Positions 1-60,094 of a stretch of 60,094 bases of DNA are shown in pieces (the first letter of the stretch is position 1; each line of letters opens with the position of its first letter). Position numbers and translations under genes: made by a program. The stretch comes from Candidatus Micrarchaeota archaeon. Its GTDB lineage: Archaea > Micrarchaeota > Micrarchaeia > Micrarchaeales > CABMGC01. Location: contig JAKASF010000003.1 of NCBI GenBank assembly GCA_021828295.1, positions 1 to 60,094 of the forward strand, written 5' to 3'. The notes under the pieces were generated by a model. It saw only the letters and a program-made list of their open reading frames with translations. It ran no database searches and was not told the origin of the DNA.

Positions 1-53
1 TTCTTCGGGCATCTTGCTATGTATGCGTCTACTTCCTTCGATGCTCTTACCAT
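1..53 (-). CDS. partial CDS (N-terminus only, continues past window start); DUF1801/YdhG-like
   Basis: ATG at 53..51 followed by MVRASKEVDAYIARCPKK, resembling DUF1801-family N-termini. Sits 2 nt downstream of the same-strand DUF4287 gene. Confidence 0.35.
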   Translation of the reverse strand, partial: MVRASKEVDAYIARCPK

Positions 54-55
54 GC

Positions 56-295
56 TCATTCACCCCTCTCTATCTTTTTCCTGGCAAGTTCAGGGTACTT
101 TAGGTAGAGGATTATCGAATTCGCGTGGCCGTGGCCCAGTTTCTCATCTCCCTTCAGCCATTTAAGCAATTCCGCGTGCTTCACAACGACCTTTCCGTTC
201 TTTATGAAGCCCTTCTTCTTTGCCAGCGCAACGAAATCTTCAGGCCCCTTGCCCGTCTGAACCCTGATGTTGTCGATGTATGCCTTGTAGGTCAC
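56..295 (-). CDS. DUF4287 domain protein
   Basis: 79 aa. YIDNIRVQTGKGPEDFVALAKKKG ... LGHGHANSII fits the DUF4287 signature. Confidence 0.75.
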   Translation of the reverse strand: MTYKAYIDNIRVQTGKGPEDFVALAKKKGFIKNGKVVVKHAELLKWLKGDEKLGHGHANSIILYLKYPELARKKIERGE

Positions 296-299
296 GCAA

Positions 300-722
300 T
301 CAACCCACCGCTTTCTTCACCAATGCGGCGATTTTTTCTTCTTCCTTCGCGGTGAGCTTTGTTAATGCGAATGAGCTAGGCCACATGTTGCCATCGTCCA
401 GGTTTGCCTTATCGCTGAAACCCAATGTCTGGTATCTCGCTTTAAACTTGCCAGCATTTTGGAAGAAGCAGATAACCTTGTCACCTTTGGAATATGCCGG
501 CATCCCGTACCACGTCCTTGGAGAAAGGTCAGGAGCGTTCTTCCTAATAATGGTGTGTACGCGCTTCGCAATTGAACGATCAGGTTCCTTCATCTTTGCT
601 ATAGCGGCAAGCACCGCGTTTTCGTCGTTGACCTTCGCGTTCTTCTCATGAAGGTACTCCTTCATCGCGCCTATCTCCTCCTTTGTCAATCCTTTGGATT
701 TTGCCATAGATTCACCAATCAT
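300..722 (-). CDS. DUF1801 / YdhG-like protein
   Basis: 140 aa. [52 protein letters not shown] is typical of DUF1801. 4-nt overlap with the upstream SRPBCC gene. Confidence 0.7.
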
Positions 723-1204
723 TTTTCCATTCCGTTGACCATCGCAACGAGCTTATCGGTTTGCTGGTTCCAGCCCGCTGCCATGCCTCCGAGCATGTTC
801 TCTGTCTTGCCCGGCACGGCCTTCGTGACCGCTATGTGAATTGTCATCTTCGTTTTTCCACCCATGTCCTGCAGATCCACAGTGACAACGTTCTCCAGCA
901 GCGCTTCCTGATTGTCATCTATGGCATTTGAGGTAAACACGAGCCTGCTCTGCGGCGTCACCTCTCTGAATGCGCCGTTCATCGGCCACCTCATTCCCGC
1001 TGCTGGTCCGAGTTCCTTGCCAGCAAGCATCACTATGTCTATCTTGCCGTCGGTTCTCGCCTCCCATACGCATGTGGGGTTGGTCACACCCTGCGGCCCC
1101 CACCACTTCCTCACAAGCTCCTGGTCTGTCCAGGCCTTCCACACAAGTTCCCTTGGCGCATCGAATGTGCGCGTTATGGTCAGCTCCCTTATAGGTTTCT
1201 CCAT
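719..1204 (-). CDS. SRPBCC / AHSA1 (activator of Hsp90 ATPase homologue-like) domain protein
   Basis: 161 aa. [30 protein letters not shown] is the usual SRPBCC/AHSA1 N-terminal signature. Confidence 0.8.
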
Positions 1205-1208
1205 GTTA

Positions 1209-1532
1209 TCACTTTTTAGCGTTCTTCTTTTTCTCCTCCTTCAGCACCTCGTCCAGCCTGTCGAGGCGCTCGTCCCACAGCCGCTCGGTCTGCTTCGCCC
1301 ATTCCTCGAGCTCACGTATTGAAGCTGGGTTGAGCTGGAATATGTGCCGCTGCGCCTTCTTTTTCATCCTGAGAATGTTTGCCTGTAGCAGCACCCCGAG
1401 GTGCTGAGATACCGCCTGCGGGCTTATATCGAAGTTTCCGCTTATCTCCGTAGCCGTCATCTGCCCGTTCCTGGCGAGCATCTCCACTATCAGACGCCTT
1501 CTCGGTTCCGCAAACGCATAGAACAGATCCAT
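1209..1532 (-). CDS. ArsR/SmtB-family winged-helix transcriptional regulator
   Basis: 107 aa. RRRLIVEMLARNGQMTATEISGNFDISPQAVSQHLGVLLQANIL forms the HTH. It heads the ArsR-SRPBCC-DUF1801-DUF4287 string. Confidence 0.85.
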   Translation of the reverse strand: MDLFYAFAEPRRRLIVEMLARNGQMTATEISGNFDISPQAVSQHLGVLLQANILRMKKKAQRHIFQLNPASIRELEEWAKQTERLWDERLDRLDEVLKEEKKKNAKK

Positions 1533-1563
1533 GTATGTATTATAAAGTAATTACTTTATAAAG

Positions 1564-2100
1564 CTATTGCTTAATTATCTTGTTTGGCTTAACAAGGAAC
1601 ATTCCAAAACCCGCCCTTTTCGCTACGCGTGCCTTAGCGTAAGAGATGTTCTCGATTTTGTCGTCGTAGTAACTCACGTTTGCGTAGGCCTTGAGGAATT
1701 TCATTATCTCTCTCAGCTTCCACTCCTCGTCCCTGAGCAGCAGCGCCTTCCTGTCGCGCATCAGCAGCCTGTCGAAGCGAATGTTGTGCTTCTTCAGTAG
1801 TCGCACCGTGTAGCCGCGCAGTTTTGCCGACCTGGCTGTCATTACCACTATCTCCGCGTTCTTCACGCGCCTCAGCTTCCAGATCATGAGCCGATTGGGC
1901 ACGCTCATTCCGGTATATTTCGTCTGTGCGACTTCGTAGATCCTGTGCTTCGTCTTCCTGTCGAGCCTGCGTATCTCGTCTCTTGCCATTCTCTTGCCTA
2001 ACACATCCTTTGTAGCGAGGGGCAAGGCCCCGCCTGTGAAGAACAGCGTGTCGTCAAAATCTACAAGCAGAGCATCAGATTTCCTATCCATCGATACCAA
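1564..2100 (-). CDS. HAD-superfamily phosphatase-like protein (T4 Pnkp-phosphatase-like subfamily)
   Basis: 178 aa. HAD motif I is LVDFDDTLF, motif II MTARS, motif IV YYDDK. 17-nt overlap with the upstream ORF. Confidence 0.6.
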   Translation of the reverse strand: MVSMDRKSDALLVDFDDTLFFTGGALPLATKDVLGKRMARDEIRRLDRKTKHRIYEVAQTKYTGMSVPNRLMIWKLRRVKNAEIVVMTARSAKLRGYTVRLLKKHNIRFDRLLMRDRKALLLRDEEWKLREIMKFLKAYANVSYYDDKIENISYAKARVAKRAGFGMFLVKPNKIIKQ

Positions 2101-2977
2101 CGAAAGGCTCGTCTATCCAGCCGTCTGGGTTCAGCCCGAGATACCTGTCCTCAATCCTTTCTGTGCCAGTCGTGGTTCTTATAACCTCCCACTTCCTCAC
2201 CGGAACCGCCGGCGCCTCTGCCGAGAGCCCGTTTACTGATATGACGTACTGCGGGGCGCCAAGCGTGTGCGCGAGGAACATCCTGTGTATGCCGTCCCTC
2301 ACCACCTGCACCGAAGTCAGCTTCCTGTTCTCGAGTATGCTGTCCCAGTTCCTGACCACCTCCCCAATGTCTATGATTGTGGCGCCGCTGTAATCGGAGA
2401 GTGCAAGTTTGTCATTTTCTGAGGCGCGCCTGCGCAGGTTTCCGAGAGGCACGCGGACGCTGTCTTTAGTAATCGTCTCCACTATTGGAGGTATGTAGAG
2501 GGCAACATACCCATCGCCTCCGCGTTTGTAGCTTATGGTGCTCGCCGCCGAATTCGCTATGCCAGAAAAGTCGAACCGTTCGAAGAGCGACGACAGACCG
2601 TTCAGGTTAAGCAGGCTTGAGATGTTGGCGAACGCTCTGTAGTGGAAGATGGAGTTGTGCGACATATGCCCTGCGCTAATCAACGAGCCTTCGTATACCC
2701 TCTCGCCTCTCTTGTTAGGTATGCTCTTCAGCACGGCCTCTAGATCCGAGAAGCGCATCGCCCCCAGCTCTATCTGCGCGCCAGCCTCCCTGTCTTCAGT
2801 ATTTTCGAGAGACGCCATCCTGCTTATGTCGGTTGGCGCCACGACCCCGTTCGATTCGCGGACCATCTGCTTCAGAGGCCCTCCGTTGCCCCCGAAGCTC
2901 ACCCTGTCCAGGAACTCACGCGGTTCTATGTGAAATAGGAACCTTTCTTTGCTGCTCATGGAACGATATTCTGCCAC
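2084..2977 (-). CDS. hypothetical protein with a possible ParB/Srx-like DGxHR motif
   Basis: 297-aa ORF with sensible composition, translationally coupled to the HAD gene. VVRDGIHRMFLAHTLG resembles the ParB/sulfiredoxin-fold core (DGxHRxxxAxxxG). Nothing else recognised. Confidence 0.5.
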   Translation of the reverse strand: MAEYRSMSSKERFLFHIEPREFLDRVSFGGNGGPLKQMVRESNGVVAPTDISRMASLENTEDREAGAQIELGAMRFSDLEAVLKSIPNKRGERVYEGSLISAGHMSHNSIFHYRAFANISSLLNLNGLSSLFERFDFSGIANSAASTISYKRGGDGYVALYIPPIVETITKDSVRVPLGNLRRRASENDKLALSDYSGATIIDIGEVVRNWDSILENRKLTSVQVVRDGIHRMFLAHTLGAPQYVISVNGLSAEAPAVPVRKWEVIRTTTGTERIEDRYLGLNPDGWIDEPFVGIDG

Positions 2978-3102
2978 GCGGCGTTTTTCAAGGCTTCAGC
3001 TATGAAAATTCACTCCGCTAAAAATTCCTGGGCCTGTCGTATTTAAACCTTTGATATTTCTCTCTCGAATGCCCGTTTCTATTTATACCTTCTGCAAAAG
3101 TC

Positions 3103-3138
3103 GAAGCCATTCGTCAAAAGCGGAAGCGATTCGTCAAA
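3103..3138. repeat. two direct 16-nt repeats with 20-nt period (GAAGCCATTCGTCAAA / GAAGCGATTCGTCAAA)
   Basis: Copies at 3103..3118 and 3123..3138 with 1 mismatch. They lie in a 240-nt intergenic region between TATA-like TCTATTTATACC (about 3079) and CTTTTAAAAGC (about 3167). Confidence 0.5.
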
Positions 3139-3220
3139 CTGCATACCCGCCTCAAGCCTTTTAAAAGCTATGACGTATCAGCGATAGAAAAGTGATGTTG
3201 TGTACAGGAGGAGAGGAAAG

Positions 3221-3358
3221 ATGACTGGCGAAGCGAAGAAGCATGTACCAGAAATTATGCCTTCGCTCCGAGACATGCCGCTTGTTGGCGCGTACCGCTC
3301 CTTGACCGAAGAGGAGAAGGAGTTCATGAGCTACCGCAGATCCGGCAATGCAGACTAG
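3221..3358 (+). CDS. small ORF, 45 aa, hypothetical
   Basis: ATG preceded by GGAGGAGAGG. Reads MTGEAKKHVPEIMPSLRDMPLVGAYRSLTEEEKEFMSYRRSGNAD. Below the ORF-track cutoff and no recognisable family. Confidence 0.3.
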   Translation: MTGEAKKHVPEIMPSLRDMPLVGAYRSLTEEEKEFMSYRRSGNAD

Positions 3359-3438
3359 TCACGTTTAGCTCCGCTGGCCTTCTAGATCTGCCCAATCCTA
3401 ATAAAGAAAAAGAGAGGGGCAAAAGCCCCCCAACAAAT

Positions 3439-3663
3439 TTACCTCCTTCCCTTTCTGTTCATCTTAGCCCTGGCTACATAGCCGGACTTGTCGATGAAGT
3501 ACAGGAAGCCCTCGGCTCTCTTTACCTTCTCCGAGCCCACTCTCGCCTTTCTTCCGCGCGAGTTGGTCTTCATAGGTGTCCTCCACGCATAGCCATCCTT
3601 ACCAAGGTAGTAGAGATAGCCGTCTTCTCTGCTGATCCTTTCACGGGTCATTCTTTCAGCCAT
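3439..3663 (-). CDS. small basic protein (74 aa) with internally duplicated G[YF]LY[YF]xxKxGY motif
   Basis: This is the C-terminal part of the 347-aa track ORF. ATG at 3663 is preceded by GGTGA with a 4-nt spacer. Reads MAERMTRERISREDGYLYYLGKDGYAWRTPMK...RAEGFLYFIDKSGYVARAKMNRKGRR. The rest of the 347-aa ORF is antisense to the PAC2 gene. Confidence 0.6.
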   Translation of the reverse strand: MAERMTRERISREDGYLYYLGKDGYAWRTPMKTNSRGRKARVGSEKVKRAEGFLYFIDKSGYVARAKMNRKGRR

Positions 3664-3792
3664 TAATTCACCGATGATAAAATGCGGGTTCATCCTTTTA
3701 TATCTATCGTCGATTTGTCGAGAGCAAAATACAACATGCACAGTTTTTAGTCGTCTCTTTTTATACTTTTCATACCCAAGAGGTTTGGTTGA

Positions 3793-4527
3793 ATGATCGA
3801 GATAATTCTGCATCAGAAAATCGAGTTGAAGGGATATACGCTGATCGAGGGCTTTCCGGGAGCGGGGCTCGTGGGCCCCATGGCCGCCAGCTACATGATC
3901 GAGAAGCTGGGCATGAAGAGCATAGGGCACATAGAGAGCGACCTCTTCCCGCCTATAGCCGCAGTGCACGGCGGCGAGCCGATGCACACAGCGAGGCTGT
4001 ACGCTGATACCAAGAACAAGCTGGTCGTGGTCCTGTCCGAATTCACCATACCGCAGCACGTCATCTACCAGCTTGCAGGCGAGCTGCTCTCGTTCGTCAG
4101 GAAGAACGGGATAGGCAAGATCGTCTCGATAGGAGGGATGCCATCCCAGAACCCCACCGCGACAGCATACGTCATAGCGTCGCCCTCGGAGCTTACAAAA
4201 GATGCGGCGAAGGCGGGGTTGAAGCCGGTGAACGAGGGGGTCATCGCCGGCGTGAGCGCGTTGCTCATAACAGGCGCCAAAGAGTTCAACATACCCACAA
4301 TCGACGTTCTTGTCGAGGTCAATCCTCTCATAATGGATCCCAAGTACGCGGAGGTGGCGATAAGCGGGCTGAGCAAGCTGCTCGACATAAAGATAGACAC
4401 CGCTGAGCTCGAGACAGAGGCCAAGGAGGTTGAGGCGAGGGTGAGGGAGATGCTCAAGAAGGCCAAGGAATCGCACGAGCACTACGACAAGTCACCTGAA
4501 GAGGCGGGGCCCCCGGCAGTCGCATAG
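3793..4527 (+). CDS. PAC2-family proteasome assembly chaperone-like protein
   Basis: 244 aa. LKGYTLIEGFPGAGLVGPMAASYMIEKLGMKSIGHIES is the archaeal PAC2 (COG1938) N-terminal signature. Confidence 0.85.
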   Translation: MIEIILHQKIELKGYTLIEGFPGAGLVGPMAASYMIEKLGMKSIGHIESDLFPPIAAVHGGEPMHTARLYADTKNKLVVVLSEFTIPQHVIYQLAGELLSFVRKNGIGKIVSIGGMPSQNPTATAYVIASPSELTKDAAKAGLKPVNEGVIAGVSALLITGAKEFNIPTIDVLVEVNPLIMDPKYAEVAISGLSKLLDIKIDTAELETEAKEVEARVREMLKKAKESHEHYDKSPEEAGPPAVA

Positions 4528-4589
4528 CGCGGGCGCATCGGCGTCCTTACGCCCTTAATTTAAAGCATAGCCTCCAATTATAGCTCTGT

Positions 4590-4692
4590 GCAGGGGTGGC
4601 AGAGTCTGGAATGGCTGTCAGCCACGGAAAATGCGCGGGACTTAAGATCCCGTGGCTTCGTGCCTTCGAGAGTTCAAATCTCTCCCCCTGCA
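4590..4692 (+). tRNA. tRNA-Leu (anticodon UAA) with about 17 extra nt in the D-arm region (putative non-canonical intron)
   Basis: Acceptor stem GCAGGGG/CCCCTGC plus discriminator A. Anticodon arm CGGGA-CTTAAGA-TCCCG with TAA at 4643..4645. Long variable arm TGGCTTCGTGCCTTC. T arm GAGAG-TTCAAAT-CTCTC. Total 103 nt against about 86 expected; the extra sequence TGGCTGTCAGCCACGGA lies around 4612..4628. Confidence 0.8.
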
Positions 4693-4707
4693 ACCTAGGG
4701 TGAAGAA

Positions 4708-5229
4708 GTGAAGGTCATAATGTACATGGCGCCCACGCCCAACGGGATGATTGCAAGGGAGAATTATGACGAGAGCTACGTCTCTGCAGCAAACTGGAAG
4801 CTGTTCGTCAGTTCGGTGAAGCGGATCGGCAACGTGATCATAGGCAGGAAGACGTTCGAGGTCGCGCTCAAGAGCGGTGTGTTTCCCATCGGGGGCGCCC
4901 TAAATATCGTGATGACCAGCAGCAAAATCGAAAACAGGTGGCCAGGCAGGGTCATTTTCGTCGGGAGGTCACCGAAACAAGCCCTGAAAGTCCTCAAAGA
5001 TAAAGGTTACAAGATTGCGATGGTTGCAGGGGGCAGCAACGTGAACTCGAGCTTCATCAAAGAGCACTTGATCGATGAGTTGCATCTCGATTTCCAGCCA
5101 GAGGTGTTCGGAAGGGGCACGCCCCTGTTTGCCGGCAAGGCATTCGATGCAAAGCTTCAGCTACTCGGCGTAACGCGACTGTCAAAGAATGAGGTGCAGC
5201 TGCGGTACAGGGTCGTAAAGAAGAGATGA
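4708..5229 (+). CDS. RibD C-terminal domain / dihydrofolate reductase-like protein
   Basis: 173 aa with a GTG start. MAPTPNGMIARE...GRKTFE...MVAGGSNVNSSFIKEHLIDELHLDFQPEVFGRGTPLF is typical of the RibD_C (deaminase-reductase) family. Confidence 0.8.
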   Translation: MKVIMYMAPTPNGMIARENYDESYVSAANWKLFVSSVKRIGNVIIGRKTFEVALKSGVFPIGGALNIVMTSSKIENRWPGRVIFVGRSPKQALKVLKDKGYKIAMVAGGSNVNSSFIKEHLIDELHLDFQPEVFGRGTPLFAGKAFDAKLQLLGVTRLSKNEVQLRYRVVKKR

Positions 5230-5236
5230 AGATACG

Positions 5237-6223
5237 CTATTTCCTTCTCAGGAATGCACCCGCCTTCGCGTCGCCGTACAGCCATATTACGGTCCCGACC
5301 ACTAGCAGGACGGTCCCGCCCCACCAGTATTCGGAAACTCCAGGAGCGCCCACCTCTCCATATACCCAACCCAGAAGCCCGATGACAATTAGCGCTATCC
5401 CAAGATACACAGCGCCGCTGGCTCCCTTCTGCTTGAAGGTGCCACCTTTAGCATCCCCGTAGATCCACATGAGCGTTCCTACGGCAATGGCAGCTACGCC
5501 TCCCCAGATATAGCTCTGTATTCCACCAGAGTAGTCACCGTAGAGCCATGCAACTGTGCCGATCAGTATCAGAGCCGTGCCTATCACCACGAGCCTTGTC
5601 AACGCCGATTTCCAAGCGAACAGCCCGTAGAGGGCGCCAAGGATTATCAACACAATAAGCACAGATGACGCAAGCTGCGCTGTCGAATTGCCGTTCGAGT
5701 AGTAGGCTCCCGTGCTGTTATACGCGATTGTGCTGCTGGGCTGTATCGAAGTGGAAGCTACGCTTGTGGTCTGCTGCGCTGTCGTTGTCTGGTTTGCAGA
5801 GCCTACCGTTGTGGTCTGGGCCGTGGTCGTTGGGGCCAGCACCGTCAGCACAAAGTTAGAGTTGCTTGTTGACGGATCATCTCCGGTCGCAGCGAGCGTA
5901 ACGTTGTACGTGCCCGCCGGTGTCGTCGATGACGCAGATATGCTCATCGTTCCCGAATAAGGAGGATCACCTGAAGGATTGCTCAAGCTCACCATTATTC
6001 CATGGCTCGCCAGCTGGTTGTTGTTCACAACGCTGAGCGTTGTGCCCCACGTACTTCCACTAGCAAGATTGACCGTATACGAGACGGAGGTGCTGTTGCC
6101 GTTCATCATGCTTCTGCTGTAAGAGCCCAGCGATATGCTGGAGGTGCCGTACCCGTAAGCAAAGACGCCGTTCGCCATCGCAAGCAGCGCCGCGATTGCC
6201 AAAACTGCTCCCAGCTTTCCCAT
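5237..6223 (-). CDS. surface protein: signal peptide, Ig-like ectodomain, Thr-rich linker, C-terminal array of TM hairpins with W[LIV]YG[DE] repeats
   Basis: Start chosen at MGKLGAVLAIAALLAMANGVFA (ATG 6223, GGGAGGT 5 nt upstream). PAGTYNVTLAATG resembles surface-domain motifs. Linker is APTTTAQTTTVGSANQTTTAQQTT. Four repeats: VAWLYGDYSGG, LMWIYGDAKGG, LGWVYGEVGAPG, VIWLYGDAKAG. Confidence 0.7.
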   Translation of the reverse strand: MGKLGAVLAIAALLAMANGVFAYGYGTSSISLGSYSRSMMNGNSTSVSYTVNLASGSTWGTTLSVVNNNQLASHGIMVSLSNPSGDPPYSGTMSISASSTTPAGTYNVTLAATGDDPSTSNSNFVLTVLAPTTTAQTTTVGSANQTTTAQQTTSVASTSIQPSSTIAYNSTGAYYSNGNSTAQLASSVLIVLIILGALYGLFAWKSALTRLVVIGTALILIGTVAWLYGDYSGGIQSYIWGGVAAIAVGTLMWIYGDAKGGTFKQKGASGAVYLGIALIVIGLLGWVYGEVGAPGVSEYWWGGTVLLVVGTVIWLYGDAKAGAFLRRK

Positions 6224-6329
6224 TGGACCTCCCTTTTCATAGATGATTGCCACATGTTTTTATATCTGCACGTCACCCGGCTCTGCAAACGCAGCATATA
6301 AATTCGTTCGAACCACTTATCCCTCTGCC

Positions 6330-6401
6330 GCCGCTGTAGCTCAGTGGTAGAGCGTGTGCATGGTAAGCACAAGGTCGCGAGTTCAATCCTCGCCGGCGGC
6401 T
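6330..6401 (+). tRNA. tRNA-Thr (anticodon GGU)
   Basis: Acceptor GCCGCTG/CGGCGGC with one U-G pair, then T8 A9. D arm GCTC-AGTGGTA-GAGC. Anticodon arm TGTGC-ATGGTAA-GCACA. T arm GCGAG-TTCAATC-CTCGC. Discriminator T. No encoded CCA. Confidence 0.85.
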
Positions 6402-6404
6402 TAG

Positions 6405-6950
6405 CTACTGTATGTAGCCGGGGTTGCTGTCGCGCTGGAGGGCGTAGATGTCGCTGGCGGCTCTGACAGAGAAAAGCTCGTCAAGGACCTCGCTCATCAA
6501 CTTCTCCACCTTATCTACGAATGCGGCGCCTCCGTTTCCGAAAGCAAAAGCCCTCTTCATTCCTCCGTACATGACCACCCTGCTGAAGAACGCTGTATCG
6601 CGCAGGCTCTCCTGGTCCTTCTCCATGACGAAGATCACCGCGCTTCTCTGATCTTCGTCTCCCAGCATTATCTCCTTGATGGCGCGCCCTCTGTTATCCA
6701 TCGTTTCTTTTGCTTCCTTGGCTAAATATCCGTGCTTCGTTGCGACTTCCAGCACCTTGTCGCTTACCATCTTGACCAAAAACTCCGATTTTATGTTTGT
6801 AAAATCGTAGGCGAACACATACTCGGTTGTGAACACGGTCTTCTTATAGCGCGCGTCGCCGTTTGCACCTATCAGCGCAAACGCATCGGTAACGTGGCTG
6901 CGGAGGGCATCTCCTGCAATCCTGGACCTGAATCTAGTCTCGCCTGTCAT
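6405..6950 (-). CDS. hypothetical protein
   Basis: 181-aa ORF with protein-like composition and no recognisable motif. Its stop lies 4 nt from the tRNA-Thr 3' end. Confidence 0.55.
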   Translation of the reverse strand: MTGETRFRSRIAGDALRSHVTDAFALIGANGDARYKKTVFTTEYVFAYDFTNIKSEFLVKMVSDKVLEVATKHGYLAKEAKETMDNRGRAIKEIMLGDEDQRSAVIFVMEKDQESLRDTAFFSRVVMYGGMKRAFAFGNGGAAFVDKVEKLMSEVLDELFSVRAASDIYALQRDSNPGYIQ

Positions 6951-7059
6951 GCATCATACAACTCTGAAAGGATTTTTAATAGAACAGCCTTGTGCATCTG
7001 CAACTGTCGAATTCGAAAGTTATAGCTTAATAATCCCGCTCCAAAGTATCTCGGTTTAG

Positions 7060-7638
7060 ATGTCTGGTATCGGGGGAGCGGCCGCAGAGAGCAGGCTTAG
7101 TGCCGAATTCAACCGCATATACGCCAAGCCCGACCTTAGGGTGTCGATCAGGAGCGATGGCGCCCGCACGGCGCGTTGCGACGTCACCGGGCTCGTGACC
7201 GTCCACTCCGACATGGCAAGTGTGATGCTTGACGCGTTCAGGAAGGGGCAGCGCGGCGGCTTCTTCATTCTCGACCACGAGCAGGGGCACATCGAAGAGG
7301 GGAGCCCAATGAGGTCCAACTTGCTTGATACCGATGATGCGCCGATTGGCGCCGTGGATCTCGCTGAGGAGAGAGAAGCCGATGCATACGCCCTGAGGAA
7401 GACAAGCGACCCCATCGGGGACCTTGCATCCGCTCTTGCTATATACCTGTTGAGCAACCACGACGATGGGACGATAGAGCTTTGCGATGGTAAGAATTTC
7501 TCCGATTCCGCGCAAGGCGTATGGGCAGCTTCCCTCTATTTCTTAAAGAACCACGGCTCTCTGTCGCTCCTTTCCGAAGACGAGCTATTTATGCTAAAAC
7601 CGCAAGTGTTCGAAAAATTCGAACAGCTCAGGCGCTAG
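7060..7638 (+). CDS. putative HExxH zinc metallopeptidase, ImmA/IrrE-like
   Basis: 192 aa. FFILDHEQGHIEEG (HExxH) is followed about 35 aa later by EREADAYAL, the spacing and pattern seen in ImmA/IrrE (COG2856)-type peptidases. Preferred over the antisense 162-aa ORF. Confidence 0.55.
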   Translation: MSGIGGAAAESRLSAEFNRIYAKPDLRVSIRSDGARTARCDVTGLVTVHSDMASVMLDAFRKGQRGGFFILDHEQGHIEEGSPMRSNLLDTDDAPIGAVDLAEEREADAYALRKTSDPIGDLASALAIYLLSNHDDGTIELCDGKNFSDSAQGVWAASLYFLKNHGSLSLLSEDELFMLKPQVFEKFEQLRR

Positions 7639-7743
7639 GAGCCCGGATGCGCACCTTTGTCGTCGGCAACTGCGCATCAGCGATTGACGAAACCGGAGCG
7701 CATGTATATAAACCCCGGAAAACCACTCTGAAACGTGAGTTAG

Positions 7744-7923
7744 ATGCCATCATCAAAAGTAACAAAACATGAGGCTACCGAGCGCGTTCAGCTGCCTCTC
7801 AGAACCGAAGCCCAGGGCTTTGATGTTTCGATGGACAGCGGCAAGATGGGCGGCGGCCGAGCCCCAGAATCTCCGAAGAAGCTTAGCGGCATCCACAGGC
7901 GCGGCGAGTCGTTTTTCGACTGA
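7744..7923 (+). CDS. small ORF, 59 aa, hypothetical
   Basis: Open frame from ATG to TGA: MPSSKVTKHEATERVQLPLRTEAQGFDVSMDSGKMGGGRAPESPKKLSGIHRRGESFFD. No family recognised. Confidence 0.25.
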   Translation: MPSSKVTKHEATERVQLPLRTEAQGFDVSMDSGKMGGGRAPESPKKLSGIHRRGESFFD

Positions 7924-7925
7924 CG

Positions 7926-8333
7926 CTACACTTTGATTTCATCTCCTTTTTTTATTCCTAACCTGTGCGCAGCTCCTGCATTGAGCTCCAGAACATAGGC
8001 GGCGATTTTCTTTGGCGCGTGCGAGTCGAACGGAGACGAGGACGGTTGCAGTCTTTCGGCCACGTCGACTACAACGCCTGCGCTGTCGAGCCAGATTATG
8101 TCAAGGCCGAACCTCATGTTCATCATTGTCACGGTGGCCGAAAGGATTCCCGGCTGCGCTATTGGGAAGAGCATGCCGTCGTTCCTGCCGAGGCTCTCCC
8201 TATACATGAGGCCTATCATCTTCTTCATGAAAGTGTCAGCAACCTCCACCTTCAGCTTCCTGCCCCCAAAGGCGACCGTCTTCGTCGCATATTGCTTCTT
8301 CCGCAGAAACTCGTATAGCGCCCTGCTCAGCAT
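7926..8333 (-). CDS. DUF192 domain protein
   Basis: 135 aa. MIGLMYRESLGRNDGMLFP...MNMRFGLDIIWLDSAGVVVD...YVLELNAG is the DUF192 (COG1430) pattern. Confidence 0.8.
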   Translation of the reverse strand: MLSRALYEFLRKKQYATKTVAFGGRKLKVEVADTFMKKMIGLMYRESLGRNDGMLFPIAQPGILSATVTMMNMRFGLDIIWLDSAGVVVDVAERLQPSSSPFDSHAPKKIAAYVLELNAGAAHRLGIKKGDEIKV

Positions 8334-8351
8334 CTCTATCCCTCTACGCCC

Positions 8352-8819
8352 TCATTTGCCAATTACAAACTCCTGCCTCGGCTCTTCTGGAAAGTTGATC
8401 TCGTCGAAAAGAACAAATGATTGTGGGCTTACTATGTAGAAGGCAGCTATGAAGCTCTTGTCCTGCAGCTTTTCCAGAGGGATATCCTCGGCCTTGCTGT
8501 ATTTCCTTAGGTAGAGCTCCTTGGCCCTTTTGATCTCGTCTCCCGAGCATTCTCTCGCGGTCCCTTCGAACTGCAGGCCCCTGACCTTCTCTCCGCTTCC
8601 AACTGTGTGGGGCGTGACTACCGTACCCGCAACATTGTGATTTTGCTCTAGCTCGAGCGAGTGCCTTCTCTTCCTGCGCGAAATGAAGTAGAGGTTGAGG
8701 CTGCTGTCACTAACATACCAGACCGAAGCCACCCACGGTTTGCCGCTGTTCGTTGTGGCAATCTGCATGAGTTTCGCCTCATCCAGGTACTGCCTAATAA
8801 GTTCCTCGACGCGTTCCAT
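8352..8819 (-). CDS. pyridoxamine 5'-phosphate oxidase-family (FMN-binding split barrel) protein
   Basis: 155 aa. LMQIATTNSGKPWVASVWYVSDSSLNLYFISRRKRRHSLEL is typical of the PNPOx-like family. Confidence 0.7.
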   Translation of the reverse strand: MERVEELIRQYLDEAKLMQIATTNSGKPWVASVWYVSDSSLNLYFISRRKRRHSLELEQNHNVAGTVVTPHTVGSGEKVRGLQFEGTARECSGDEIKRAKELYLRKYSKAEDIPLEKLQDKSFIAAFYIVSPQSFVLFDEINFPEEPRQEFVIGK

Positions 8820-8823
8820 AGGC

Positions 8824-10443
8824 TCACTTCACTAGGGCTATGCTCTGTTCGCGCATGAACTGCGGAAGGTAGTACTTGCTGCCTGTGCCCTTGCCTGTCA
8901 GCCCGCTTCCCTTCCATCCGCCGAACGTGTGCATTCCGACTATCGCACCTGTGGTCGCGCTCGTGCGCCTGTTTATGTACACTACCCCCGCCTGCACGGC
9001 CCGCATGAACTCGTTTATCTCCTTCCTGTTCTTGCTGTACAGCCCAGCAGTCAACCCGAACTCGGCGTCGTTCGCCTTCTGCAGCGCCTCATCGAACTTC
9101 TTGAAAGTATCCAGGGCGAGTATCGGAACGAACAGCTCCTCGTGCATGAGTTTGTTGGCTTGGTCCACCTCTATCAGCGCGGGCTCAACGTACGCCCCAG
9201 ACAGGCCGGTGGAGACAACGTTTCCGCCGTAAAGGACGCTGCCGGACCTCTTCGCCTCCTCTATGCTCTCCGTGTACTTCTGCAGCGCCTTCTGGCTTAT
9301 CAGCGGTCCCATATACACGTCCTTCTTCAGCGGATCACCTATCTTGAAGCCCCTCATCTTGTCTATCAGCTTGCTCACGAACTCTTCCTTGACAGCATCC
9401 TGCACGTAGACCCGCGAGCAGGCACTGCACTTCTGTCCGTCGAAACCGAAGGCGGCGCTCGCTATGCCATCTACGGCATCGGCTATGTCTGCCTTCTTGC
9501 TGACTATGGCCGGGTTCTTGCCGCCCATCTCGACTATGAACGCCTTGGTCATGTTGAGCTCCAATGCCTTCTTCATCATCTGCAGCCCTGTTGATCTGGA
9601 GCCCGTGAACGCTATTCCGCTCACGTCGGTGCTCGAAACGAGTTCGTCACCCACTTCGGAGCCCGGGCCTGTTATGTAGTTGAAGGCCCCGGCGGGCACC
9701 CCTGCTTCCCTGAATATCTCGTATATCTTCAGGCCGGTCAGCATAGTCATGTTGTCCGTGGAGGAGGGCTTGAAGACGACGGTATTGCCGGTTATCAGCG
9801 CGCCGGTGCTCATGCCCGTAGAGATGGATATTGGGAAGTTGAACGGAGCGATGACCCCAAACACGCCGTACGGCCTAAGCGGCAGGGTTATCCTCTCCTC
9901 GCTGCCCGGCGCACCCTGGAAACCAGCATTCACCTGCTTGCTGCTCGCGCCTATCCTTGTCTTTCGCACATAGCCCCTGTTCCTGAGCATCTCCTGCGAG
10001 TAGTAGTTGAGGAAGTCTATCGCTTCATCAACCTCGCCCACCGACTCGTACCTGCTCTTCCCGTTCTCTATGCTGAGAATGGCAGCGATCTCGAACTTGT
10101 GCTTCCTGAAGAGCTCCGCGGCGTTGAGCATTATATTCGCCCGCTCCCTGTATTCAGTCCCAGACCATGCCCCGAACGCGGCCTTTGCCGCAGCAACAGC
10201 CTGCTGCGCGTGCTCCCTCGTGCCTCTCTGGAACGCGCCGATCATGGTTCCGTCTATGGGCGACCTTTCTGCAAGCTCCTCGCTCGAGAAGACCTCGCTG
10301 CCGCCTATGAACATTCCGTGCTTCTTGCCCAGCTGCTCCGACCTCACCCTGGCAACGGCCTCGTCAAAAAGCCTGTCAAACTCATCCTCGTTGCCCTGCT
10401 CCGTGTAGTTCTTGTACGTGTATTCGTTCTGAAAACTAGGCAT
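8824..10443 (-). CDS. aldehyde dehydrogenase family; 1-pyrroline-5-carboxylate (glutamate semialdehyde) dehydrogenase-like
   Basis: 539 aa. N-terminus resembles RocA/PruA-type P5CDH. ALDH motifs present: FTGSRSTG, EMGGKNP, GQKCSACSR (catalytic Cys), EELFVPIL. Confidence 0.85.
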   Translation of the reverse strand: MPSFQNEYTYKNYTEQGNEDEFDRLFDEAVARVRSEQLGKKHGMFIGGSEVFSSEELAERSPIDGTMIGAFQRGTREHAQQAVAAAKAAFGAWSGTEYRERANIMLNAAELFRKHKFEIAAILSIENGKSRYESVGEVDEAIDFLNYYSQEMLRNRGYVRKTRIGASSKQVNAGFQGAPGSEERITLPLRPYGVFGVIAPFNFPISISTGMSTGALITGNTVVFKPSSTDNMTMLTGLKIYEIFREAGVPAGAFNYITGPGSEVGDELVSSTDVSGIAFTGSRSTGLQMMKKALELNMTKAFIVEMGGKNPAIVSKKADIADAVDGIASAAFGFDGQKCSACSRVYVQDAVKEEFVSKLIDKMRGFKIGDPLKKDVYMGPLISQKALQKYTESIEEAKRSGSVLYGGNVVSTGLSGAYVEPALIEVDQANKLMHEELFVPILALDTFKKFDEALQKANDAEFGLTAGLYSKNRKEINEFMRAVQAGVVYINRRTSATTGAIVGMHTFGGWKGSGLTGKGTGSKYYLPQFMREQSIALVK

Positions 10444-10555
10444 CTTATCGTGTCATATCGGAGCCAAAAATATTAATGCGTTCCACCCGCGTCTGTGTGC
10501 CTAAAGCCAACGTTTATAATGAGCGGAAACCCAGGATTCTCAAACAGGCAGCAGC

Positions 10556-11440
10556 ATGAGCATTGAGAAGAGAAGAAAGTACGAAGACATAGAAGACGCT
10601 TACTCAAAACACAAAGACATCCGCGTCGGCCTCGGAAAGTATCTCTCGGATCGGGAGAAGGAGGCGGGCGACGCCAAGGAGATCGGGGAGGCGCTCCTGG
10701 ACGAGAGAATAGTAGGGTTCGTGTCAACGGCGAGGAAGACCAACATGAACGTATACTCGGCTATAGCGCTCGCTGTCCTGAAGGTTCAGAATCCGGAATC
10801 CTTCGAAAACGCCGTGTCGCTGGCGAACGGGGTCAAAAACTATCCCGAAGAGGCCGCAGACATGCTCGTCGTGCTGTCCAGGGTATCGGACATGATCGTA
10901 TCATTGAAAGACAAGTCCGGCAGCGCCGCATTCGACGGTTTGGTCGCACGCGTCATAGATAGGCTCAGCTCGCACGGCAAAAAGCTCGAGCTCGAGCGCA
11001 TGATGGAGGTAGTAGACGTAGTCAAGCCTTACATAATCCTGCCAGAGAGATCGCTTTCAATCAGCGCATTCGACCTGGGGCTCAGGGGAATATCCGCTGT
11101 GGTCGGCTATGAACCCAGGGGCGCATCCCAGGAAGACGAACAGCCCGCCCCTCTGCGTGAGAATGTCCTGCGCAAAGAAGACACGGACAAGGAGCTAAGC
11201 GAACTGGAGAAGAAGGTCCTGGCGCAGCTGCTGGTCCACGACGACACGGCATCGGAGCTTGCGAGAAAGATGAAAGAGAGCCAAAACGAGGTTTACAAGG
11301 CATGCCAGGACCTGAACAGCAAAAGCCTGGTGACGAAGAACTCGTTCGAGGTGTACTCGCTTGTCAACAGGGGCAAGCTATTCAACAGGTGGAGTTCGGA
11401 GCACAAGGACTGGCAAGCCAGCGGGGAGATAGGGCCCTAG
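10556..11440 (+). CDS. hypothetical protein with C-terminal winged-helix (MarR-like) segment
   Basis: 294 aa. LSELEKKVLAQLLVHDDTASELARKMKESQNEVYKACQDLNSKSLV looks like a wHTH. Lies 47 nt upstream of scpA on the same strand. Confidence 0.55.
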   Translation: MSIEKRRKYEDIEDAYSKHKDIRVGLGKYLSDREKEAGDAKEIGEALLDERIVGFVSTARKTNMNVYSAIALAVLKVQNPESFENAVSLANGVKNYPEEAADMLVVLSRVSDMIVSLKDKSGSAAFDGLVARVIDRLSSHGKKLELERMMEVVDVVKPYIILPERSLSISAFDLGLRGISAVVGYEPRGASQEDEQPAPLRENVLRKEDTDKELSELEKKVLAQLLVHDDTASELARKMKESQNEVYKACQDLNSKSLVTKNSFEVYSLVNRGKLFNRWSSEHKDWQASGEIGP

Positions 11441-11487
11441 CGAATGCTTTTTATTACTATAACGAGAGGGTATAGGCGGCGACACAG

Positions 11488-12183
11488 ATGCAGGAGACGA
11501 GGACCGAGAGCGCTGTCAGCGTTAACAAATTCGACATAGAGGGACTCGTAAGCGACCCCACCTGGAAGGACATACTCGTAGAGCTTGTGAAGAGCAACGA
11601 GCTCAACCCCTGGGACATAGACCTTGTGGCCATAGTCGAGGGCTACATAGGCGTGGTCAAGCACATGAAGGTGCTGGACCTGAGGGTGCCCGCCAACATA
11701 ATACTAGCAGCCGCTATACTGCTGAAACTCAAGAGCGACATGCTCGAGCTGGAGGAGAAGGAGGAGCGGGTGGCTGCAGAGGAAGAGATGCTGCCGCCTT
11801 ACGTGCCCGCAGACGGCCTCTCGATAAGGCTCAGGCTTCCGCACAAGAGCAGGGTCTCGCTCAACGAGCTCATAACCGCGCTGGAGGAGGCTATGAAGCT
11901 TAAGGAGCTCAAGGAGGCGCAGGCAAGCGCGCCGATAAGCAAGCCCATACCGGTCATATTCAACCACGCAGACGTAGAGGCCGACGCGGAGCGCGTGCTC
12001 AAGCTGGTCAAGAAGAATCTCGACGGCAGCAACGCCGTGACCTACTCGATCCTCTGCGAGACGGCAAAAAGCGACGCCCCGCTTCTGGAGGTGTTCATAC
12101 CGCTGCTCTTCCTGACTACCAAGAACAAGGTACTTCTGCTTCAGGAAACTTTCTTCGGCGAGATAATAGTCTCGCTCAACTAG
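11488..12183 (+). CDS. scpA: segregation and condensation protein A (kleisin)
   Basis: 231 aa. WKDILVELVKSNELNPWDIDLVAIVEGYIGVVKHMKVLDLRVPANIILAAAILLKLKS is the ScpA signature. Confidence 0.85.
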   Translation: MQETRTESAVSVNKFDIEGLVSDPTWKDILVELVKSNELNPWDIDLVAIVEGYIGVVKHMKVLDLRVPANIILAAAILLKLKSDMLELEEKEERVAAEEEMLPPYVPADGLSIRLRLPHKSRVSLNELITALEEAMKLKELKEAQASAPISKPIPVIFNHADVEADAERVLKLVKKNLDGSNAVTYSILCETAKSDAPLLEVFIPLLFLTTKNKVLLLQETFFGEIIVSLN

Positions 12184-12190
12184 TGGTCCC

Positions 12191-12670
12191 ATGCCGGAAG
12201 AGGAGCAGGTAGACTACAAGAAGCTGATAGAGGCGGCGCTCTTCATGTCGCCCAACGCACTCAGCGCGCAGAACCTGTCAGAGATAACAGGCATAAAATC
12301 GATAGGCCACATAGAGCAGATGCTCGATGCGCTCAGGTCAGAGTACTCGTCACGCGACACATCTCTGGAGATCGCGGAGATAGACAAGAAGTACATGCTC
12401 TCGCTGCGTGAACCGTACGCGAGCCGCGTGAGCAATCTCGCCAGCGGGCCAGACATAACGAAGGGCGCGCTCAAGGTGCTCGCATACGTGAGCCAGAACA
12501 GCAACACGCTGCAGAGCTACCTGGTCAAGGTCTTCGGCGCATCCACGTACGACCACATGAAGGAGCTGATGGAGCAGGGCTTCGTGGAGAGGAAGAAGCA
12601 GGGGAGGAGCTGGCGCATCAACGTAACAAACAAGTTCAAGGAGTACTTCAACGCTCCGCCTAGTAGGTAG
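12191..12670 (+). CDS. scpB: segregation and condensation protein B
   Basis: 159 aa. LIEAALFMSPNALSAQNLSEITG...LDALRSEYSSRDTSLEIAEIDKKYML is the ScpB signature. Confidence 0.85.
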   Translation: MPEEEQVDYKKLIEAALFMSPNALSAQNLSEITGIKSIGHIEQMLDALRSEYSSRDTSLEIAEIDKKYMLSLREPYASRVSNLASGPDITKGALKVLAYVSQNSNTLQSYLVKVFGASTYDHMKELMEQGFVERKKQGRSWRINVTNKFKEYFNAPPSR

Positions 12671-13196
12671 GGTGTGCCTCCGCGACCCCTTCTGTGTAAT
12701 TGAGGTACAGCGCGGCGACGAAGAGATAGGAAGAAAGCCTGTTCATGTAGACCTTAACCGAGTTGTCGATCTTGAGGCTGCCAGAAGCGGCGATTACGCT
12801 CCTCTCCGCTCTCCTGGCCACGGATCTCGCCAGGTGCATGTGCGCCGCCGCTTCGCAACCCCCAGGGATGACGAACTTCTTCAACCTGGGAATGCGGCGC
12901 CCCATGTCCTCTATCGAGCCTTCCAGCCTTGCTACGGCTTCGGGGCCGAGGTTGGCTTGGTCTATCTTCTTTTTAGGGGACGCGAGGTTCGCGCCGATGA
13001 TAAAAAGCTCGTTCTGCACCGTCTTGAGCTGCTTCCTGACCATTGTGTCGCGCGTGTAATAGAGCGCTACGCCTATCGCGCTATTCAGCTCGTCGACCTC
13101 GCCTATGGCGTTGAATATAGGATCGTCTTTGACGCGCCGCCCCGCTCCGAGCAGGCCGCTGCGGCCGTCGTCCCCTTTGCCGGTGTAATAGGACAT
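12660..13196 (-). CDS. PduO-type ATP:cob(I)alamin adenosyltransferase
   Basis: 178 aa. YTGKGDDGRSGLLGAGRRVKDDPIFNAIGEVDELNSAIG is the family N-terminal signature. Confidence 0.9.
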   Translation of the reverse strand: MSYYTGKGDDGRSGLLGAGRRVKDDPIFNAIGEVDELNSAIGVALYYTRDTMVRKQLKTVQNELFIIGANLASPKKKIDQANLGPEAVARLEGSIEDMGRRIPRLKKFVIPGGCEAAAHMHLARSVARRAERSVIAASGSLKIDNSVKVYMNRLSSYLFVAALYLNYTEGVAEAHPTY

Positions 13197-13242
13197 GCCC
13201 CCACTTATTGCATTTAATATGTTGCTAACTTATTAAAAATGA

Positions 13243-13313
13243 GGGCCCGTGGTCCATCGGTAAGACGCCACTTTCACAGAGTGGAGAGCCGAGTTCGACT
13301 CTCGGCGGGCCCA
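13243..13313 (+). tRNA. tRNA-Val (anticodon CAC)
   Basis: Acceptor GGGCCCG/CGGGCCC plus A. Anticodon arm CCACT-TTCACAG-AGTGG. T arm CCGAG-TTCGACT-CTCGG. Short D arm. Confidence 0.85.
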
Positions 13314-13341
13314 TTCCCTTCAAATCGCCGAGAGCGCGAGC

Positions 13342-13740
13342 CTATCTTCTCAGTTCGTAGAGCGCGAGCAGCAGCACTATCAGGTACATCACGAGGCCGT
13401 AGATGCACGGCGGCTGTCCCAGTATGTCAAAGTTGGTGCAGCTGACGGCGGACCACGTCTCGGTTGTGAGGAAAGCGGCGAACAGTATACCTATGAAAGA
13501 GACGCAGGCCAGCGCAAGCGTTGCCGCGCCGCGCGCGTTAAGCTTCAACAATGCGAACAGCGTAAGCAGGAAGACGGCTATGTACATCACCAACCCGTAG
13601 AAGCAGCTCGGCGCCCCGAAGATGAAGATCTCGCATCCCGGCCGACCGCTTGCAAACGTGTAGTACGTGAGATAGCCGGAGAAAAGCACACCCGCAAGCG
13701 CGAGCACAGCAACGGCGTCGATGATCGTCTTTTTTTTCAC
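13342..13740 (-). CDS. 4-TM membrane protein, VKOR/DsbB-like, with two internal Cys-pair repeats
   Basis: 132 aa with two halves. First: SGYLTYYTF..GRPGCEIFIFGAPSCFYGLVMY. Second: AAFLTTETWSAVSCTNFDILGQPPCIYGLVMY. Resembles small archaeal proteins annotated as vitamin K epoxide reductase family, but has no CxxC. Confidence 0.5.
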   Translation of the reverse strand: MKKKTIIDAVAVLALAGVLFSGYLTYYTFASGRPGCEIFIFGAPSCFYGLVMYIAVFLLTLFALLKLNARGAATLALACVSFIGILFAAFLTTETWSAVSCTNFDILGQPPCIYGLVMYLIVLLLALYELRR

Positions 13741-13858
13741 AGGATCACAGTCTGCATGGCAGCGTGAGAGCGTAAAATCCTTTTGGCGATGACTCTTCTT
13801 ACTCGGACGAGATAGACAAATATAAATAAAGCAAAGTCTAACATTCCATATTGAGTCG

Positions 13859-15160
13859 ATGGCTCAGAACGGCGACCAGAAGGAGAAATACAAATTTCTT
13901 TTCGTTACTCAAGAGGCTCTTTCTGCAGATCTGGCGTGGCAGCTTGCCAAGGAAGGGCACGCTGTAAAGTTCTACTGCCACGACCAGCCCGAAAAGGACG
14001 TAGGCGACGGTTTCTTCGAGAAGGTAGATGACTGGGAGAAGAGCAAGGATTGGGCCGATACAATAATCTTCGACGACGTTGGCTTCGGGTCAAAGGCCGA
14101 GCAGCTCAGGAAAGAAGGCAAGTTTGTCGTGGGCGGATCTGCGTATACAGACAAGCTCGAGCTCGACAGGGAGTTCGGCCAGACGGAATTGAAGAGCGCA
14201 GGCGTGAACATACTCCTCGGCCAGAGCTTCGTCGATTTTGACGAAGCGATAAAGTTCATCAAGGCAAACCCCGACAGGTACGTGCTGAAGCCCAGCGGCG
14301 AGATACAGGACGAGAAGGAACTGCTGTTCGTCGGCCAGGAGGTTGACGGCAAAGACGTGATACAGGTGCTTGATCACTACAAGGATACCTGGTCGAAGAA
14401 GATGAAGAGCTTCCTGCTCCAAAAGTACGCCGATGGCGTGGAGGTGGCCGTTGGAGCGTTTTTCAACGGCAGGGAGTTCATACTTCCCGTGTGCATAAAC
14501 TTCGAGCACAAGAAGCTCTTCCCGAACGAGATAGGCCCGAGCACCGGAGAGATGGGCACATTGATCTACTACACCTCCCGAAGCCCAGTTTTCGAGGAGA
14601 CGCTGCTTAAGATGAGGGAAAAACTGGGAGAGAGCGGTTACGTGGGCTACATAGACATAAACTGCATAGCCAACGCGAAGGGGATATGGCCTCTGGAGTT
14701 CACCAGCAGGTTCGGCTACCCCACGGTAAGCATACAGATGGAGGGCATAACCAGCGAGTGGGGCCAATTCATGTACGAACTGGCGCACGGCAAGAGCGCG
14801 CAGCTCAAAGCGAAGAAAGGATTCCAGGTTGGCGTGGTGATTGCCATTCCCCCGTTTCCATTCGAGGACCTAAGGGCGTTCAAGAAGTACTCGGAAGGAG
14901 CAGCGATACTCTTCAAGAAGCCCACGCTTGACGGCGTGCACATAGGCGAGGTGAAGAAGGTCAAAGACGATTGGTACATAGCCGGCCAGTCTGGCTATGC
15001 GCTAGTGGTGACCGGATCAGGGGTCACGGTGGTCGACGCCATAAAGAACGCCTACCAATCTGTGGGCAACGTGATGATACCGAACATGTTCTACCGCTCC
15101 GACATAGGCCAGAGGTGGGCGCGCGATAGCGACATGCTTCTGAGCTGGGGCTACTTCTGA
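13859..15160 (+). CDS. ATP-grasp protein, divergent phosphoribosylamine-glycine ligase (PurD)-like
   Basis: 433 aa. INFEHKKLFPNEIGPSTGEMGT parallels the PurD DHKRxxDGDxGPNTGGMG block. The N-terminal GGREHA motif of true PurD is absent. Confidence 0.65.
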   Translation: MAQNGDQKEKYKFLFVTQEALSADLAWQLAKEGHAVKFYCHDQPEKDVGDGFFEKVDDWEKSKDWADTIIFDDVGFGSKAEQLRKEGKFVVGGSAYTDKLELDREFGQTELKSAGVNILLGQSFVDFDEAIKFIKANPDRYVLKPSGEIQDEKELLFVGQEVDGKDVIQVLDHYKDTWSKKMKSFLLQKYADGVEVAVGAFFNGREFILPVCINFEHKKLFPNEIGPSTGEMGTLIYYTSRSPVFEETLLKMREKLGESGYVGYIDINCIANAKGIWPLEFTSRFGYPTVSIQMEGITSEWGQFMYELAHGKSAQLKAKKGFQVGVVIAIPPFPFEDLRAFKKYSEGAAILFKKPTLDGVHIGEVKKVKDDWYIAGQSGYALVVTGSGVTVVDAIKNAYQSVGNVMIPNMFYRSDIGQRWARDSDMLLSWGYF

Positions 15161-15218
15161 TAAGTATAGGATATCCTATACGTTTATATATCTGAAGAGA
15201 CCAAATACGATTGATAAC

Positions 15219-15827
15219 ATGGCATGGGACACGCTAGCCGACGACTCTATCATAGAAAAAACGGCAGAGGCGCTGAAGAAGCGTGGAATTGAGGTATTTG
15301 TGGTATCTAACGGAGAGGAGGCAAAGAAGAAGGTGCTCGAGCTGATTCCAGAGGGCTCGACGGTAATGGAAGCTTCCTCGACGACGATGAACGAGATAGG
15401 GATCACACAGGAGATCGAGGAGAGCGGCAAGTACGACTCTGTCAGGAAGAAGCTTCACGGCATAACCGACGCCGAGGAGAGGAATAGGATGAGGCGTCAG
15501 TTCCTCTCCGCGCCCTACGCCATAGGGAGCGTGCAGGCGGTAACAGAGGACGGCAAGCTGGTCGTAGCATCGGCGAGCGGCAGCCAGATCTCCTTCTACG
15601 CCTTCGATTCCCAGAACGTGATCCTCGCCGTGAGCACGATGAAGATAGTCAAGGACCTCGACGCGGCGTTCAAGCGCATCCACGAGCGGGCGCTTCCGCT
15701 TGAGAACAAGCGCGTGCACGACCAGTACGGATGGAACGGCAGCTACATAGGAAAGCTGATGGTACTGGAGCGCGACAGGCCCGGAAGGACCAGAGTCATA
15801 TTCGTCAAGGAACAGCTGGGGTTCTAG
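15219..15827 (+). CDS. LUD (LutC/YkgG-like, DUF162) domain protein
   Basis: 202 aa. The N-terminal TLADDSIIEKTAEALKKRGIEVFVVSNGEEAKKKVLELIPEGSTV and overall layout fit LUD_dom proteins. Confidence 0.7.
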   Translation: MAWDTLADDSIIEKTAEALKKRGIEVFVVSNGEEAKKKVLELIPEGSTVMEASSTTMNEIGITQEIEESGKYDSVRKKLHGITDAEERNRMRRQFLSAPYAIGSVQAVTEDGKLVVASASGSQISFYAFDSQNVILAVSTMKIVKDLDAAFKRIHERALPLENKRVHDQYGWNGSYIGKLMVLERDRPGRTRVIFVKEQLGF

Positions 15828-16236
15828 GCCCCTGCTTCCTGCGCAGGCCCTCCAGGGAGGTGATCCTGCTCACCTCAGCAGAGTAGTCGGGCCAGCTTAC
15901 CCGCTTGGCTTTCGCAGCCGCTTTCTCAATGAAGGTGGCAATCGTATGCTCCACGTGATACAGCGCGTGGGGGTCGTCCCCCGGCTCCTCGTACGGGCCG
16001 AGGTAGCTTCTGTCAAATGCCATTATCTTCTGGTCAGATTTGCGGAACACTCTGCAAAGTTCATACTCTACCATCTCGTGCAGCGCAACCAGGAACACGT
16101 AGCGCCGGTCTGTCATGCTGCTTACGCGTATCTCAACCGGCTTCCCCGGTATCCAGTCCCCTATGTTAACTGGGGCCCGCTGTCTCTCGTGCGGGACCTC
16201 GTTTATTCGGAATCCCAGTGCGGTCGCCAATGACAC
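15805..16236 (-). CDS. hypothetical protein
   Basis: 143-aa ORF whose end converges on and overlaps the LUD gene by 23 nt. No family recognised. Confidence 0.45.
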   Translation of the reverse strand: MSLATALGFRINEVPHERQRAPVNIGDWIPGKPVEIRVSSMTDRRYVFLVALHEMVEYELCRVFRKSDQKIMAFDRSYLGPYEEPGDDPHALYHVEHTIATFIEKAAAKAKRVSWPDYSAEVSRITSLEGLRRKQGPRTPAVP

Positions 16237-16309
16237 CCGATCGAGGTAGCATAAGAGCCGACCATTATTAAACGTTTCTCAAAGTCTCGCTAACTGTAGC
16301 ACTGCCGGG

Positions 16310-17938
16310 CTAGCTCACGGTGATGTTAGTCGTAGCCCGCGCTCCTTCCTCTCCCTGCACCACAAGCTCCCACTGGCTTCCCTGCGTCGGCGTGATCCTT
16401 ATGTGCCCGTTAGCGTACTCTATCTGGCCGGTGAAGTTCAGCGTGGCCGACGCGCCAGGCTGCAGCGTATAGCCAAAACTTCCATTTCCACCGCCCTGGA
16501 TTATGCAGGCTATGGAAGCCTGCTCAGCCATCGGGCATATCATTCCTTCGCAGGCGCAGCCCGCGCTTACGAACGGCAGCTCCAGCGTGCCGTTCGTGGT
16601 CACTATGAAGTCGAGCGACCTGAACGACCTCACATCCGCCCCCACGCTCACAAGCGTGTTGAGCTTCGCGTTGTCCTCAGCGCTAAGCATAGGAAATTCA
16701 AAGCTCGAGTTGGAACCCGCGCTCGCATTCTCGTTCACTAGCACATGTACGCCGTTAATCACGTCCTGCATCATCCCGGCGTGCATTCCGTCGCCCGCCT
16801 CTGCGTTAGCCGACGAGTTCAGCCCGAAAGCGTTGCCGCCGCCCTCTCCCTCCGATGCCAGCTGCATTCCCATCCAGCCCTGGAATGCGGGAGGCGCATC
16901 TATCTCAGCGCCTATTGTGGAGTTTGCCCCGAGCGGGCTCACGAACACTCTGGGCAGCCCGAACAGCAGCACGTGCCTCAAGGTTACGTTCACGTTCGCG
17001 TTGTTCTTTACTGTGACGCTCAGCCTTGTAGTTGCGTTGTTGACCACGCTCAGGTTATCCGAGGTTATTGTTATCACCGGCACCGTTGCGTTGAGCTGCT
17101 CGTGCTCGGTCTCTGTCAGCGTATGCCTCTCACCCACGTGTGCGGTGACGTTTGTGCTGCCCAGGAAGACTGCCTTTACAGAAGGGACCAACACGAACAG
17201 CGTCGAGTTGTCTGTGTATATGGTAGTGACTACCGGGCTCAGGTCTATCAGCACGCTGGAGTTGCTTGTGACAGCTCCTCCACCGGTCACCGGCACAGTG
17301 AGACTGCCGCTAGGCACCGTGACGTTGTACCTTGTGCCATTTATCACTATGTAGGCAGAGTTAATGTCGAAAGAAAGTAGGTTTATGGTGCTGTTAACAG
17401 GCACGCTGCCGCTTCCTATAACTTGGCTTGAGTTCACGAGAGCCATGAGGTCAAGGCTTCCGTTGCCGCTTCCAGACACCCACGCCGAGGCGTTGTTCGC
17501 GCCCACATAGCGCGCCTGAATAGAGGAGTAGCTTATGTTGAGTGCCTGCGTGCCGTTGGGCACTGTGGGAGGGTCGGTAAGGGAGAACACAACGGAGTTG
17601 CCGCTCCCGATTGCTCCTATGGCCGGCATTCCGAAAACGAATAGCGCCACTAGCCCAAGCAGTATCGCAAGAGCTGCAGCTATCTGGGGTATGTTGCCGA
17701 CCCTCTTCAGGCCCGATATGCTGCGTACATCAAAATCAGGATTCTGTTCGTAGTACTTCCATTTCTTCACGAAAGGGTTGTCCTTCTGCTTTATGGCCCC
17801 CATCTGCTCCAGCTCCTCTATGTGCTCGCTCACAGTAGATGGTGCGAGACCCAGCTCGCTGCTTATCTCTCCCGGAGTTTTCGCCCCTTTCGATACAATC
17901 TTCAGTATTCTCTTTTTCGTTTCCCACGTTTTGCTCAT
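16310..17938 (-). CDS. membrane-anchored wHTH regulator fused to an extracellular DUF4382-like, N-glycosylation-rich domain
   Basis: N-terminal ArsR-like wHTH: KKRILKIVSKGAKTPGEISSELGLAPSTVSEHIEELEQMGAI. One TM: IAAALAILLGLVALFVF. Then SLTDPPTVPNGTQALNISY...LDLMALVNSS...INGTRYNVTVPSGSL, which is DUF4382-like. More than 20 NxS/T sequons. Start chosen at MSKTWE; 17959 is the alternative. Confidence 0.7.
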   Translation of the reverse strand: MSKTWETKKRILKIVSKGAKTPGEISSELGLAPSTVSEHIEELEQMGAIKQKDNPFVKKWKYYEQNPDFDVRSISGLKRVGNIPQIAAALAILLGLVALFVFGMPAIGAIGSGNSVVFSLTDPPTVPNGTQALNISYSSIQARYVGANNASAWVSGSGNGSLDLMALVNSSQVIGSGSVPVNSTINLLSFDINSAYIVINGTRYNVTVPSGSLTVPVTGGGAVTSNSSVLIDLSPVVTTIYTDNSTLFVLVPSVKAVFLGSTNVTAHVGERHTLTETEHEQLNATVPVITITSDNLSVVNNATTRLSVTVKNNANVNVTLRHVLLFGLPRVFVSPLGANSTIGAEIDAPPAFQGWMGMQLASEGEGGGNAFGLNSSANAEAGDGMHAGMMQDVINGVHVLVNENASAGSNSSFEFPMLSAEDNAKLNTLVSVGADVRSFRSLDFIVTTNGTLELPFVSAGCACEGMICPMAEQASIACIIQGGGNGSFGYTLQPGASATLNFTGQIEYANGHIRITPTQGSQWELVVQGEEGARATTNITVS

Positions 17939-18050
17939 ACACCACACCTGCGGATGCAAATATTATGTACTAGCATTTTAAAATAAATTCTGGAAAGCTT
18001 CGGTTTTGTTTCGGTTTTGACGTCGCATAGCAAGTATATGCGTAAACCGC

Positions 18051-18893
18051 TTACGCGGCATAGAGTCCCTGTATCTGGGAAGCGTTCAGGGCGGCGTTAT
18101 AGATGCGCAGGTCGTCGATGCTCCCGTTGAAGTAGGCGGTGCCTCGCGGCGCCGGGGTGCCAACCACGTTCGCGCCGGCGTACATCCTGCCTATGTTGAC
18201 CGAATGGGCGCTACCCGTATCTATGGAACTCGTGTCGAATTGGCTTTCAGTAACGGTTCCAAGGAGTTGGCCATCCTCGTACATGCGCGCTCCTATGGGA
18301 GCAGCGCCCCGAGGGATCACGATAGCTATGAAGTGCCAGTTCCCGTTGGTCAGGTTCGGCGCGCTGTACACTATGTACGCGTCGTAAACCCTCAGGCCAA
18401 GATCGTTCCCCTCCACGCTCCATTCTATCCTCGCGCCCGGCGACTCGGAGCCATAAGTGAGCACGTCGCATACAGGCTTGAAGCACGATGTTGTTCTTAT
18501 CCATGCGGTGAACGTCCTCGCGCCATCTCCAGATACGCCGCTGTAGTTAGTCGATAGGTACTGGTTATTGCCGTTGAAGCCGAGCGCGTAGCCTGTCTTG
18601 CCCGCGACCCATTCCGGAGAGTTTACCAGCGTTGCCGCATTGCCGTTTCCGCTGCTGTCGTAGGCCGTCGTTCCGCTTCCCTCGTCGAATTTCCAATAGG
18701 CCTGGGGGCTGGCAATGGGAATGGCAGTTGTGGTTCGCACCGACGAAGATAGCGTTGTGCTGTTGGCCTTCGCGTTCGTCTGAATCGTCGATGTCGCCGC
18801 GCCGCCCCGCGGCCCGCCGCTGTAGAGCGCGTAACCGGCAACAAGCGCCGCTATTATCACAAGAACAACAGCATACTTTGCGTATCCGGCCAT
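18051..18893 (-). CDS. secreted or anchored LamG (concanavalin A-like lectin) domain protein
   Basis: 280 aa with an N-terminal TM. YWKFDEGSGTTAYDSSGNGNAATL, FTAWIRT, NGNWHFIAIV and FNGSIDDLRIYNAALNASQIQGLY are LamG/Laminin_G_3 hallmarks. Confidence 0.75.
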   Translation of the reverse strand: MAGYAKYAVVLVIIAALVAGYALYSGGPRGGAATSTIQTNAKANSTTLSSSVRTTTAIPIASPQAYWKFDEGSGTTAYDSSGNGNAATLVNSPEWVAGKTGYALGFNGNNQYLSTNYSGVSGDGARTFTAWIRTTSCFKPVCDVLTYGSESPGARIEWSVEGNDLGLRVYDAYIVYSAPNLTNGNWHFIAIVIPRGAAPIGARMYEDGQLLGTVTESQFDTSSIDTGSAHSVNIGRMYAGANVVGTPAPRGTAYFNGSIDDLRIYNAALNASQIQGLYAA

Positions 18894-19529
18894 CTAATCC
18901 TGGCTCCTCCAAAGATACAGGGAGGCGATAGACCTGTATGGGGCCCAGCGCGCCGATGTGGCCAGCATCCTGTCCCTGTTCGGCCTCCCCTTCAGCCCAT
19001 AGACCTTCCTGAAACCGTTCTGTATGCCTAGATCGTCCATAGGGAAGACGTCTACCCTGCGCAGGCTGAACATCAGGAACATCTCGGCCGTCCACCTCCC
19101 TATGCCCCTCACGTCATCGAGTATCGCTATCACCTCCTCGTCTGGCAGCTTTGCCAACCCGTCCAGATCGAGCTCCCCGTTTACCAGGCGCTCGCACAGG
19201 TCCTTTATGTACGAGTACTTCTGGGGTGAGATTCCAGAACCCTTCACCCTCTTCTCAGATGTCTTCAAGAACTCTTTAGGAGCAGGCAGCCTTCCACCAT
19301 ACAGTGCCTTGAACTTATTCGATATTGATTCCGCTGCCTTCCCAGATATCTGCTGGTAGATGAACGCATCGACTATAGCCTCGTACGGATTGGGCGGCCC
19401 CCATTCGTGGCGTATCATCCCGTACTTGGACACGAGTTTCGCCAGTTTGGCGTCGCGTTTCCTCAGGTGACGCATCGCCCTTGCCCATACCCTGATGTCG
19501 GCCATCGATTCGAAGCTGCTGCGCATCAA
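18894..19529 (-). CDS. HhH-GPD DNA glycosylase, 3-methyladenine DNA glycosylase II (AlkA)-like
   Basis: 211 aa. YEAIVDAFIYQQISGKAA and GIGRWTAEMFLMFSLRRVDVFPMDDLGIQNG form the HhH-GPD motif with the catalytic Asp. Confidence 0.8.
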   Translation of the reverse strand: MMRSSFESMADIRVWARAMRHLRKRDAKLAKLVSKYGMIRHEWGPPNPYEAIVDAFIYQQISGKAAESISNKFKALYGGRLPAPKEFLKTSEKRVKGSGISPQKYSYIKDLCERLVNGELDLDGLAKLPDEEVIAILDDVRGIGRWTAEMFLMFSLRRVDVFPMDDLGIQNGFRKVYGLKGRPNRDRMLATSARWAPYRSIASLYLWRSQD

Positions 19530-19639
19530 AGTCGTCTTTGTCCGCTAAACTATTTATTACAATGCGCATTCACTATGCCCTGCCTGTTGGACGTAAGTTT
19601 CTAATAGGTGAAGCGGCAAGTAACTGAATTGGTGGGAGC

Positions 19640-19939
19640 GTGCAGTACAAGGAATTCCTCAGGATAGAGCACATAAAGCGCGTGCTGGACGTGGTGGCCT
19701 ACGGTTCGCTCGGGATAGACGTGGCGATAGCGGTTGTGACGCTGATATCACTCAACATATACTCAATGGAGCTCAGCAGCATAGAGTACCTGCTTAACGT
19801 GGCAGTCACCATAGAGGTCATAGTGACCTTCGTGCTTCTCGTATCGCTCGCCTACCTCTACCACTACGAGAAGATAGTCGACAACCTGGCGAGCTTCAGC
19901 CGCATGCTCACCGGCAAGGGGAAGGGGAAAAATCGATGA
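19640..19939 (+). CDS. small membrane protein, hypothetical
   Basis: 99 aa with a GTG start and two or three hydrophobic helices. No family recognised. Confidence 0.4.
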   Translation: MQYKEFLRIEHIKRVLDVVAYGSLGIDVAIAVVTLISLNIYSMELSSIEYLLNVAVTIEVIVTFVLLVSLAYLYHYEKIVDNLASFSRMLTGKGKGKNR

Positions 19940-20011
19940 AAACCGTTCGCTCCAGCGCAGTTTTAAATACTACCTTTTGCAATATCTTCTCATAATAACG
20001 GGTATCTTACC

Positions 20012-21256
20012 ATGGCAAAATCCAGGGGGGTAGAGAAGTCAGAGCGGCTGCTGGTACTCGCAGTTGACGTCGACAACGATCTCTACAGGAAGACCAGGAT
20101 AGGCGGTCCGCTGATCGGCAGGGTCCAGAACCTCAGCGCGGCCACCCAGCTTGCCCTGGCGGATCCCGAGGACACGGACTCGAACACCATGTTCCAGGCC
20201 GTAAAGCTATACGACGACCTCAAGAAGGAGGGCTATTCGGTCAATGTCGCCACGATAACCGGAGCGGAGAGCGAGGGCTACACCGCAGACCGCGAGCTGA
20301 CAACGCAGCTCGAGAGGGTTCTCGACCAGGTGAAGGCCGACTCTTGCGTGTTCGTCACTGACGGCGCCAGCGATGAGCGCGTACTGCCTCTCGTGGAATC
20401 GAGGATAAAGATAGGCAGCGTCAAGTCGGTTACTGTCAAGCAGAGCAAGGCCCTGGAGAGCACGTACATAACGGTTCTGGAGAAGCTGAAGGAGCCGCAC
20501 TATGCCAGAATCGTGTTCGGCATACCCGCGCTGATCTTTCTCGGCTTCGCGGTCAGCTACGCCGCGGGCTTCGGCTGGGTGCCCCCGCTGCTGGTGCTCG
20601 GCCTGTATCTCTTCCTGCTCGGGTTCGGTTTCCTGAACTCTCTGGTTGAGTCGTTCCGCGGCTTCGGCTTCAGCATAGAGCGAATGAGCTTCGTCTTCTA
20701 CCTGAGCTCCCTTGTCTTCTTCATAGCCAGCCTATTCATAGGCGGCAGCAACTACTTCTTCCAGCTGAAGGCAACTGGGGACTCCAGCTTCGCCACCGCG
20801 TCTGCAGTCGAGGGCTTCCTGCTTCTCCTTCCGTTCATGCTGGGCATGTACCTGATAGGCCGCATGCTCGACACGAGGACGAGCAGGTACGTGTTCAGGA
20901 ACTTCCGCTACGGCGTCTACATAGGCTCGTCTTCGATAATCTGGGTGCTCTCCTACTCATTCATGGCGTGGCTGCTCGGCCAGATCTACTTCAGCCAGTT
21001 CCTCGGCTTCACGCTTCTTGCTATAGTCGTCGGAGTGGCGATATCCGTAGCGTCAAACATGCTCAGGACGCGCGCCCTGAAGAACAGGAAGCTGAAGAAC
21101 AAGGCCGTTGTCAACGAGCTCGGCACTCTGATCGGCAAGGTCGCCGGCATCGACACCAAGCGCGGCGGTCTCATCATAAATACGAACTTCGGCAACCCGA
21201 TAAGGTACAGCGTCGACCGCATAGTCGAGGTATCCGACAGGGTAGTTGTGAAGTAA
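20012..21256 (+). CDS. DUF373-family archaeal membrane protein
   Basis: 414 aa. LLVLAVDVDNDLYRKTRIGGPLIGRVQNLSAATQLALADPEDTDSNTMFQAVKLYD is the DUF373 signature, followed by multiple TM segments. Confidence 0.8.
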   Translation: MAKSRGVEKSERLLVLAVDVDNDLYRKTRIGGPLIGRVQNLSAATQLALADPEDTDSNTMFQAVKLYDDLKKEGYSVNVATITGAESEGYTADRELTTQLERVLDQVKADSCVFVTDGASDERVLPLVESRIKIGSVKSVTVKQSKALESTYITVLEKLKEPHYARIVFGIPALIFLGFAVSYAAGFGWVPPLLVLGLYLFLLGFGFLNSLVESFRGFGFSIERMSFVFYLSSLVFFIASLFIGGSNYFFQLKATGDSSFATASAVEGFLLLLPFMLGMYLIGRMLDTRTSRYVFRNFRYGVYIGSSSIIWVLSYSFMAWLLGQIYFSQFLGFTLLAIVVGVAISVASNMLRTRALKNRKLKNKAVVNELGTLIGKVAGIDTKRGGLIINTNFGNPIRYSVDRIVEVSDRVVVK

Positions 21257-21279
21257 AACTGCCTCGTCTTCTTCTGGTC

Positions 21280-22167
21280 TCACGGAGTGCTGTAGCCGGA
21301 GGTCCAGCTGCTCGTGAAGCTTAGGTCCGATGATATGGCATTCGCGTTGTTGCCGCTCGTGTCGTTTGTGTTGCCGTTGAGAGGCCACCAGCCAGCCAGA
21401 TTCTGAAGCCGCAGCGGAGCCCCTCCAATGCCTTCGGCATACAAAGATTGTATCTCGTTCGCTGAAAGAGATGCGTTGTATATCTGGACATTTGATATCA
21501 TGCCATCGAAGTCCTCCGACAGCGCGGAGTCGGCGCCTATTATCGAATTGTATGACCCGTACGATATGCCGCCGCTGTTTGATGCCTGCTTGTCGAAAGC
21601 CCCATTTATGTAGATGCTGACATAGGACCCATCGTAGGTCATCGCAACGAAGTTCCAGGTGGAATACGAGAAGCTCCCCGTGCTTAGAAGGGTAGTGGCC
21701 GAGCTCGCATGAACTCTCGCATAGACATTAAAGTTAGATCCCGTGTTATGGAGGAAGAGGCCGTAACCAACGTTGCAGCAGTTCCCTCCCTTATCCACAA
21801 GTGACGGGTTAGTGTTTGTCTGCGATGGATTCCCGTTTACCCACGCGGAAACTGTAAGCGTGGAAGGAACCTCTAGCTGAGACACAGAACCTATGTTTAC
21901 GTAAGAGTTTGCAGCAGAGAAGACACCCACATACTGCGGAAGGTCTACGTTGCAGAGTCCTTGGAGCACAATCAGGTCAACGCTCCACGGCCCATACGGC
22001 CTGTAGACTGTGCACGACCCGGGCGGCGCCCTCGGTGCGAACGCAAGTCCGTTGAATGCGCCGAGGGAGAAGAGCGCCACGAGCACGACCGCTATGATGA
22101 GTATGGCCCAGCCGTATGTGCTGAGGTACTCCATCGCGGACTGGGCTCTTGAATGCCTTGTGTGCAT
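21280..22167 (-). CDS. type IV pilin-like (class III signal peptide) protein with LamG domain
   Basis: 295 aa. N-terminus is RAQSAMEYLSTYGWAILIIAVVLVALF. C-terminal LamG marks are FDGMISNVQIYNASLSANEIQSLY and LAGWWPLNGNTNDTSGNNANA. Confidence 0.75.
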   Translation of the reverse strand: MHTRHSRAQSAMEYLSTYGWAILIIAVVLVALFSLGAFNGLAFAPRAPPGSCTVYRPYGPWSVDLIVLQGLCNVDLPQYVGVFSAANSYVNIGSVSQLEVPSTLTVSAWVNGNPSQTNTNPSLVDKGGNCCNVGYGLFLHNTGSNFNVYARVHASSATTLLSTGSFSYSTWNFVAMTYDGSYVSIYINGAFDKQASNSGGISYGSYNSIIGADSALSEDFDGMISNVQIYNASLSANEIQSLYAEGIGGAPLRLQNLAGWWPLNGNTNDTSGNNANAISSDLSFTSSWTSGYSTP

Positions 22168-22231
22168 AGTCGTCAGGCTCCTGATAAGTTTAAATATGTA
22201 CTCTTATTAAATCTAATAAGCAAACAACATC

Positions 22232-22540
22232 ATGGACCTCGATTACAGCAGCTACGACAACAGGAACATAGTGCTCAACGAGCTCATAGGGCTCAGGGTG
22301 CGCGTGCTCAAGTGCAGGGACAGGAAGCAGGTTGGTTTGCACGGTACCGTAGTAGACGAGAGCAAAAACACTCTCGTAGTAGACACGGGCAGCCGGCTCA
22401 AAAGGCTGGTTAAAGCAACGTCTACCTTTCGCTTTTACGCGGGAAGGAAGTCGTTCATAGTCAGCGGAGTCGAGATAGGCTTCCGGCCAGATGACCGGAT
22501 AGAGAAGGCAATGAAGTACTGGAAGAAGAGAGAGATCTGA
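22232..22540 (+). CDS. rnp1: RNase P protein component 1 (Rpp29/Pop4)
   Basis: 102 aa. LIGLRVRVLKCRDRKQVGLHGTVVDESKNTLVV is the Rpp29 signature. Lies in the canonical position before S17. TATA-like TTTAAATA at 22189..22196. Confidence 0.85.
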   Translation: MDLDYSSYDNRNIVLNELIGLRVRVLKCRDRKQVGLHGTVVDESKNTLVVDTGSRLKRLVKATSTFRFYAGRKSFIVSGVEIGFRPDDRIEKAMKYWKKREI

Positions 22541-22857
22541 TGCAGGAGAACAAGGCAAAATGCAACGACCCGAGATGCCCGGTTCACGGGCAGCTCAAGA
22601 CAAGGGGCTCACGCCTCATAGGCCTAGTCGTAAGCAGCAAGGCCAAGAAGACCGCGATCGTCAAGGTAGATTACACCATGTACCTGTACAAGTACGAGCG
22701 ATACCTCAGGAAGCATTCGAGGATAGCCGCGCACAACCCCGAATGCATAGGGGCGAGGGTCGGCGACACGGTTAGCCTGGCGGAGACGAGGCGCCTGAGC
22801 AAGACGAAGTCGTTCGCCATAACGGGCGTGTTGAAGCAGAAGCAGGTGGCGGCATGA
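22540..22857 (+). CDS. rps17: 30S ribosomal protein S17 (uS17)
   Basis: 105 aa. CNDPRCPVHGQLKTRG and TAIVKVDY are archaeal S17 motifs. Its ATG shares one base with the rnp1 stop codon. Confidence 0.95.
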   Translation: MQENKAKCNDPRCPVHGQLKTRGSRLIGLVVSSKAKKTAIVKVDYTMYLYKYERYLRKHSRIAAHNPECIGARVGDTVSLAETRRLSKTKSFAITGVLKQKQVAA

Positions 22858-23252
22858 GGGCCCTATCGTCAAGGATAAGCAGGACGCTCGTTCCCATGTC
22901 TACTATGACGTGCGCTGACAACAGCGGCGCGATGATCTTCAAGATAATCAACAAGCTCGGCAAGGGGCACGCGCACGGCAGGCTCGCGGCCGCGGGCCTT
23001 GGTGACATAGTAATAGCGAGCGTGATCAAGGGCACGCCCACCTATCTCAAGAAGCCGGTGCGCGTGGTCATAGTGAGGCAGAAGGCCCCGATAAGGAGGG
23101 GCAACGGCATGCGCCTCAGGTTCGAGGACAACGCCGGCATAATGATCGGGGACGACAACCTGCCGATAGGGACGGAGGTCAAGGGAGCGATCGCAAGGGA
23201 AGTGGTAGAGAGATTCGTCAAGGTGGCTGGAATAGCCTCCAGGATAGTGTGA
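22854..23252 (+). CDS. rpl14: 50S ribosomal protein L14 (uL14)
   Basis: 132 aa. CADNSGAMIFKII...GDIVIASVIKGTP. 4-nt overlap with S17. Confidence 0.95.
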   Translation: MRALSSRISRTLVPMSTMTCADNSGAMIFKIINKLGKGHAHGRLAAAGLGDIVIASVIKGTPTYLKKPVRVVIVRQKAPIRRGNGMRLRFEDNAGIMIGDDNLPIGTEVKGAIAREVVERFVKVAGIASRIV

Positions 23253-23662
23253 TGCTTATGATACAGAGCAGCAAGCCAAGGAAGCAGAGACTCTTCAGGT
23301 ACAACGCCGCAAACCACCTCAGGCAGAGGTTCGTGCACGCGCACGTGGCCAAGGAGCTGGCATCGAAGCTGGGCATAAAGAGGAGGAACGTGAGCGTGAG
23401 GAGAGGCGACACGATCAAGGTGATGAGCGGCGCCAAGCGCGGCAAGACCGGGAAGGTGCTGAGCGTCGACCTGGGCCGCGCAATCATCTTCGTCGAGGGC
23501 ATAACGCGCAAGAACGCGAAGGGCCGCGAGACGCAGATACCGATCAGCGCTTCAAACGTTTACATAACAGAGATGGACATGAGCGACAAGCTCAGGGCGT
23601 CGAAGCTGCATGTGGCTGCCCCCGCGGCGCCACAGACAGCGGCGGCAGCGGCAAAGAAGTGA
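23252..23662 (+). CDS. rpl24: 50S ribosomal protein L24 (uL24)
   Basis: SSKPRKQRLFRYNAANHLRQRF plus a KOW motif. The start is ambiguous between GTG 23249, ATG 23252 and ATG 23258. Confidence 0.9.
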   Translation: MLMIQSSKPRKQRLFRYNAANHLRQRFVHAHVAKELASKLGIKRRNVSVRRGDTIKVMSGAKRGKTGKVLSVDLGRAIIFVEGITRKNAKGRETQIPISASNVYITEMDMSDKLRASKLHVAAPAAPQTAAAAAKK

Positions 23663-23666
23663 GCGA

Positions 23667-24350
23667 ATGGCAAGACACGGAAACTCAAGGCATCTGAACA
23701 GGCTCGCGTCGAGCACGTATCCCAGAGTGAGCAAGAAGATCTCTAAGTATATTGCAAAACCCGCAGCGGGCAGGCACGCGCTGGGGCGCAGCATCGCCCT
23801 CGTGGTGCTGGTTAGGGACAAGCTGGGCCTGGCCGCGACCGCTGGCGAGGTCAGGAAGATCATAAACGCGGGAGGGGTGCAGGTGAACGGCAGGCTCGCT
23901 GTTGACGACAGGTATCCCCTGGGATTCGGAGACGTCGTCACGTTCGCGGGCTCCAAGGAGTCATACTCGATAGGCATAGACAAGGCTGGTAACATAAAGC
24001 TGGACAAGGCATCGGGCCGTGCGGGCTCAAGGACGCTGAAGGTTGTCGGCAAATACGTGGGCAGGGGCAACAAGGTCATGCTCAGGCTCTACGACGGCTC
24101 TACTGTCAAGGGCGAGGCCGCAACCAAGGTCAACGACTCTGTTGTGCTTAACGAGAAGGGCATCGGCTCCGTGCTCAAGTTCGAGAAGGGCGCCAGGTGC
24201 CTGGTCATAGCCGGCACTCACGCCTCGGAAAGGGGAGTGATAAAGGAGGTGAAGCAGGGCAACGCTACGAGCCTCGCCTCTGTGAAGATCGAGGGCGAAG
24301 GCGGCGCGTTTGAGACCCCGGCAGAGAACATAATGGTTATTGGTGCTTAA
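23667..24350 (+). CDS. rps4e: 30S ribosomal protein S4e (eS4)
   Basis: Internal ATG of the 246-aa track ORF. Reads MARHGNSRHLNRLASSTYPRVSKK, the typical S4e N-terminus. Confidence 0.9.
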   Translation: MARHGNSRHLNRLASSTYPRVSKKISKYIAKPAAGRHALGRSIALVVLVRDKLGLAATAGEVRKIINAGGVQVNGRLAVDDRYPLGFGDVVTFAGSKESYSIGIDKAGNIKLDKASGRAGSRTLKVVGKYVGRGNKVMLRLYDGSTVKGEAATKVNDSVVLNEKGIGSVLKFEKGARCLVIAGTHASERGVIKEVKQGNATSLASVKIEGEGGAFETPAENIMVIGA

Positions 24351-24352
24351 GC

Positions 24353-24871
24353 ATGGCGAATCAGATGCGCGAGATAAGGCTGGACAAGGTAGTGCTGAAC
24401 ATAGGCATAGGCAACAACGACCAGAAGATAGACAACGCACGCGCGCTGCTCAACAAGCTGACCGGCAGGCAGGCCGCGCACACCGTCGCAAAGAAGAGAT
24501 TCCCGGAATTCGGAATAAGGAAGGGCCAGGTCATAGGCGCGGTCGTCACGCTGAGGGGCAGGCAGGCATCCGAGTTCCTGAAGAGCGCGCTCGACGCGGC
24601 TAACAACACGGTGCAGCCCGGAGCTCTTGCCAACAACTCGATCAACTTCGGCATAAAGGAGTACATAGAGTTCAGCGGCGTGAAGTACGACCCGAAGATC
24701 GGAATGCTCGGGCTGAACATCAACGCCTCGTTCGCAAGGAGGGGCGTGCGCGTGGCGACGAGGAAGAGGAGGAACAGCAGCGTGGACGAGAAGCACAGGC
24801 GCATACCTGGCGATGAGCTCCGCGCCTATCTTGAGAAGAACTTCGGCGCAAAGGTCGCCGAGAGGGAATGA
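24353..24871 (+). CDS. rpl5: 50S ribosomal protein L5 (uL5)
   Basis: 172 aa. [16 protein letters not shown]...[12 protein letters not shown]. Confidence 0.95.
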
Positions 24872-24873
24872 GC

Positions 24874-25029
24874 ATGAAGATGAACTACGACAAGAAGTTC
24901 AAGGGCAAGGGCCTGAGGAAGTGCCAGATATGCGGCAACTCCCGCGGGCTGATCAGGTCCTATAACCTCAACATTTGCAGGAGATGCTTCCGCGAGGTAG
25001 CGAAAGACATCGGATTCGAGAAGCTATAG
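24874..25029 (+). CDS. rps14: 30S ribosomal protein S14 type Z (uS14)
   Basis: 51 aa, so not in the ORF track. [51 protein letters not shown] contains the CxxC...CxxC zinc knuckle. Confidence 0.9.
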
Positions 25030-25037
25030 TGGTGTTT

Positions 25038-25424
25038 ATGCCGGCAGATTTGCTATCAGAAAGCCTCAACAAGATAAAGATATACGAGAACCTGGGCAGG
25101 CCCGAATGCGTAGTGGCATCCACGCGGCTCGTCAGGAACGTGCTGCTCACGCTCAAGCAGAACGGATACGTGAGCGAGATAGAGGAAGTGAAGGACGGCA
25201 AGTTAGCTACCCTGCGGGTCTCGCTGGCAAACAAGATAAACAACATAGGCGCCGTGAAACCGAGGCACGCGGTCAAGGTCAACGACTACACCAGGTACGA
25301 GAACAGGTACATACCGAGCAAGGACTTCGGACTGTTGATCATGTCGACGCCTGCGGGCATAATGAGCAACAGGGACGCGAAGGAGAAGAGGATGGGCGGC
25401 AGGCTGCTCGCCTACGTTTACTAG
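25038..25424 (+). CDS. rps8: 30S ribosomal protein S8 (uS8)
   Basis: Internal ATG preceded by GGTG. Reads MPADLLSESLNKIKIYENLGRPECVV...GIMSNRDAKEKRMGGRLLAYVY. Confidence 0.9.
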   Translation: MPADLLSESLNKIKIYENLGRPECVVASTRLVRNVLLTLKQNGYVSEIEEVKDGKLATLRVSLANKINNIGAVKPRHAVKVNDYTRYENRYIPSKDFGLLIMSTPAGIMSNRDAKEKRMGGRLLAYVY

Positions 25425-25426
25425 TG

Positions 25427-25963
25427 ATGCTTATGCAAGAGATCAAGATACCGAGCGGGGTCAAACTCGAGCTGCAGAACGAGGGCAGCGAGATAACGAT
25501 CAGCGGCAAGCTCGGATCCACGCGCAAGCACGTGAACACGAGGCTGCTCTCGGCCGAGCTCAACGGCGATACCCTCTCCATAAAGGAGACGAAGCACAAG
25601 AAACTTGCAAAGAAATCGGCCCTTGCCGCGCAGTCTCTGGCTTCGGAGATAAGCAGGGCGGTATCGGGAGTGGAAGGTGGCCTGGAGAAGCACATGAGGA
25701 TCGTGTTCGCCCACTTCCCGATGTCCATGGAGATAAAGGACGGGAAGGTGATGGCGAAGAACGTTCTCGGAGAGAAGAAGCCCAGGGTGGCGAAGATAGT
25801 CGGCGCCACCAAGGTGGAGATAAAGGGGCAGGAGGTAATGGTCAAGGGCGTAGATCCATACGACGTGGGCCAGACGGCAGCAAACATACACAGGCTCTCG
25901 TTCGCCAGGCGCAAGGACTCGCGCGTCTTCCAGGACGGCATATTCTACGTGGCTGAGGAATGA
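25427..25963 (+). CDS. rpl6: 50S ribosomal protein L6 (uL6)
   Basis: Reads MLMQEIKIPSGVKLELQNEGSEITISGKLG in the frame of track ORF 25106..25963. ATG 25433 is an alternative start. Confidence 0.9.
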   Translation: MLMQEIKIPSGVKLELQNEGSEITISGKLGSTRKHVNTRLLSAELNGDTLSIKETKHKKLAKKSALAAQSLASEISRAVSGVEGGLEKHMRIVFAHFPMSMEIKDGKVMAKNVLGEKKPRVAKIVGATKVEIKGQEVMVKGVDPYDVGQTAANIHRLSFARRKDSRVFQDGIFYVAEE

Positions 25964-26328
25964 TCATGGTCAACAAGAAGAAAAAGCATCCGAAGTTCGT
26001 CGTGCCCAACTACGGGGCCAAGCACAGAAAGGGCGTGCCGGCCAGATGGAGGGCGCAGAGAGGAATAGACAACAAGAAGAGGATAGAGAAGCAGGGCTAC
26101 GGGGCCAGCCCGAAGATCGGGTACAAGAACGCCGCGGAGCTGAGATTCGCAAGGAAGGACGGCAGCATGGAGACGCTGGTCCACAACGAGGCCGAACTCC
26201 TGGAAGTGCAGCCCAATTCCGCCAGCGTGGCGGTATTCGCCCACGGCCTCTCGAGGAAGACGCGCGCCTATCTGCAGAAGGTGGCCGACGGGAAGGGGAT
26301 AAGGATAATCAACAGGTTAAGGAAATGA
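25960..26328 (+). CDS. rpl32e: 50S ribosomal protein L32e (eL32)
   Basis: 122 aa. HPKFVVPNYGAKHRKGVPARWRAQRGIDNKKR. Confidence 0.9.
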   Translation: MIMVNKKKKHPKFVVPNYGAKHRKGVPARWRAQRGIDNKKRIEKQGYGASPKIGYKNAAELRFARKDGSMETLVHNEAELLEVQPNSASVAVFAHGLSRKTRAYLQKVADGKGIRIINRLRK

Positions 26329-26798
26329 GCGTAAAATTCGCAAGAAGGGTCGCAAGCCAGATTCTTGGCAGGGGCGAGAGCTCCCTGAGGATGAGGCCCG
26401 AGTCGATGGACGAGATAAAGAAGGCGATCACGCGAGACGACATAAGGAAGCTGATAAAGGACGGCGCGATAGTGGCTGCGAAGCCAAAATGGGAGCTGCA
26501 CAAGCCCGCGAAGACGGAGAAGAGGAAGAAGGGGAGAGGGAAGAGAAGGGGCAGCGCAAAGGCGAGGCAGGGCAGGGTCTGGGAGAAGAAGGTGAGGAGT
26601 CAGAGGTTGCTGCTCAGGAGGCTAAAGCTCATGGGCAAGGTCGACAGGCCGATGTTCAAGAAGTATTATCTGCTCGTCAAGGGAAACGCGTTCGCAGACA
26701 AGAAGTCGCTCCTGCTGCACCTCGCCGATGACGGCGTTAAGGTGAACGACGAGGAGATAAAGCAGATAAACGAGTTCGCGAGGAACGCGTACAGGTGA
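26325..26798 (+). CDS. rpl19e: 50S ribosomal protein L19e (eL19)
   Basis: The internal ATG overlaps the L32e stop (ATGA). Reads MSVKFARRVASQILGRGESSLRMRPESMDEIKKAITRDDIRKLIKDGAI. Confidence 0.9.
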   Translation: MSVKFARRVASQILGRGESSLRMRPESMDEIKKAITRDDIRKLIKDGAIVAAKPKWELHKPAKTEKRKKGRGKRRGSAKARQGRVWEKKVRSQRLLLRRLKLMGKVDRPMFKKYYLLVKGNAFADKKSLLLHLADDGVKVNDEEIKQINEFARNAYR

Positions 26799-26802
26799 GC
26801 TT

Positions 26803-27372
26803 ATGATCAAGGCAATACACGAGGTAAAGTTCAGGAGGAGGCGCCAGGGGGTCACGGACTACAAGAAGAGACTCGCGCTCGTGAAGAGCGGCCTCGAGCG
26901 GGTCGTGGTGAGGAAGACCAACGCGAGAATCCTCGGGCAGGTGATAAGGTACACGGAGAAGGGCGACATCGTATCGGCCAGCGCGAACTCGGACGAGCTC
27001 GCGAAGAAGTACGGCTGGCCCAGCAGGGGCAACAGGCCCACCGCATACCTGACCGGCCTCATGCTCGCCAAGAAAGCGAAGGGAACTGGGGAGCTTGTGC
27101 TCGACATAGGGATAACGACCCCGGTTAGCGGCGCCATACCTTTTGTCTTCGCCAAGGGCTGCATAGATGGGGGAATGAAGCTGAAGGGAAGCTTCGAGAT
27201 TAAGGAGGAGGTGTACAACTCAACCCAAACAGCCAAGTACGCGGAGCAGCTCAAGGCGAAGCCAGACGCGCTGAAGAGGCAGTTCGGCGGCTACATCGCG
27301 AAGAACGTGCAGCCGGAGTCGCTTCCAAAGCTATTTAACGAGGTAAAGGAGAAGATATTGAAGAGTGGTTGA
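26803..27372 (+). CDS. rpl18: 50S ribosomal protein L18 (uL18)
   Basis: 189 aa. FRRRRQGVTDYKKRLALVKSGLERVVVRKTNARILGQVI. Confidence 0.95.
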   Translation: MIKAIHEVKFRRRRQGVTDYKKRLALVKSGLERVVVRKTNARILGQVIRYTEKGDIVSASANSDELAKKYGWPSRGNRPTAYLTGLMLAKKAKGTGELVLDIGITTPVSGAIPFVFAKGCIDGGMKLKGSFEIKEEVYNSTQTAKYAEQLKAKPDALKRQFGGYIAKNVQPESLPKLFNEVKEKILKSG

Positions 27373-28049
27373 TGAGTTTGTTTAGAGGAGGTTTCTACAG
27401 GAGAAGGCGCGAGGAGGAGGAGAAGCCAGCGTTCAACATAGCCGAGTGGACGCCGAGGACAAAACTCGGAGAGCAGGTCAAGGCCGGCCAGATCACCAGC
27501 ATAGAGCAGATATTCGCCATGGGCAAGCCCATCAAGGAGGTCGAGATAGTGGACGCGCTGCTTCCGGGACTCGAGGCAAAGAACATCGAGACGGCAAGCG
27601 TCCAGCGAATGACCAAGGATGCGAGGAAGATGAAGTACCGCACCACGGTGATAGTGGGCGACAGGAAGGGGCACGTAGGCCTCGGAGTGGGCAAGACCGT
27701 AGAGGTAAGGCCGGCGTTCGACGAGGCGGTGAAGGACGCGAAGATGCACATAATCAGCCTGACGCTAGGCTGCGGCTCGTGGGAGTGCAACTGCGGAACC
27801 GCGCACTCGCTCCCGATAACGCTGAGGGCCAAGGTCGGCACGGCCGAGATCATACTCAAGCCTGCTCCGAGAGGAGTCGGCGTCGTCGCCGGCGTTAACG
27901 CCAGGGCAGTCCTGGAGATCGCGGGAATAAAGGACGTCTGGACGTTCGCGAGGGGCAGGACGAGGGACAAGTACAACATGGCGCTTGCGACGTTCTGGGC
28001 CCTGAAGAGCCTTTCGGAGATGAAGAACGTCGAGAAGCTCAAGACCTGA
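27369..28049 (+). CDS. rps5: 30S ribosomal protein S5 (uS5)
   Basis: 226 aa. VQRMTKDARKMKYRTTVIVGDRKGHVGLGVGK...GVGVVAG. Confidence 0.95.
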   Translation: MMSLFRGGFYRRRREEEEKPAFNIAEWTPRTKLGEQVKAGQITSIEQIFAMGKPIKEVEIVDALLPGLEAKNIETASVQRMTKDARKMKYRTTVIVGDRKGHVGLGVGKTVEVRPAFDEAVKDAKMHIISLTLGCGSWECNCGTAHSLPITLRAKVGTAEIILKPAPRGVGVVAGVNARAVLEIAGIKDVWTFARGRTRDKYNMALATFWALKSLSEMKNVEKLKT

Positions 28050-28094
28050 TCTGTCTCAGAGATAGTGTTTTTAACCTTCCCGACCAAATAGCTT

Positions 28095-28210
28095 TGTCAA
28101 ACGGCCATAGGAGCGGGGTAACACCCGAACCCTTTCCGAACTCGGAAGTTAAGACCGCTCACGACGCGAAATACTGCACTTCGTGCGGGAAAGCGCGTTG
28201 CTGTTTGGCA
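28095..28210 (+). rRNA. rrf: 5S ribosomal RNA (ends approximate, plus or minus 3 nt)
   Basis: Terminal helix TGTCAAACGGC / GCTGTTTGGCA. Internal sequence CCATAGGAGCGGGGTAACACCCGAACCCTTTCCGAACTCGGAAGTTAAG matches the conserved archaeal 5S loop B/C region. T-rich TATA-like GTTTTTAAC lies about 25 nt upstream. Confidence 0.8.
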
Positions 28211-28217
28211 TCTGAAT

Positions 28218-28499
28218 GTGGTGGGTGATATGGTATCGGTAGCCGAGAGGAAGGAGCCCAAGCCAAAGGAACTGCCAGCACTGGCAAGGGACAGGGCACC
28301 GTCTGTTGTGGAGAAGCCCACGAATCCCATCTCTGCAGCCCAAAGGAAGTACCCTACAGAAGAGGAAAAGCCACTTGATGAGCACTTCAGGGCATACGGG
28401 ATGCTTGCCGAGGAGGTAGTGTTTGAGGGCAAATGTCATACCTGCGGCGGCGAATTGGACCCCTTCGGCCTATGCGCCCACGAGGCTCACGGGGACTAA
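28218..28499 (+). CDS. hypothetical small protein with C-terminal CxxC...CxxxH
   Basis: 93 aa with a GTG start (ATG 28230 is the alternative). Lys/Pro/Glu-rich N-terminal half. Ends with GKCHTCGGELDPFGLCAHEAHGD. No family recognised. Confidence 0.4.
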   Translation: MVGDMVSVAERKEPKPKELPALARDRAPSVVEKPTNPISAAQRKYPTEEEKPLDEHFRAYGMLAEEVVFEGKCHTCGGELDPFGLCAHEAHGD

Positions 28500-28504
28500 C
28501 CCGT

Positions 28505-29587
28505 TTACTTTGACCTGCTTATCAGGAAGTCGGCCATCTCCTTGAGCTTGTCCTTGGCCTTCGATGGCTTCAGCCTCCTGTCCACCTGCCTCCAGGCGTC
28601 CTTCACTATCTCCTCCTCGACCCTCTTGCAGTAAGCCTTCGCCCCCGACGTGTCGATTATTGCCACAGCCTCGTTCCTGAGCCTCTGGTCCTTGGTGTGC
28701 ATCTTCAGTATCTGTAGTAGCCTATTCCTGTCTTTCTGCGGAGAGTGTCTGAGCGCATAAATCACCGCAAGTGAGATCTTGCCCTCTGTTATGTCCTCGC
28801 CCACGCCGCCCTTTGTCTTGGACACGTCGCTACGAGTGATGTTCAAAACGTCATCCTGTATCTGGAATGCAACTCCCACAGTGGCGCCAAAATTGCCCAT
28901 TGCTTCGATCGTAGCGTCGTCTGCTTCGGCAAGAACCCCTGCAAGCTTGCAGGCCATTCTTGCAAGCACACCAGTCTTGTCGTATACCATCCGAAGATAA
29001 TGCTGCTCTGTTATCTTCTTCGGATCGACGAGGAATCTATGCCACGCAATGTCTGTGGCTTGGCCGGTCGTTACTCTGAGCATCTCTCTGGCATATACGG
29101 AAAGGAATTTGTTCTTGGTCTTCATCGACATCTTTTTGCTGTCAAGGAGCGCAACTATCGGAAAGAAGTACATGAAGTCGCCAAGGTTGTTCGCCACATC
29201 CAGCCCGTACTTTATATGGACTGCCGGCGCGCCCCTCCTGAAGTCAGATGCGTCTTCGATATCGTCGTGCACCAGCGTAGCGTTGTGTATGACTTCCGGC
29301 ACCAGGCAAAATTCGCTGTATGTCTTAGGGTCCTTGCCCAGAGCCTCAATCATGAGAGACATTAGCACCGGCCTCCATCTCTTCCCGCCGAGGTTGAGAA
29401 GGTACCATGCGGGTTCCATGATGGCCTTGCTTAGCGCCTCATGGTGATACTTGTACCCGGATCTCCCGAGAAGTTTTCCTATGTACCTATCCGATGACTC
29501 GGTTGCAAGATATTCGGATAGCGTTTTGTTTACTTCTGAGGCTCTGCTATTCAAATAAGCTTCAAAGTCTCCATCTTTCATGTGCAA
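28505..29587 (-). CDS. idsA: polyprenyl (geranylgeranyl) diphosphate synthase
   Basis: 360 aa. First Asp-rich motif LVHDDIEDASDFRRG, second FQIQDDVLN. Confidence 0.9.
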   Translation of the reverse strand: MHMKDGDFEAYLNSRASEVNKTLSEYLATESSDRYIGKLLGRSGYKYHHEALSKAIMEPAWYLLNLGGKRWRPVLMSLMIEALGKDPKTYSEFCLVPEVIHNATLVHDDIEDASDFRRGAPAVHIKYGLDVANNLGDFMYFFPIVALLDSKKMSMKTKNKFLSVYAREMLRVTTGQATDIAWHRFLVDPKKITEQHYLRMVYDKTGVLARMACKLAGVLAEADDATIEAMGNFGATVGVAFQIQDDVLNITRSDVSKTKGGVGEDITEGKISLAVIYALRHSPQKDRNRLLQILKMHTKDQRLRNEAVAIIDTSGAKAYCKRVEEEIVKDAWRQVDRRLKPSKAKDKLKEMADFLISRSK

Positions 29588-29702
29588 TCACCTGCCTATT
29601 CCTACTTTCAGTAGGTCGCTCTTTACCATAGAAACTGTCTTTTATCACTATTTAAGCTTATGGTGTTAACTTCGTCAATCGCTTAAAGGTAAGTCATCCA
29701 TC

Positions 29703-30263
29703 GTGAATCATACCAATTTATTTATACCCCCAGAAACAACCAATTTGTTAGATTACATGGCACTAACAAGAACAGAGGGGAAAGTAGCGAGCGTTGCTAA
29801 GATAAGTACGGTTCCGTTTGGCATCGCATATGCCGAGCCAGGCATGCTGGCCAAGCTTGCGAGAGACCCCAATCAGCAAAAAACTTCCAAAACAGAAATC
29901 ACCAAGGTATTTACCCACAGGACCAATGGTGACAAAACCCGCGGAGTCTCATTCGCAGAGATCAAAGACAATAACGGGGAGGGCTACGCTGTAATCGAGC
30001 ATGTCAAGATAGGCGATACTGTAGTCCATGTGCTGTGGGGTATCGGCGACGATCTGCGCGGCACTAGGATATCGACTATGAACTCCTTCTTCTCCACAAC
30101 CATTCTCTCAGCCGCAAAAGAGTCAAAACAATTAGCCAAAGACGTGCTCTGGGACACGGTTGAGGTGGGCGATGGCATGCGTCATCGCACGCTATTCAGA
30201 GAAGGAGTATACGAGAGGAACTTCGATATAAGCGGATTTATCTCAGGAAAGCCTACAGCTTAA
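29703..30263 (+). CDS. hypothetical protein
   Basis: 186 aa with a GTG start (ATG 29757 is the alternative). No family recognised. Its end converges on and overlaps rpl11 by 4 nt. Confidence 0.45.
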   Translation: MNHTNLFIPPETTNLLDYMALTRTEGKVASVAKISTVPFGIAYAEPGMLAKLARDPNQQKTSKTEITKVFTHRTNGDKTRGVSFAEIKDNNGEGYAVIEHVKIGDTVVHVLWGIGDDLRGTRISTMNSFFSTTILSAAKESKQLAKDVLWDTVEVGDGMRHRTLFREGVYERNFDISGFISGKPTA

Positions 30264-30727
30264 ACCTTGAGCTCTCCGCTCTCTATCTTCGCTATTGCCT
30301 CTCTTGCAGGCATTCCCTCCACAGTTATGTTCATGCTCTTGCACGTGCCGGCGAGTTGCATCACTTTCTCCTTTAGCGAGTGCCCGTAGAGTGACTTCTC
30401 CTTGGCCTTCGCCACCTTTACCAGCTGCTCTATAGTTGTGTTGCCGACAACCTCATCCTTGGTCTTGGCGCCTTTCTGTATGCCAAGTTCCTTAAGTATT
30501 AGCGCGCTGCTTGGCGGCGAGCCTATCTCTACCCTGTAAGCCTTCGTGCCCGGATCAACCATTATCTTGACTGGCACCTTTATTCCAGCATACGCGCCGG
30601 TCTGCTTGTTTATCTCCTCTATTATCTTGGCTACGTTGACGCCCAGAGGGCCGAGCGCAGGGCCGAACGGCGGCCCGCTCGTGGCCTTGCCTCCTTCTAT
30701 CAATCCACTTATCGTTACTTCCGGCAT
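30260..30727 (-). CDS. rpl11: 50S ribosomal protein L11 (uL11)
   Basis: 155 aa. GGKATSGPPFGPALGPLGVNVAKIIEEIN. Confidence 0.95.
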   Translation of the reverse strand: MPEVTISGLIEGGKATSGPPFGPALGPLGVNVAKIIEEINKQTGAYAGIKVPVKIMVDPGTKAYRVEIGSPPSSALILKELGIQKGAKTKDEVVGNTTIEQLVKVAKAKEKSLYGHSLKEKVMQLAGTCKSMNITVEGMPAREAIAKIESGELKV

Positions 30728-30729
30728 AT

Positions 30730-31176
30730 CTACACCTTCTCTGCTTTCTGCACTATCCTTGCGATGTTGGCCTTTGTGGTCACAGGTATTGGCACTGCAA
30801 CATCCATAAGCTCTACCGTTATCTCCTCCTTCGTCGGCTCGACCTTGATTACCTTTGCCTTGTAGCCCTTGAAGGGCCCGCTCATGAACTCGATGGTGTC
30901 GTTCACGTTTATCTCCTGAACCACCTTCTTCACCTCGAGCATGCGGTTGAGCTCCTCCTCTGCGAGCGGCTTTGTGAGCATTCCCTTCACATGGGGTTCG
31001 TCGAGGATCAGCTCCCTGGCCGCGTTCTCGTCCTGCGCCTCAAGAATGAGGTAGCCGCGCATCCCCTCGGCCAGTATTATCGCATACACCGGTATGGTGC
31101 CCTTCTCTATCTTGTTCTGGAGTATGTCTGCAGTTATGCGCTCCTGGCTCGACGTTACCCTTACTATGAAATACAT
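30730..31176 (-). CDS. spt5: transcription elongation factor Spt5 (NusG)
   Basis: 148 aa. An NGN domain (IFAVRVT-like MYFIVRVTSSQE) plus a KOW motif (IEFMSGPFKGYKAKVIKVE). Confidence 0.9.
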   Translation of the reverse strand: MYFIVRVTSSQERITADILQNKIEKGTIPVYAIILAEGMRGYLILEAQDENAARELILDEPHVKGMLTKPLAEEELNRMLEVKKVVQEINVNDTIEFMSGPFKGYKAKVIKVEPTKEEITVELMDVAVPIPVTTKANIARIVQKAEKV

Positions 31177-31296
31177 CCTAATCCATCACTCTGCTCTGCT
31201 AAGCCCCTTAGATCATGAGAAGAAGCTTGCTCGAGAGCAATTATAGAATAATAAGTAGCAACCAATTTATATAGCTTGCCCAGAAGTGAGTCAGAA

Positions 31297-32073
31297 ATGA
31301 GGAAACCACGCAGAAATGCACGCGGATACGACCTCTACGGCAACATAGCGGTGATAGACGCCGAGCCGAGAAGAGCGCCAGGGCTGGCAAGGAGGCTGAT
31401 GCGCGAGAACAAGAACGTGGAGACCGTGCTCAGGAAGGGCGGCGCGGTTCGCGGCAGGTACCGCACCAGGAAATTTGTGTATGTCGCAGGAAGGAGGAAC
31501 TATCTGGCCACGTACAGGGAGAATGGCTGCATCTTCAGGTTCGATATACGCAAGACCTTCTTCTCCACCAGGCTCGCGTTCGAGCGCAAGCGTGTAAGCG
31601 ATTCTGCCAGGAACGGGGAGAACGTCGTGGTGATGTTTGCCGGCGTGGGCCCATATGCGATAGAGATCGCCAGGCAGAACAAGAGAGGCAGGGTTGTGGC
31701 TATAGAGCTGAACGCAGCAGCTTGCAGATACGCGAGGGAGAACGCGAAGCTGAACAAGACCGCTAACGTTGTGGTGGAGCACGGGGACGTTGACGCGTTT
31801 GTTGGCAAGTATTCGGGATTCGCAGACAGGATAGCGATGCCCCTGCCTGGCGACTCGTTCAGATTCCTGCCAGCGGCGCTGGGAATGGCGGCAAAGGGAT
31901 GCACTATCCACTACTACGCCTTCTGCAAGATAGGCGAGAGCGGTGACGAGGTCGCCAAGCTCAGGCTCTTCTTCTCGAAAAGGCGCAGGAAGTTCAGGCT
32001 GCTTGGCACAAGGATCGCTAGACCCTACTCGGCGAAGGATGCGGAGCTGGCGATAGATTTCAGGATCGATTGA
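31297..32073 (+). CDS. trm5: tRNA (guanine37-N1)-methyltransferase Trm5 / Met-10+ family
   Basis: YDLYGNIAVID..., FRFDIRKTFFSTRLAFERKRV, SAM motif VVVMFAGVGPYAIEIA, and DRIAMPLPG. ATG 31297 is preferred over TTG 31276. Confidence 0.8.
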   Translation: MRKPRRNARGYDLYGNIAVIDAEPRRAPGLARRLMRENKNVETVLRKGGAVRGRYRTRKFVYVAGRRNYLATYRENGCIFRFDIRKTFFSTRLAFERKRVSDSARNGENVVVMFAGVGPYAIEIARQNKRGRVVAIELNAAACRYARENAKLNKTANVVVEHGDVDAFVGKYSGFADRIAMPLPGDSFRFLPAALGMAAKGCTIHYYAFCKIGESGDEVAKLRLFFSKRRRKFRLLGTRIARPYSAKDAELAIDFRID

Positions 32074-32110
32074 AAAGGCTATAAGTTTATCATTGGAAGG
32101 AATCGATTGG

Positions 32111-34054
32111 ATGAGGACGCAATCTGCGATCGAGTTTCTTACCACATATTCGTGGGCATTCCTGGTCATAGGACTATTCGTCGTCTCTGTGCTCTCGATA
32201 CTGGCGCTGCCGACATCCGGCACTCCAGTCTACCTGCCCTCCTTCTGTTACATCTCCCCATCGTTCCCCTGCTACCAGGCGCTGGTCCTGACAAACTCGA
32301 TAGGTGCCAACTTCATGGTTCTATTCCAGAATAACCTTGGGGCACAAATCCTCTTCCAGCAGCCCAATTCCATAGTCGTGACGCCCTCGCTCTACGGCGG
32401 CGCCTCGTACGGCGGCTCCTGCTACCCGCTCAGCGCCATAATAGGGGCCACGGTGATATGCAACGTAAGCATAGTTGGCAACACCTTCAGCACAGGCACC
32501 CAGCTCAGCCCCACGTTCACGCTCATCTATCAGATATGCACGCCCAGGTGCACCAAACAGGTATACAACACCAGCGGCACAGCCACGACTGTAGCAGAGC
32601 CGTACAAGCAGGTTATCTATCCGGTGCAGCTGCTCACCAGCCCCACCACGGGCAGCATAGCCCTCAATGGCGTGCACTACCCGAATGGCGCGAACGTGAT
32701 CTTCATCCTAGGTCAGAGCTACTCAATATCCGCCATTCCCCCGTCGCTCTACGGCTTCTCAAGTTGGAGCGCCAGCAGCAACGTCTTTGTCACGAGCACG
32801 TCGTTGCAGTCCACGACCGCCAACGCCGTTGGTAAGGGCTCTGTGACCGCGTCGTTCGTCGCGCTCGTCAGCACCTCTGTCTCCTCAACCGTATCAACGA
32901 GCGTATCCTCAACAAGCGTCTCCTCAACGAGCATCTCCTCCACCAGCCTTTCCACCAGCCTTTCCACCAGCCTTTCCACATCAATCAGCTCAACATCTGT
33001 CAGTTCAACATCGGTCTCTTCCCTCTCTACGACCACGACCACCATCCACTACGTTCCTATAACGCTGACGAACTCGCAGAGCTCCGCTACGCAATCCAAC
33101 TTCCAGCAGCAGATACCCTTCAATCCAAGCACCTATGGCAGCTACGCGAACGCTAACATGAGCAACATAGAGTTCACCACAGGAACGGGAGGGTCGGGCA
33201 CGGTGCTCGACGCATGGTGCGAGTCTGGCTGCTCGAATACGGCGACAAGCGCCACCGTATGGGTGAACCTGGGGTCCAGCACTATAGGTGCCAGCTCGAG
33301 CCTCACCATATACATGAACTTCATGAGCAGCGCCTCCCCCGTGACAAATGGCTATACCGGCTATGCCCCGCAGCTCTACTGCGCCAGCGGCTGCCAGCAG
33401 ACAAGCTACGGCCAGTATGACAATGGCGCGAGCGTGTTCTCGTTCTACGACAATTTCGCAGGCTCAAGCCTCTCGTCCAAGTGGACCGAGCTGAACAGCG
33501 GTTCGATCTCCCTTACCGTCAGCAACGGCGTCACAATGCAAAATACAGCATACAACACAGGAGGCGGAATATCCAGCAGCAGCCAGTCCGTAGACAACGT
33601 CTTCGAAGGATATGCTTACGCCTTCACCACCACAGGAGGATCATATCCAAGCGTTGCAGTCGCAATGGGCCAGGGCCAGACTATGCCGAGCAGCGGCATA
33701 GCTCCAGATTCTTCGTACTTCACCGGCTTCACAAGCCTGAGCGGAACCAGCGGTGCGCTTAAAGTCATGTCGGCTAGCGGCGCCTCCACTACGCTTGTAA
33801 GCAGCGAGACCGTTCCAGCAGTCCCGTTCATCATGGGCATACAGTGGCCCCAATCTAGAAAAGAGATAAGCACTTTTGCAACCAGCTCATACTCCGCAAG
33901 CGACTCCACTGTCTCCCTGCCTTCATCATGGAATGACTATCTGGGGGTAAGCGCGGGTAGCGTAACTCGAAGCATATCCTTTTACTGGGCCAGGGGTAGG
34001 GTCTATCCTCCGAGCGGTACTATGCCCAGTACCAGCTTCGGCTCTGTAGTATGA
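32111..34054 (+). CDS. large type IV pilin-like (class III signal peptide) surface protein with Ser/Thr-rich stalk and DUF2341/LamG-like C-terminal region
   Basis: N-terminus MRTQSAIEFLTTYSWAFLVIGLFVV. S/T repeats run over about 32870..33050. HYVPITLTNSQSSATQSNFQQQIPF...ATVWVNLG resembles DUF2341, and the tail looks concanavalin-like. Confidence 0.75.
   Translation: MRTQSAIEFLTTYSWAFLVIGLFVVSVLSILALPTSGTPVYLPSFCYISPSFPCYQALVLTNSIGANFMVLFQNNLGAQILFQQPNSIVVTPSLYGGASYGGSCYPLSAIIGATVICNVSIVGNTFSTGTQLSPTFTLIYQICTPRCTKQVYNTSGTATTVAEPYKQVIYPVQLLTSPTTGSIALNGVHYPNGANVIFILGQSYSISAIPPSLYGFSSWSASSNVFVTSTSLQSTTANAVGKGSVTASFVALVSTSVSSTVSTSVSSTSVSSTSISSTSLSTSLSTSLSTSISSTSVSSTSVSSLSTTTTTIHYVPITLTNSQSSATQSNFQQQIPFNPSTYGSYANANMSNIEFTTGTGGSGTVLDAWCESGCSNTATSATVWVNLGSSTIGASSSLTIYMNFMSSASPVTNGYTGYAPQLYCASGCQQTSYGQYDNGASVFSFYDNFAGSSLSSKWTELNSGSISLTVSNGVTMQNTAYNTGGGISSSSQSVDNVFEGYAYAFTTTGGSYPSVAVAMGQGQTMPSSGIAPDSSYFTGFTSLSGTSGALKVMSASGASTTLVSSETVPAVPFIMGIQWPQSRKEISTFATSSYSASDSTVSLPSSWNDYLGVSAGSVTRSISFYWARGRVYPPSGTMPSTSFGSVV
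32941..32976 (+). repeat. 3 perfect tandem copies of a 12-nt unit (CACCAGCCTTTC) inside the coding S/T-rich stalk
   Basis: Read directly at 32941-52, 32953-64 and 32965-76. In frame, encoding (S)TSLSTSLSTSLS. Confidence 0.9.
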
Positions 34055-34057
34055 TTG

Positions 34058-34152
34058 CTACTTGTATATAGACCTGTAGACGTTGCCGCTGTCGTCGGTT
34101 ATGACTATGTCCTCGCCCTCGCACTCTATCAGGCAGGCCCGGCAGAGTATGC
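34058..34152 (-). pseudogene. orphan 3'-terminal fragment (last 30 codons plus stop) of the ferredoxin gene at 35433..35807
   Basis: Positions 34060..34152 are 91/93 identical to 35435..35527. The fragment would encode ILCRACLIECEGEDIVITDDSGNVYRSIYK followed by TAG. Confidence 0.8.
34060..34152. repeat. direct repeat copy A (93 bp), candidate att site
   Basis: Aligned by eye with 35435..35527 at an offset of 1375 bp, with mismatches only at 34070 and 34140. Confidence 0.9.
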
Positions 34153-34737
34153 GTCACGAATTGCATCAAGTCTTGAAGCAACTCTTCCTCCGAACTTTCT
34201 TTGGTACCTTCGGAGCTTCTCAGCGTCAGACGAAGCGAGAAGCTTATCAAAAACCTCTTCGCCTGGGCTTATCCTATAGTAGATGAAATCAAGCAGTGTC
34301 TTTTCCACGTCAGAGACTGGGACAAAGATGTCTCCGTACTTCAGATACTCGATACCAAAAAACACCCTTTCGGATATTCGCCTCACCTGCACCATGCGCC
34401 CCAGCTCTTTTCGCGGTCCCGGAACTGCCTTTGTGGTTGTGACTATCACCGGATTGGCCATCTGCGTCCATATTCTCCTTATCGTAAGCGCGTATTCCAA
34501 CCCATAGTAAAACGGCCTGAAGGCGAACCCCACAACCGCCTCATCTTTTTTGAAGGTGTACTTTCCCTTGCTTATCCTCAACAGTTCACCTGCCTTAACA
34601 AGCTTGTGCACGAATAACCTTGCATACGCCCCAGAAGCGCCCATGTTCGCAAGGAACCTTCTCGCGTCGCCTGAGGTGAATACAGGCTCTATCGCAAAGT
34701 GCGATGCGAATTCCTTCTTGTACTTCACTCCGACCAC
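34129..34737 (-). CDS. type IV toxin-antitoxin AbiEi-family antitoxin / transcriptional regulator
   Basis: 202 aa. N-terminal FTSGDARRFLANMGASGAYARLFVHKLVKAGELLRISKGKYTF is the AbiEi_4-type wHTH. 13-nt overlap with the upstream AbiEii gene. Confidence 0.7.
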   Translation of the reverse strand: MVGVKYKKEFASHFAIEPVFTSGDARRFLANMGASGAYARLFVHKLVKAGELLRISKGKYTFKKDEAVVGFAFRPFYYGLEYALTIRRIWTQMANPVIVTTTKAVPGPRKELGRMVQVRRISERVFFGIEYLKYGDIFVPVSDVEKTLLDFIYYRISPGEEVFDKLLASSDAEKLRRYQRKFGGRVASRLDAIRDAYSAGPA

Positions 34738-35434
34738 TCTTTCAGGTATTCCATAATACTATCAAAGCTCACGCCAGCGTCGCCCTTGTAGATGAGCGAC
34801 TTAAGGACTCCGAAATCCTTCGGCCTCTGAACATCGCTGAGGAAGGCCCTGAGCTTCGGCCTGACGTAATAGTCCTTCTTCGCGATGTAATTCGTCATGT
34901 GGAAGATATCATACAGATCGCGCGCATATCTCCTCCCCGCATACGCCTCCATCTTCCTGATAACCAGTTCTTCTGGGGTGAGCGCAAATACCGTTGTGGT
35001 CGAGCCGTCAACTCTTGCATACTGCGAGATCTTCCCTTCAGGCTCACCCAGGCTTGCTTCGAGCAGCATCTCGGTCGTACCGTTAGACAGGCGCATGTGT
35101 AGCGGCAGTTCGCTGTCCCTCCACGTTACCTTTATCCCGTATCTTGGCAGCGCATCCTCGAGCTTCTTCCGGAAGCCCTTTCCTACGTAGATGTCTATGT
35201 CTTCAGAGAACCTTCCGCCATCATAGCACCTCCAGATGGCTGTTCCTCCATATAGCACGGCTTCTGGCTGAACCTGGTTGTATACAATGTCGATTATGGT
35301 ATCTTGAAATTTAGCTACCTCAAGCCTCTGGCCTGAGAGCATGCCTGCTATCGGAAGTTCCATGAATAGTTAAATAAGCTAAAGTTATATTAATATATAA
35401 CATTAACTTATCCTAACTTATGGGGAATGATTTC
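34153..35434 (-). mobile_element. 1.28-kb AbiE toxin-antitoxin cassette inserted at the 3' end of a ferredoxin gene (no recombinase inside)
   Basis: Bracketed by the 93-bp direct repeats. One repeat completes an intact ferredoxin gene; the other is an orphan fragment. An AT-rich promoter segment occupies 35364..35434. Confidence 0.55.
34725..35363 (-). CDS. AbiEii/AbiGii-family nucleotidyltransferase toxin (DUF1814)
   Basis: 212 aa. LYGGTAIWRCYDGGRFSEDIDIYV is the nucleotidyltransferase core of AbiEii. Confidence 0.75.
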   Translation of the reverse strand: MELPIAGMLSGQRLEVAKFQDTIIDIVYNQVQPEAVLYGGTAIWRCYDGGRFSEDIDIYVGKGFRKKLEDALPRYGIKVTWRDSELPLHMRLSNGTTEMLLEASLGEPEGKISQYARVDGSTTTVFALTPEELVIRKMEAYAGRRYARDLYDIFHMTNYIAKKDYYVRPKLRAFLSDVQRPKDFGVLKSLIYKGDAGVSFDSIMEYLKEWSE

Positions 35435-35807
35435 ACTTGTATATCGACCTGTAGACGTTGCCGCTGTCGTCGGTTATGACTATGTCCTCGCCCTCGCACT
35501 CTATCAGGCAGGCCTGGCAGAGTATGCACGCGGAGCCGTTCACGGCCACGGAGAGCCCGCCTGAAGTGCCGTCGTTCTCCTGCGCGAAGTGCCTGTGCCC
35601 ATCCTGAACGTTGCTCCATTTCTGTACATTCTCAGGATTGGACTTTCCTGTCCACTGGTGCCCCGGCGGCGCGCTGTCCATGTTGGCCCCCTCGGAGCCG
35701 GGGTTGTCGGGCGTGCCCCTTCCCTTCATCTCAAAAACGCCCACGGGGCATACGTCCTTGCAGTGCTGGCAGCCGGTGCAGTGCTCCTTCTCTACGTAAA
35801 CATCCAT
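35433..35807 (-). CDS. 2x[4Fe-4S] ferredoxin-like protein with a long insertion between the cluster motifs
   Basis: 124 aa. First motif CTGCQHCKDVCP, second CILCQACLIECE, separated by about 70 residues. Confidence 0.8.
   Translation of the reverse strand: MDVYVEKEHCTGCQHCKDVCPVGVFEMKGRGTPDNPGSEGANMDSAPPGHQWTGKSNPENVQKWSNVQDGHRHFAQENDGTSGGLSVAVNGSACILCQACLIECEGEDIVITDDSGNVYRSIYK
35435..35527. repeat. direct repeat copy B (93 bp), forming the 3' end of the intact ferredoxin gene
   Basis: See copy A. Confidence 0.9.
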
Positions 35808-35869
35808 TCAAACCATCTATGACTCCGTTATATGTGCCAATGTTTTTATACTTTTTTTCATAGCAGCTT

Positions 35870-36046
35870 TTACTTGCCGCTTTTCGTCCTCACGTGTACT
35901 ATAGCATAGCTCTCGAGCTCTTCGAGCGTGTGCTCCAGCCTCTCGAGCTGCCTTTCGGAGAGCCTGCTGAGATCAACGTTCTTCAGCTTCTCTACCATGC
36001 TCACATGGTGCTTAAGCATGCTTTTGAGTCTCTCGTCCCTTCTCAT
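35870..36046 (-). CDS. small coiled-coil-like ORF, 58 aa, hypothetical
   Basis: Reads MRRDERLKSMLKHHVSMVEKLKNVDLSRLSERQLERLEHTLEELESYAIVHVRTKSGK. Below the track cutoff. More protein-like than the antisense 61-aa track ORF. Same strand as its neighbours. Confidence 0.4.
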   Translation of the reverse strand: MRRDERLKSMLKHHVSMVEKLKNVDLSRLSERQLERLEHTLEELESYAIVHVRTKSGK

Positions 36047-36165
36047 CAGCCCACCACGACTTACTTTCCCTTAAAATAATTTAAGGGTTAACCCGCACCC
36101 GGTGGACTAGCGTAAAAGGGCTGGCGCGCGCTAGGCACCGTTGTGAGAGAGCGCAACCTTTCGTC

Positions 36166-36474
36166 TTAGCCGAACAGGCTTGCGAGTCCGCTTGCGGCTT
36201 CCTCTTCGCTCTTCTTTTCCTCTGCTTCGCTCTTCTTCTCTTCCGCCTTTCCGGCCTGCGCCGGGGCAGCAGCCGCAGGCGCAGCCGCCTGCATCGTCTG
36301 CGCGTTCTTTATTACGTCCTTTATGTTCACTCCCTTCAGGGCGTTCGCCACAGACTTCGCCATGGCGTCATCGGGCGTTGCGCCCGTTGCCTTGACGACG
36401 TTCTTTATGCTGTCCTCGGTCACTTCCTTGCCTTCTGCGTCTAGCAAAAGAGCAGCGTAGATGTATTCCATCAT
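36166..36474 (-). CDS. rpl12: 50S ribosomal stalk protein P1 (L12e)
   Basis: 102 aa. MEYIYAALLL N-terminus, Ala-rich hinge, and acidic tail EEKKSEEEAASGLASLFG. Confidence 0.95.
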   Translation of the reverse strand: MMEYIYAALLLDAEGKEVTEDSIKNVVKATGATPDDAMAKSVANALKGVNIKDVIKNAQTMQAAAPAAAAPAQAGKAEEKKSEAEEKKSEEEAASGLASLFG

Positions 36475-36481
36475 TTTTCAC

Positions 36482-37327
36482 CTAAGCGTTAACACCTGTC
36501 TTCTTCGCGAGCTCGCCAGCCTGCGCCGCGGCCTGTGCCGCGAGCATCTTCACGATCTCCTCTTCTGGGGCCTTCGATTCAAGCCCTACCGCTATCGCGC
36601 CCCTGTACGCGCGAAGTATGAACACGTTTGCGTTGTAAGTGGTGACTATTCCAGCCTCGAGGCTGAGCGCATATGCCTCTGAGAAGTTCTTCACAAGCTC
36701 GCCCCTCGCGAACTCCTCGTCTATTGCCAGCGCCTGGCTGTTGTAAACCAAGCTCCCAGAGAGCGCTATGTCAAGCTTTGGCGAGATCTCGAACGGCTTT
36801 ATGTCAAGTATCTTCAGCGCGTTGGCCACAGCCCCGCTTATCTTCTTTCCCCTCTCCACAAGAACCTTCTTCTTCGATATCACTACCTTTCCCTTCTCTA
36901 TCTTCACGTCTATGCCCGCGCTCTTCAGCTCCGTCACCGTCTGTCCAGGCGCTACGCTGGTCTCTCCAGGTTCTATGGTTATGTCATCTGGCGCTACCTG
37001 GTTGGGCTTAGCGCCAAGCCTCAGCCTGCTGCTGTTTATCTTCTTGTAGAGCTCGAAGGGCTCCTTGTTGGAAAGCACGAGCGCGAAGTTCTTGCCCATG
37101 CTCTTCTCGAACTGCGCCAGCTTCTCCTTTCCTAGCGCGCGAGATAGCAGCGTCTTCCTAGCTATTATCAGCTGCGCGTCAGGCCTCAGCCCGTTCCTGA
37201 CCTTCTGGAGCAGCCTGTCGGGCACCCCGTCTATAGGCATAACCGCTGCGGTCTTGTAGCTCGCTATCTCCTTCTGCAGCTTCTTTACGTACTCGACCTT
37301 TTGCGATTTCAGCATTGGCATATTCAC
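36482..37327 (-). CDS. rpl10: 50S ribosomal protein L10 (uL10, P0)
   Basis: 281 aa in the canonical position between L1 and P1. KVEYVKKLQKEIASYKTAAVMPIDGVP. Confidence 0.9.
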   Translation of the reverse strand: MNMPMLKSQKVEYVKKLQKEIASYKTAAVMPIDGVPDRLLQKVRNGLRPDAQLIIARKTLLSRALGKEKLAQFEKSMGKNFALVLSNKEPFELYKKINSSRLRLGAKPNQVAPDDITIEPGETSVAPGQTVTELKSAGIDVKIEKGKVVISKKKVLVERGKKISGAVANALKILDIKPFEISPKLDIALSGSLVYNSQALAIDEEFARGELVKNFSEAYALSLEAGIVTTYNANVFILRAYRGAIAVGLESKAPEEEIVKMLAAQAAAQAGELAKKTGVNA

Positions 37328-37962
37328 ACCAGCTTGAGCGGCTTGCTCATCGTCAGCTTCACGTAGACGCTCCTGATCCTGCTCGACCCTACGGCCTTGT
37401 TGACGTCTCCCACCACTTCCTGAATATTCTCGTATATCTTCTTAGTCTCCATCTTCTCGCTGCCGACGACGCAGTGCACCGTTGGCAGGAACTTGCCCTT
37501 GTTCTTTATCGATATCCTCCTGCTGGTCTCGCCTGCGGTCCTTCCCAGGTCCTGTATGTTCATAACCGGCTTAGGCATCTTGTTCCTGGGTCCGAGGAAC
37601 GGGCCGAGCTGCTTGGCTATGCTTGGCATGAGGTTCGGCTGCGCCAGCAGGTCGTAAGCGAGCAGCGAGTTCAGCTTCTCCTTGTCCGTTGCTATGGTCG
37701 GGAGCGAGTTCCCGTCTATTACCTCTATCCCGTTCTTTCCGGCGGCGTCGACCACGTTCTTCTCTGTAGCAAATATAGCCACCTTGTTGGTCTTGCCCCT
37801 GCCGTTCGGCAGCATCACGTCCACATTAAGCCTGTTCGCCTGCTTTGAGAAGTCTACGCCCTTGAAGTTTATCGCGAGCTCTACGCTCTGCTCGAACTTC
37901 CTCTGGTTCTTGTTTTCGTCTATGAACTTCTCGAACTCCTGGTACTTCTCTTCAAGCATCAA
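37324..37962 (-). CDS. rpl1: 50S ribosomal protein L1 (uL1)
   Basis: 212 aa. FEQSVELAINFKGVDFSKQANRLNVDVMLPNGRGK. Confidence 0.95.
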   Translation of the reverse strand: MMLEEKYQEFEKFIDENKNQRKFEQSVELAINFKGVDFSKQANRLNVDVMLPNGRGKTNKVAIFATEKNVVDAAGKNGIEVIDGNSLPTIATDKEKLNSLLAYDLLAQPNLMPSIAKQLGPFLGPRNKMPKPVMNIQDLGRTAGETSRRISIKNKGKFLPTVHCVVGSEKMETKKIYENIQEVVGDVNKAVGSSRIRSVYVKLTMSKPLKLV

Positions 37963-38138
37963 ATCCCTCCTGCACGAATGCAGTACTTGCGGGAGAACAA
38001 GTAGCTACCGATGGGCGAAGAAAGTATAAATACCTTTCTTGTCCTCCGCCCATCGGGATTTCAGGTCCGCGTCTGACTCCCGGCCTAGGCCTTCAAGCAC
38101 TGCAGGCTTTTATTAATCTTAAACGCCTTTGTTATAGC

Positions 38139-38741
38139 ATGGACTTCGATTACGATGGCAAAACACTGAAATTCGACAAGGAGCTATCGGATCTGGACAA
38201 GCTGGTGCTTGATTTTGTAGGGCTGATCAAGAGGTTGCGCATCAGGTACGTCATAGTAAGCGGCTATGTCTCGATACTCTTTGGGAGATCGCGTACTACG
38301 GAAGACATAGACCTGTACATGGACAAGCTAAAGCTTGAAAATTTCTTAAAATTCTTCAGCCTGCTAAACCGAAAAGGTTATTGGGCGGTAGACTCGGAGT
38401 CGGCAGAGGACGCGTTCGACAGGCTGCAGAACGGCCTCTCGATAAGAATGGCCAAAAAGGACACCGTGATCCCTAACTTCGAGATCAAGTTTCCAAAGAA
38501 GGAAATGGACTTTCTTTCGCTGGACAGCCCGCTGAAGGTCCTTATCAATAATAACCGACTGCTTGTCTCGCCGCTTGAGGTGCAGATACCTTTTAAGGTC
38601 TGGCTCGGAAGCGAAAAGGACATGGAAGACGCCGCGCACATATACGAGCTATTCAAGGAGAAGCTCGACAAGGGGAAGATGAGAAGCATTGCGAAAGGGT
38701 TAAGAGTAGAGAGAGAGATGACTAAGCATGGCTTCATCTAA
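38139..38741 (+). CDS. putative minimal nucleotidyltransferase-fold protein
   Basis: 200 aa. VIVSGYVSILFGRSRTTEDIDLY fits the G[SR]x(n)DxD NTase motif. The C-terminal LEVQIPFKVWLGSEKDMEDAAHIYELF resembles the helical tail of MNT/AbiEii-like families. Confidence 0.5.
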   Translation: MDFDYDGKTLKFDKELSDLDKLVLDFVGLIKRLRIRYVIVSGYVSILFGRSRTTEDIDLYMDKLKLENFLKFFSLLNRKGYWAVDSESAEDAFDRLQNGLSIRMAKKDTVIPNFEIKFPKKEMDFLSLDSPLKVLINNNRLLVSPLEVQIPFKVWLGSEKDMEDAAHIYELFKEKLDKGKMRSIAKGLRVEREMTKHGFI

Positions 38742-38913
38742 GCGCGATATGGAGGAGAGGATCGGCTTCATCAAACTGTGGGCGAACTATGTTAAAAATA
38801 CGCCCAACAGCAAGTGGTCCAGGCAGCAGAATCTTCTAATCAACTCCGTCATGAAATCGGCCAGCCAGGACGCCAAACTATACCTGCGGGTAAAAAAGCT
38901 CGTGACGAGATAG
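38728..38913 (+). CDS. small ORF, 61 aa, hypothetical
   Basis: Overlaps the preceding gene by 14 nt. Basic, with no family recognised. Confidence 0.3.
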   Translation: MASSKRDMEERIGFIKLWANYVKNTPNSKWSRQQNLLINSVMKSASQDAKLYLRVKKLVTR

Positions 38914-39078
38914 TACCGCCGGCTCCAGGCCCAGGCCTTTGGGCGCGGGCATCGTGTTGCCGACGTCTTTTCACGCAAACCTTTAAATACGTTGCCCGCT
39001 AATTAGTAGCGTTTACGGGGGCGCTTTTCTCTCGAATTCTGCGCTCTACGTTAAGCAATAGTAGTACTTAAAAGGTAG

Positions 39079-40356
39079 ATGAAAATGGCAGAGAAACCGC
39101 ACCTGAATCTGATCTTCATAGGCCACGTCGACCACGGAAAGTCGACAACGGTAGGAAGGCTTATGTACGCAGCTGGCGCTGTCAGCGAGCAGGACATGAA
39201 CAAGCTGAGGGAGGAAGCGAAGGCGCTAGGAAAGGCAACCTTCGAGTTCGCCTTCGTCATGGACCAGCTCAAGGAAGAGCGAGAGCGTGGAGTCACGATA
39301 GACATAGCGCACAAGGACTTCCAGACCGCCAAATACTACTTCACGATCATAGACGCGCCAGGCCACAGGGACTTCGTAAAGAACATGATCACGGGAGCCA
39401 GCCAGGCCGATGCTGCAGTGCTCGTATGCTCTGCGCAGGAAGGCGTGCAGACGCAGACAAGGGAGCACGCGCAGCTCGCCAAGATACTCGGAATAAACCA
39501 GCTCATAGTGGCAATAAACAAGATGGACGCCGTGGGATTCGATGCGGCAAAGTTTGAGGCCACGAAGGCGTCGGTGTCGACGTTCCTGAAGGCGATAGGA
39601 TACGACACAGGCAAGATACTTTTCGTACCGTACTCGGCGCTCACCGGGGACAACGTCAAGGAGAAGTCTGACAAGCTCGGCTGGTACAACGGCCCTACCC
39701 TGCTCGCCGCTCTCGACACGTTCACCGTGCCGGCGAAGGAGACGGACAAGCCTCTCAGGCTCCCGATACAGGACGTTTACAGCATATCCGGATTCGGGAC
39801 AGTGCCTGTCGGCAGGGTCGAGACCGGCGTCATGAAGCCGGGAGACCAGATAGTGATAATGCCTGCGGGCGTGAAGACAGATGTTAAGAGCATAGAGATG
39901 CACCACCAGCAGCTGCAGAAGGCCGAGCCAGGGGACAACATAGGCTTCAACATCAAGGGTGTCGACAAGAAGGACATACACCGCGGTGATGTGATAGGAC
40001 CGGCGAGCAGCCCACCGACAGTTGTGGACGAGTTCACGGGGCAGATAGTGGTGATAAACCACCCTACCGCGATAGCGCCGGGATACTCTCCCGTATTCCA
40101 CATACACACGGCCCAGATAGCGTGCACCATAACAGAGATAACGGAGAAGAAGGACCCCAAGACAGGTCAGACGTCGCAGAAGAACCCCGAATTCATCAAG
40201 ACAGGAGACGTCGCGATAGTCAAGATCAAGCCCAGCAGGCCCGTCTGCGTTGAGAAGTTCAGCGAGTTCAAGGCCCTCGGCAGGTTCGCTATAAGGGACA
40301 TGGGTCAGACCGTGGCGGCTGGGGTAGTGCTTGACGTGGTCAAGAAGCAGGGTTGA
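39079..40356 (+). CDS. tuf: translation elongation factor 1-alpha (aEF-1alpha)
   Basis: 425 aa. [29 protein letters not shown] and NKMD are the GTPase motifs. Confidence 0.97.
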
Positions 40357-40359
40357 TGA

Positions 40360-40665
40360 ATGCCTGTCGCGCGAATTAAGCTGATAAGCAAGAACATGGC
40401 CTCGGTGCGCGACATCGCGAAGCAGATAGTCGACATAGCGAAGGGCATCAACGTCAAGTCCAGGGGCCCGATCCCGCTTCCCACAAGGCGCATGATCATA
40501 CCCACGAGGAAGACCACGTGCGGCGACGGCTCGCACACGTATGACCACTGGGAGATGCGGATACACAAGTGGCTGGTCGAGATAGACGGGAGCGATCAGG
40601 CGCTCAGGCAGATAATGCGCATACCAGTGCCAGATGCCGTGCAGATAGAGATAACTCTCTCCTGA
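40360..40665 (+). CDS. rps10: 30S ribosomal protein S10 (uS10)
   Basis: 101 aa. ARIKLISKNMASVRDIAKQIVDIAK...GPIPLPTRRM. Confidence 0.95.
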   Translation: MPVARIKLISKNMASVRDIAKQIVDIAKGINVKSRGPIPLPTRRMIIPTRKTTCGDGSHTYDHWEMRIHKWLVEIDGSDQALRQIMRIPVPDAVQIEITLS

Positions 40666-40671
40666 TACTGT

Positions 40672-41835
40672 CTACTTCTTGACCTTTGCCTCCTTTCTCA
40701 GAGCCTCTACCTTGTCCGTCTTCTCCCAGCTGAACTCCGGTCCCACCCTTCCGAAGTGGCCGTACGCTGCAGTCTTCCTGAATATCGGCCTGCGCAGGTC
40801 CAGCTGCTTTATTATCGCTCCCGGTCTCATGTCAAAGTTCTTTTCCACTATCGCAGTCAGCTTCTCGTCGCTTATCTTGCCAGTTCCCAGTGTGTTTACG
40901 TAGAAGGACACGGGCTTGGCTACGCCTATTGCATATGCGATCTGCACCTCGCACCTGTCCGCGAGGCCGGCGGACACTACGTTCTTGGCTATGTAGCGCG
41001 CGTAATATGCTCCTGACCTGTCGACCTTCGTCGGGTCCTTCCCGCTGAAGCACCCCCCGCCCGACTTGCCTATGCTTCCGTAGCCGTCAACTACCGTCTT
41101 CCTGCCAGTAAGCCCCGAATCCGCGAGCGTTCCTCCTATCGTGAACTTGCCCGTTCCGTTGACTATGAACCTGGTGTTCTTGTCGAGCAGTTTCTTCGGA
41201 ATGACCTGCTTGATCACCTTGTCGATCACATCCCTTCGCACCTGCTCTATGCTAGTTCCGTTTCCGTGCTGCGCCGCTATTATGACCGTATCTACCCTCT
41301 TCGGCTTGCCGTTCACGTACTCTACCGTTACCTGCGACTTCCCATCGGGCCTGAGATACGGCAGTACGCCCTTCTTCCTGCACTCCGTAAGGCGCATGAC
41401 GAGCTTGTGCGAGATCATCGTAGGAAGAGGCATTAGCTCAGGAGTCTCGCAGCACGCGTATCCGAAGACGAACCCCTGGTCTCCTGCTCCTATGTCTAGC
41501 CCTTTCTTCTCGTCAACGCCAAGCGCTATGTCTGGTGATTGTTCCTCTATCGAGGTCACGACCCCGCATGTGTTCCAGTCGAGGCCGTCCTTCGCGTTGT
41601 CGAGGCCTATCTCCTTGAGCGCGTTCCTGGCTATCTGCGGTATGTTCACATATGCGTGCGTGGTTATCTGGCCGGTCACCACGACCATGCCCTGCATTAT
41701 CAACGTCTCGCAGTCCACGTGCGCTCCCGGGTCCCTGGTTATTATCGCATCAAGCACCGAGTCGGACACGATGTCGGCCACCTTGTCCGGGTGCCCCTCT
41801 GTCACGCTCTCCGCAGCTATAAGGTATTTTTCCAT
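40672..41835 (-). CDS. metK: S-adenosylmethionine synthetase, bacterial/eukaryotic MetK type
   Basis: 387 aa. [23 protein letters not shown] and [19 protein letters not shown] are MetK motifs, not those of the archaeal MAT family. Confidence 0.9.
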
Positions 41836-41844
41836 CCAATCTCC

Positions 41845-42804
41845 TCATGTTATGTCGAGAGCGGCGAGCATCACAGGCAGTATTATCGTCGCGTCCCCGT
41901 CAATAGTAACGTACTTTGCCTTCTCCTTCACCTTGCCCCACGATACGGCTTCGGTGAGCCTCGCGCCGGACAGGCTGCCGTCGAACTGCGTGGCTGTGGT
42001 TATGTACACTGCATAGTCGAGCCCGCCCTTGAACTGGTTCCACCATATGACATGATGCTTGCTTATTCCCCCGCCGATCATCAGCGCGCCGGTCTTCTTG
42101 TTGTCGAACGAGATGTCGCTCAGCTTGAGCTCGTCCCTTATGAGGTTGAGCTTGAAGTCGTGCGTCTGCGAGAAGATCGAGAGCTGGGTCCCGAATGCGC
42201 CGTCGAGTATGCCGGGGTTGAATATGGGTACGTTGTGCAGGTATGCCTGCCTCAGTATGGAGCCGCTGTCCTTCATCCTCTTCCCGAACTCCCAGGCCAG
42301 CTCCGATGCGCTGTACTCTTTTTTGTAGTCCTTGGATTTGTAGATGTCGTCCATTATCTCGTTGAAGTAGTTCTCCACCGCAATCCCGTACTCCTTCTGC
42401 TCTATGAAGACGTTGCCAAGCCTGTAGACCTTGTGCTTGTGCAGTGCCGCATCATCGGCGTAGAAGCTGCCGAGGTTATATCTGCCTCCATATGCGCGTG
42501 CCAGGTCGTGGTCCAGAGTGCCGCCTGTCGTAATTATCGCGTCGAAGTGCTTCACAGCCTGCGCCAGTGCGCCGCGCAGTCCCGTAGCCACTATGTCAGC
42601 GGGGAAGGAGAGGAAGTTGAACGAGCCCTTGTCCTTCAGCATCGTGCCCAGTATGCCTATCCCGTTGACCATGTGCTGGGCCGAGAAGCCTCCCATGCTT
42701 TCCATGCCATCGATGAGCTGCCTGACGCTCATCTTCTTCGAGAGCCTGAGATCCCTGACCCGCCTGCCGAGTATACGGCCTGTACCTTCCCCCATAAACA
42801 GCAT
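41845..42804 (-). CDS. dys: deoxyhypusine synthase
   Basis: Start trimmed to MLFMGEG (ATG 42804). AIITTGGTLDHDL and NVPIFNPGILDGAFG are DHS-like blocks. Confidence 0.85.
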   Translation of the reverse strand: MLFMGEGTGRILGRRVRDLRLSKKMSVRQLIDGMESMGGFSAQHMVNGIGILGTMLKDKGSFNFLSFPADIVATGLRGALAQAVKHFDAIITTGGTLDHDLARAYGGRYNLGSFYADDAALHKHKVYRLGNVFIEQKEYGIAVENYFNEIMDDIYKSKDYKKEYSASELAWEFGKRMKDSGSILRQAYLHNVPIFNPGILDGAFGTQLSIFSQTHDFKLNLIRDELKLSDISFDNKKTGALMIGGGISKHHVIWWNQFKGGLDYAVYITTATQFDGSLSGARLTEAVSWGKVKEKAKYVTIDGDATIILPVMLAALDIT

Positions 42805-42867
42805 AGAAGATTGGCCGGCAGAATATTTAAAGCCAATCTTTATAAGCAGGGCAACAAAACCACGATT
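42805..42867. promoter_or_regulatory. compact bidirectional promoter region (dys / mvk)
   Basis: 63-nt spacer with two TATA-like boxes, AATATTTAAAG (about 42821..42831) and CTTTATAAG (about 42838..42846). Each lies 20-30 nt from the respective ATG, implying leaderless or short-leader mRNAs. Confidence 0.45.
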
Positions 42868-43917
42868 ATGATAGAGACTATATTTGCTCCTTCTAGCACA
42901 AAGCTGGCCGGAGAACACACCGTTGTTCTTGGTACTGACTGTATCTCTGCAGCCGTAGACAAACCCGCCAAAACAAGAGTGGAGACCATTAGCGATTCCA
43001 AAATAAAGATTAATCTGTCTGACGAGAAGTTCAAAGCATCAAGGAGCTTCTCTTCGGAAGAGCTAACGAGCCTTTTCAGATCGTGGAAAGAGAAGAAGAG
43101 CATAGACTCGTTCATAACCGAAAACAAAGAGCTCTCAGGGACGATGCTTGCGTTTGCGCACATCGCCGCCAGGGCGAAGGTCGAGTTCGGACTTGACATC
43201 ATGGGATCCGAATTTACCTCCAGCTCAACTGTGCCTACGCAGTCGGGATGGGGCAGCAGCACCTCGATAGGCGCTTCGTTCGCAGGCGGTCTTCTCGCCC
43301 GCGCAAACACGCTTCTCAAGGACTCCGAAACCATAGACCTCATGAGGGACATGGATAGGATAACGCACAGAAATCCTAACGCTGGAGGTATCGACGTTCC
43401 TCCGCTCTTCTTCGGAGGTTATGTGTTCGGATCTCCAAAGAGAGGCTATGTTAACATCGATGTACGCACGCAGTTTAACTTTCTTGCTCCTTTCGTGGGG
43501 CGAAAACAACCCACGAGCAGCATGGTGTTTGTGGTAGACGTAAGGAAGCACACCTATCCGGAGAGCACGCGGTCCATCTGTGATTCTGTGCAACGCATCG
43601 TTGGCGAAGAGGTGGTCGCCCTGCAGGAAAGCGATGCTTCAGGACTGGGTCGCCTGATGTTCGAGAATCATCGGCTGCTTAAGGAACTCTGGGTATCGAG
43701 CGAGAAGCTGGACGAGATGGTCTCGATTGCGGAGAAGTGGGGCGCATACGGAGCGAAGCTGGTAGGAGGCGGGGGCGACGGAGCCGGCCTGATCAACTGC
43801 GATCCAGAACTCAATAGCACAATGATCCAAATGATGAGGCGCTCCGGATTCAGCTGCGAACAGATTGAAATAACTGACATTGGTGTCAAGAGGCAGCTCG
43901 AAGCAATAATCAGGTAA
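42868..43917 (+). CDS. mvk: GHMP kinase, mevalonate kinase-like
   Basis: This is the C-terminal 349 aa of the artefactual 792-aa track ORF. FAPSSTKLAGEHTVV, GHMP motif SGWGSSTSIGASFAGGL and GAKLVGGGGDGAGL. Confidence 0.8.
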   Translation: MIETIFAPSSTKLAGEHTVVLGTDCISAAVDKPAKTRVETISDSKIKINLSDEKFKASRSFSSEELTSLFRSWKEKKSIDSFITENKELSGTMLAFAHIAARAKVEFGLDIMGSEFTSSSTVPTQSGWGSSTSIGASFAGGLLARANTLLKDSETIDLMRDMDRITHRNPNAGGIDVPPLFFGGYVFGSPKRGYVNIDVRTQFNFLAPFVGRKQPTSSMVFVVDVRKHTYPESTRSICDSVQRIVGEEVVALQESDASGLGRLMFENHRLLKELWVSSEKLDEMVSIAEKWGAYGAKLVGGGGDGAGLINCDPELNSTMIQMMRRSGFSCEQIEITDIGVKRQLEAIIR

Positions 43918-43923
43918 AACCAC

Positions 43924-45018
43924 GTGGATCGCATGCAGGAGAAGGTCTTCACCGCTACGGGCTCTCCCAACATAGCCCTCATCAAGTACTGGGGCCAGAG
44001 GAACGAGGAGCTCGTGCTTCCTTTCAATTCATCGATAAGCATGACTCTGCGCGGAATTAACCAGCCGCTCATGACAGCAACGAGCGTGATGTTCTCCGGG
44101 AGGCTCAGCGAAGACGTCTTCTACGTGGACGGCAAGTTCGAACCAGACCCGAAGGGCGCGAAGAGGGTTGCGGAAGCGATAAGGGCACGCTCAGGGACAA
44201 AGGAGCACCTGCTCATGGTCTCGTACAACTCGTTTCCGAAGGCGAGCGGCATCGCGTCGAGCGCCTCAGCGAGCGCTACGTTTGCGTTCGTCGCGTCGCA
44301 GGCCCAGCAGCTTCAATTGTCGCCCAAAGAATTGTCGATACTGGCGAGGCTTGGGAGCGGAAGCGCTGCAAGAGGCGTATACGGAGGGTTCGTCAGATGG
44401 AACCACGGGATACAGGTCGATGGCAGCGACTCGTACGCCGAGCAGGTATTTGACGAGAGCTACTGGCCGGAGCTCAACGACCTCATAGTCATAGTGTCGC
44501 CGATGCCGAAGAAGGTTTCCAGCAATGAGGGCCACAGGCTGACAAGGGACACGAGCCCTCTCTTCAGTAGCAGGCCCGCGTTCGCGGAGAACGGCGCCGG
44601 GGTTATAGAGCGGGCCCTGCGGGATAGGGACTTCGAGGCTCTGGGTATAGCCACGATGCGCGACAGCGACAACATGCACGCAACAGCTGAGACGAGCTGG
44701 CCTCCGATAATCTACAGGAATGCCGATTCGAGGAGAATAATGGAGTACGTGACCGAGCTCAACGAGATATACGGAAGCGTGGTCGCAGCCTATACGTTCG
44801 ATGCGGGCCCAAACGCCCACATAATCACGACCGACGAGTTCAAGGGCAAAATACTCGAAGGGCTGAACGAACTAGGCTTCATGAATGTCATAGAGGCCAA
44901 GGCGGGCCCCGGCCCGAGACTGCTTGACGCAGAGTTCGACCTGATAGACAACTCGACACTGCTTCCAAAGGAACAGGACATGTCCAGCTACTTCTCCAGC
45001 ATCAAACGGCAGCTCTAG
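43924..45018 (+). CDS. mevalonate (di)phosphate decarboxylase family protein; substrate not assignable from sequence
   Basis: 364 aa. GSPNIALIKYWGQRNEELVLPFNSSISMTL, ASGIASSASA and LGSGSAARG are MVD-family blocks. GTG 43924 or ATG 43933 as start. Confidence 0.8.
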   Translation: MDRMQEKVFTATGSPNIALIKYWGQRNEELVLPFNSSISMTLRGINQPLMTATSVMFSGRLSEDVFYVDGKFEPDPKGAKRVAEAIRARSGTKEHLLMVSYNSFPKASGIASSASASATFAFVASQAQQLQLSPKELSILARLGSGSAARGVYGGFVRWNHGIQVDGSDSYAEQVFDESYWPELNDLIVIVSPMPKKVSSNEGHRLTRDTSPLFSSRPAFAENGAGVIERALRDRDFEALGIATMRDSDNMHATAETSWPPIIYRNADSRRIMEYVTELNEIYGSVVAAYTFDAGPNAHIITTDEFKGKILEGLNELGFMNVIEAKAGPGPRLLDAEFDLIDNSTLLPKEQDMSSYFSSIKRQL

Positions 45019-45821
45019 CCTCTGATGATGGTGCACCGCTCGATTCTCTTTCCTGTCAGGGCATCGGCCACGCTGTCCTCTCTGCCACAGTTGATTATCA
45101 TTCCTTCGCTCTTGGCCTTCTTCACCATCGCGTGCAGCGAAGCAAGCTTTGTCCTCATTCCTCCAGTCACGTCTATTTTCGTGGAGCCCGACGCGTAGTT
45201 CAAGACGCGCTGTGCGTTTTCAGAGTCAACCATTCTGATCAGTTTCGCATCCGCATATACCTTCGGATCCTTGTCGAAGACTCCGTCAACATCGGTTGCC
45301 AATATTATCCTGCTCGGGTTCAGGTGCTCTGCAAGAAACGTGAAGACGTCTTCCGTAGAGGCTATGGAAACTCCCTTCCCAGAGTGCATTACCACATCTC
45401 CGTACACGACAGGTATGAAACCATGCTTGATTGCCTCCTTGATGGCGTCCGCGCTGCCCATGCCAGAGTCGTCGCTTCTCCACATCCCGAAGCTCGATGG
45501 CGAGAATGGGAAGAGCTCAAGGCCCATCCTCAGGCCTTCGCTCACAATTATTGTGTTTAGCTCCTTGGCCACCAGATGTGTCAGCGCTGCTCCTCGCCTG
45601 CTCTGCCTGTTGATTATCCCCTCGTTTATCCGATACCTCTTTGCCGGGATGTGGGCGAAAGACCCGCTCCCGTGGCCTATGACTAGGTCAAACTTCCCCT
45701 TAGCCTTCGCCTTCTTGACCTGGCTAAGGATCCGCCTTATTGCTTGCATCTTGGCCTTGCGCGGCCTGTTCTTGTAGGTTATCGCGCTTCCGCCTATCTT
45801 CAAGAAGTACAGCTTCCCCAT
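45015..45821 (-). CDS. ipk: isopentenyl phosphate kinase
   Basis: 268 aa. FLKIGGSAITYKN, VIGHGSGSFAH and TDVDGVFDKDP place it in the amino-acid-kinase fold, IPK type. Confidence 0.85.
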   Translation of the reverse strand: MGKLYFLKIGGSAITYKNRPRKAKMQAIRRILSQVKKAKAKGKFDLVIGHGSGSFAHIPAKRYRINEGIINRQSRRGAALTHLVAKELNTIIVSEGLRMGLELFPFSPSSFGMWRSDDSGMGSADAIKEAIKHGFIPVVYGDVVMHSGKGVSIASTEDVFTFLAEHLNPSRIILATDVDGVFDKDPKVYADAKLIRMVDSENAQRVLNYASGSTKIDVTGGMRTKLASLHAMVKKAKSEGMIINCGREDSVADALTGKRIERCTIIRG

Positions 45822-45895
45822 AGACCCATATACCTGTTGCTTTTCTGCCTATTTAAGCAATCGCCCGGGATTGGCACCTGTCGGAACGCTGCAGT

Positions 45896-46525
45896 CTATC
45901 TCTCCAAACGCTTGAAAAGCCTGTAGTACTCGTCCATGTAGAAAGAGTGCGCCCTCATGGCAGCCGCAAGAACAGGCCTCATCATCTCTGCAAGGAAGAG
46001 CTGTTCCGGAGGGCTGTTGCTTATGAAGGGCTTCGCTTGAAGCATAGGCCATTCCGCCGAGTAATACTTCATCTTGCCCTCCTGAAAACCCCTATACGCG
46101 CGAACTAGCACCTTCCTGGCAAGCTCCTGCGCCTCTTCCTCCCAGGGGCTGAGGGGCCCGTGGTTGTTGAGCCCGTTCAACTCATCAGGGCCTAAATAAA
46201 ACCTGTCAACCCTGTTGATCGCAGCCGCCAGCTCCCTCAGCAGCAATCCAGCCTTGAAGATGCTTATGCTTTCGTCCTCCACCCCTGAGTTGAACCTCTT
46301 CAGCAACTTGCTGAATTCATCCTCCCGCCTTGAACTCATACAGCTTTCCAGCATTTCCTCAAGCAGCGAGCCAAATGAGGTGAAAGACGCGATGCCGCCA
46401 TCCTGGTACGTGTCTGCTTCGAGAACGCAGCGCTCTACCTCGCGCGCCATCCGCTCGACTTCCACTTTCTGCTTTTCCTGTGCTTCAGGTTTCTTTCCTG
46501 TCCCTATTTTTTCGAGATTTGTCAT
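45896..46525 (-). CDS. hypothetical protein (third gene of unknown operon)
   Basis: Start trimmed to MTNLEKIG (ATG 46525), 1 nt after the stop of the upstream gene. 209 aa, no recognisable family. Confidence 0.55.
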   Translation of the reverse strand: MTNLEKIGTGKKPEAQEKQKVEVERMAREVERCVLEADTYQDGGIASFTSFGSLLEEMLESCMSSRREDEFSKLLKRFNSGVEDESISIFKAGLLLRELAAAINRVDRFYLGPDELNGLNNHGPLSPWEEEAQELARKVLVRAYRGFQEGKMKYYSAEWPMLQAKPFISNSPPEQLFLAEMMRPVLAAAMRAHSFYMDEYYRLFKRLER

Positions 46526-46526
46526 C

Positions 46527-47078
46527 TTACCACGGCCAGCGTCTATCTCTCTGCGCGTTTCGAAGGCTCGCCGCCAATGCGGCCTCTGCCAGCTGCACGT
46601 TGGCCTCCTGCTCTTGTAACTCTCTTCCCAGTGCAGCAATCTTCTTGCGAAGCCCGATCAAAGCATCTTTCTCCCCGAAAGTTTGCAGAAATTTGATTCT
46701 CTCCTTCAGCATCCTTTCCTGGCGGTCATCGAACTCGCCTACGGCACCATCTATGATTATAGCCGAAACCGCCCTCGCCTCTTCCCTCAAAAAGCTATCG
46801 ATCTTCTCGTCGTCGGCTAACAACTCCCTGGCCTTGGCTACGACGCCTCTGTGTGTCACCCCATTCTCGGCGAACTCGCTAGCATCGTAATAGTGCGTCT
46901 TTTCCAACCAGGTTATATACCTCGCGACATACGCCACAAGCGACTCTCTGTCTAACTTATCTTTGTACTCCACTGCGTGAGCAAGATGGTCACGCACTAT
47001 GTGGAAGGCGTAGTAATCGACAGTTCCGGACTTCGGTTCCTTCAGAACGGCTCCATTCGCTCGATTTGTTTTTTCCAT
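46527..47078 (-). CDS. hypothetical protein (second gene of unknown operon)
   Basis: 183 aa. Helical and acidic with a C-terminal coiled-coil-like segment. Contains VRDHLAH (an Rx4H pattern, weak evidence). No family recognised. Confidence 0.55.
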   Translation of the reverse strand: MEKTNRANGAVLKEPKSGTVDYYAFHIVRDHLAHAVEYKDKLDRESLVAYVARYITWLEKTHYYDASEFAENGVTHRGVVAKARELLADDEKIDSFLREEARAVSAIIIDGAVGEFDDRQERMLKERIKFLQTFGEKDALIGLRKKIAALGRELQEQEANVQLAEAALAASLRNAQRDRRWPW

Positions 47079-47083
47079 TTACG

Positions 47084-47497
47084 TCACCTAAATACGCGTT
47101 TCAGCGCAGCTTTCGCCTCCTCTACCTCTGCCTGATGCGTCTTGTAGTAATCGGCTATCGCCCCATCTGCTATCCTCTCAAGTTTGCGCTGAGCCCCTAT
47201 TGCAGCGTCTAACGCCTCTTCATTGTCATCCGCAGCGCTCGTGCTGCCTGCTGCAGTTCTGGACCTGTGATCTCCTAGAAGCTCGCCTGTCGAGTAATAC
47301 ACTGCGAAAGTCGGTGTCTCTATAGCGCCGGTAAACTCAAGCTCTGTTAGCCCCAAATTGTCCTTCTTTCTGGCGAACCTGGACATCGTTTCAAACAGCT
47401 CGCCCCCGTGCCTCTCCCACCTCAGGATCTGGTCCAGCGTCACCCCTTTGGATTGCGCCTCAGAGATTTTCTGTTCCTCGGACTCCTTTCTCTCCAT
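47084..47497 (-). CDS. hypothetical protein (first gene of unknown operon)
   Basis: 137 aa from ATG 47497 (MERKESEEQ); TTG 47527 is the alternative. No family recognised. Confidence 0.5.
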   Translation of the reverse strand: MERKESEEQKISEAQSKGVTLDQILRWERHGGELFETMSRFARKKDNLGLTELEFTGAIETPTFAVYYSTGELLGDHRSRTAAGSTSAADDNEEALDAAIGAQRKLERIADGAIADYYKTHQAEVEEAKAALKRVFR

Positions 47498-47549
47498 GCT
47501 TCCGCCAAGTATGCCTAGGCGCCTCAAGATATTTATACTTTACGTTTAA

Positions 47550-47570
47550 TTTACGCTAACTTAGCGTAAA
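47550..47570. promoter_or_regulatory. perfect 10-1-10 palindrome TTTACGCTAA-c-TTAGCGTAAA, candidate operator
   Basis: Read directly. Located between TATA-like ATTTATAC (47531..47538, serving the minus-strand operon) and TATATAAAG (47578..47586, serving the NrtR-like gene). An extra TTTACG half-site lies at 47539..47544. Confidence 0.6.
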
Positions 47571-47606
47571 TAATACATATATAAAGATTCGCGTTAGAAA
47601 CGTATC

Positions 47607-48236
47607 ATGCCAGCTGATTACGAGACGGCGCGCGTGGCCGTGGACCCTGTGGTGTTTACCGTTGCTGGGAAGGAGCTGCTGGTGCTGCTCAACACACGCG
47701 AGAAGGCCCCGTTTGCAGGAAGGCACGAGCTTCCCGGGGGCCTTCTGCTCAAAGGAGAAGAGCCCGAGGCGGAGCTGGAGAGGAAGCTCAGGCGTCTGTT
47801 CAACAACAGGAACGTGTACTTCACCCAATTCAGGACTTTTTATGAGTCTAGCAGAGACCCGAGGATGCGCACAGTCTCGATGGGCTACCTGGCACTCGTG
47901 CCCCAAGAGATGGTAAGCGATAGAAGCGTGTGGTTTTCAGCCTCTAAACTGCCCCCTCTCGCCTTCGATCATGCCGCTATAATAGGCGAGGCCCGCTCCT
48001 ACCTGAAGAAGAACATAAGCGCTCTTATAGCAAGGCAGTTGCTCCCTGCCAGATTTCCGCTGAATCAGCTCCAGCAAGTCTACGAAGCTATAGAAGGAAT
48101 AAGGTACGACAACCGCAACTTCAGGAAGAAGATGCTGCACGAAGGGATAGTCGAGGCTACGAGCGAGCTCATGTCCGGAAGTTCGCACAGGCCGCCAAGG
48201 CTGTACAAGTTCAAAGCACAAGTAAGGAAAAGCTGA
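47607..48236 (+). CDS. NrtR-like regulator (degenerate Nudix domain plus C-terminal winged helix)
   Basis: 209 aa. The Nudix-box region GGLLLKGEEPEAELERKLRRLF lacks the REx2EE glutamates. The C-terminal FDHAAIIGEARSYLKK, FPLNQLQQVYEAIEG, NFRKKML and RPPRLYKF are typical of NrtR proteins. Confidence 0.7.
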   Translation: MPADYETARVAVDPVVFTVAGKELLVLLNTREKAPFAGRHELPGGLLLKGEEPEAELERKLRRLFNNRNVYFTQFRTFYESSRDPRMRTVSMGYLALVPQEMVSDRSVWFSASKLPPLAFDHAAIIGEARSYLKKNISALIARQLLPARFPLNQLQQVYEAIEGIRYDNRNFRKKMLHEGIVEATSELMSGSSHRPPRLYKFKAQVRKS

Positions 48237-48241
48237 ATGTT

Positions 48242-48364
48242 CGCCGGGGTAGGGATTTGAACCCTAAATCCCGCGAGGGAACCGGTTTTCTTCGCATCAC
48301 AAGTTCAGCTCTTGAACCCTATGGATTCAAGACCGGCGCATTAACCAGATTCTGCCACCCCGGC
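48242..48364 (-). tRNA. tRNA-Ser (anticodon UGA) with canonical 37/38 intron of 38 nt (48288..48325)
   Basis: Read on the minus strand. Acceptor GCCGGGG/CCCCGGC plus G. Anticodon stem CCGGT/ACCGG with loop CTTGAA[intron]A. Long variable arm TTCCCTCGCGGGATT. T arm TAGGG-TTCAAAT-CCCTA. 123 nt in total, 85 nt when spliced. Confidence 0.85.
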
Positions 48365-48455
48365 ACGAGTAGCATTGGCAACCAAGCTTAAAATAAGTAG
48401 GCTAGGGCAAGCTTTATTATCAACCTGCCCCAATTCCAATCTGTTCGCTGATCCA

Positions 48456-49418
48456 ATGGCTGTAATAGAAACAAGGAACCTCACCAAGAGGTTTGGGAAG
48501 CTCACCGCTGTCAGCAGGCTGAACCTGAGGGTGAGCGAAGGCGAGATATTCGGACTTCTTGGCCCGAATGGGGCCGGGAAAACAACCACGCTCTCCATGC
48601 TTGCAACGCTAATCCCTCCGAGTGACGGTTCTGCGAATGTCGGCGGCTTTGACGTGAAGCGCGACCCATCGAAGGTGAGGCACAGCATAGGCTTCGTCTT
48701 CCAGGACCCCAGTTCTGACGACCTGCTTACAGGCAGGGAGAACCTCTACCTGCACGCGCTCATGTACGGCGTTGACATGCGCAACATAAACGAGAAGATG
48801 GACGACGTGCTCAAGCTCGTCGACCTGACCTCAAGGCAGCACGAGCGCGTAAGGAACTACTCAGGAGGCATGCGTCGGAGGCTGGAGCTCGCGCGTGGCC
48901 TGCTGCACGAGCCCAAGATACTCTTTTTAGATGAGCCCACTCTCGGCCTCGACCCGCAGACGAGGCAGCACCTCTGGACTTACATAAAGAAACTCTCCAC
49001 GGAGAAGAAGGTCACAATCATAATAACCACGCACTACATGGAAGAGGCGGACATGCTCTGCGACAGGCTCGCGATAATCGACCACGGCAGGGTCGTGGCG
49101 CTGGACGCACCCGATAGGCTGAAGAAAAAACTCGGCGGCGACGTGATAAAGCTCCAGGTCAAGAGGCCCAACGTCGCAGCGCTGAAGAAACTGGGCTATG
49201 TGAAGCACGTGCAGCGCGAGGACGGAACCTTGATGCTGACCGTCAGCGAGGCGAACAAGCACCTGCAGGAGATACTGAAGCGTGTCGGCGAGGTTGAGAA
49301 CGTTGAGATGAGATCGCCGACGCTGAACGACGTCTTCCTGCATTATACGGGCAGCGAGATACGCGACCAGGAGGGCGAGGGCGGCTTCTTCGAGCGGATG
49401 ATGAACAGCAACAGGTGA
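48456..49418 (+). CDS. ABC transporter ATP-binding protein (ABC-2/DrrA-like)
   Basis: Start trimmed to MAVIETRNL. Walker A GPNGAGKTT, signature YSGGMRRRL, Walker B ILFLDEPT. Confidence 0.9.
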   Translation: MAVIETRNLTKRFGKLTAVSRLNLRVSEGEIFGLLGPNGAGKTTTLSMLATLIPPSDGSANVGGFDVKRDPSKVRHSIGFVFQDPSSDDLLTGRENLYLHALMYGVDMRNINEKMDDVLKLVDLTSRQHERVRNYSGGMRRRLELARGLLHEPKILFLDEPTLGLDPQTRQHLWTYIKKLSTEKKVTIIITTHYMEEADMLCDRLAIIDHGRVVALDAPDRLKKKLGGDVIKLQVKRPNVAALKKLGYVKHVQREDGTLMLTVSEANKHLQEILKRVGEVENVEMRSPTLNDVFLHYTGSEIRDQEGEGGFFERMMNSNR

Positions 49419-49422
49419 ACCG

Positions 49423-50178
49423 ATGAGTGAACTTACTGGTTTGTACGCTCTCTGGCTCAGGGAGTTCAAAGTCTTCCAGAGGGAGAAGTCGAGGATCGTC
49501 TCGTCGCTGGTGCAGCCTCTTCTCTGGCTCGTGATCTTCGGCACCGGCCTGGGCTCAAGCATAGAGGGCATCTCCGGCACGAGCTACACCTCTTTCATAT
49601 ACCCTGGCATACTCGCCATGACCGTGCTATTCGGCTCGCTCTTCTTCGGCCTCTACATAATCTTCGACCGCAGGGTCGACTTCCTCAAGGAGGTGCTCGT
49701 CGCGCCGCTTAGCCGCACCACCATCTTCTTCGGCAAGGTCATGGGCGGGGCAACAGATGGCATAATAGAGATAGCGATGCTGATGGTTCTGGGAGCGCTC
49801 TTCTTCAGCATCCGCTTCAGCATACTCTCCGCAATAGCCACTGTGCTGATAATCCTGCTGCTCATGGTCTCGATACTCAGCGTAGGGCTGATAATAGGTT
49901 CTGTCATGACCAGCCCCGAGGGCTTCGGGCTGATAAGCAGCTTCGTCATCTTCCCGCTCTTCTTTCTGAGCGGCGCCCTATTTCCGGTGCAGAACCTGCC
50001 CTCATGGCTCTATGTCTTCGTGGTGATAAACCCTGTCACGTATGCGGTCGATGCTCTCCGAACTGTTATATTGGGGATAGGCAGCTTCGGTCTTCCCCTG
50101 GACTTCGCTGTTATGACGGCGTTTGCTGTGGCGATGGTGCTGATAGGCACACAGGCCTTCAAGCGAATGAAGGTCTGA
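49423..50178 (+). CDS. ABC-2 type transporter permease
   Basis: 251 aa with six hydrophobic segments. Lies immediately downstream of the ATPase. Confidence 0.85.
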   Translation: MSELTGLYALWLREFKVFQREKSRIVSSLVQPLLWLVIFGTGLGSSIEGISGTSYTSFIYPGILAMTVLFGSLFFGLYIIFDRRVDFLKEVLVAPLSRTTIFFGKVMGGATDGIIEIAMLMVLGALFFSIRFSILSAIATVLIILLLMVSILSVGLIIGSVMTSPEGFGLISSFVIFPLFFLSGALFPVQNLPSWLYVFVVINPVTYAVDALRTVILGIGSFGLPLDFAVMTAFAVAMVLIGTQAFKRMKV

Positions 50179-50181
50179 GCC

Positions 50182-51279
50182 CTATTCCCTCCTAACGCTG
50201 TTCACAGCGGCAACGAGGTTTGCTGTCTTCCTCCTTGCGCCTTCGATGCCGTGTATTGTTTCATCCTTCCCCGAAGCCCACCCGCACCCATTCGAAGCGA
50301 TTATCTCCTTCCCTACCGCGTCAACTGCGGCTTCGTATCTTGCCGCGAGCTCGCCTACCGGCTCAACGTTCCTTGTTTTTACGCTGAGTATTCCCAGCGA
50401 TATGTCGAGCCCTTTTGGAATCACGCTACTCACAGACTTTATCTTCCCGAGCTCCTTGTAGTCTCTCCAGCCGTCGAAGACCTCCAGAGGCCCCAGGATG
50501 TCTGTGTGGAGCTCCACGAGTTCAACAAGGTGCCCATCGTAGTGCGTTGAGGTATCTGACTGTGTGTTCCATCCGTTACCGAAGCAGGCATGGAACTCCA
50601 GCGTTCCGCTCCCCCTCAGTGCGTCCAGCACTATGTTGTCTAGTTGGACGAGTTGCCTGATGAATCCCCTCCCTCCCGCACCCGAAACGTTAACCGTTGG
50701 CCCATCGGACTGCACGCTGTCCGCGCCCGCGGCAAAAGCCGCCCTGCCCTCATTCACATTGATTCTGGTTACGTGATCGATAAACGAGTCATAAGTGGGG
50801 TACTCTTTCTTCACGCCTTCTTGGACCTTCGCGTAGTACGCCTTTGTCTCTGGGGGCAGAAACGGCAGATCAGGGTTGGGGTAAAAGAACGACACCATCG
50901 AGTTAGACGGTATAGTGTACTTTATCCTTCTTTTGGCTCCAAGTGCATCCAAAGCGCTCTTTATCGCCTTCACCTCTGCGGTGGCAAAAGGGCGGTCAAA
51001 ATCGTACTCTATCTTCCCTGTCAATAACGGTGTCGGGAACAGATCTCCAGCAGAGAACTCATATCTACTTGCTGCCTGCGAAAAGCCCGGCAGTCCAGTC
51101 ACCCCGCCGAAGTATATCCCCCTCGTGTATTCTCCGTTGGTTATCTCTTCTATTCCGGTGCTCACCTGTATGCGTATGACCTCCTTTATCTTCGCATCAA
51201 GGTTTTCTGCATTCAAATCCTTCGGTCTCGGCCAACTTCCTACCTGGGTGGTCCTAAATGTTGTCATGTTCTCACTCAA
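50182..51279 (-). CDS. cobalamin-independent methionine synthase (MetE C-terminal domain)-like protein
   Basis: 365 aa. TTQVGSWPRPKDL, ITNGEYTRG and HACFGN resemble the Meth_synt_2 family. Confidence 0.65.
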   Translation of the reverse strand: MSENMTTFRTTQVGSWPRPKDLNAENLDAKIKEVIRIQVSTGIEEITNGEYTRGIYFGGVTGLPGFSQAASRYEFSAGDLFPTPLLTGKIEYDFDRPFATAEVKAIKSALDALGAKRRIKYTIPSNSMVSFFYPNPDLPFLPPETKAYYAKVQEGVKKEYPTYDSFIDHVTRINVNEGRAAFAAGADSVQSDGPTVNVSGAGGRGFIRQLVQLDNIVLDALRGSGTLEFHACFGNGWNTQSDTSTHYDGHLVELVELHTDILGPLEVFDGWRDYKELGKIKSVSSVIPKGLDISLGILSVKTRNVEPVGELAARYEAAVDAVGKEIIASNGCGWASGKDETIHGIEGARRKTANLVAAVNSVRRE

Positions 51280-51388
51280 AACTTAGTACGCACCTGTTTC
51301 TCCTTTATATAAATGGGTTTCTGCCACAAATATTCAAAACTGAATATTTACCAGCAAGTTTTATATATGCCAAAAGTGGAATCTATAT

Positions 51389-51910
51389 ATGCGCTTTCCG
51401 CGCCTTGAGGACATACAGAGGAGGAGAAAGATTCTAGGCATGACCCAGAGCCAACTCTCCAAGCGCATCGGGATAAGCCAGTCGCTCCTCACGAAGATAG
51501 AGCGCGGGCTGGTGGTTCCCAACTACAAGACCGCAACCGAACTGTTCGACTTCCTAGAGAACGCAGAGAATTCGGAACAGAAGCTGGCAAAGGACGCGAT
51601 GCACATGCATGTGCTGACGCTGAAACCCTCGGACACCGTGCAGAAGGCGGTCGGGCTGGTCAAGCGGCACTCAATATCACAGTTTCCAGTACTGGAAGGC
51701 CACAAGCCGGTAGGCAGCATAGCCTCGGTGGACCTGATAGGCAGACAAAAAAGCTCAAAGATAGCGGAGATGCTCGGCGAACCGTTTCCATCGGTGAACG
51801 AAGGCACGCCTCTCAGCGTAGTGAAGAGTATCCTCAGGAGCAGCAGGGCGGTCGTCGTGCTGCACAAAGGGGAGGTGAGGGGCATAATCACCGCCGAGGA
51901 CCTTCTGTGA
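51389..51910 (+). CDS. XRE-type HTH plus CBS domain transcriptional regulator
   Basis: 173 aa. ILGMTQSQLSKRIGISQSLLTKIERG forms the HTH. The CBS-like C-terminus includes SISQFPVL...VVVLHKGEVRGIITAEDLL. Confidence 0.8.
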   Translation: MRFPRLEDIQRRRKILGMTQSQLSKRIGISQSLLTKIERGLVVPNYKTATELFDFLENAENSEQKLAKDAMHMHVLTLKPSDTVQKAVGLVKRHSISQFPVLEGHKPVGSIASVDLIGRQKSSKIAEMLGEPFPSVNEGTPLSVVKSILRSSRAVVVLHKGEVRGIITAEDLL

Positions 51911-51962
51911 CTCCTCCAAATACATATAAATAGTCTAAAACAGGTAGTAGGTTGAGGAGCAC

Positions 51963-52526
51963 ATGCCTGTAGACGGCCAAGAGAAAATTCAGGAGCCAAA
52001 AGAAAGAGCCGGAATACGGGAGAGGCTTATTGGCCTGTTCAGGATAGACGAGTCAAAGTATGAGCCGCTCTTCTCGAAGCTGTTTCGGAGCGTTGCTAGC
52101 AAGTACAGCGTCACGGGCTTCTCAGAGGCGTTTGCCTTAGGGTTCTACAGGTATATAGGCCACTCTGTCGAGTTCCCTGCGTTCCCTAACCTGCTCGATT
52201 CTATAGGAATGGGGCTGATTGGGAGCTACCTGGTTGTTGACGCGCTGCGGCCCAAGATAAATGATTCCGTAGATAAGATGCGCGCCGCTCTCAAGCTCGG
52301 TCTGGGCGCTGTCGCATTCGCCCTTTCCATCTCATTTCCTGAATCCTTCAACCATTTCTCGCTCTTTCAGGCGTCTCCGAACGATCTGTACACCATCGGA
52401 TTCGGAGCAATAACATTCTGCATGTTTGCGGAGACAGCTTGGCAGATCAAGAAGAACTCGGCAAGCCTAGAGCTCAAGCTGAGAGAGGGCCAGAGGCCAG
52501 AGCCAGTCCTGCCCCGCATTTGCTGA
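51963..52526 (+). CDS. hypothetical membrane protein
   Basis: 187 aa, preceded by GGTTGAGGAG, with several hydrophobic segments. No family recognised. Confidence 0.5.
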   Translation: MPVDGQEKIQEPKERAGIRERLIGLFRIDESKYEPLFSKLFRSVASKYSVTGFSEAFALGFYRYIGHSVEFPAFPNLLDSIGMGLIGSYLVVDALRPKINDSVDKMRAALKLGLGAVAFALSISFPESFNHFSLFQASPNDLYTIGFGAITFCMFAETAWQIKKNSASLELKLREGQRPEPVLPRIC

Positions 52527-52586
52527 TGCAAAATGCGCAGTACGCTGTATTTTTAATTCTCGGCCCCAATTCAGGTCGGTGATATA

Positions 52587-52838
52587 CTGAAAGATTCCGA
52601 AGAACGCCTGGACATACAGGTCCTAGAGAAGATATCCGCGCTGCTGACCGCGGCATTCGGGTTCATAGCAGCCCTTTCATGGAACAACGCCATAACCTCA
52701 CTCTTCACCCAGGTCTTCGGGACCCCGAACGCACTTACGCCAGAGCTGGCCTACGCCGTTATCGTTACAGTCATAGCGGTGATTGTCACGCTTTGGATAT
52801 CCAGGCTGCTCGCCATGGCAAAAAGAAAGAAGAAATGA
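52587..52838 (+). CDS. DUF5654-like small membrane protein; start codon non-canonical or unresolved
   Basis: The frame is open from 52557 to TGA 52836..52838. It encodes ...LEKISALLTAAFGFIAALSWNNAITSLFTQVFG...VIVTVIAVIVTLWISRLL, a pattern I recall as DUF5654. No in-frame ATG/GTG/TTG precedes the conserved part. GGTGA sits 4 nt upstream of CTG 52587. Confidence 0.45.
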   Translation: MKDSEERLDIQVLEKISALLTAAFGFIAALSWNNAITSLFTQVFGTPNALTPELAYAVIVTVIAVIVTLWISRLLAMAKRKKK

Positions 52839-52914
52839 TAGATTTTTCAGTCTAGCGTTGCTCGGCCGCCATTATATTTAAATCCTCTCATCACAAATAT
52901 GGTTGAGGGTATGG

Positions 52915-54084
52915 ATGGCAAACGGAAAACTGATTCTCGGCGCGGTTATCGTTCTGATAGTGGTAGTTGCGGGTGCAGCCCTGCTGCTCGGCACGGGTCC
53001 CAGCCCCGGCTCCACCACCACAGCTTCCTACAATGGAAGCACATTCAACGAGCCTGTGATGATAACCGATCCGGCGCAGGTTCCGGCAGGCACCTCGGCT
53101 CTCGTCTTCACTTATTCTAACGTGCAGCTCAACGAAACGGGGCCTTCCGGATCACAATGGGTCAACGCCACGGGCAGCGGAAGCGTTAACCTGATTGCTA
53201 TAATGAACAAGACGCAGGTTATGGGCTATGCAAACGTGGCAGCCAATACCTCGATAACGCAGGTAAGGATGTACGTCAACACCGTGCAGATAACAGTTAA
53301 CGGCACTGTATACAGCGTGCCGGTGGCGTACAGACAACTAACGCTGTCGATTAGCGGCAACGCCAACGCTGCAGCAGGCTCGGGCGTGCTCATAGACTAC
53401 GCGCCCACAGTATCTCCTGCTTTCAACTCCAACTCAACCGCCTTTGTAAGGGTACCAAGCGGCAGGGCCGTGGTGACAGGCAACGTAAACGCCTCTGCAA
53501 GCACGAATGTTGGCGCAGTGTTCCCGATAACTGCAACGGCCAGGGCCTCGCTTGCAGTCGTGACGCCGTCGCTTGTCATAACCAATGCTACCGTCTCGAC
53601 TTCTGGTAACACGACGAGCATATCGGTCACGGTCAAGAACAACGGAAACCAGAGCGTAACTCTCAGCAACCTCGTGGTCTACGGTGCGCAGAACGTAAGC
53701 ACCACGGCTTCGCTTAGCGCAAGTATGGGAGCAGGGATGGCGGCGATGGTGAGCCAGAGCATCCTCGCGGGCAGGGCGGTGGCCGGTCTCGTGAACGCGA
53801 ACGCGCAGGCGCTTGTCAGCGTTGGAATAAATGTGCACGCCTTCGCGATGCAGAACTTCGCTGCGAACTCCAGCGGCTCTCTCGTGCTGGTCAGCAACTA
53901 CTCCGCATCGCAGACTGGCGGCTACTCGCTTGCAGCCGGATCTTCGGTCACGCTGTCATACAGCGGCGTGGCGCAGTACAACTCTGGCATGTTCATGACC
54001 ACGCCAACGTCTGGTTCGGAGTACAGGATGTACGTTGGCAGCAATGCGGGAGCGAGCGCCGTGACAAATGTAGTGGCCACATAG
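52915..54084 (+). CDS. secreted or anchored DUF4382-like glycoprotein, paralogue of the ectodomain of 16310..17938
   Basis: N-terminal TM LILGAVIVLIVVVAGAALLLG. MITDPAQVPAGTSALVFTYSNVQ, GSGSVNLIAIMNKTQVMG, VNGTVYSVPV and ISVTVKNNGNQSVTLSNLVVYG align with the other protein. Confidence 0.7.
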   Translation: MANGKLILGAVIVLIVVVAGAALLLGTGPSPGSTTTASYNGSTFNEPVMITDPAQVPAGTSALVFTYSNVQLNETGPSGSQWVNATGSGSVNLIAIMNKTQVMGYANVAANTSITQVRMYVNTVQITVNGTVYSVPVAYRQLTLSISGNANAAAGSGVLIDYAPTVSPAFNSNSTAFVRVPSGRAVVTGNVNASASTNVGAVFPITATARASLAVVTPSLVITNATVSTSGNTTSISVTVKNNGNQSVTLSNLVVYGAQNVSTTASLSASMGAGMAAMVSQSILAGRAVAGLVNANAQALVSVGINVHAFAMQNFAANSSGSLVLVSNYSASQTGGYSLAAGSSVTLSYSGVAQYNSGMFMTTPTSGSEYRMYVGSNAGASAVTNVVAT

Positions 54085-54099
54085 TCCCTCTTTGCTGAG

Positions 54100-54166
54100 G
54101 GGGAGGCCGTTAGCCGAGGGTAAAGCCGCGTTCTCAAACGCTAGCATTTGCTAGCAAATGCATGCA
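54100..54166 (+). repeat. 67-nt imperfect direct repeat, copy 1
   Basis: Ungapped alignment with 57904..57970 gives about 54/67 identical bases, for example GGGGAGGCCGT.AGCC.AGG.TAAAGC....TTCTCAAACGCTAG. Hand-counted. Confidence 0.75.
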
Positions 54167-54548
54167 AAGTCATTATCAACCAGACACTCTCAGGAGGCTA
54201 GCGGGCTTTGAGTGAGGAGTCCGTTTACTAGTAAACTATATCAAGCACATGTAAACACTATATCATTAGGCAACGAAAGACGAATCTGAAGGCATATCTG
54301 GGCGCGTTTGTTTGCTCAATATATATTGTTGTATATCATGCTAATTTTACATTCTGATGTTGTTGCTATAAAGCGTGCAACATGCTATGCGACAAAAATA
54401 TGTGCATTATCCTGCCCTAGATTTCATTATTGTTTAATTGAACCTCGAGGTCCATCATTTTGCTTTTATTCTCTTTCGTCAACGTTTTTCGAGGGGAAAG
54501 TATCATAACCTTTTCCCATGTCACTCGTACTTGACTGAGAGGGTAATT

Positions 54549-55076
54549 GTGGCTGCACTGAAGGTCGCTCCGGTCAGAACTACCGAAGCGCAGGATTTTG
54601 CGACACTGAGGCGAGTCGAGACGACTGCAGTCACACTAGACAAAGCGAGCGAGAAGGATTTGGATATTGTGCGAATGATTAACTCATCGCTAAAAAACGA
54701 GAAGCACACAGGTTTCATAGATGAGGACGATATGCAGGAGGTCTACAGGTGGGGCACCATCTTCATCATAAAAGTATATGGAAAGAACGCCGGGACCATC
54801 TCTTTCAGGCCTGACAGAGGAGACGATAATACCGCTCTTCTCCGTAATCTGGCGATATTGCCCAGATATCAGGGACGAGGCGTTGGAACCGCGGCTGTGA
54901 ATCTAATACATGACACGGTGAAAGAGCTGGGTTTCGAGAAAGCCAAGGGGAGGATACGACCTGAAAACGATGAGGTACTCCATATATATAAGAAAAAAGG
55001 ATTTGAGGTAGTCGGTAAGGACAATTGTTTTGGAGATGGAGTGGAGCGATTGATTATTGAAAAGAGACTCCGCTGA
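54549..55076 (+). CDS. GNAT-family N-acetyltransferase
   Basis: Acetyl-CoA motif LAILPRYQGRGVGTAAV and HIYKKKGFEVV. The start is uncertain; GTG 54549 was chosen and the track ORF opens at 54438. Confidence 0.7.
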   Translation: MAALKVAPVRTTEAQDFATLRRVETTAVTLDKASEKDLDIVRMINSSLKNEKHTGFIDEDDMQEVYRWGTIFIIKVYGKNAGTISFRPDRGDDNTALLRNLAILPRYQGRGVGTAAVNLIHDTVKELGFEKAKGRIRPENDEVLHIYKKKGFEVVGKDNCFGDGVERLIIEKRLR

Positions 55077-55090
55077 CCTTTCCGAAATGC

Positions 55091-56479
55091 CTAACCGTAA
55101 AACGTCGGTTTTACAGGCTCTATCCTTTTGAGTTCCACAAGAAGGCGGTACGGTCGCGTGTATGCGCTGTCGAACCTCCTGTAGCACAGATTGCCGGCAA
55201 TTACGTCCGTAATCACCAGGCTTCTAGCGACGCTCCCTTGGAGCTCCCTTTCCACGCTGGCGGTTACCCTATCGAGGTAACCCTCTTCCGCGACAGGCAG
55301 AAATGAAATCGCCCCCTGCAGCGGCGCGCCTATGTTTCCAGTGAGGCAATACTTGTTCGATATCTTGCCGTACTCGATTCGGTCCATGAGATACTTGTAT
55401 CTGTTCTCATCAACGACCTTGTAGTCTATGTTTGACAGCAGAACAACGCCGACGTATCTGATTGGCAGGTTCGTCATGGATACGGTGGGTCTCGCTATCA
55501 CTCCCCTTTCTCTCAGTGCCTGGTAGGCGTACCTCGAAGTGCCCTTGTTCAGACCGTATTTCTGGTCTATGGTGGCAAAATTCATGTTCGCATTGCTGTT
55601 CATCTCTTTAAGAAGCAGGAATTCCCTTTGCCTGAGCTGATCTTCTCGGGGGTGCGGCGTTTCCCTAGTCCTGTGCCATACCCTCTCCTTTACTATTTTT
55701 TCTATGAACTGGTCCCTCAGCGGTATAAATGGGAGTACCTGCGCAAAATACGTGAATATCCACGACGCGGGGTACCTGCTCAGCGATCTCTTCTGTCTCA
55801 GCCTGAGAAGATTGTCATGCGCCTTTAGTGGCGTCTCGTCAACTATTAGCATCACAACATCATAGCCGCCATTGGTAGTCGCTGCGAACTGTATGTCGTG
55901 CTCGTCCTTGATCGCCTCTTCAATCTCCTCCCTTGACGGCTTCTTATCCTCGAATTTTATCAGGGTGAGATATCTCAGATACCCGAGCTTTTCCACATCT
56001 ATTTCTAGCAGGTATCTTATGCCGAGCTTCTCCTCCAGTGCCCTTACTCTCGAATACGCGGTCCGCTCGTTCAGTCCCGAGAGTTCGGCCAGCCTCGAGA
56101 CGGGCATGCGGGAGTTCATGCTTAGCGCCATCAGGAGCTTGAGGTCGGTTTCCTTGAGCGGGATCTCCCTCGGCTCCGGCGCAGGCTCTCCATTCCCGCC
56201 CTTCCTGTGCCACACGATCTCCCCTCCGCGCAAGGCTATCAGAGCCTCGGCCTTCTCCAGCTCGCTCCTGTACGACGCCACCCTCTTGATGAACGTCCCA
56301 TCTAGTTCTATCCTGCCCACGTACTCGGAGATTGTCTTGCTCTTCTTCTTCTCGGGCTGGTACTCGTATGTCTGCTTGTATACGTAGAAGCTCTGCCTTA
56401 TCGGCTTCAGGTAGAGGTGCTTCTGCGCCTGGCGCAGCAACCTGAACGCCTCCCTGACCCGCTTCGGCACCTCTTTCAT
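55091..56479 (-). CDS. tandem Lrp/AsnC-like protein (two wHTH plus RAM-like modules) with an unknown 110-aa N-terminal extension
   Basis: 462 aa. Module 1: DLKLLMALSMNSRMPVSRLAELSGLNERTAYSRVRALEEKLGI...YLTLIKF. Module 2: REFLLLKEMNSNANMNFATIDQKYGLNKGTSRYAYQALRERGVI...YVGVVLL. Confidence 0.6.
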   Translation of the reverse strand: MKEVPKRVREAFRLLRQAQKHLYLKPIRQSFYVYKQTYEYQPEKKKSKTISEYVGRIELDGTFIKRVASYRSELEKAEALIALRGGEIVWHRKGGNGEPAPEPREIPLKETDLKLLMALSMNSRMPVSRLAELSGLNERTAYSRVRALEEKLGIRYLLEIDVEKLGYLRYLTLIKFEDKKPSREEIEEAIKDEHDIQFAATTNGGYDVVMLIVDETPLKAHDNLLRLRQKRSLSRYPASWIFTYFAQVLPFIPLRDQFIEKIVKERVWHRTRETPHPREDQLRQREFLLLKEMNSNANMNFATIDQKYGLNKGTSRYAYQALRERGVIARPTVSMTNLPIRYVGVVLLSNIDYKVVDENRYKYLMDRIEYGKISNKYCLTGNIGAPLQGAISFLPVAEEGYLDRVTASVERELQGSVARSLVITDVIAGNLCYRRFDSAYTRPYRLLVELKRIEPVKPTFYG

Positions 56480-56796
56480 ACCATATACTATGTTAATAGT
56501 GTTATTTAAATGTTTGTTGCAAATATGTTTGTATCATGCGATATTTAATCATCAAGCGCAAAAAGTGGCACGAATTACGTCCCTGACATCGCAAAAACGC
56601 ATTTCCATCACGTCGTTCTTAAATAAAGAGAAGTGCATAATACCAACTCGTGGATGTGGGGAAGTGCTTGAATATGAACGAAGCGCTTATTTTGCCGTTC
56701 TTGTCGTGTACTAGCGACAGCCATCACCCTCTCCTGGTTTTCGGCCTTCCTCCATCCGCCCCTACCCAGTTCATGACGCATATAAGGTGAAAACCC

Positions 56797-56949
56797 ATGA
56801 AAGGATACAACTTTAGGCTAACGGAAATGAGGAAGACGAAGTACAGCGATAAGAAGGGAATCGAAAGCGACGAAAATAGGCCGGTCAGATTTGTGCCTGA
56901 CGGCCACAACTCATGGCGAGTTGTTTGGGCTGACGAAGCGAGGAGGTGA
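56797..56949 (+). CDS. small ORF, 50 aa, hypothetical
   Basis: ATG with GGTGA 6 nt upstream. Reads MKGYNFRLTEMRKTKYSDKKGIESDENRPVRFVPDGHNSWRVVWADEARR. Ends inside a perfect anti-SD match, AGGAGGTGATC. Confidence 0.25.
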   Translation: MKGYNFRLTEMRKTKYSDKKGIESDENRPVRFVPDGHNSWRVVWADEARR

Positions 56950-56962
56950 TCCGCTGTCGGTT

Positions 56963-57238
56963 GTGGGAAATGTGATAAAGCGAAACGCCGCTCAGGGAGG
57001 CTTCTTGCTTGTCAAGCCAAAAGAGCTAAGCGATGTGGAGCGGATCGCAAGAGCGATTGCGAGATGCAAAGGCGTAAGAAAAGTGTTTGTTTCAAGCGGC
57101 GAATACGGATTCATTGCTACGATTGATGACGGAGAAACGCTTGCAGAAATAGGCTGCAAGGTACGGAAGATTACTCCAAGCAAAGTAAAGATAGCAAGGA
57201 ATCATTTCGTATACAAGAACCCTGATTCATATGGCTGA
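56963..57238 (+). CDS. stand-alone Lrp/AsnC ligand-binding (RAM) domain-like protein
   Basis: GGFLLVKPKELSDVERIARAIARCKGVRKVFVSSGEYGFIATIDDGETLAEI fits the RAM-domain pattern. The start is uncertain; GTG 56963 was chosen and the track ORF opens at 56891. Confidence 0.5.
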   Translation: MGNVIKRNAAQGGFLLVKPKELSDVERIARAIARCKGVRKVFVSSGEYGFIATIDDGETLAEIGCKVRKITPSKVKIARNHFVYKNPDSYG

Positions 57239-57313
57239 CCGTGAAAACGAGTGCTTTTAATGTTAAATCGCAGTAAACTCCTAAGGATGTCCTTTCCTAG
57301 AGCTGAGTAATCC

Positions 57314-57676
57314 ATGCCAAAACTGGTTTACCTTACTGCAAGTGAGGTAAAGAAGATAAACGATCTCCTCGGTTGCAGAGGCATGATAAACGAAGGCAAT
57401 CTTGACTTCGTACTTGCCAAAGTTAGAGATTTGAATCTCTCAATAGAAAGGAAAGCCATAACTCTTCTTTACGATCTGATAATCGCTCATCCTTTCCTAG
57501 ACGGAAACAAGAGAACTGCTTTCGTAGCGATGCAGATATTCCTAAAGCGAAACGGCAAAGAACTCAGACACAGCCACGCAAATGAATACCTATTGAAAAG
57601 GCTTTTATATGACATTGCAGACAATACTATCAGGTATCAGGAAGCAGAAAATGTGCTGGTGAAGCTGATAAAATGA
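57314..57676 (+). CDS. doc: Fic/Doc-family toxin (death-on-curing type)
   Basis: 120 aa. Fic motif variant HPFLDGNKRTAF. Confidence 0.85.
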   Translation: MPKLVYLTASEVKKINDLLGCRGMINEGNLDFVLAKVRDLNLSIERKAITLLYDLIIAHPFLDGNKRTAFVAMQIFLKRNGKELRHSHANEYLLKRLLYDIADNTIRYQEAENVLVKLIK

Positions 57677-57798
57677 AATCAAACCTCAAGAACGAAGTCA
57701 AGGCAATAGTGGCCAAATGGAAGGGTCTTATAGATTACTTGAAGGAAGAGGACAGGAAGAGGCCGCTCAGAGTTTCGAGGATTCAGGCAAAAGCCTGA
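57673..57798 (+). CDS. small ORF, 41 aa, overlapping the doc stop (ATGA); possible partner protein
   Basis: Reads MKSNLKNEVKAIVAKWKGLIDYLKEEDRKRPLRVSRIQAKA. Not in the ORF track. Confidence 0.3.
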   Translation: MKSNLKNEVKAIVAKWKGLIDYLKEEDRKRPLRVSRIQAKA

Positions 57799-57903
57799 CT
57801 GTTCCTTTTCCATCGGGCTGAAAATTCAGAGAACTGAACTCGCTATTTTTCCGACGACGAAGGCTTTTCTATTAAAACTCTCTCGACGACAAAATTCGGT
57901 AAC

Positions 57904-57970
57904 GGGGAGGCCGTCAGCCTAGGATAAAGCGGGCTTCTCAAACGCTAGAGATTGCTAGTATTTGCATCCA
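57904..57970 (+). repeat. 67-nt imperfect direct repeat, copy 2
   Basis: See 54100..54166. Confidence 0.75.
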
Positions 57971-57986
57971 TGTGCCTTTTTGCAAT

Positions 57987-58394
57987 TCATATGAGCTTCA
58001 ATAAATACTCGGTGCCTATGGCCTTTATGCCAGGCTTTCTTTCGTAATCTGAATCATTCGTCCAGATTCCATCACACTTCAGAGCAAGATAGCAAGCAAC
58101 GTACGGTGCATCTTTTAGATCCTCATTGATCAGCTTTCGTGCTTTATCAAGCTCGAATTCGTATTCTTTTGCAGGCATTAGATCTATTTCCTGGAAAATC
58201 ATGGCTATGAGCAAATCCAAATCCTCTTTTGTTAGGCCGGATTTTGTTGCTATGTAGTCAACATACTTGTTTACCTCATCTTTTAGAAATTCGGGAGCTA
58301 CAAGCTTGAACTTGCCGCTCAGCAGCGCCTTTCTCGCAGCGCCATTCTTAATCAGGGCGGCCACCACTGTTGTGGCGTCCACAACAAGAATCAT
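57987..58394 (-). CDS. vapC: PIN-domain toxin (VapC-like)
   Basis: 135 aa. MILVVDATTVVAAL supplies the first acidic residue and IWTNDSDY the C-terminal acidic cluster. 4-nt overlap with the upstream antitoxin gene. Confidence 0.8.
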   Translation of the reverse strand: MILVVDATTVVAALIKNGAARKALLSGKFKLVAPEFLKDEVNKYVDYIATKSGLTKEDLDLLIAMIFQEIDLMPAKEYEFELDKARKLINEDLKDAPYVACYLALKCDGIWTNDSDYERKPGIKAIGTEYLLKLI

Positions 58395-58615
58395 AGCAGC
58401 CCATGCCTTCTCGCCACGGCCTCATTTATCTTCCTGCCTATCTCTATAGCATCCTTCTCCGTAAGCTTGCTCTTTGCTGTTAGCTTGTCCATCAGCTCAA
58501 GCTCCTTTGCCTTGTCCCAGAGGGCCTCCCTGGCAATCTCGCTCCACCTGAGCTCCTTGTGTTTTTTCATTATGGCCATGAGTTCTTCGGGTATGGCCAG
58601 AGTCATATTGGTCAT
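58391..58615 (-). CDS. vapB: VapB-type antitoxin
   Basis: 74 aa. MTLAIPEELMAIMKKHKELRWSEIAREAL is typical of archaeal VapB-like antitoxins, and the gene pairs with the PIN gene. Confidence 0.65.
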   Translation of the reverse strand: MTNMTLAIPEELMAIMKKHKELRWSEIAREALWDKAKELELMDKLTAKSKLTEKDAIEIGRKINEAVARRHGLL

Positions 58616-59159
58616 CTCACCACTAAGTATATTAAGTAGAATAAGTATTTATACTTATCTATTGGCATGATTGTGATTCAGACCCGTATTGCGTAAGGCA
58701 CGCCCCTCGCCTTACGTGGTCGATCCATTCTTCGTATCGGGAAAACTTCTGCTGGCAAAATCTGCACTTAAAATTCCCCTGTGTCTTTCCTTTGTCTCCT
58801 TTCGATATTTCATAACCTAATCCCTTTCCTCGCTGCTTGATGCCATCTCACAACTTGGTGCCCGCTTTTTCAGGGCTGGGGATTAGGCAGGCGTATCGCC
58901 TGAGCTTGCTTCCGACATGAAGCATTATCGACCTTTAAGGTTAATAAAACGTTTCAGCTTCGGGAGGCCGCCAGTGGCACGTCACGTGAGAAGGGGAAAC
59001 GATATACAGAGGTATACGATTCTGCGGCCCCAGGAGGGAGTGCCTGAAAATCAGAGGGGCTTATTTTGCTTGTCGTCGACATGTTTATTCCCATTATACA
59101 TCAGTATCAAAACATATAGTTGTTTCCTCGCTTGTTACCTCGCTGCTTCGGGAACGTGG

Positions 59160-59900
59160 CTATGCGTTCAATACATATTCTACATTACTGTAATCCTTGC
59201 TATATTGATATACGCCAAGAATATTTGCAATAAAATAAGCCATGGGCCACATAATTAAATTAAAGAGCCTCTTTTCCTCACCTGCATTATACAAATACAT
59301 AAAAGACGGTAAAGCCCGACTTCTTTGCGAGTCTACTAAATTTTTAAATTTTCTTAGATACAATTTTAGGCCAGTGGCATACGCGCGTTCATTTCCTCTA
59401 TTTGCATTAGTTAAATACTCTCCCGCCTTATTCGCGAAGTTCTTAATCGCATAGACTTTTATTCCTGCTGATTTAGCCCGTGCTAGCCTTTCCCAGATTT
59501 CTCCATTATTTAAATCACGCCAGAAAAGCTTTCTATTTAAACCGGCTTTACTTACTCCTGACAGCACATTTATCCCATCAACATCGCTATTTGCTTTGAC
59601 ATAGCTAACAAATTTTTTAGTATAAACTGTGTCAAGATCTATGTACAAGACAGTGTCTGATTCTTTAGGTTTACCTAATTTGAAAAGCAGCTTCAATGCT
59701 AAGTCACGGCCCCTGCCTCGCGTACATTTTTTCCTTATAACAATTCCCTTTTTGATAGATTCTTGGAGAATTTCGTAACTTCTATCTGTCGAGTAATTAT
59801 CGACTACAAATAACATGTAAGGTTGGAGTCCTTCGATAGAATTTAGGCAGGAGTTTATTATGGGCGCATTGTTGTAACACGTTGCATAAATATATCTCAT
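59160..59900 (-). CDS. family 2 glycosyltransferase
   Basis: 246 aa. ATCYNNAPIINSCLNSI, FVVDNYSTDRS and YIDLDTV (DxD). AT-rich coding sequence. Confidence 0.7.
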   Translation of the reverse strand: MRYIYATCYNNAPIINSCLNSIEGLQPYMLFVVDNYSTDRSYEILQESIKKGIVIRKKCTRGRGRDLALKLLFKLGKPKESDTVLYIDLDTVYTKKFVSYVKANSDVDGINVLSGVSKAGLNRKLFWRDLNNGEIWERLARAKSAGIKVYAIKNFANKAGEYLTNANRGNERAYATGLKLYLRKFKNLVDSQRSRALPSFMYLYNAGEEKRLFNLIMWPMAYFIANILGVYQYSKDYSNVEYVLNA

Positions 59901-59928
59901 TTAATGGCCTTGGGTGGTAGGTTGTTCA

Positions 59929-60094
59929 CTATGGCAACGCGTTCGGACCATCGCCATTTTGTTTGAGTAGCTTGAGCGTATTGTCTAGGCCAATTCTCAT
60001 TCCCTCATAGCTTAACAGGTTTTTGGCCGCTTCGCCATCACACCAGCGAAAAACATCATGTTCCTCCGAAATTGCTATTTTGGCATCAGATGGA
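59929..60094 (-). CDS. partial CDS (C-terminal 54 codons; the start lies beyond the window end)
   Basis: Open frame to TAG at 59931..59929: ...PSDAKIAISEEHDVFRWCDGEAAKNLLSYEGMRIGLDNTLKLLKQNGDGPNALP. Family not recognised. Confidence 0.35.
   Translation of the reverse strand, partial: PSDAKIAISEEHDVFRWCDGEAAKNLLSYEGMRIGLDNTLKLLKQNGDGPNALP

Follow-up and report, generated by a model that had tools for sequence, protein, structure and literature searches.

The question raised by this locus is what a transcription factor of the NrtR family, whose members have been described as bacterial controllers of NAD synthesis (PMC2330246), could be doing in the genome of an acid-mine-drainage archaeon that has not been cultured, where its gene stands back to back with three genes of no recognised family. 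The initial annotation had reported three minus-strand ORFs and a divergent gene, and all of these coordinates are confirmed in the window, i.e. the whole stretch of 60,094 nucleotides that was analysed. Within the operon, here called A-B-C, the gaps are 5 nt (A/B) and 1 nt (B/C), and a divergent promoter region of 109 bp separates gene A from the regulator gene. The features of the locus are as follows.

47607..48236, plus strand: regulator gene, ORF of 209 aa; the codon model chooses the annotated frame
47578..47586, plus strand: TATA box of the regulator gene, TATATAAAG, with its centre about 25 nt upstream of the start codon (ATG, 47607)
47549..47571, no strand: candidate NrtR operator, perfect 23-bp palindrome ATTTACGCTAA-C-TTAGCGTAAAT with 11-nt arms
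47539..47544, plus strand: extra TTTACG half-site, repeating the left palindrome arm in direct orientation
47530..47537, minus strand: TATA box of the A-B-C operon, TATAAATA read on the minus strand
47084..47497, minus strand: gene A, 137 aa with pI 5.2; homologue searches negative
46527..47078, minus strand: gene B, 183 aa with pI 6.2; homologue searches negative
45896..46525, minus strand: gene C, 209 aa with pI 5.5; belongs to a very small family that has not been described

The flanks of this 2.4-kb locus are of a housekeeping kind (mevalonate pathway, tRNA-Ser, ABC transporter). Homologues of nadA, nadE or nadM were not found in the 60-kb window, arabinose genes are missing from the 20-kb neighbourhood, and no sugar-utilisation genes flank the locus. 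An integrated element beside the tRNA was considered and rejected, because there is no integrase, the region comprises only 2.4 kb and its base composition is close to that of the surroundings. Readthrough from A-B-C into the neighbouring isopentenyl phosphate kinase gene is unlikely, as the two are separated by a 74-nt gap with a TTAAATA box of its own about 30 nt before the kinase ATG. Among 185,579 species genomes scanned, the best identity to this kinase was 44%, over a short segment only, and the sole near-full-length match reached 37%. A locus orthologous to the whole divergon was not found in the collections searched. Sequencing runs which contain 7-10% of the sequence words of the locus represent the same strain at low coverage, together with tRNA cross-matches, and not diverged relatives.

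By its sequence, the divergent gene encodes a true member of the NrtR family of regulators. Residues ~144-202 match the NrtR_WHD profile (Pfam PF21906) with 75.8 bits (cut-off 27, E 2.9e-21), which bears out the NrtR-type C-terminal winged helix proposed in the initial annotation, and the Pfam profile AraR_C is matched as well (36.8 bits, E 4.6e-9). The Nudix-like effector domain comprises approximately residues 9-118 and scores just over the cut-off for NUDIX (PF00293; 22.4 against 21.1 bits, E 1.3e-4). As had been noticed before, its Nudix box is degenerate: it reads G-x5-E-x7-RKLRRL and the REx2EE glutamates are absent, so that the box appears dead and the domain is predicted to be non-catalytic. 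In the PDB sequence searches the best match is BtAraR (5bs6; E 3.4e-28, residues 9-205), and SoNrtR (3gz5) is matched with E 3.1e-16. The score against NCBIfam NF050029, the equivalog model of the ADP-ribose-responsive repressor NtrR, is 85.6 bits and thus below its cut-off of 400 bits. The regulator itself is ordinary for the NrtR family.

An alignment mapped onto the published numbering (PMC4666351) was used to compare the ligand-contacting residues. R31, R83 and H122 of the regulator correspond to Arg34, Arg86 and His131 of BtAraR, the sugar-binding triad of AraR, while R86 aligns with SoNrtR Arg98, a residue in contact with ADP-ribose (PMC4666351). AraR has a Gly at this position, and its nucleotide cleft is closed by Gly89 plus Tyr5 (PMC4666351). 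All four of these ribose- and phosphate-contacting residues (R31, R83, R86, H122) are invariant across the seven closest relatives of the regulator. The nearest metagenomic relatives share 37-43% identity with it and adjoin nadA, nadE or nadM-Nudix; among the loci of at least 6 kb that were obtained for the 25 best NrtR relatives, 11 out of 12 have one of these genes next door. Because the closest relatives adjoin NAD-biosynthesis genes and share the ligand-contacting residues, it is reasonable to suppose that the effector is an NAD metabolite. Two features, Arg86 at the Gly89 position and the lack of arabinose genes nearby, would also place the regulator outside the AraR subfamily.

Operators of the NrtR family are 21-bp palindromes with a GT-N7-AC core, and divergons of nrtR and its target are the norm (PMC2330246). 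A perfect 21-bp palindrome had been described here before, and TTTACGCTAA-C-TTAGCGTAAA at 47550-47570 (centre 47560) is indeed exact; its full extent, however, is 23 bp (47549-47571). The initial annotation also considered it to be of NrtR-operator size, and a 21-bp site in a divergon fits the published family (PMC2330246). Markov simulations in which spacer variants were counted give a chance expectation of 0.26 perfect palindromes with arms of at least 10 nt per 60-kb window, and 20% of the simulations contain at least one such palindrome anywhere in the window. A palindrome with 11-nt arms inside the 109-bp divergent promoter region is beyond chance. Its core is GC-N7-GC and agrees with the family GT-N7-AC in the outer G and C only. 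NrtR relatives have imperfect 21-bp palindromes (8-9 out of 10 arm pairs) located 31-42 nt upstream of the start codons. The 60-kb window contains no second copy; the next-best 21-mer, at 47539, has six mismatches, is the only other site within that limit and overlaps the palindrome itself.

Both TATA-like boxes and the additional TTTACG half-site listed in the initial annotation are present (47578-47586, 47537-47530 and 47539-47544). The palindrome is about 7-9 nt away from the nrtR TATA box and about 12-13 nt from that of the operon, and the half-site overlies the place where the BRE of the A-B-C promoter is expected. Archaeal transcription starts about 26 nt downstream of the TATA box centre. 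Since the TATA centre lies only about 25 nt before the regulator ATG, the nrtR transcript is probably leaderless. For A-B-C the same geometry predicts a transcription start near 47508, which leaves about 10 nt in front of the gene A start codon (ATG, 47497). A sigma-70-like bacterial promoter site was not found.

Are the three genes of the operon real? The codon model prefers the annotated frame by margins of 0.26 (A), 0.17 (B) and 0.18 (C), compared to a leave-one-out range of 0.02-0.45 for 29 out of 30 training genes of the window, and the ORFs antisense to A and B score as antisense. The strand-specific purine skew at A-B-C fits coding on the minus strand, and gene B has a Shine-Dalgarno sequence, AGGTGA (47089..47084, minus strand), which overlaps the stop codon of gene A. 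Together with the conserved family and the confident fold of C these features indicate that A, B and C are real coding genes. The short gaps and the overlap of the gene B Shine-Dalgarno sequence with the gene A stop suggest co-translation of A-B-C.

The initial annotation could not place any of these proteins in a known family, and no family match exists for A, B or C in Pfam, NCBIfam, PADLOC and PHROG (none below E 0.2 in the latter two), although C has a few distant relatives. Searches among 1.84 billion representative proteins gave only a self-hit for A and no homologue for B, a word-indexed search of 5.8 billion proteins found for B nothing but the query, and PDB sequence searches with A and B found nothing significant. 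The possibility that A, B and C are paralogues of one another was rejected. They had been called acidic and helix-rich; the isoelectric points make them only mildly acidic, and a helical structure is supported for C alone, by an AlphaFold2 model. The doubts already raised about a HEPN assignment of B were justified, as no HEPN profile in Pfam, NCBIfam or PADLOC matches it and its Rx4H motif (R29-x4-H34) is N-terminal, whereas the Rx4-6H motif of HEPN proteins belongs to the C-terminal helix of a four-helix bundle. In three metatranscriptomes, all of the same study, the locus has zero coverage.

C is the only one of the three for which relatives were found. Nine distant homologues (P0004-P0012; 29-44% identity) from soil and other metagenomes are present among the 1.84 billion representative proteins; the word-indexed search returned only the query itself, and a C-family profile search had two known members among the matches listed. 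They share an all-alpha domain of about 170 aa with K91, L96, W128, A136, A157 and F167 invariant, and an NGLxNHxPxxPWE loop is conserved between C and its closer family members. AlphaFold and Foldseek had been recommended for these proteins and were run on C: the AlphaFold2 model is confident (pLDDT 88.7, pTM 0.84) and all-alpha with seven helices, and in the PDB and the viral structures of BFVD nothing resembles it at E<0.05, designed helical bundles appearing only at E>0.05. The C-family profile has no match in the PDB, and the family alignment found nothing in metagenomes and viral contigs.

Four out of the nine relatives carry an extra N-terminal alpha/beta domain of approximately 190 aa. 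A profile of this fused family found nothing significant in the PDB, and Foldseek of the fused relative P0004 against the PDB gave only designed helical bundles at E>0.05. B and C as a split form of these fused proteins were rejected, because B is unlike their N-terminal domain and C has its own copy of the inter-domain helix. The relatives of C occur on archaeal and on bacterial-looking contigs with differing neighbouring genes. Small partner genes vary, and were rejected as homologues of A or B; two of the loci contain a divergent gene for an AbrB/MazE-domain protein. Neither the C relatives nor their neighbours match PADLOC or PHROG below E 0.2.

An NrtR gene or genes similar to A or B were not found near any of the nine C relatives (the DNA was searched for eight, whereas P0011 was covered by a precomputed Pfam gene list), and conversely none of 80 loci with NrtR relatives encodes a homologue of A, B or C. 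The initial annotation had suggested that the three proteins may form an NAD/ADP-ribose-linked module. With A and B lacking homologues, and the trio neither conserved nor ever beside NrtR homologues, the reading as a recurrent module fails on present data. We regard as unlikely a bolder reading, in which A-B-C represent a novel module coupled to ADP-ribose/NAD turnover via a horizontally acquired NrtR and C founds a new all-alpha fold family. Such a module would respond to NAD cleavage, e.g. during ADP-ribosylation stress or virus-triggered NAD depletion.

Most likely, an NrtR repressor/operator divergon has been recruited to the lineage-specific cargo A-B-C. A dimer of the regulator would bind the 21/23-bp palindrome between two back-to-back archaeal TATA/BRE promoters. 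Dimers of this family cover about 25 bp of DNA (PMC4666351), and a bound dimer would thus abut both BRE elements, while the operon BRE would come to lie under a second dimer recruited to the extra half-site. Recruitment of TFB/TBP would thereby be hindered at both promoters, so that the regulator would repress its own gene as well as A-B-C, until an ADP-ribose-like breakdown product of NAD binds to the Nudix domain and releases the repressor. The products appear to be small, soluble and particular to this lineage, and show no catalytic signature; we tentatively picture them as one helical complex without enzymatic activity, the abundance of which tracks NAD turnover. The analysis shows the structure of the genes, the family and conserved ligand residues of the regulator, the palindrome, the geometry of the promoters, the predicted fold of C and the absence of homologues for A and B; from these we infer the binding of NrtR to the palindrome, the sign of the regulation, the effector, and the function or complex of A, B and C; a putative connection of A-B-C to NAD/ADP-ribose is plausible through the regulator and the position of the genes alone. 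Taken as a whole, this explanation, with repressor, shared operator, ADP-ribose-like release and a co-translated helical complex, seems to us somewhat more probable than improbable.

The same arrangement could be read with the opposite sign. An NrtR-like protein bound upstream of the BREs might recruit TFB/TBP to one or both promoters and act as an activator or dual regulator. Archaeal activators such as Ptr2 bind upstream of the BRE, and the palindrome at 47549-47571 lies upstream of this element at both promoters; nevertheless we consider activation unlikely, since a footprint of 25 bp would touch both BREs, the half-site (47539-47544) and the operon BRE overlap, and the characterised NrtR-family proteins cited in the literature are repressors (PMC2330246, PMC4666351). 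A somewhat less improbable alternative concerns the ligand: the regulator could sense a compound unrelated to NAD, e.g. a pentose or ribose-5-phosphate, in the manner of the AraR/XylR branch, which would leave the operon unconnected to NAD/ADP-ribose. BtAraR is its best PDB match (E 3.4e-28 vs 3.1e-16 for SoNrtR), the NrtR family has been co-opted repeatedly for other pathways (PMC2330246) and NAD genes are absent from the window. This has to be weighed against R86 as the counterpart of SoNrtR Arg98, the ADP-ribose contact, where AraR has a Gly and a filled nucleotide cleft, against the nadA, nadE or nadM genes adjoining the closest metagenomic relatives, and against the lack of flanking sugar-utilisation genes.

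That A and/or B are spurious or very young ORFs, leaving only C and the regulator as real genes, is quite unlikely. Their lack of homologues among 1.84 billion proteins (for B also among 5.8 billion), the zero metatranscriptome coverage and the frequency of long antisense ORFs in this window of 55% GC could be taken that way. However, their codon-model margins are typical of real genes whereas the antisense ORFs score as antisense, the spacing is operon-like with a canonical AGGTGA before B, and the lineage is very isolated, as judged from the isopentenyl phosphate kinase (at most 44% identity), so that missing homologues are to be expected for small proteins. Even less probable, in our opinion, is a defence, stress or toxin-antitoxin-like cassette induced by the cleavage of NAD into ADP-ribose, for instance upon virus attack. 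A variable, lineage-specific cargo with no housekeeping homologues, a regulator of the ADP-ribose-sensing type, and the differing small partners and AbrB/MazE-domain divergent genes of the C relatives would suit such a cassette, but PADLOC and PHROG match neither A, B, C nor the C relatives, nuclease, NADase or toxin motifs were not found, viral contigs contain no relatives, the flanks are housekeeping genes and the Rx4H of B is misplaced for HEPN.

If the palindrome is bound and the response to ADP-ribose is true, the repressor divergon would be a compact case of a bacterial one-component regulator acting on the archaeal basal transcription machinery, and induction by an NAD breakdown product would be the first functional handle on three orphan proteins, one of which, C, has a confident predicted fold with no solved relative. 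What we describe is a bacterial-type NrtR in an archaeal genome with archaeal-type promoters, apparently tied to undescribed cargo; should A-B-C encode no more than proteins particular to this lineage under a local repressor, there is nothing unusual about the locus.

Several known systems can be compared to it. Like NrtR of Shewanella oneidensis (3GZ5/3GZ6; PMC2330246), the regulator combines a Nudix-like effector domain with the NrtR winged helix, has a dead or weakened Nudix box, retains the ribose and phosphate contacts including the Arg98 equivalent, and is separated from its putative target operon by a 21-bp palindrome with an odd central base. Unlike in Shewanella, the genes belong to an archaeon, their promoters are of the TATA/BRE type and the nrtR transcript is predicted to be leaderless; that the candidate operator is placed upstream of the BRE and TATA elements of both promoters and not over them, a position also typical of archaeal activators, is an observation against the explanation preferred above. 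The putative targets are three uncharacterised genes instead of NAD genes, and the absence of any NAD gene from the 60-kb window as well as the zero coverage in the three metatranscriptomes also count against that explanation. The operator core is GC-N7-GC, not GT-N7-AC, and the NCBIfam score 85.6 vs 400 bits; this core, and the fact that the best solved sequence relative is the arabinose sensor AraR, are again points on the opposing side.

With AraR of Bacteroides thetaiotaomicron (5BS6; PMC4666351) the regulator shares the triad (R31/R83/H122) and, if the palindrome is its operator, the operator length of 21 bp. It differs by the Arg at AraR Gly89, the change which closes the nucleotide cleft in AraR, and by the absence of arabinose genes nearby, and whereas AraR operators are tandem semi-palindromes (PMC4666351), a single perfect palindrome is found here. 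The C-family relatives P0004-P0012 have the ~170-aa domain in common with C but, unlike C, no NrtR neighbour, and four are fused. Divergons of nrtR with nrtX-nrtY, whose targets are uncharacterised, have been listed for Actinobacteria, Proteus and Hahella (PMC2330246, Table 1), and our literature search found no later description of nrtX/nrtY. There, as here, a short uncharacterised operon is divergent from an NrtR gene with a predicted operator in between, a likeness of layout.

Gene A and the divergent regulator gene are separated by an intergenic region of 109 bp, and the genes of the operon A-B-C follow each other with gaps of 5 nt (A-B) and 1 nt (B-C). Coordinates, lengths and strands of the four ORFs were all confirmed as they had been given in the initial annotation.

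47497..47084, minus strand, gene A, 137 aa
47078..46527, minus strand, gene B, 183 aa
46525..45896, minus strand, gene C, 209 aa
47607..48236, plus strand, regulator gene (nrtR-like), 209 aa
47550-47570, intergenic region, 21-bp palindrome TTTACGCTAA-C-TTAGCGTAAA
47537-47530, read on the minus strand, TATA-like box TATAAATA on the operon side
47578-47586, TATA-like box TATATAAAG on the regulator side
47539-47544, extra TTTACG half-site

In archaea the centre of the TATA box lies about 26 nt upstream of the transcription start. According to this promoter geometry the nrtR-like mRNA should start at or adjacent to the ATG and thus be leaderless, and the operon mRNA should start near 47508, about 10 nt ahead of the ATG of A. 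A sigma-70-like promoter was not found in the intergenic region. The AGGTGA sequence in front of B shares bases with the stop codon of A.

That the divergent gene encodes an NrtR-like regulator is borne out by the Pfam NrtR_WHD profile (75.8 bits) and by full-length PDB alignments with Bacteroides thetaiotaomicron AraR (BtAraR; 3.4e-28) and Shewanella oneidensis NrtR (SoNrtR; 3.1e-16). The Pfam NUDIX match is barely over threshold (22.4 bits), and the NCBIfam ADP-ribose-responsive repressor score of 85.6 bits is far under the 400-bit equivalog cut-off. The Nudix box indeed lacks the catalytic glutamates, as described initially, unlike most of the closest metagenomic relatives, in which REx2EE is intact. 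When the PDB alignments were mapped onto the residue numbers of PMC4666351, R31, R83 and H122 corresponded to the sugar-binding Arg34, Arg86 and His131 of AraR, and R86 to Arg98 of SoNrtR, a residue that forms a hydrogen bond with ADP-ribose and for which AraR has Gly (PMC4666351). Regulator relatives with 27-43% identity are encoded in 80 metagenome loci. Among the 25 best, twelve loci are at least 6 kb long, and in eleven of these a nadA, nadE or nadM-Nudix gene adjoins the relative. Such neighbours are present at the loci of the closest relatives, with 37-43% identity (L023, L024, L025, L027, L028, L029, L030, L032, L036, L040 and L045). Because of this linkage, and because R31, R83, R86 and H122 are unchanged in 7/7 closest relatives, the regulator is placed among the NAD-linked members of the NrtR family. 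Our best inference for its effector is an ADP-ribose-like ligand.

The palindrome noticed initially is present, and its perfect symmetry widens to 23 bp (47549-47571). In Markov simulations, the number of perfect palindromes with arms of 10 nt or longer was 0.26 per simulated window (summed over spacer variants), and only 20% of the simulations contained one or more anywhere in 60 kb. The actual site has 11-nt arms and lies within the one divergent promoter region adjoining a palindrome-binding regulator. NrtR sites are 21-bp palindromes with a GT-N7-AC core, often located in 'nrtR<#>target' divergons, some of which have targets of unknown function, nrtX-nrtY (Rodionov et al., PMC2330246). The window palindrome agrees with them in length, symmetry and position, whereas its core is GC-N7-GC. 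Several regulator relatives are preceded by imperfect 21-bp palindromes with differing sequences of their own (8-9 of 10 arm pairs), located 31-42 nt ahead of the start codon; among these, the L036 site, TTAGCGTCAC-A-GTGACTCTAA, shows the canonical core, unlike the window site. Apart from an overlapping half-site repeat, no second copy of the palindrome within 6 mismatches was found elsewhere in the window. Four other perfect palindromes may be operators of other regulators: TTATAAAGTAATTACTTTATAA (1540-1561; 22 bp, 11-nt arms), as strong as the NrtR site, and those at 6026-6044, 15164-15181 and 54144-54161, with 9-nt arms each.

As an AraR dimer covers 25 bp (PMC4666351), a footprint of this size, at 47548-47572, would border on the BRE at either promoter, and the extra half-site overlaps the BRE of the operon, which makes repression of both transcription units from the candidate operator the most likely mode of regulation. 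Activation by the regulator is possible, because the palindrome is located upstream of the TATA boxes. The regulatory half of the locus is, with good support, a new case of a familiar arrangement, an NrtR divergon whose candidate operator is a 21-bp palindrome; its unusual aspect is the archaeal host with TATA/BRE promoters.

The cargo genes A, B and C are real. A codon model trained on 30 window genes (leave-one-out margins of real genes mostly 0.12-0.45) favoured the annotated frame of each (margins 0.26, 0.17 and 0.18, respectively) and scored the long overlapping ORFs as antisense, and the purine skew is consistent with minus-strand coding. None of the three could be placed in a known family initially, and none matched a family in Pfam, NCBIfam, PADLOC or PHROG. 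When 1.84 billion representative proteins were searched in full by HMMER with the concatenated A, B and C, only self-hits were returned for A and B, and nine relatives for C (29-44% identity). A and B are therefore orphan genes and C is a member of a tiny undescribed family.

Neither the trio nor its linkage to NrtR recurs in the loci compared. Each of the nine C relatives lies on a contig with varied neighbours and no NrtR gene; A or B homologues were absent from the eight contigs searched as DNA, and the ninth, P0011, was covered by its precomputed Pfam gene list. No A-, B- or C-like product is encoded at any of the 80 loci with NrtR relatives, and nadA, nadE and nadM are absent from the window. 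The basis of a putative NAD/ADP-ribose role of A-B-C is the family of the regulator and nothing else; the comparative data give it no support.

An AlphaFold2 model of C, with the nine relatives as alignment, is confident (pLDDT 88.7, pTM 0.84) and comprises seven helices; this predicted all-alpha fold has no significant structural match in PDB or BFVD. K91, L96, W128, A136, A157 and F167 are invariant across the family and an NGLxNHxPxxPWE loop is common to its closer members, and no catalytic-like set was recognized among the conserved residues. Four relatives (L016:493-1656, L017:103-1266, L018:484-1704, L019:1186-2220) carry an extra, conserved N-terminal alpha/beta domain of about 190 aa with the motifs TTYHxYxYYGFFKP and EVLAQIP. 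This domain is dissimilar to B, and neither Pfam nor PDB, by sequence or by fold, gave a match for it. In L018 and L019 the divergent neighbour encodes a 290-aa AbrB/MazE-domain protein.

Archaeal housekeeping genes surround the locus: a mevalonate-pathway cluster, the genes of deoxyhypusine synthase, EF-1alpha and ribosomal proteins, and a tRNA-Ser(UGA) gene with a 38-nt intron (48241..48365, minus strand; Rfam and 'aragorn -i', missed by default ARAGORN), convergent with the nrtR-like gene and 5 nt beyond its stop codon. The window sequence belongs to a 221-kb contig of MAG GCA_028866735.1 and occurs in mine-drainage metagenomes, where very deep cross-matching contigs at 48240-48370 are due to this tRNA. 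Judged by sequence distance, the host lineage is very isolated: across 185,579 species genomes, relatives of isopentenyl phosphate kinase reach at most 44% identity, and that over a short segment, and the sole near-full-length match has 37%. A stand-alone 5S rRNA gene (28097..28209, plus strand; Rfam 71.5 bits) was found, and 16S or 23S rRNA was not detected within the window. The S-adenosylmethionine synthetase (40672..41835, minus strand; L001:15244-16407) has the bacterial/eukaryotic-type Pfam domains S-AdoMet_synt_N/M/C despite the archaeal contig. Long antisense ORFs are common in the window; a 792-aa mechanical ORF (41539..43917, plus strand) is mostly spurious, its 5' part overlapping the opposite-strand deoxyhypusine synthase gene, and only its last ~349 codons (42868..43917) are the called GHMP kinase. 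A possible toxin-antitoxin pair is located some 6 kb away from the locus (about 54173..54681, minus strand; L001:2398-2906): its first gene encodes 80 aa and the second, which weakly matches ParE_toxin, 86 aa. The palindrome at 54144-54161 lies just beyond this pair.
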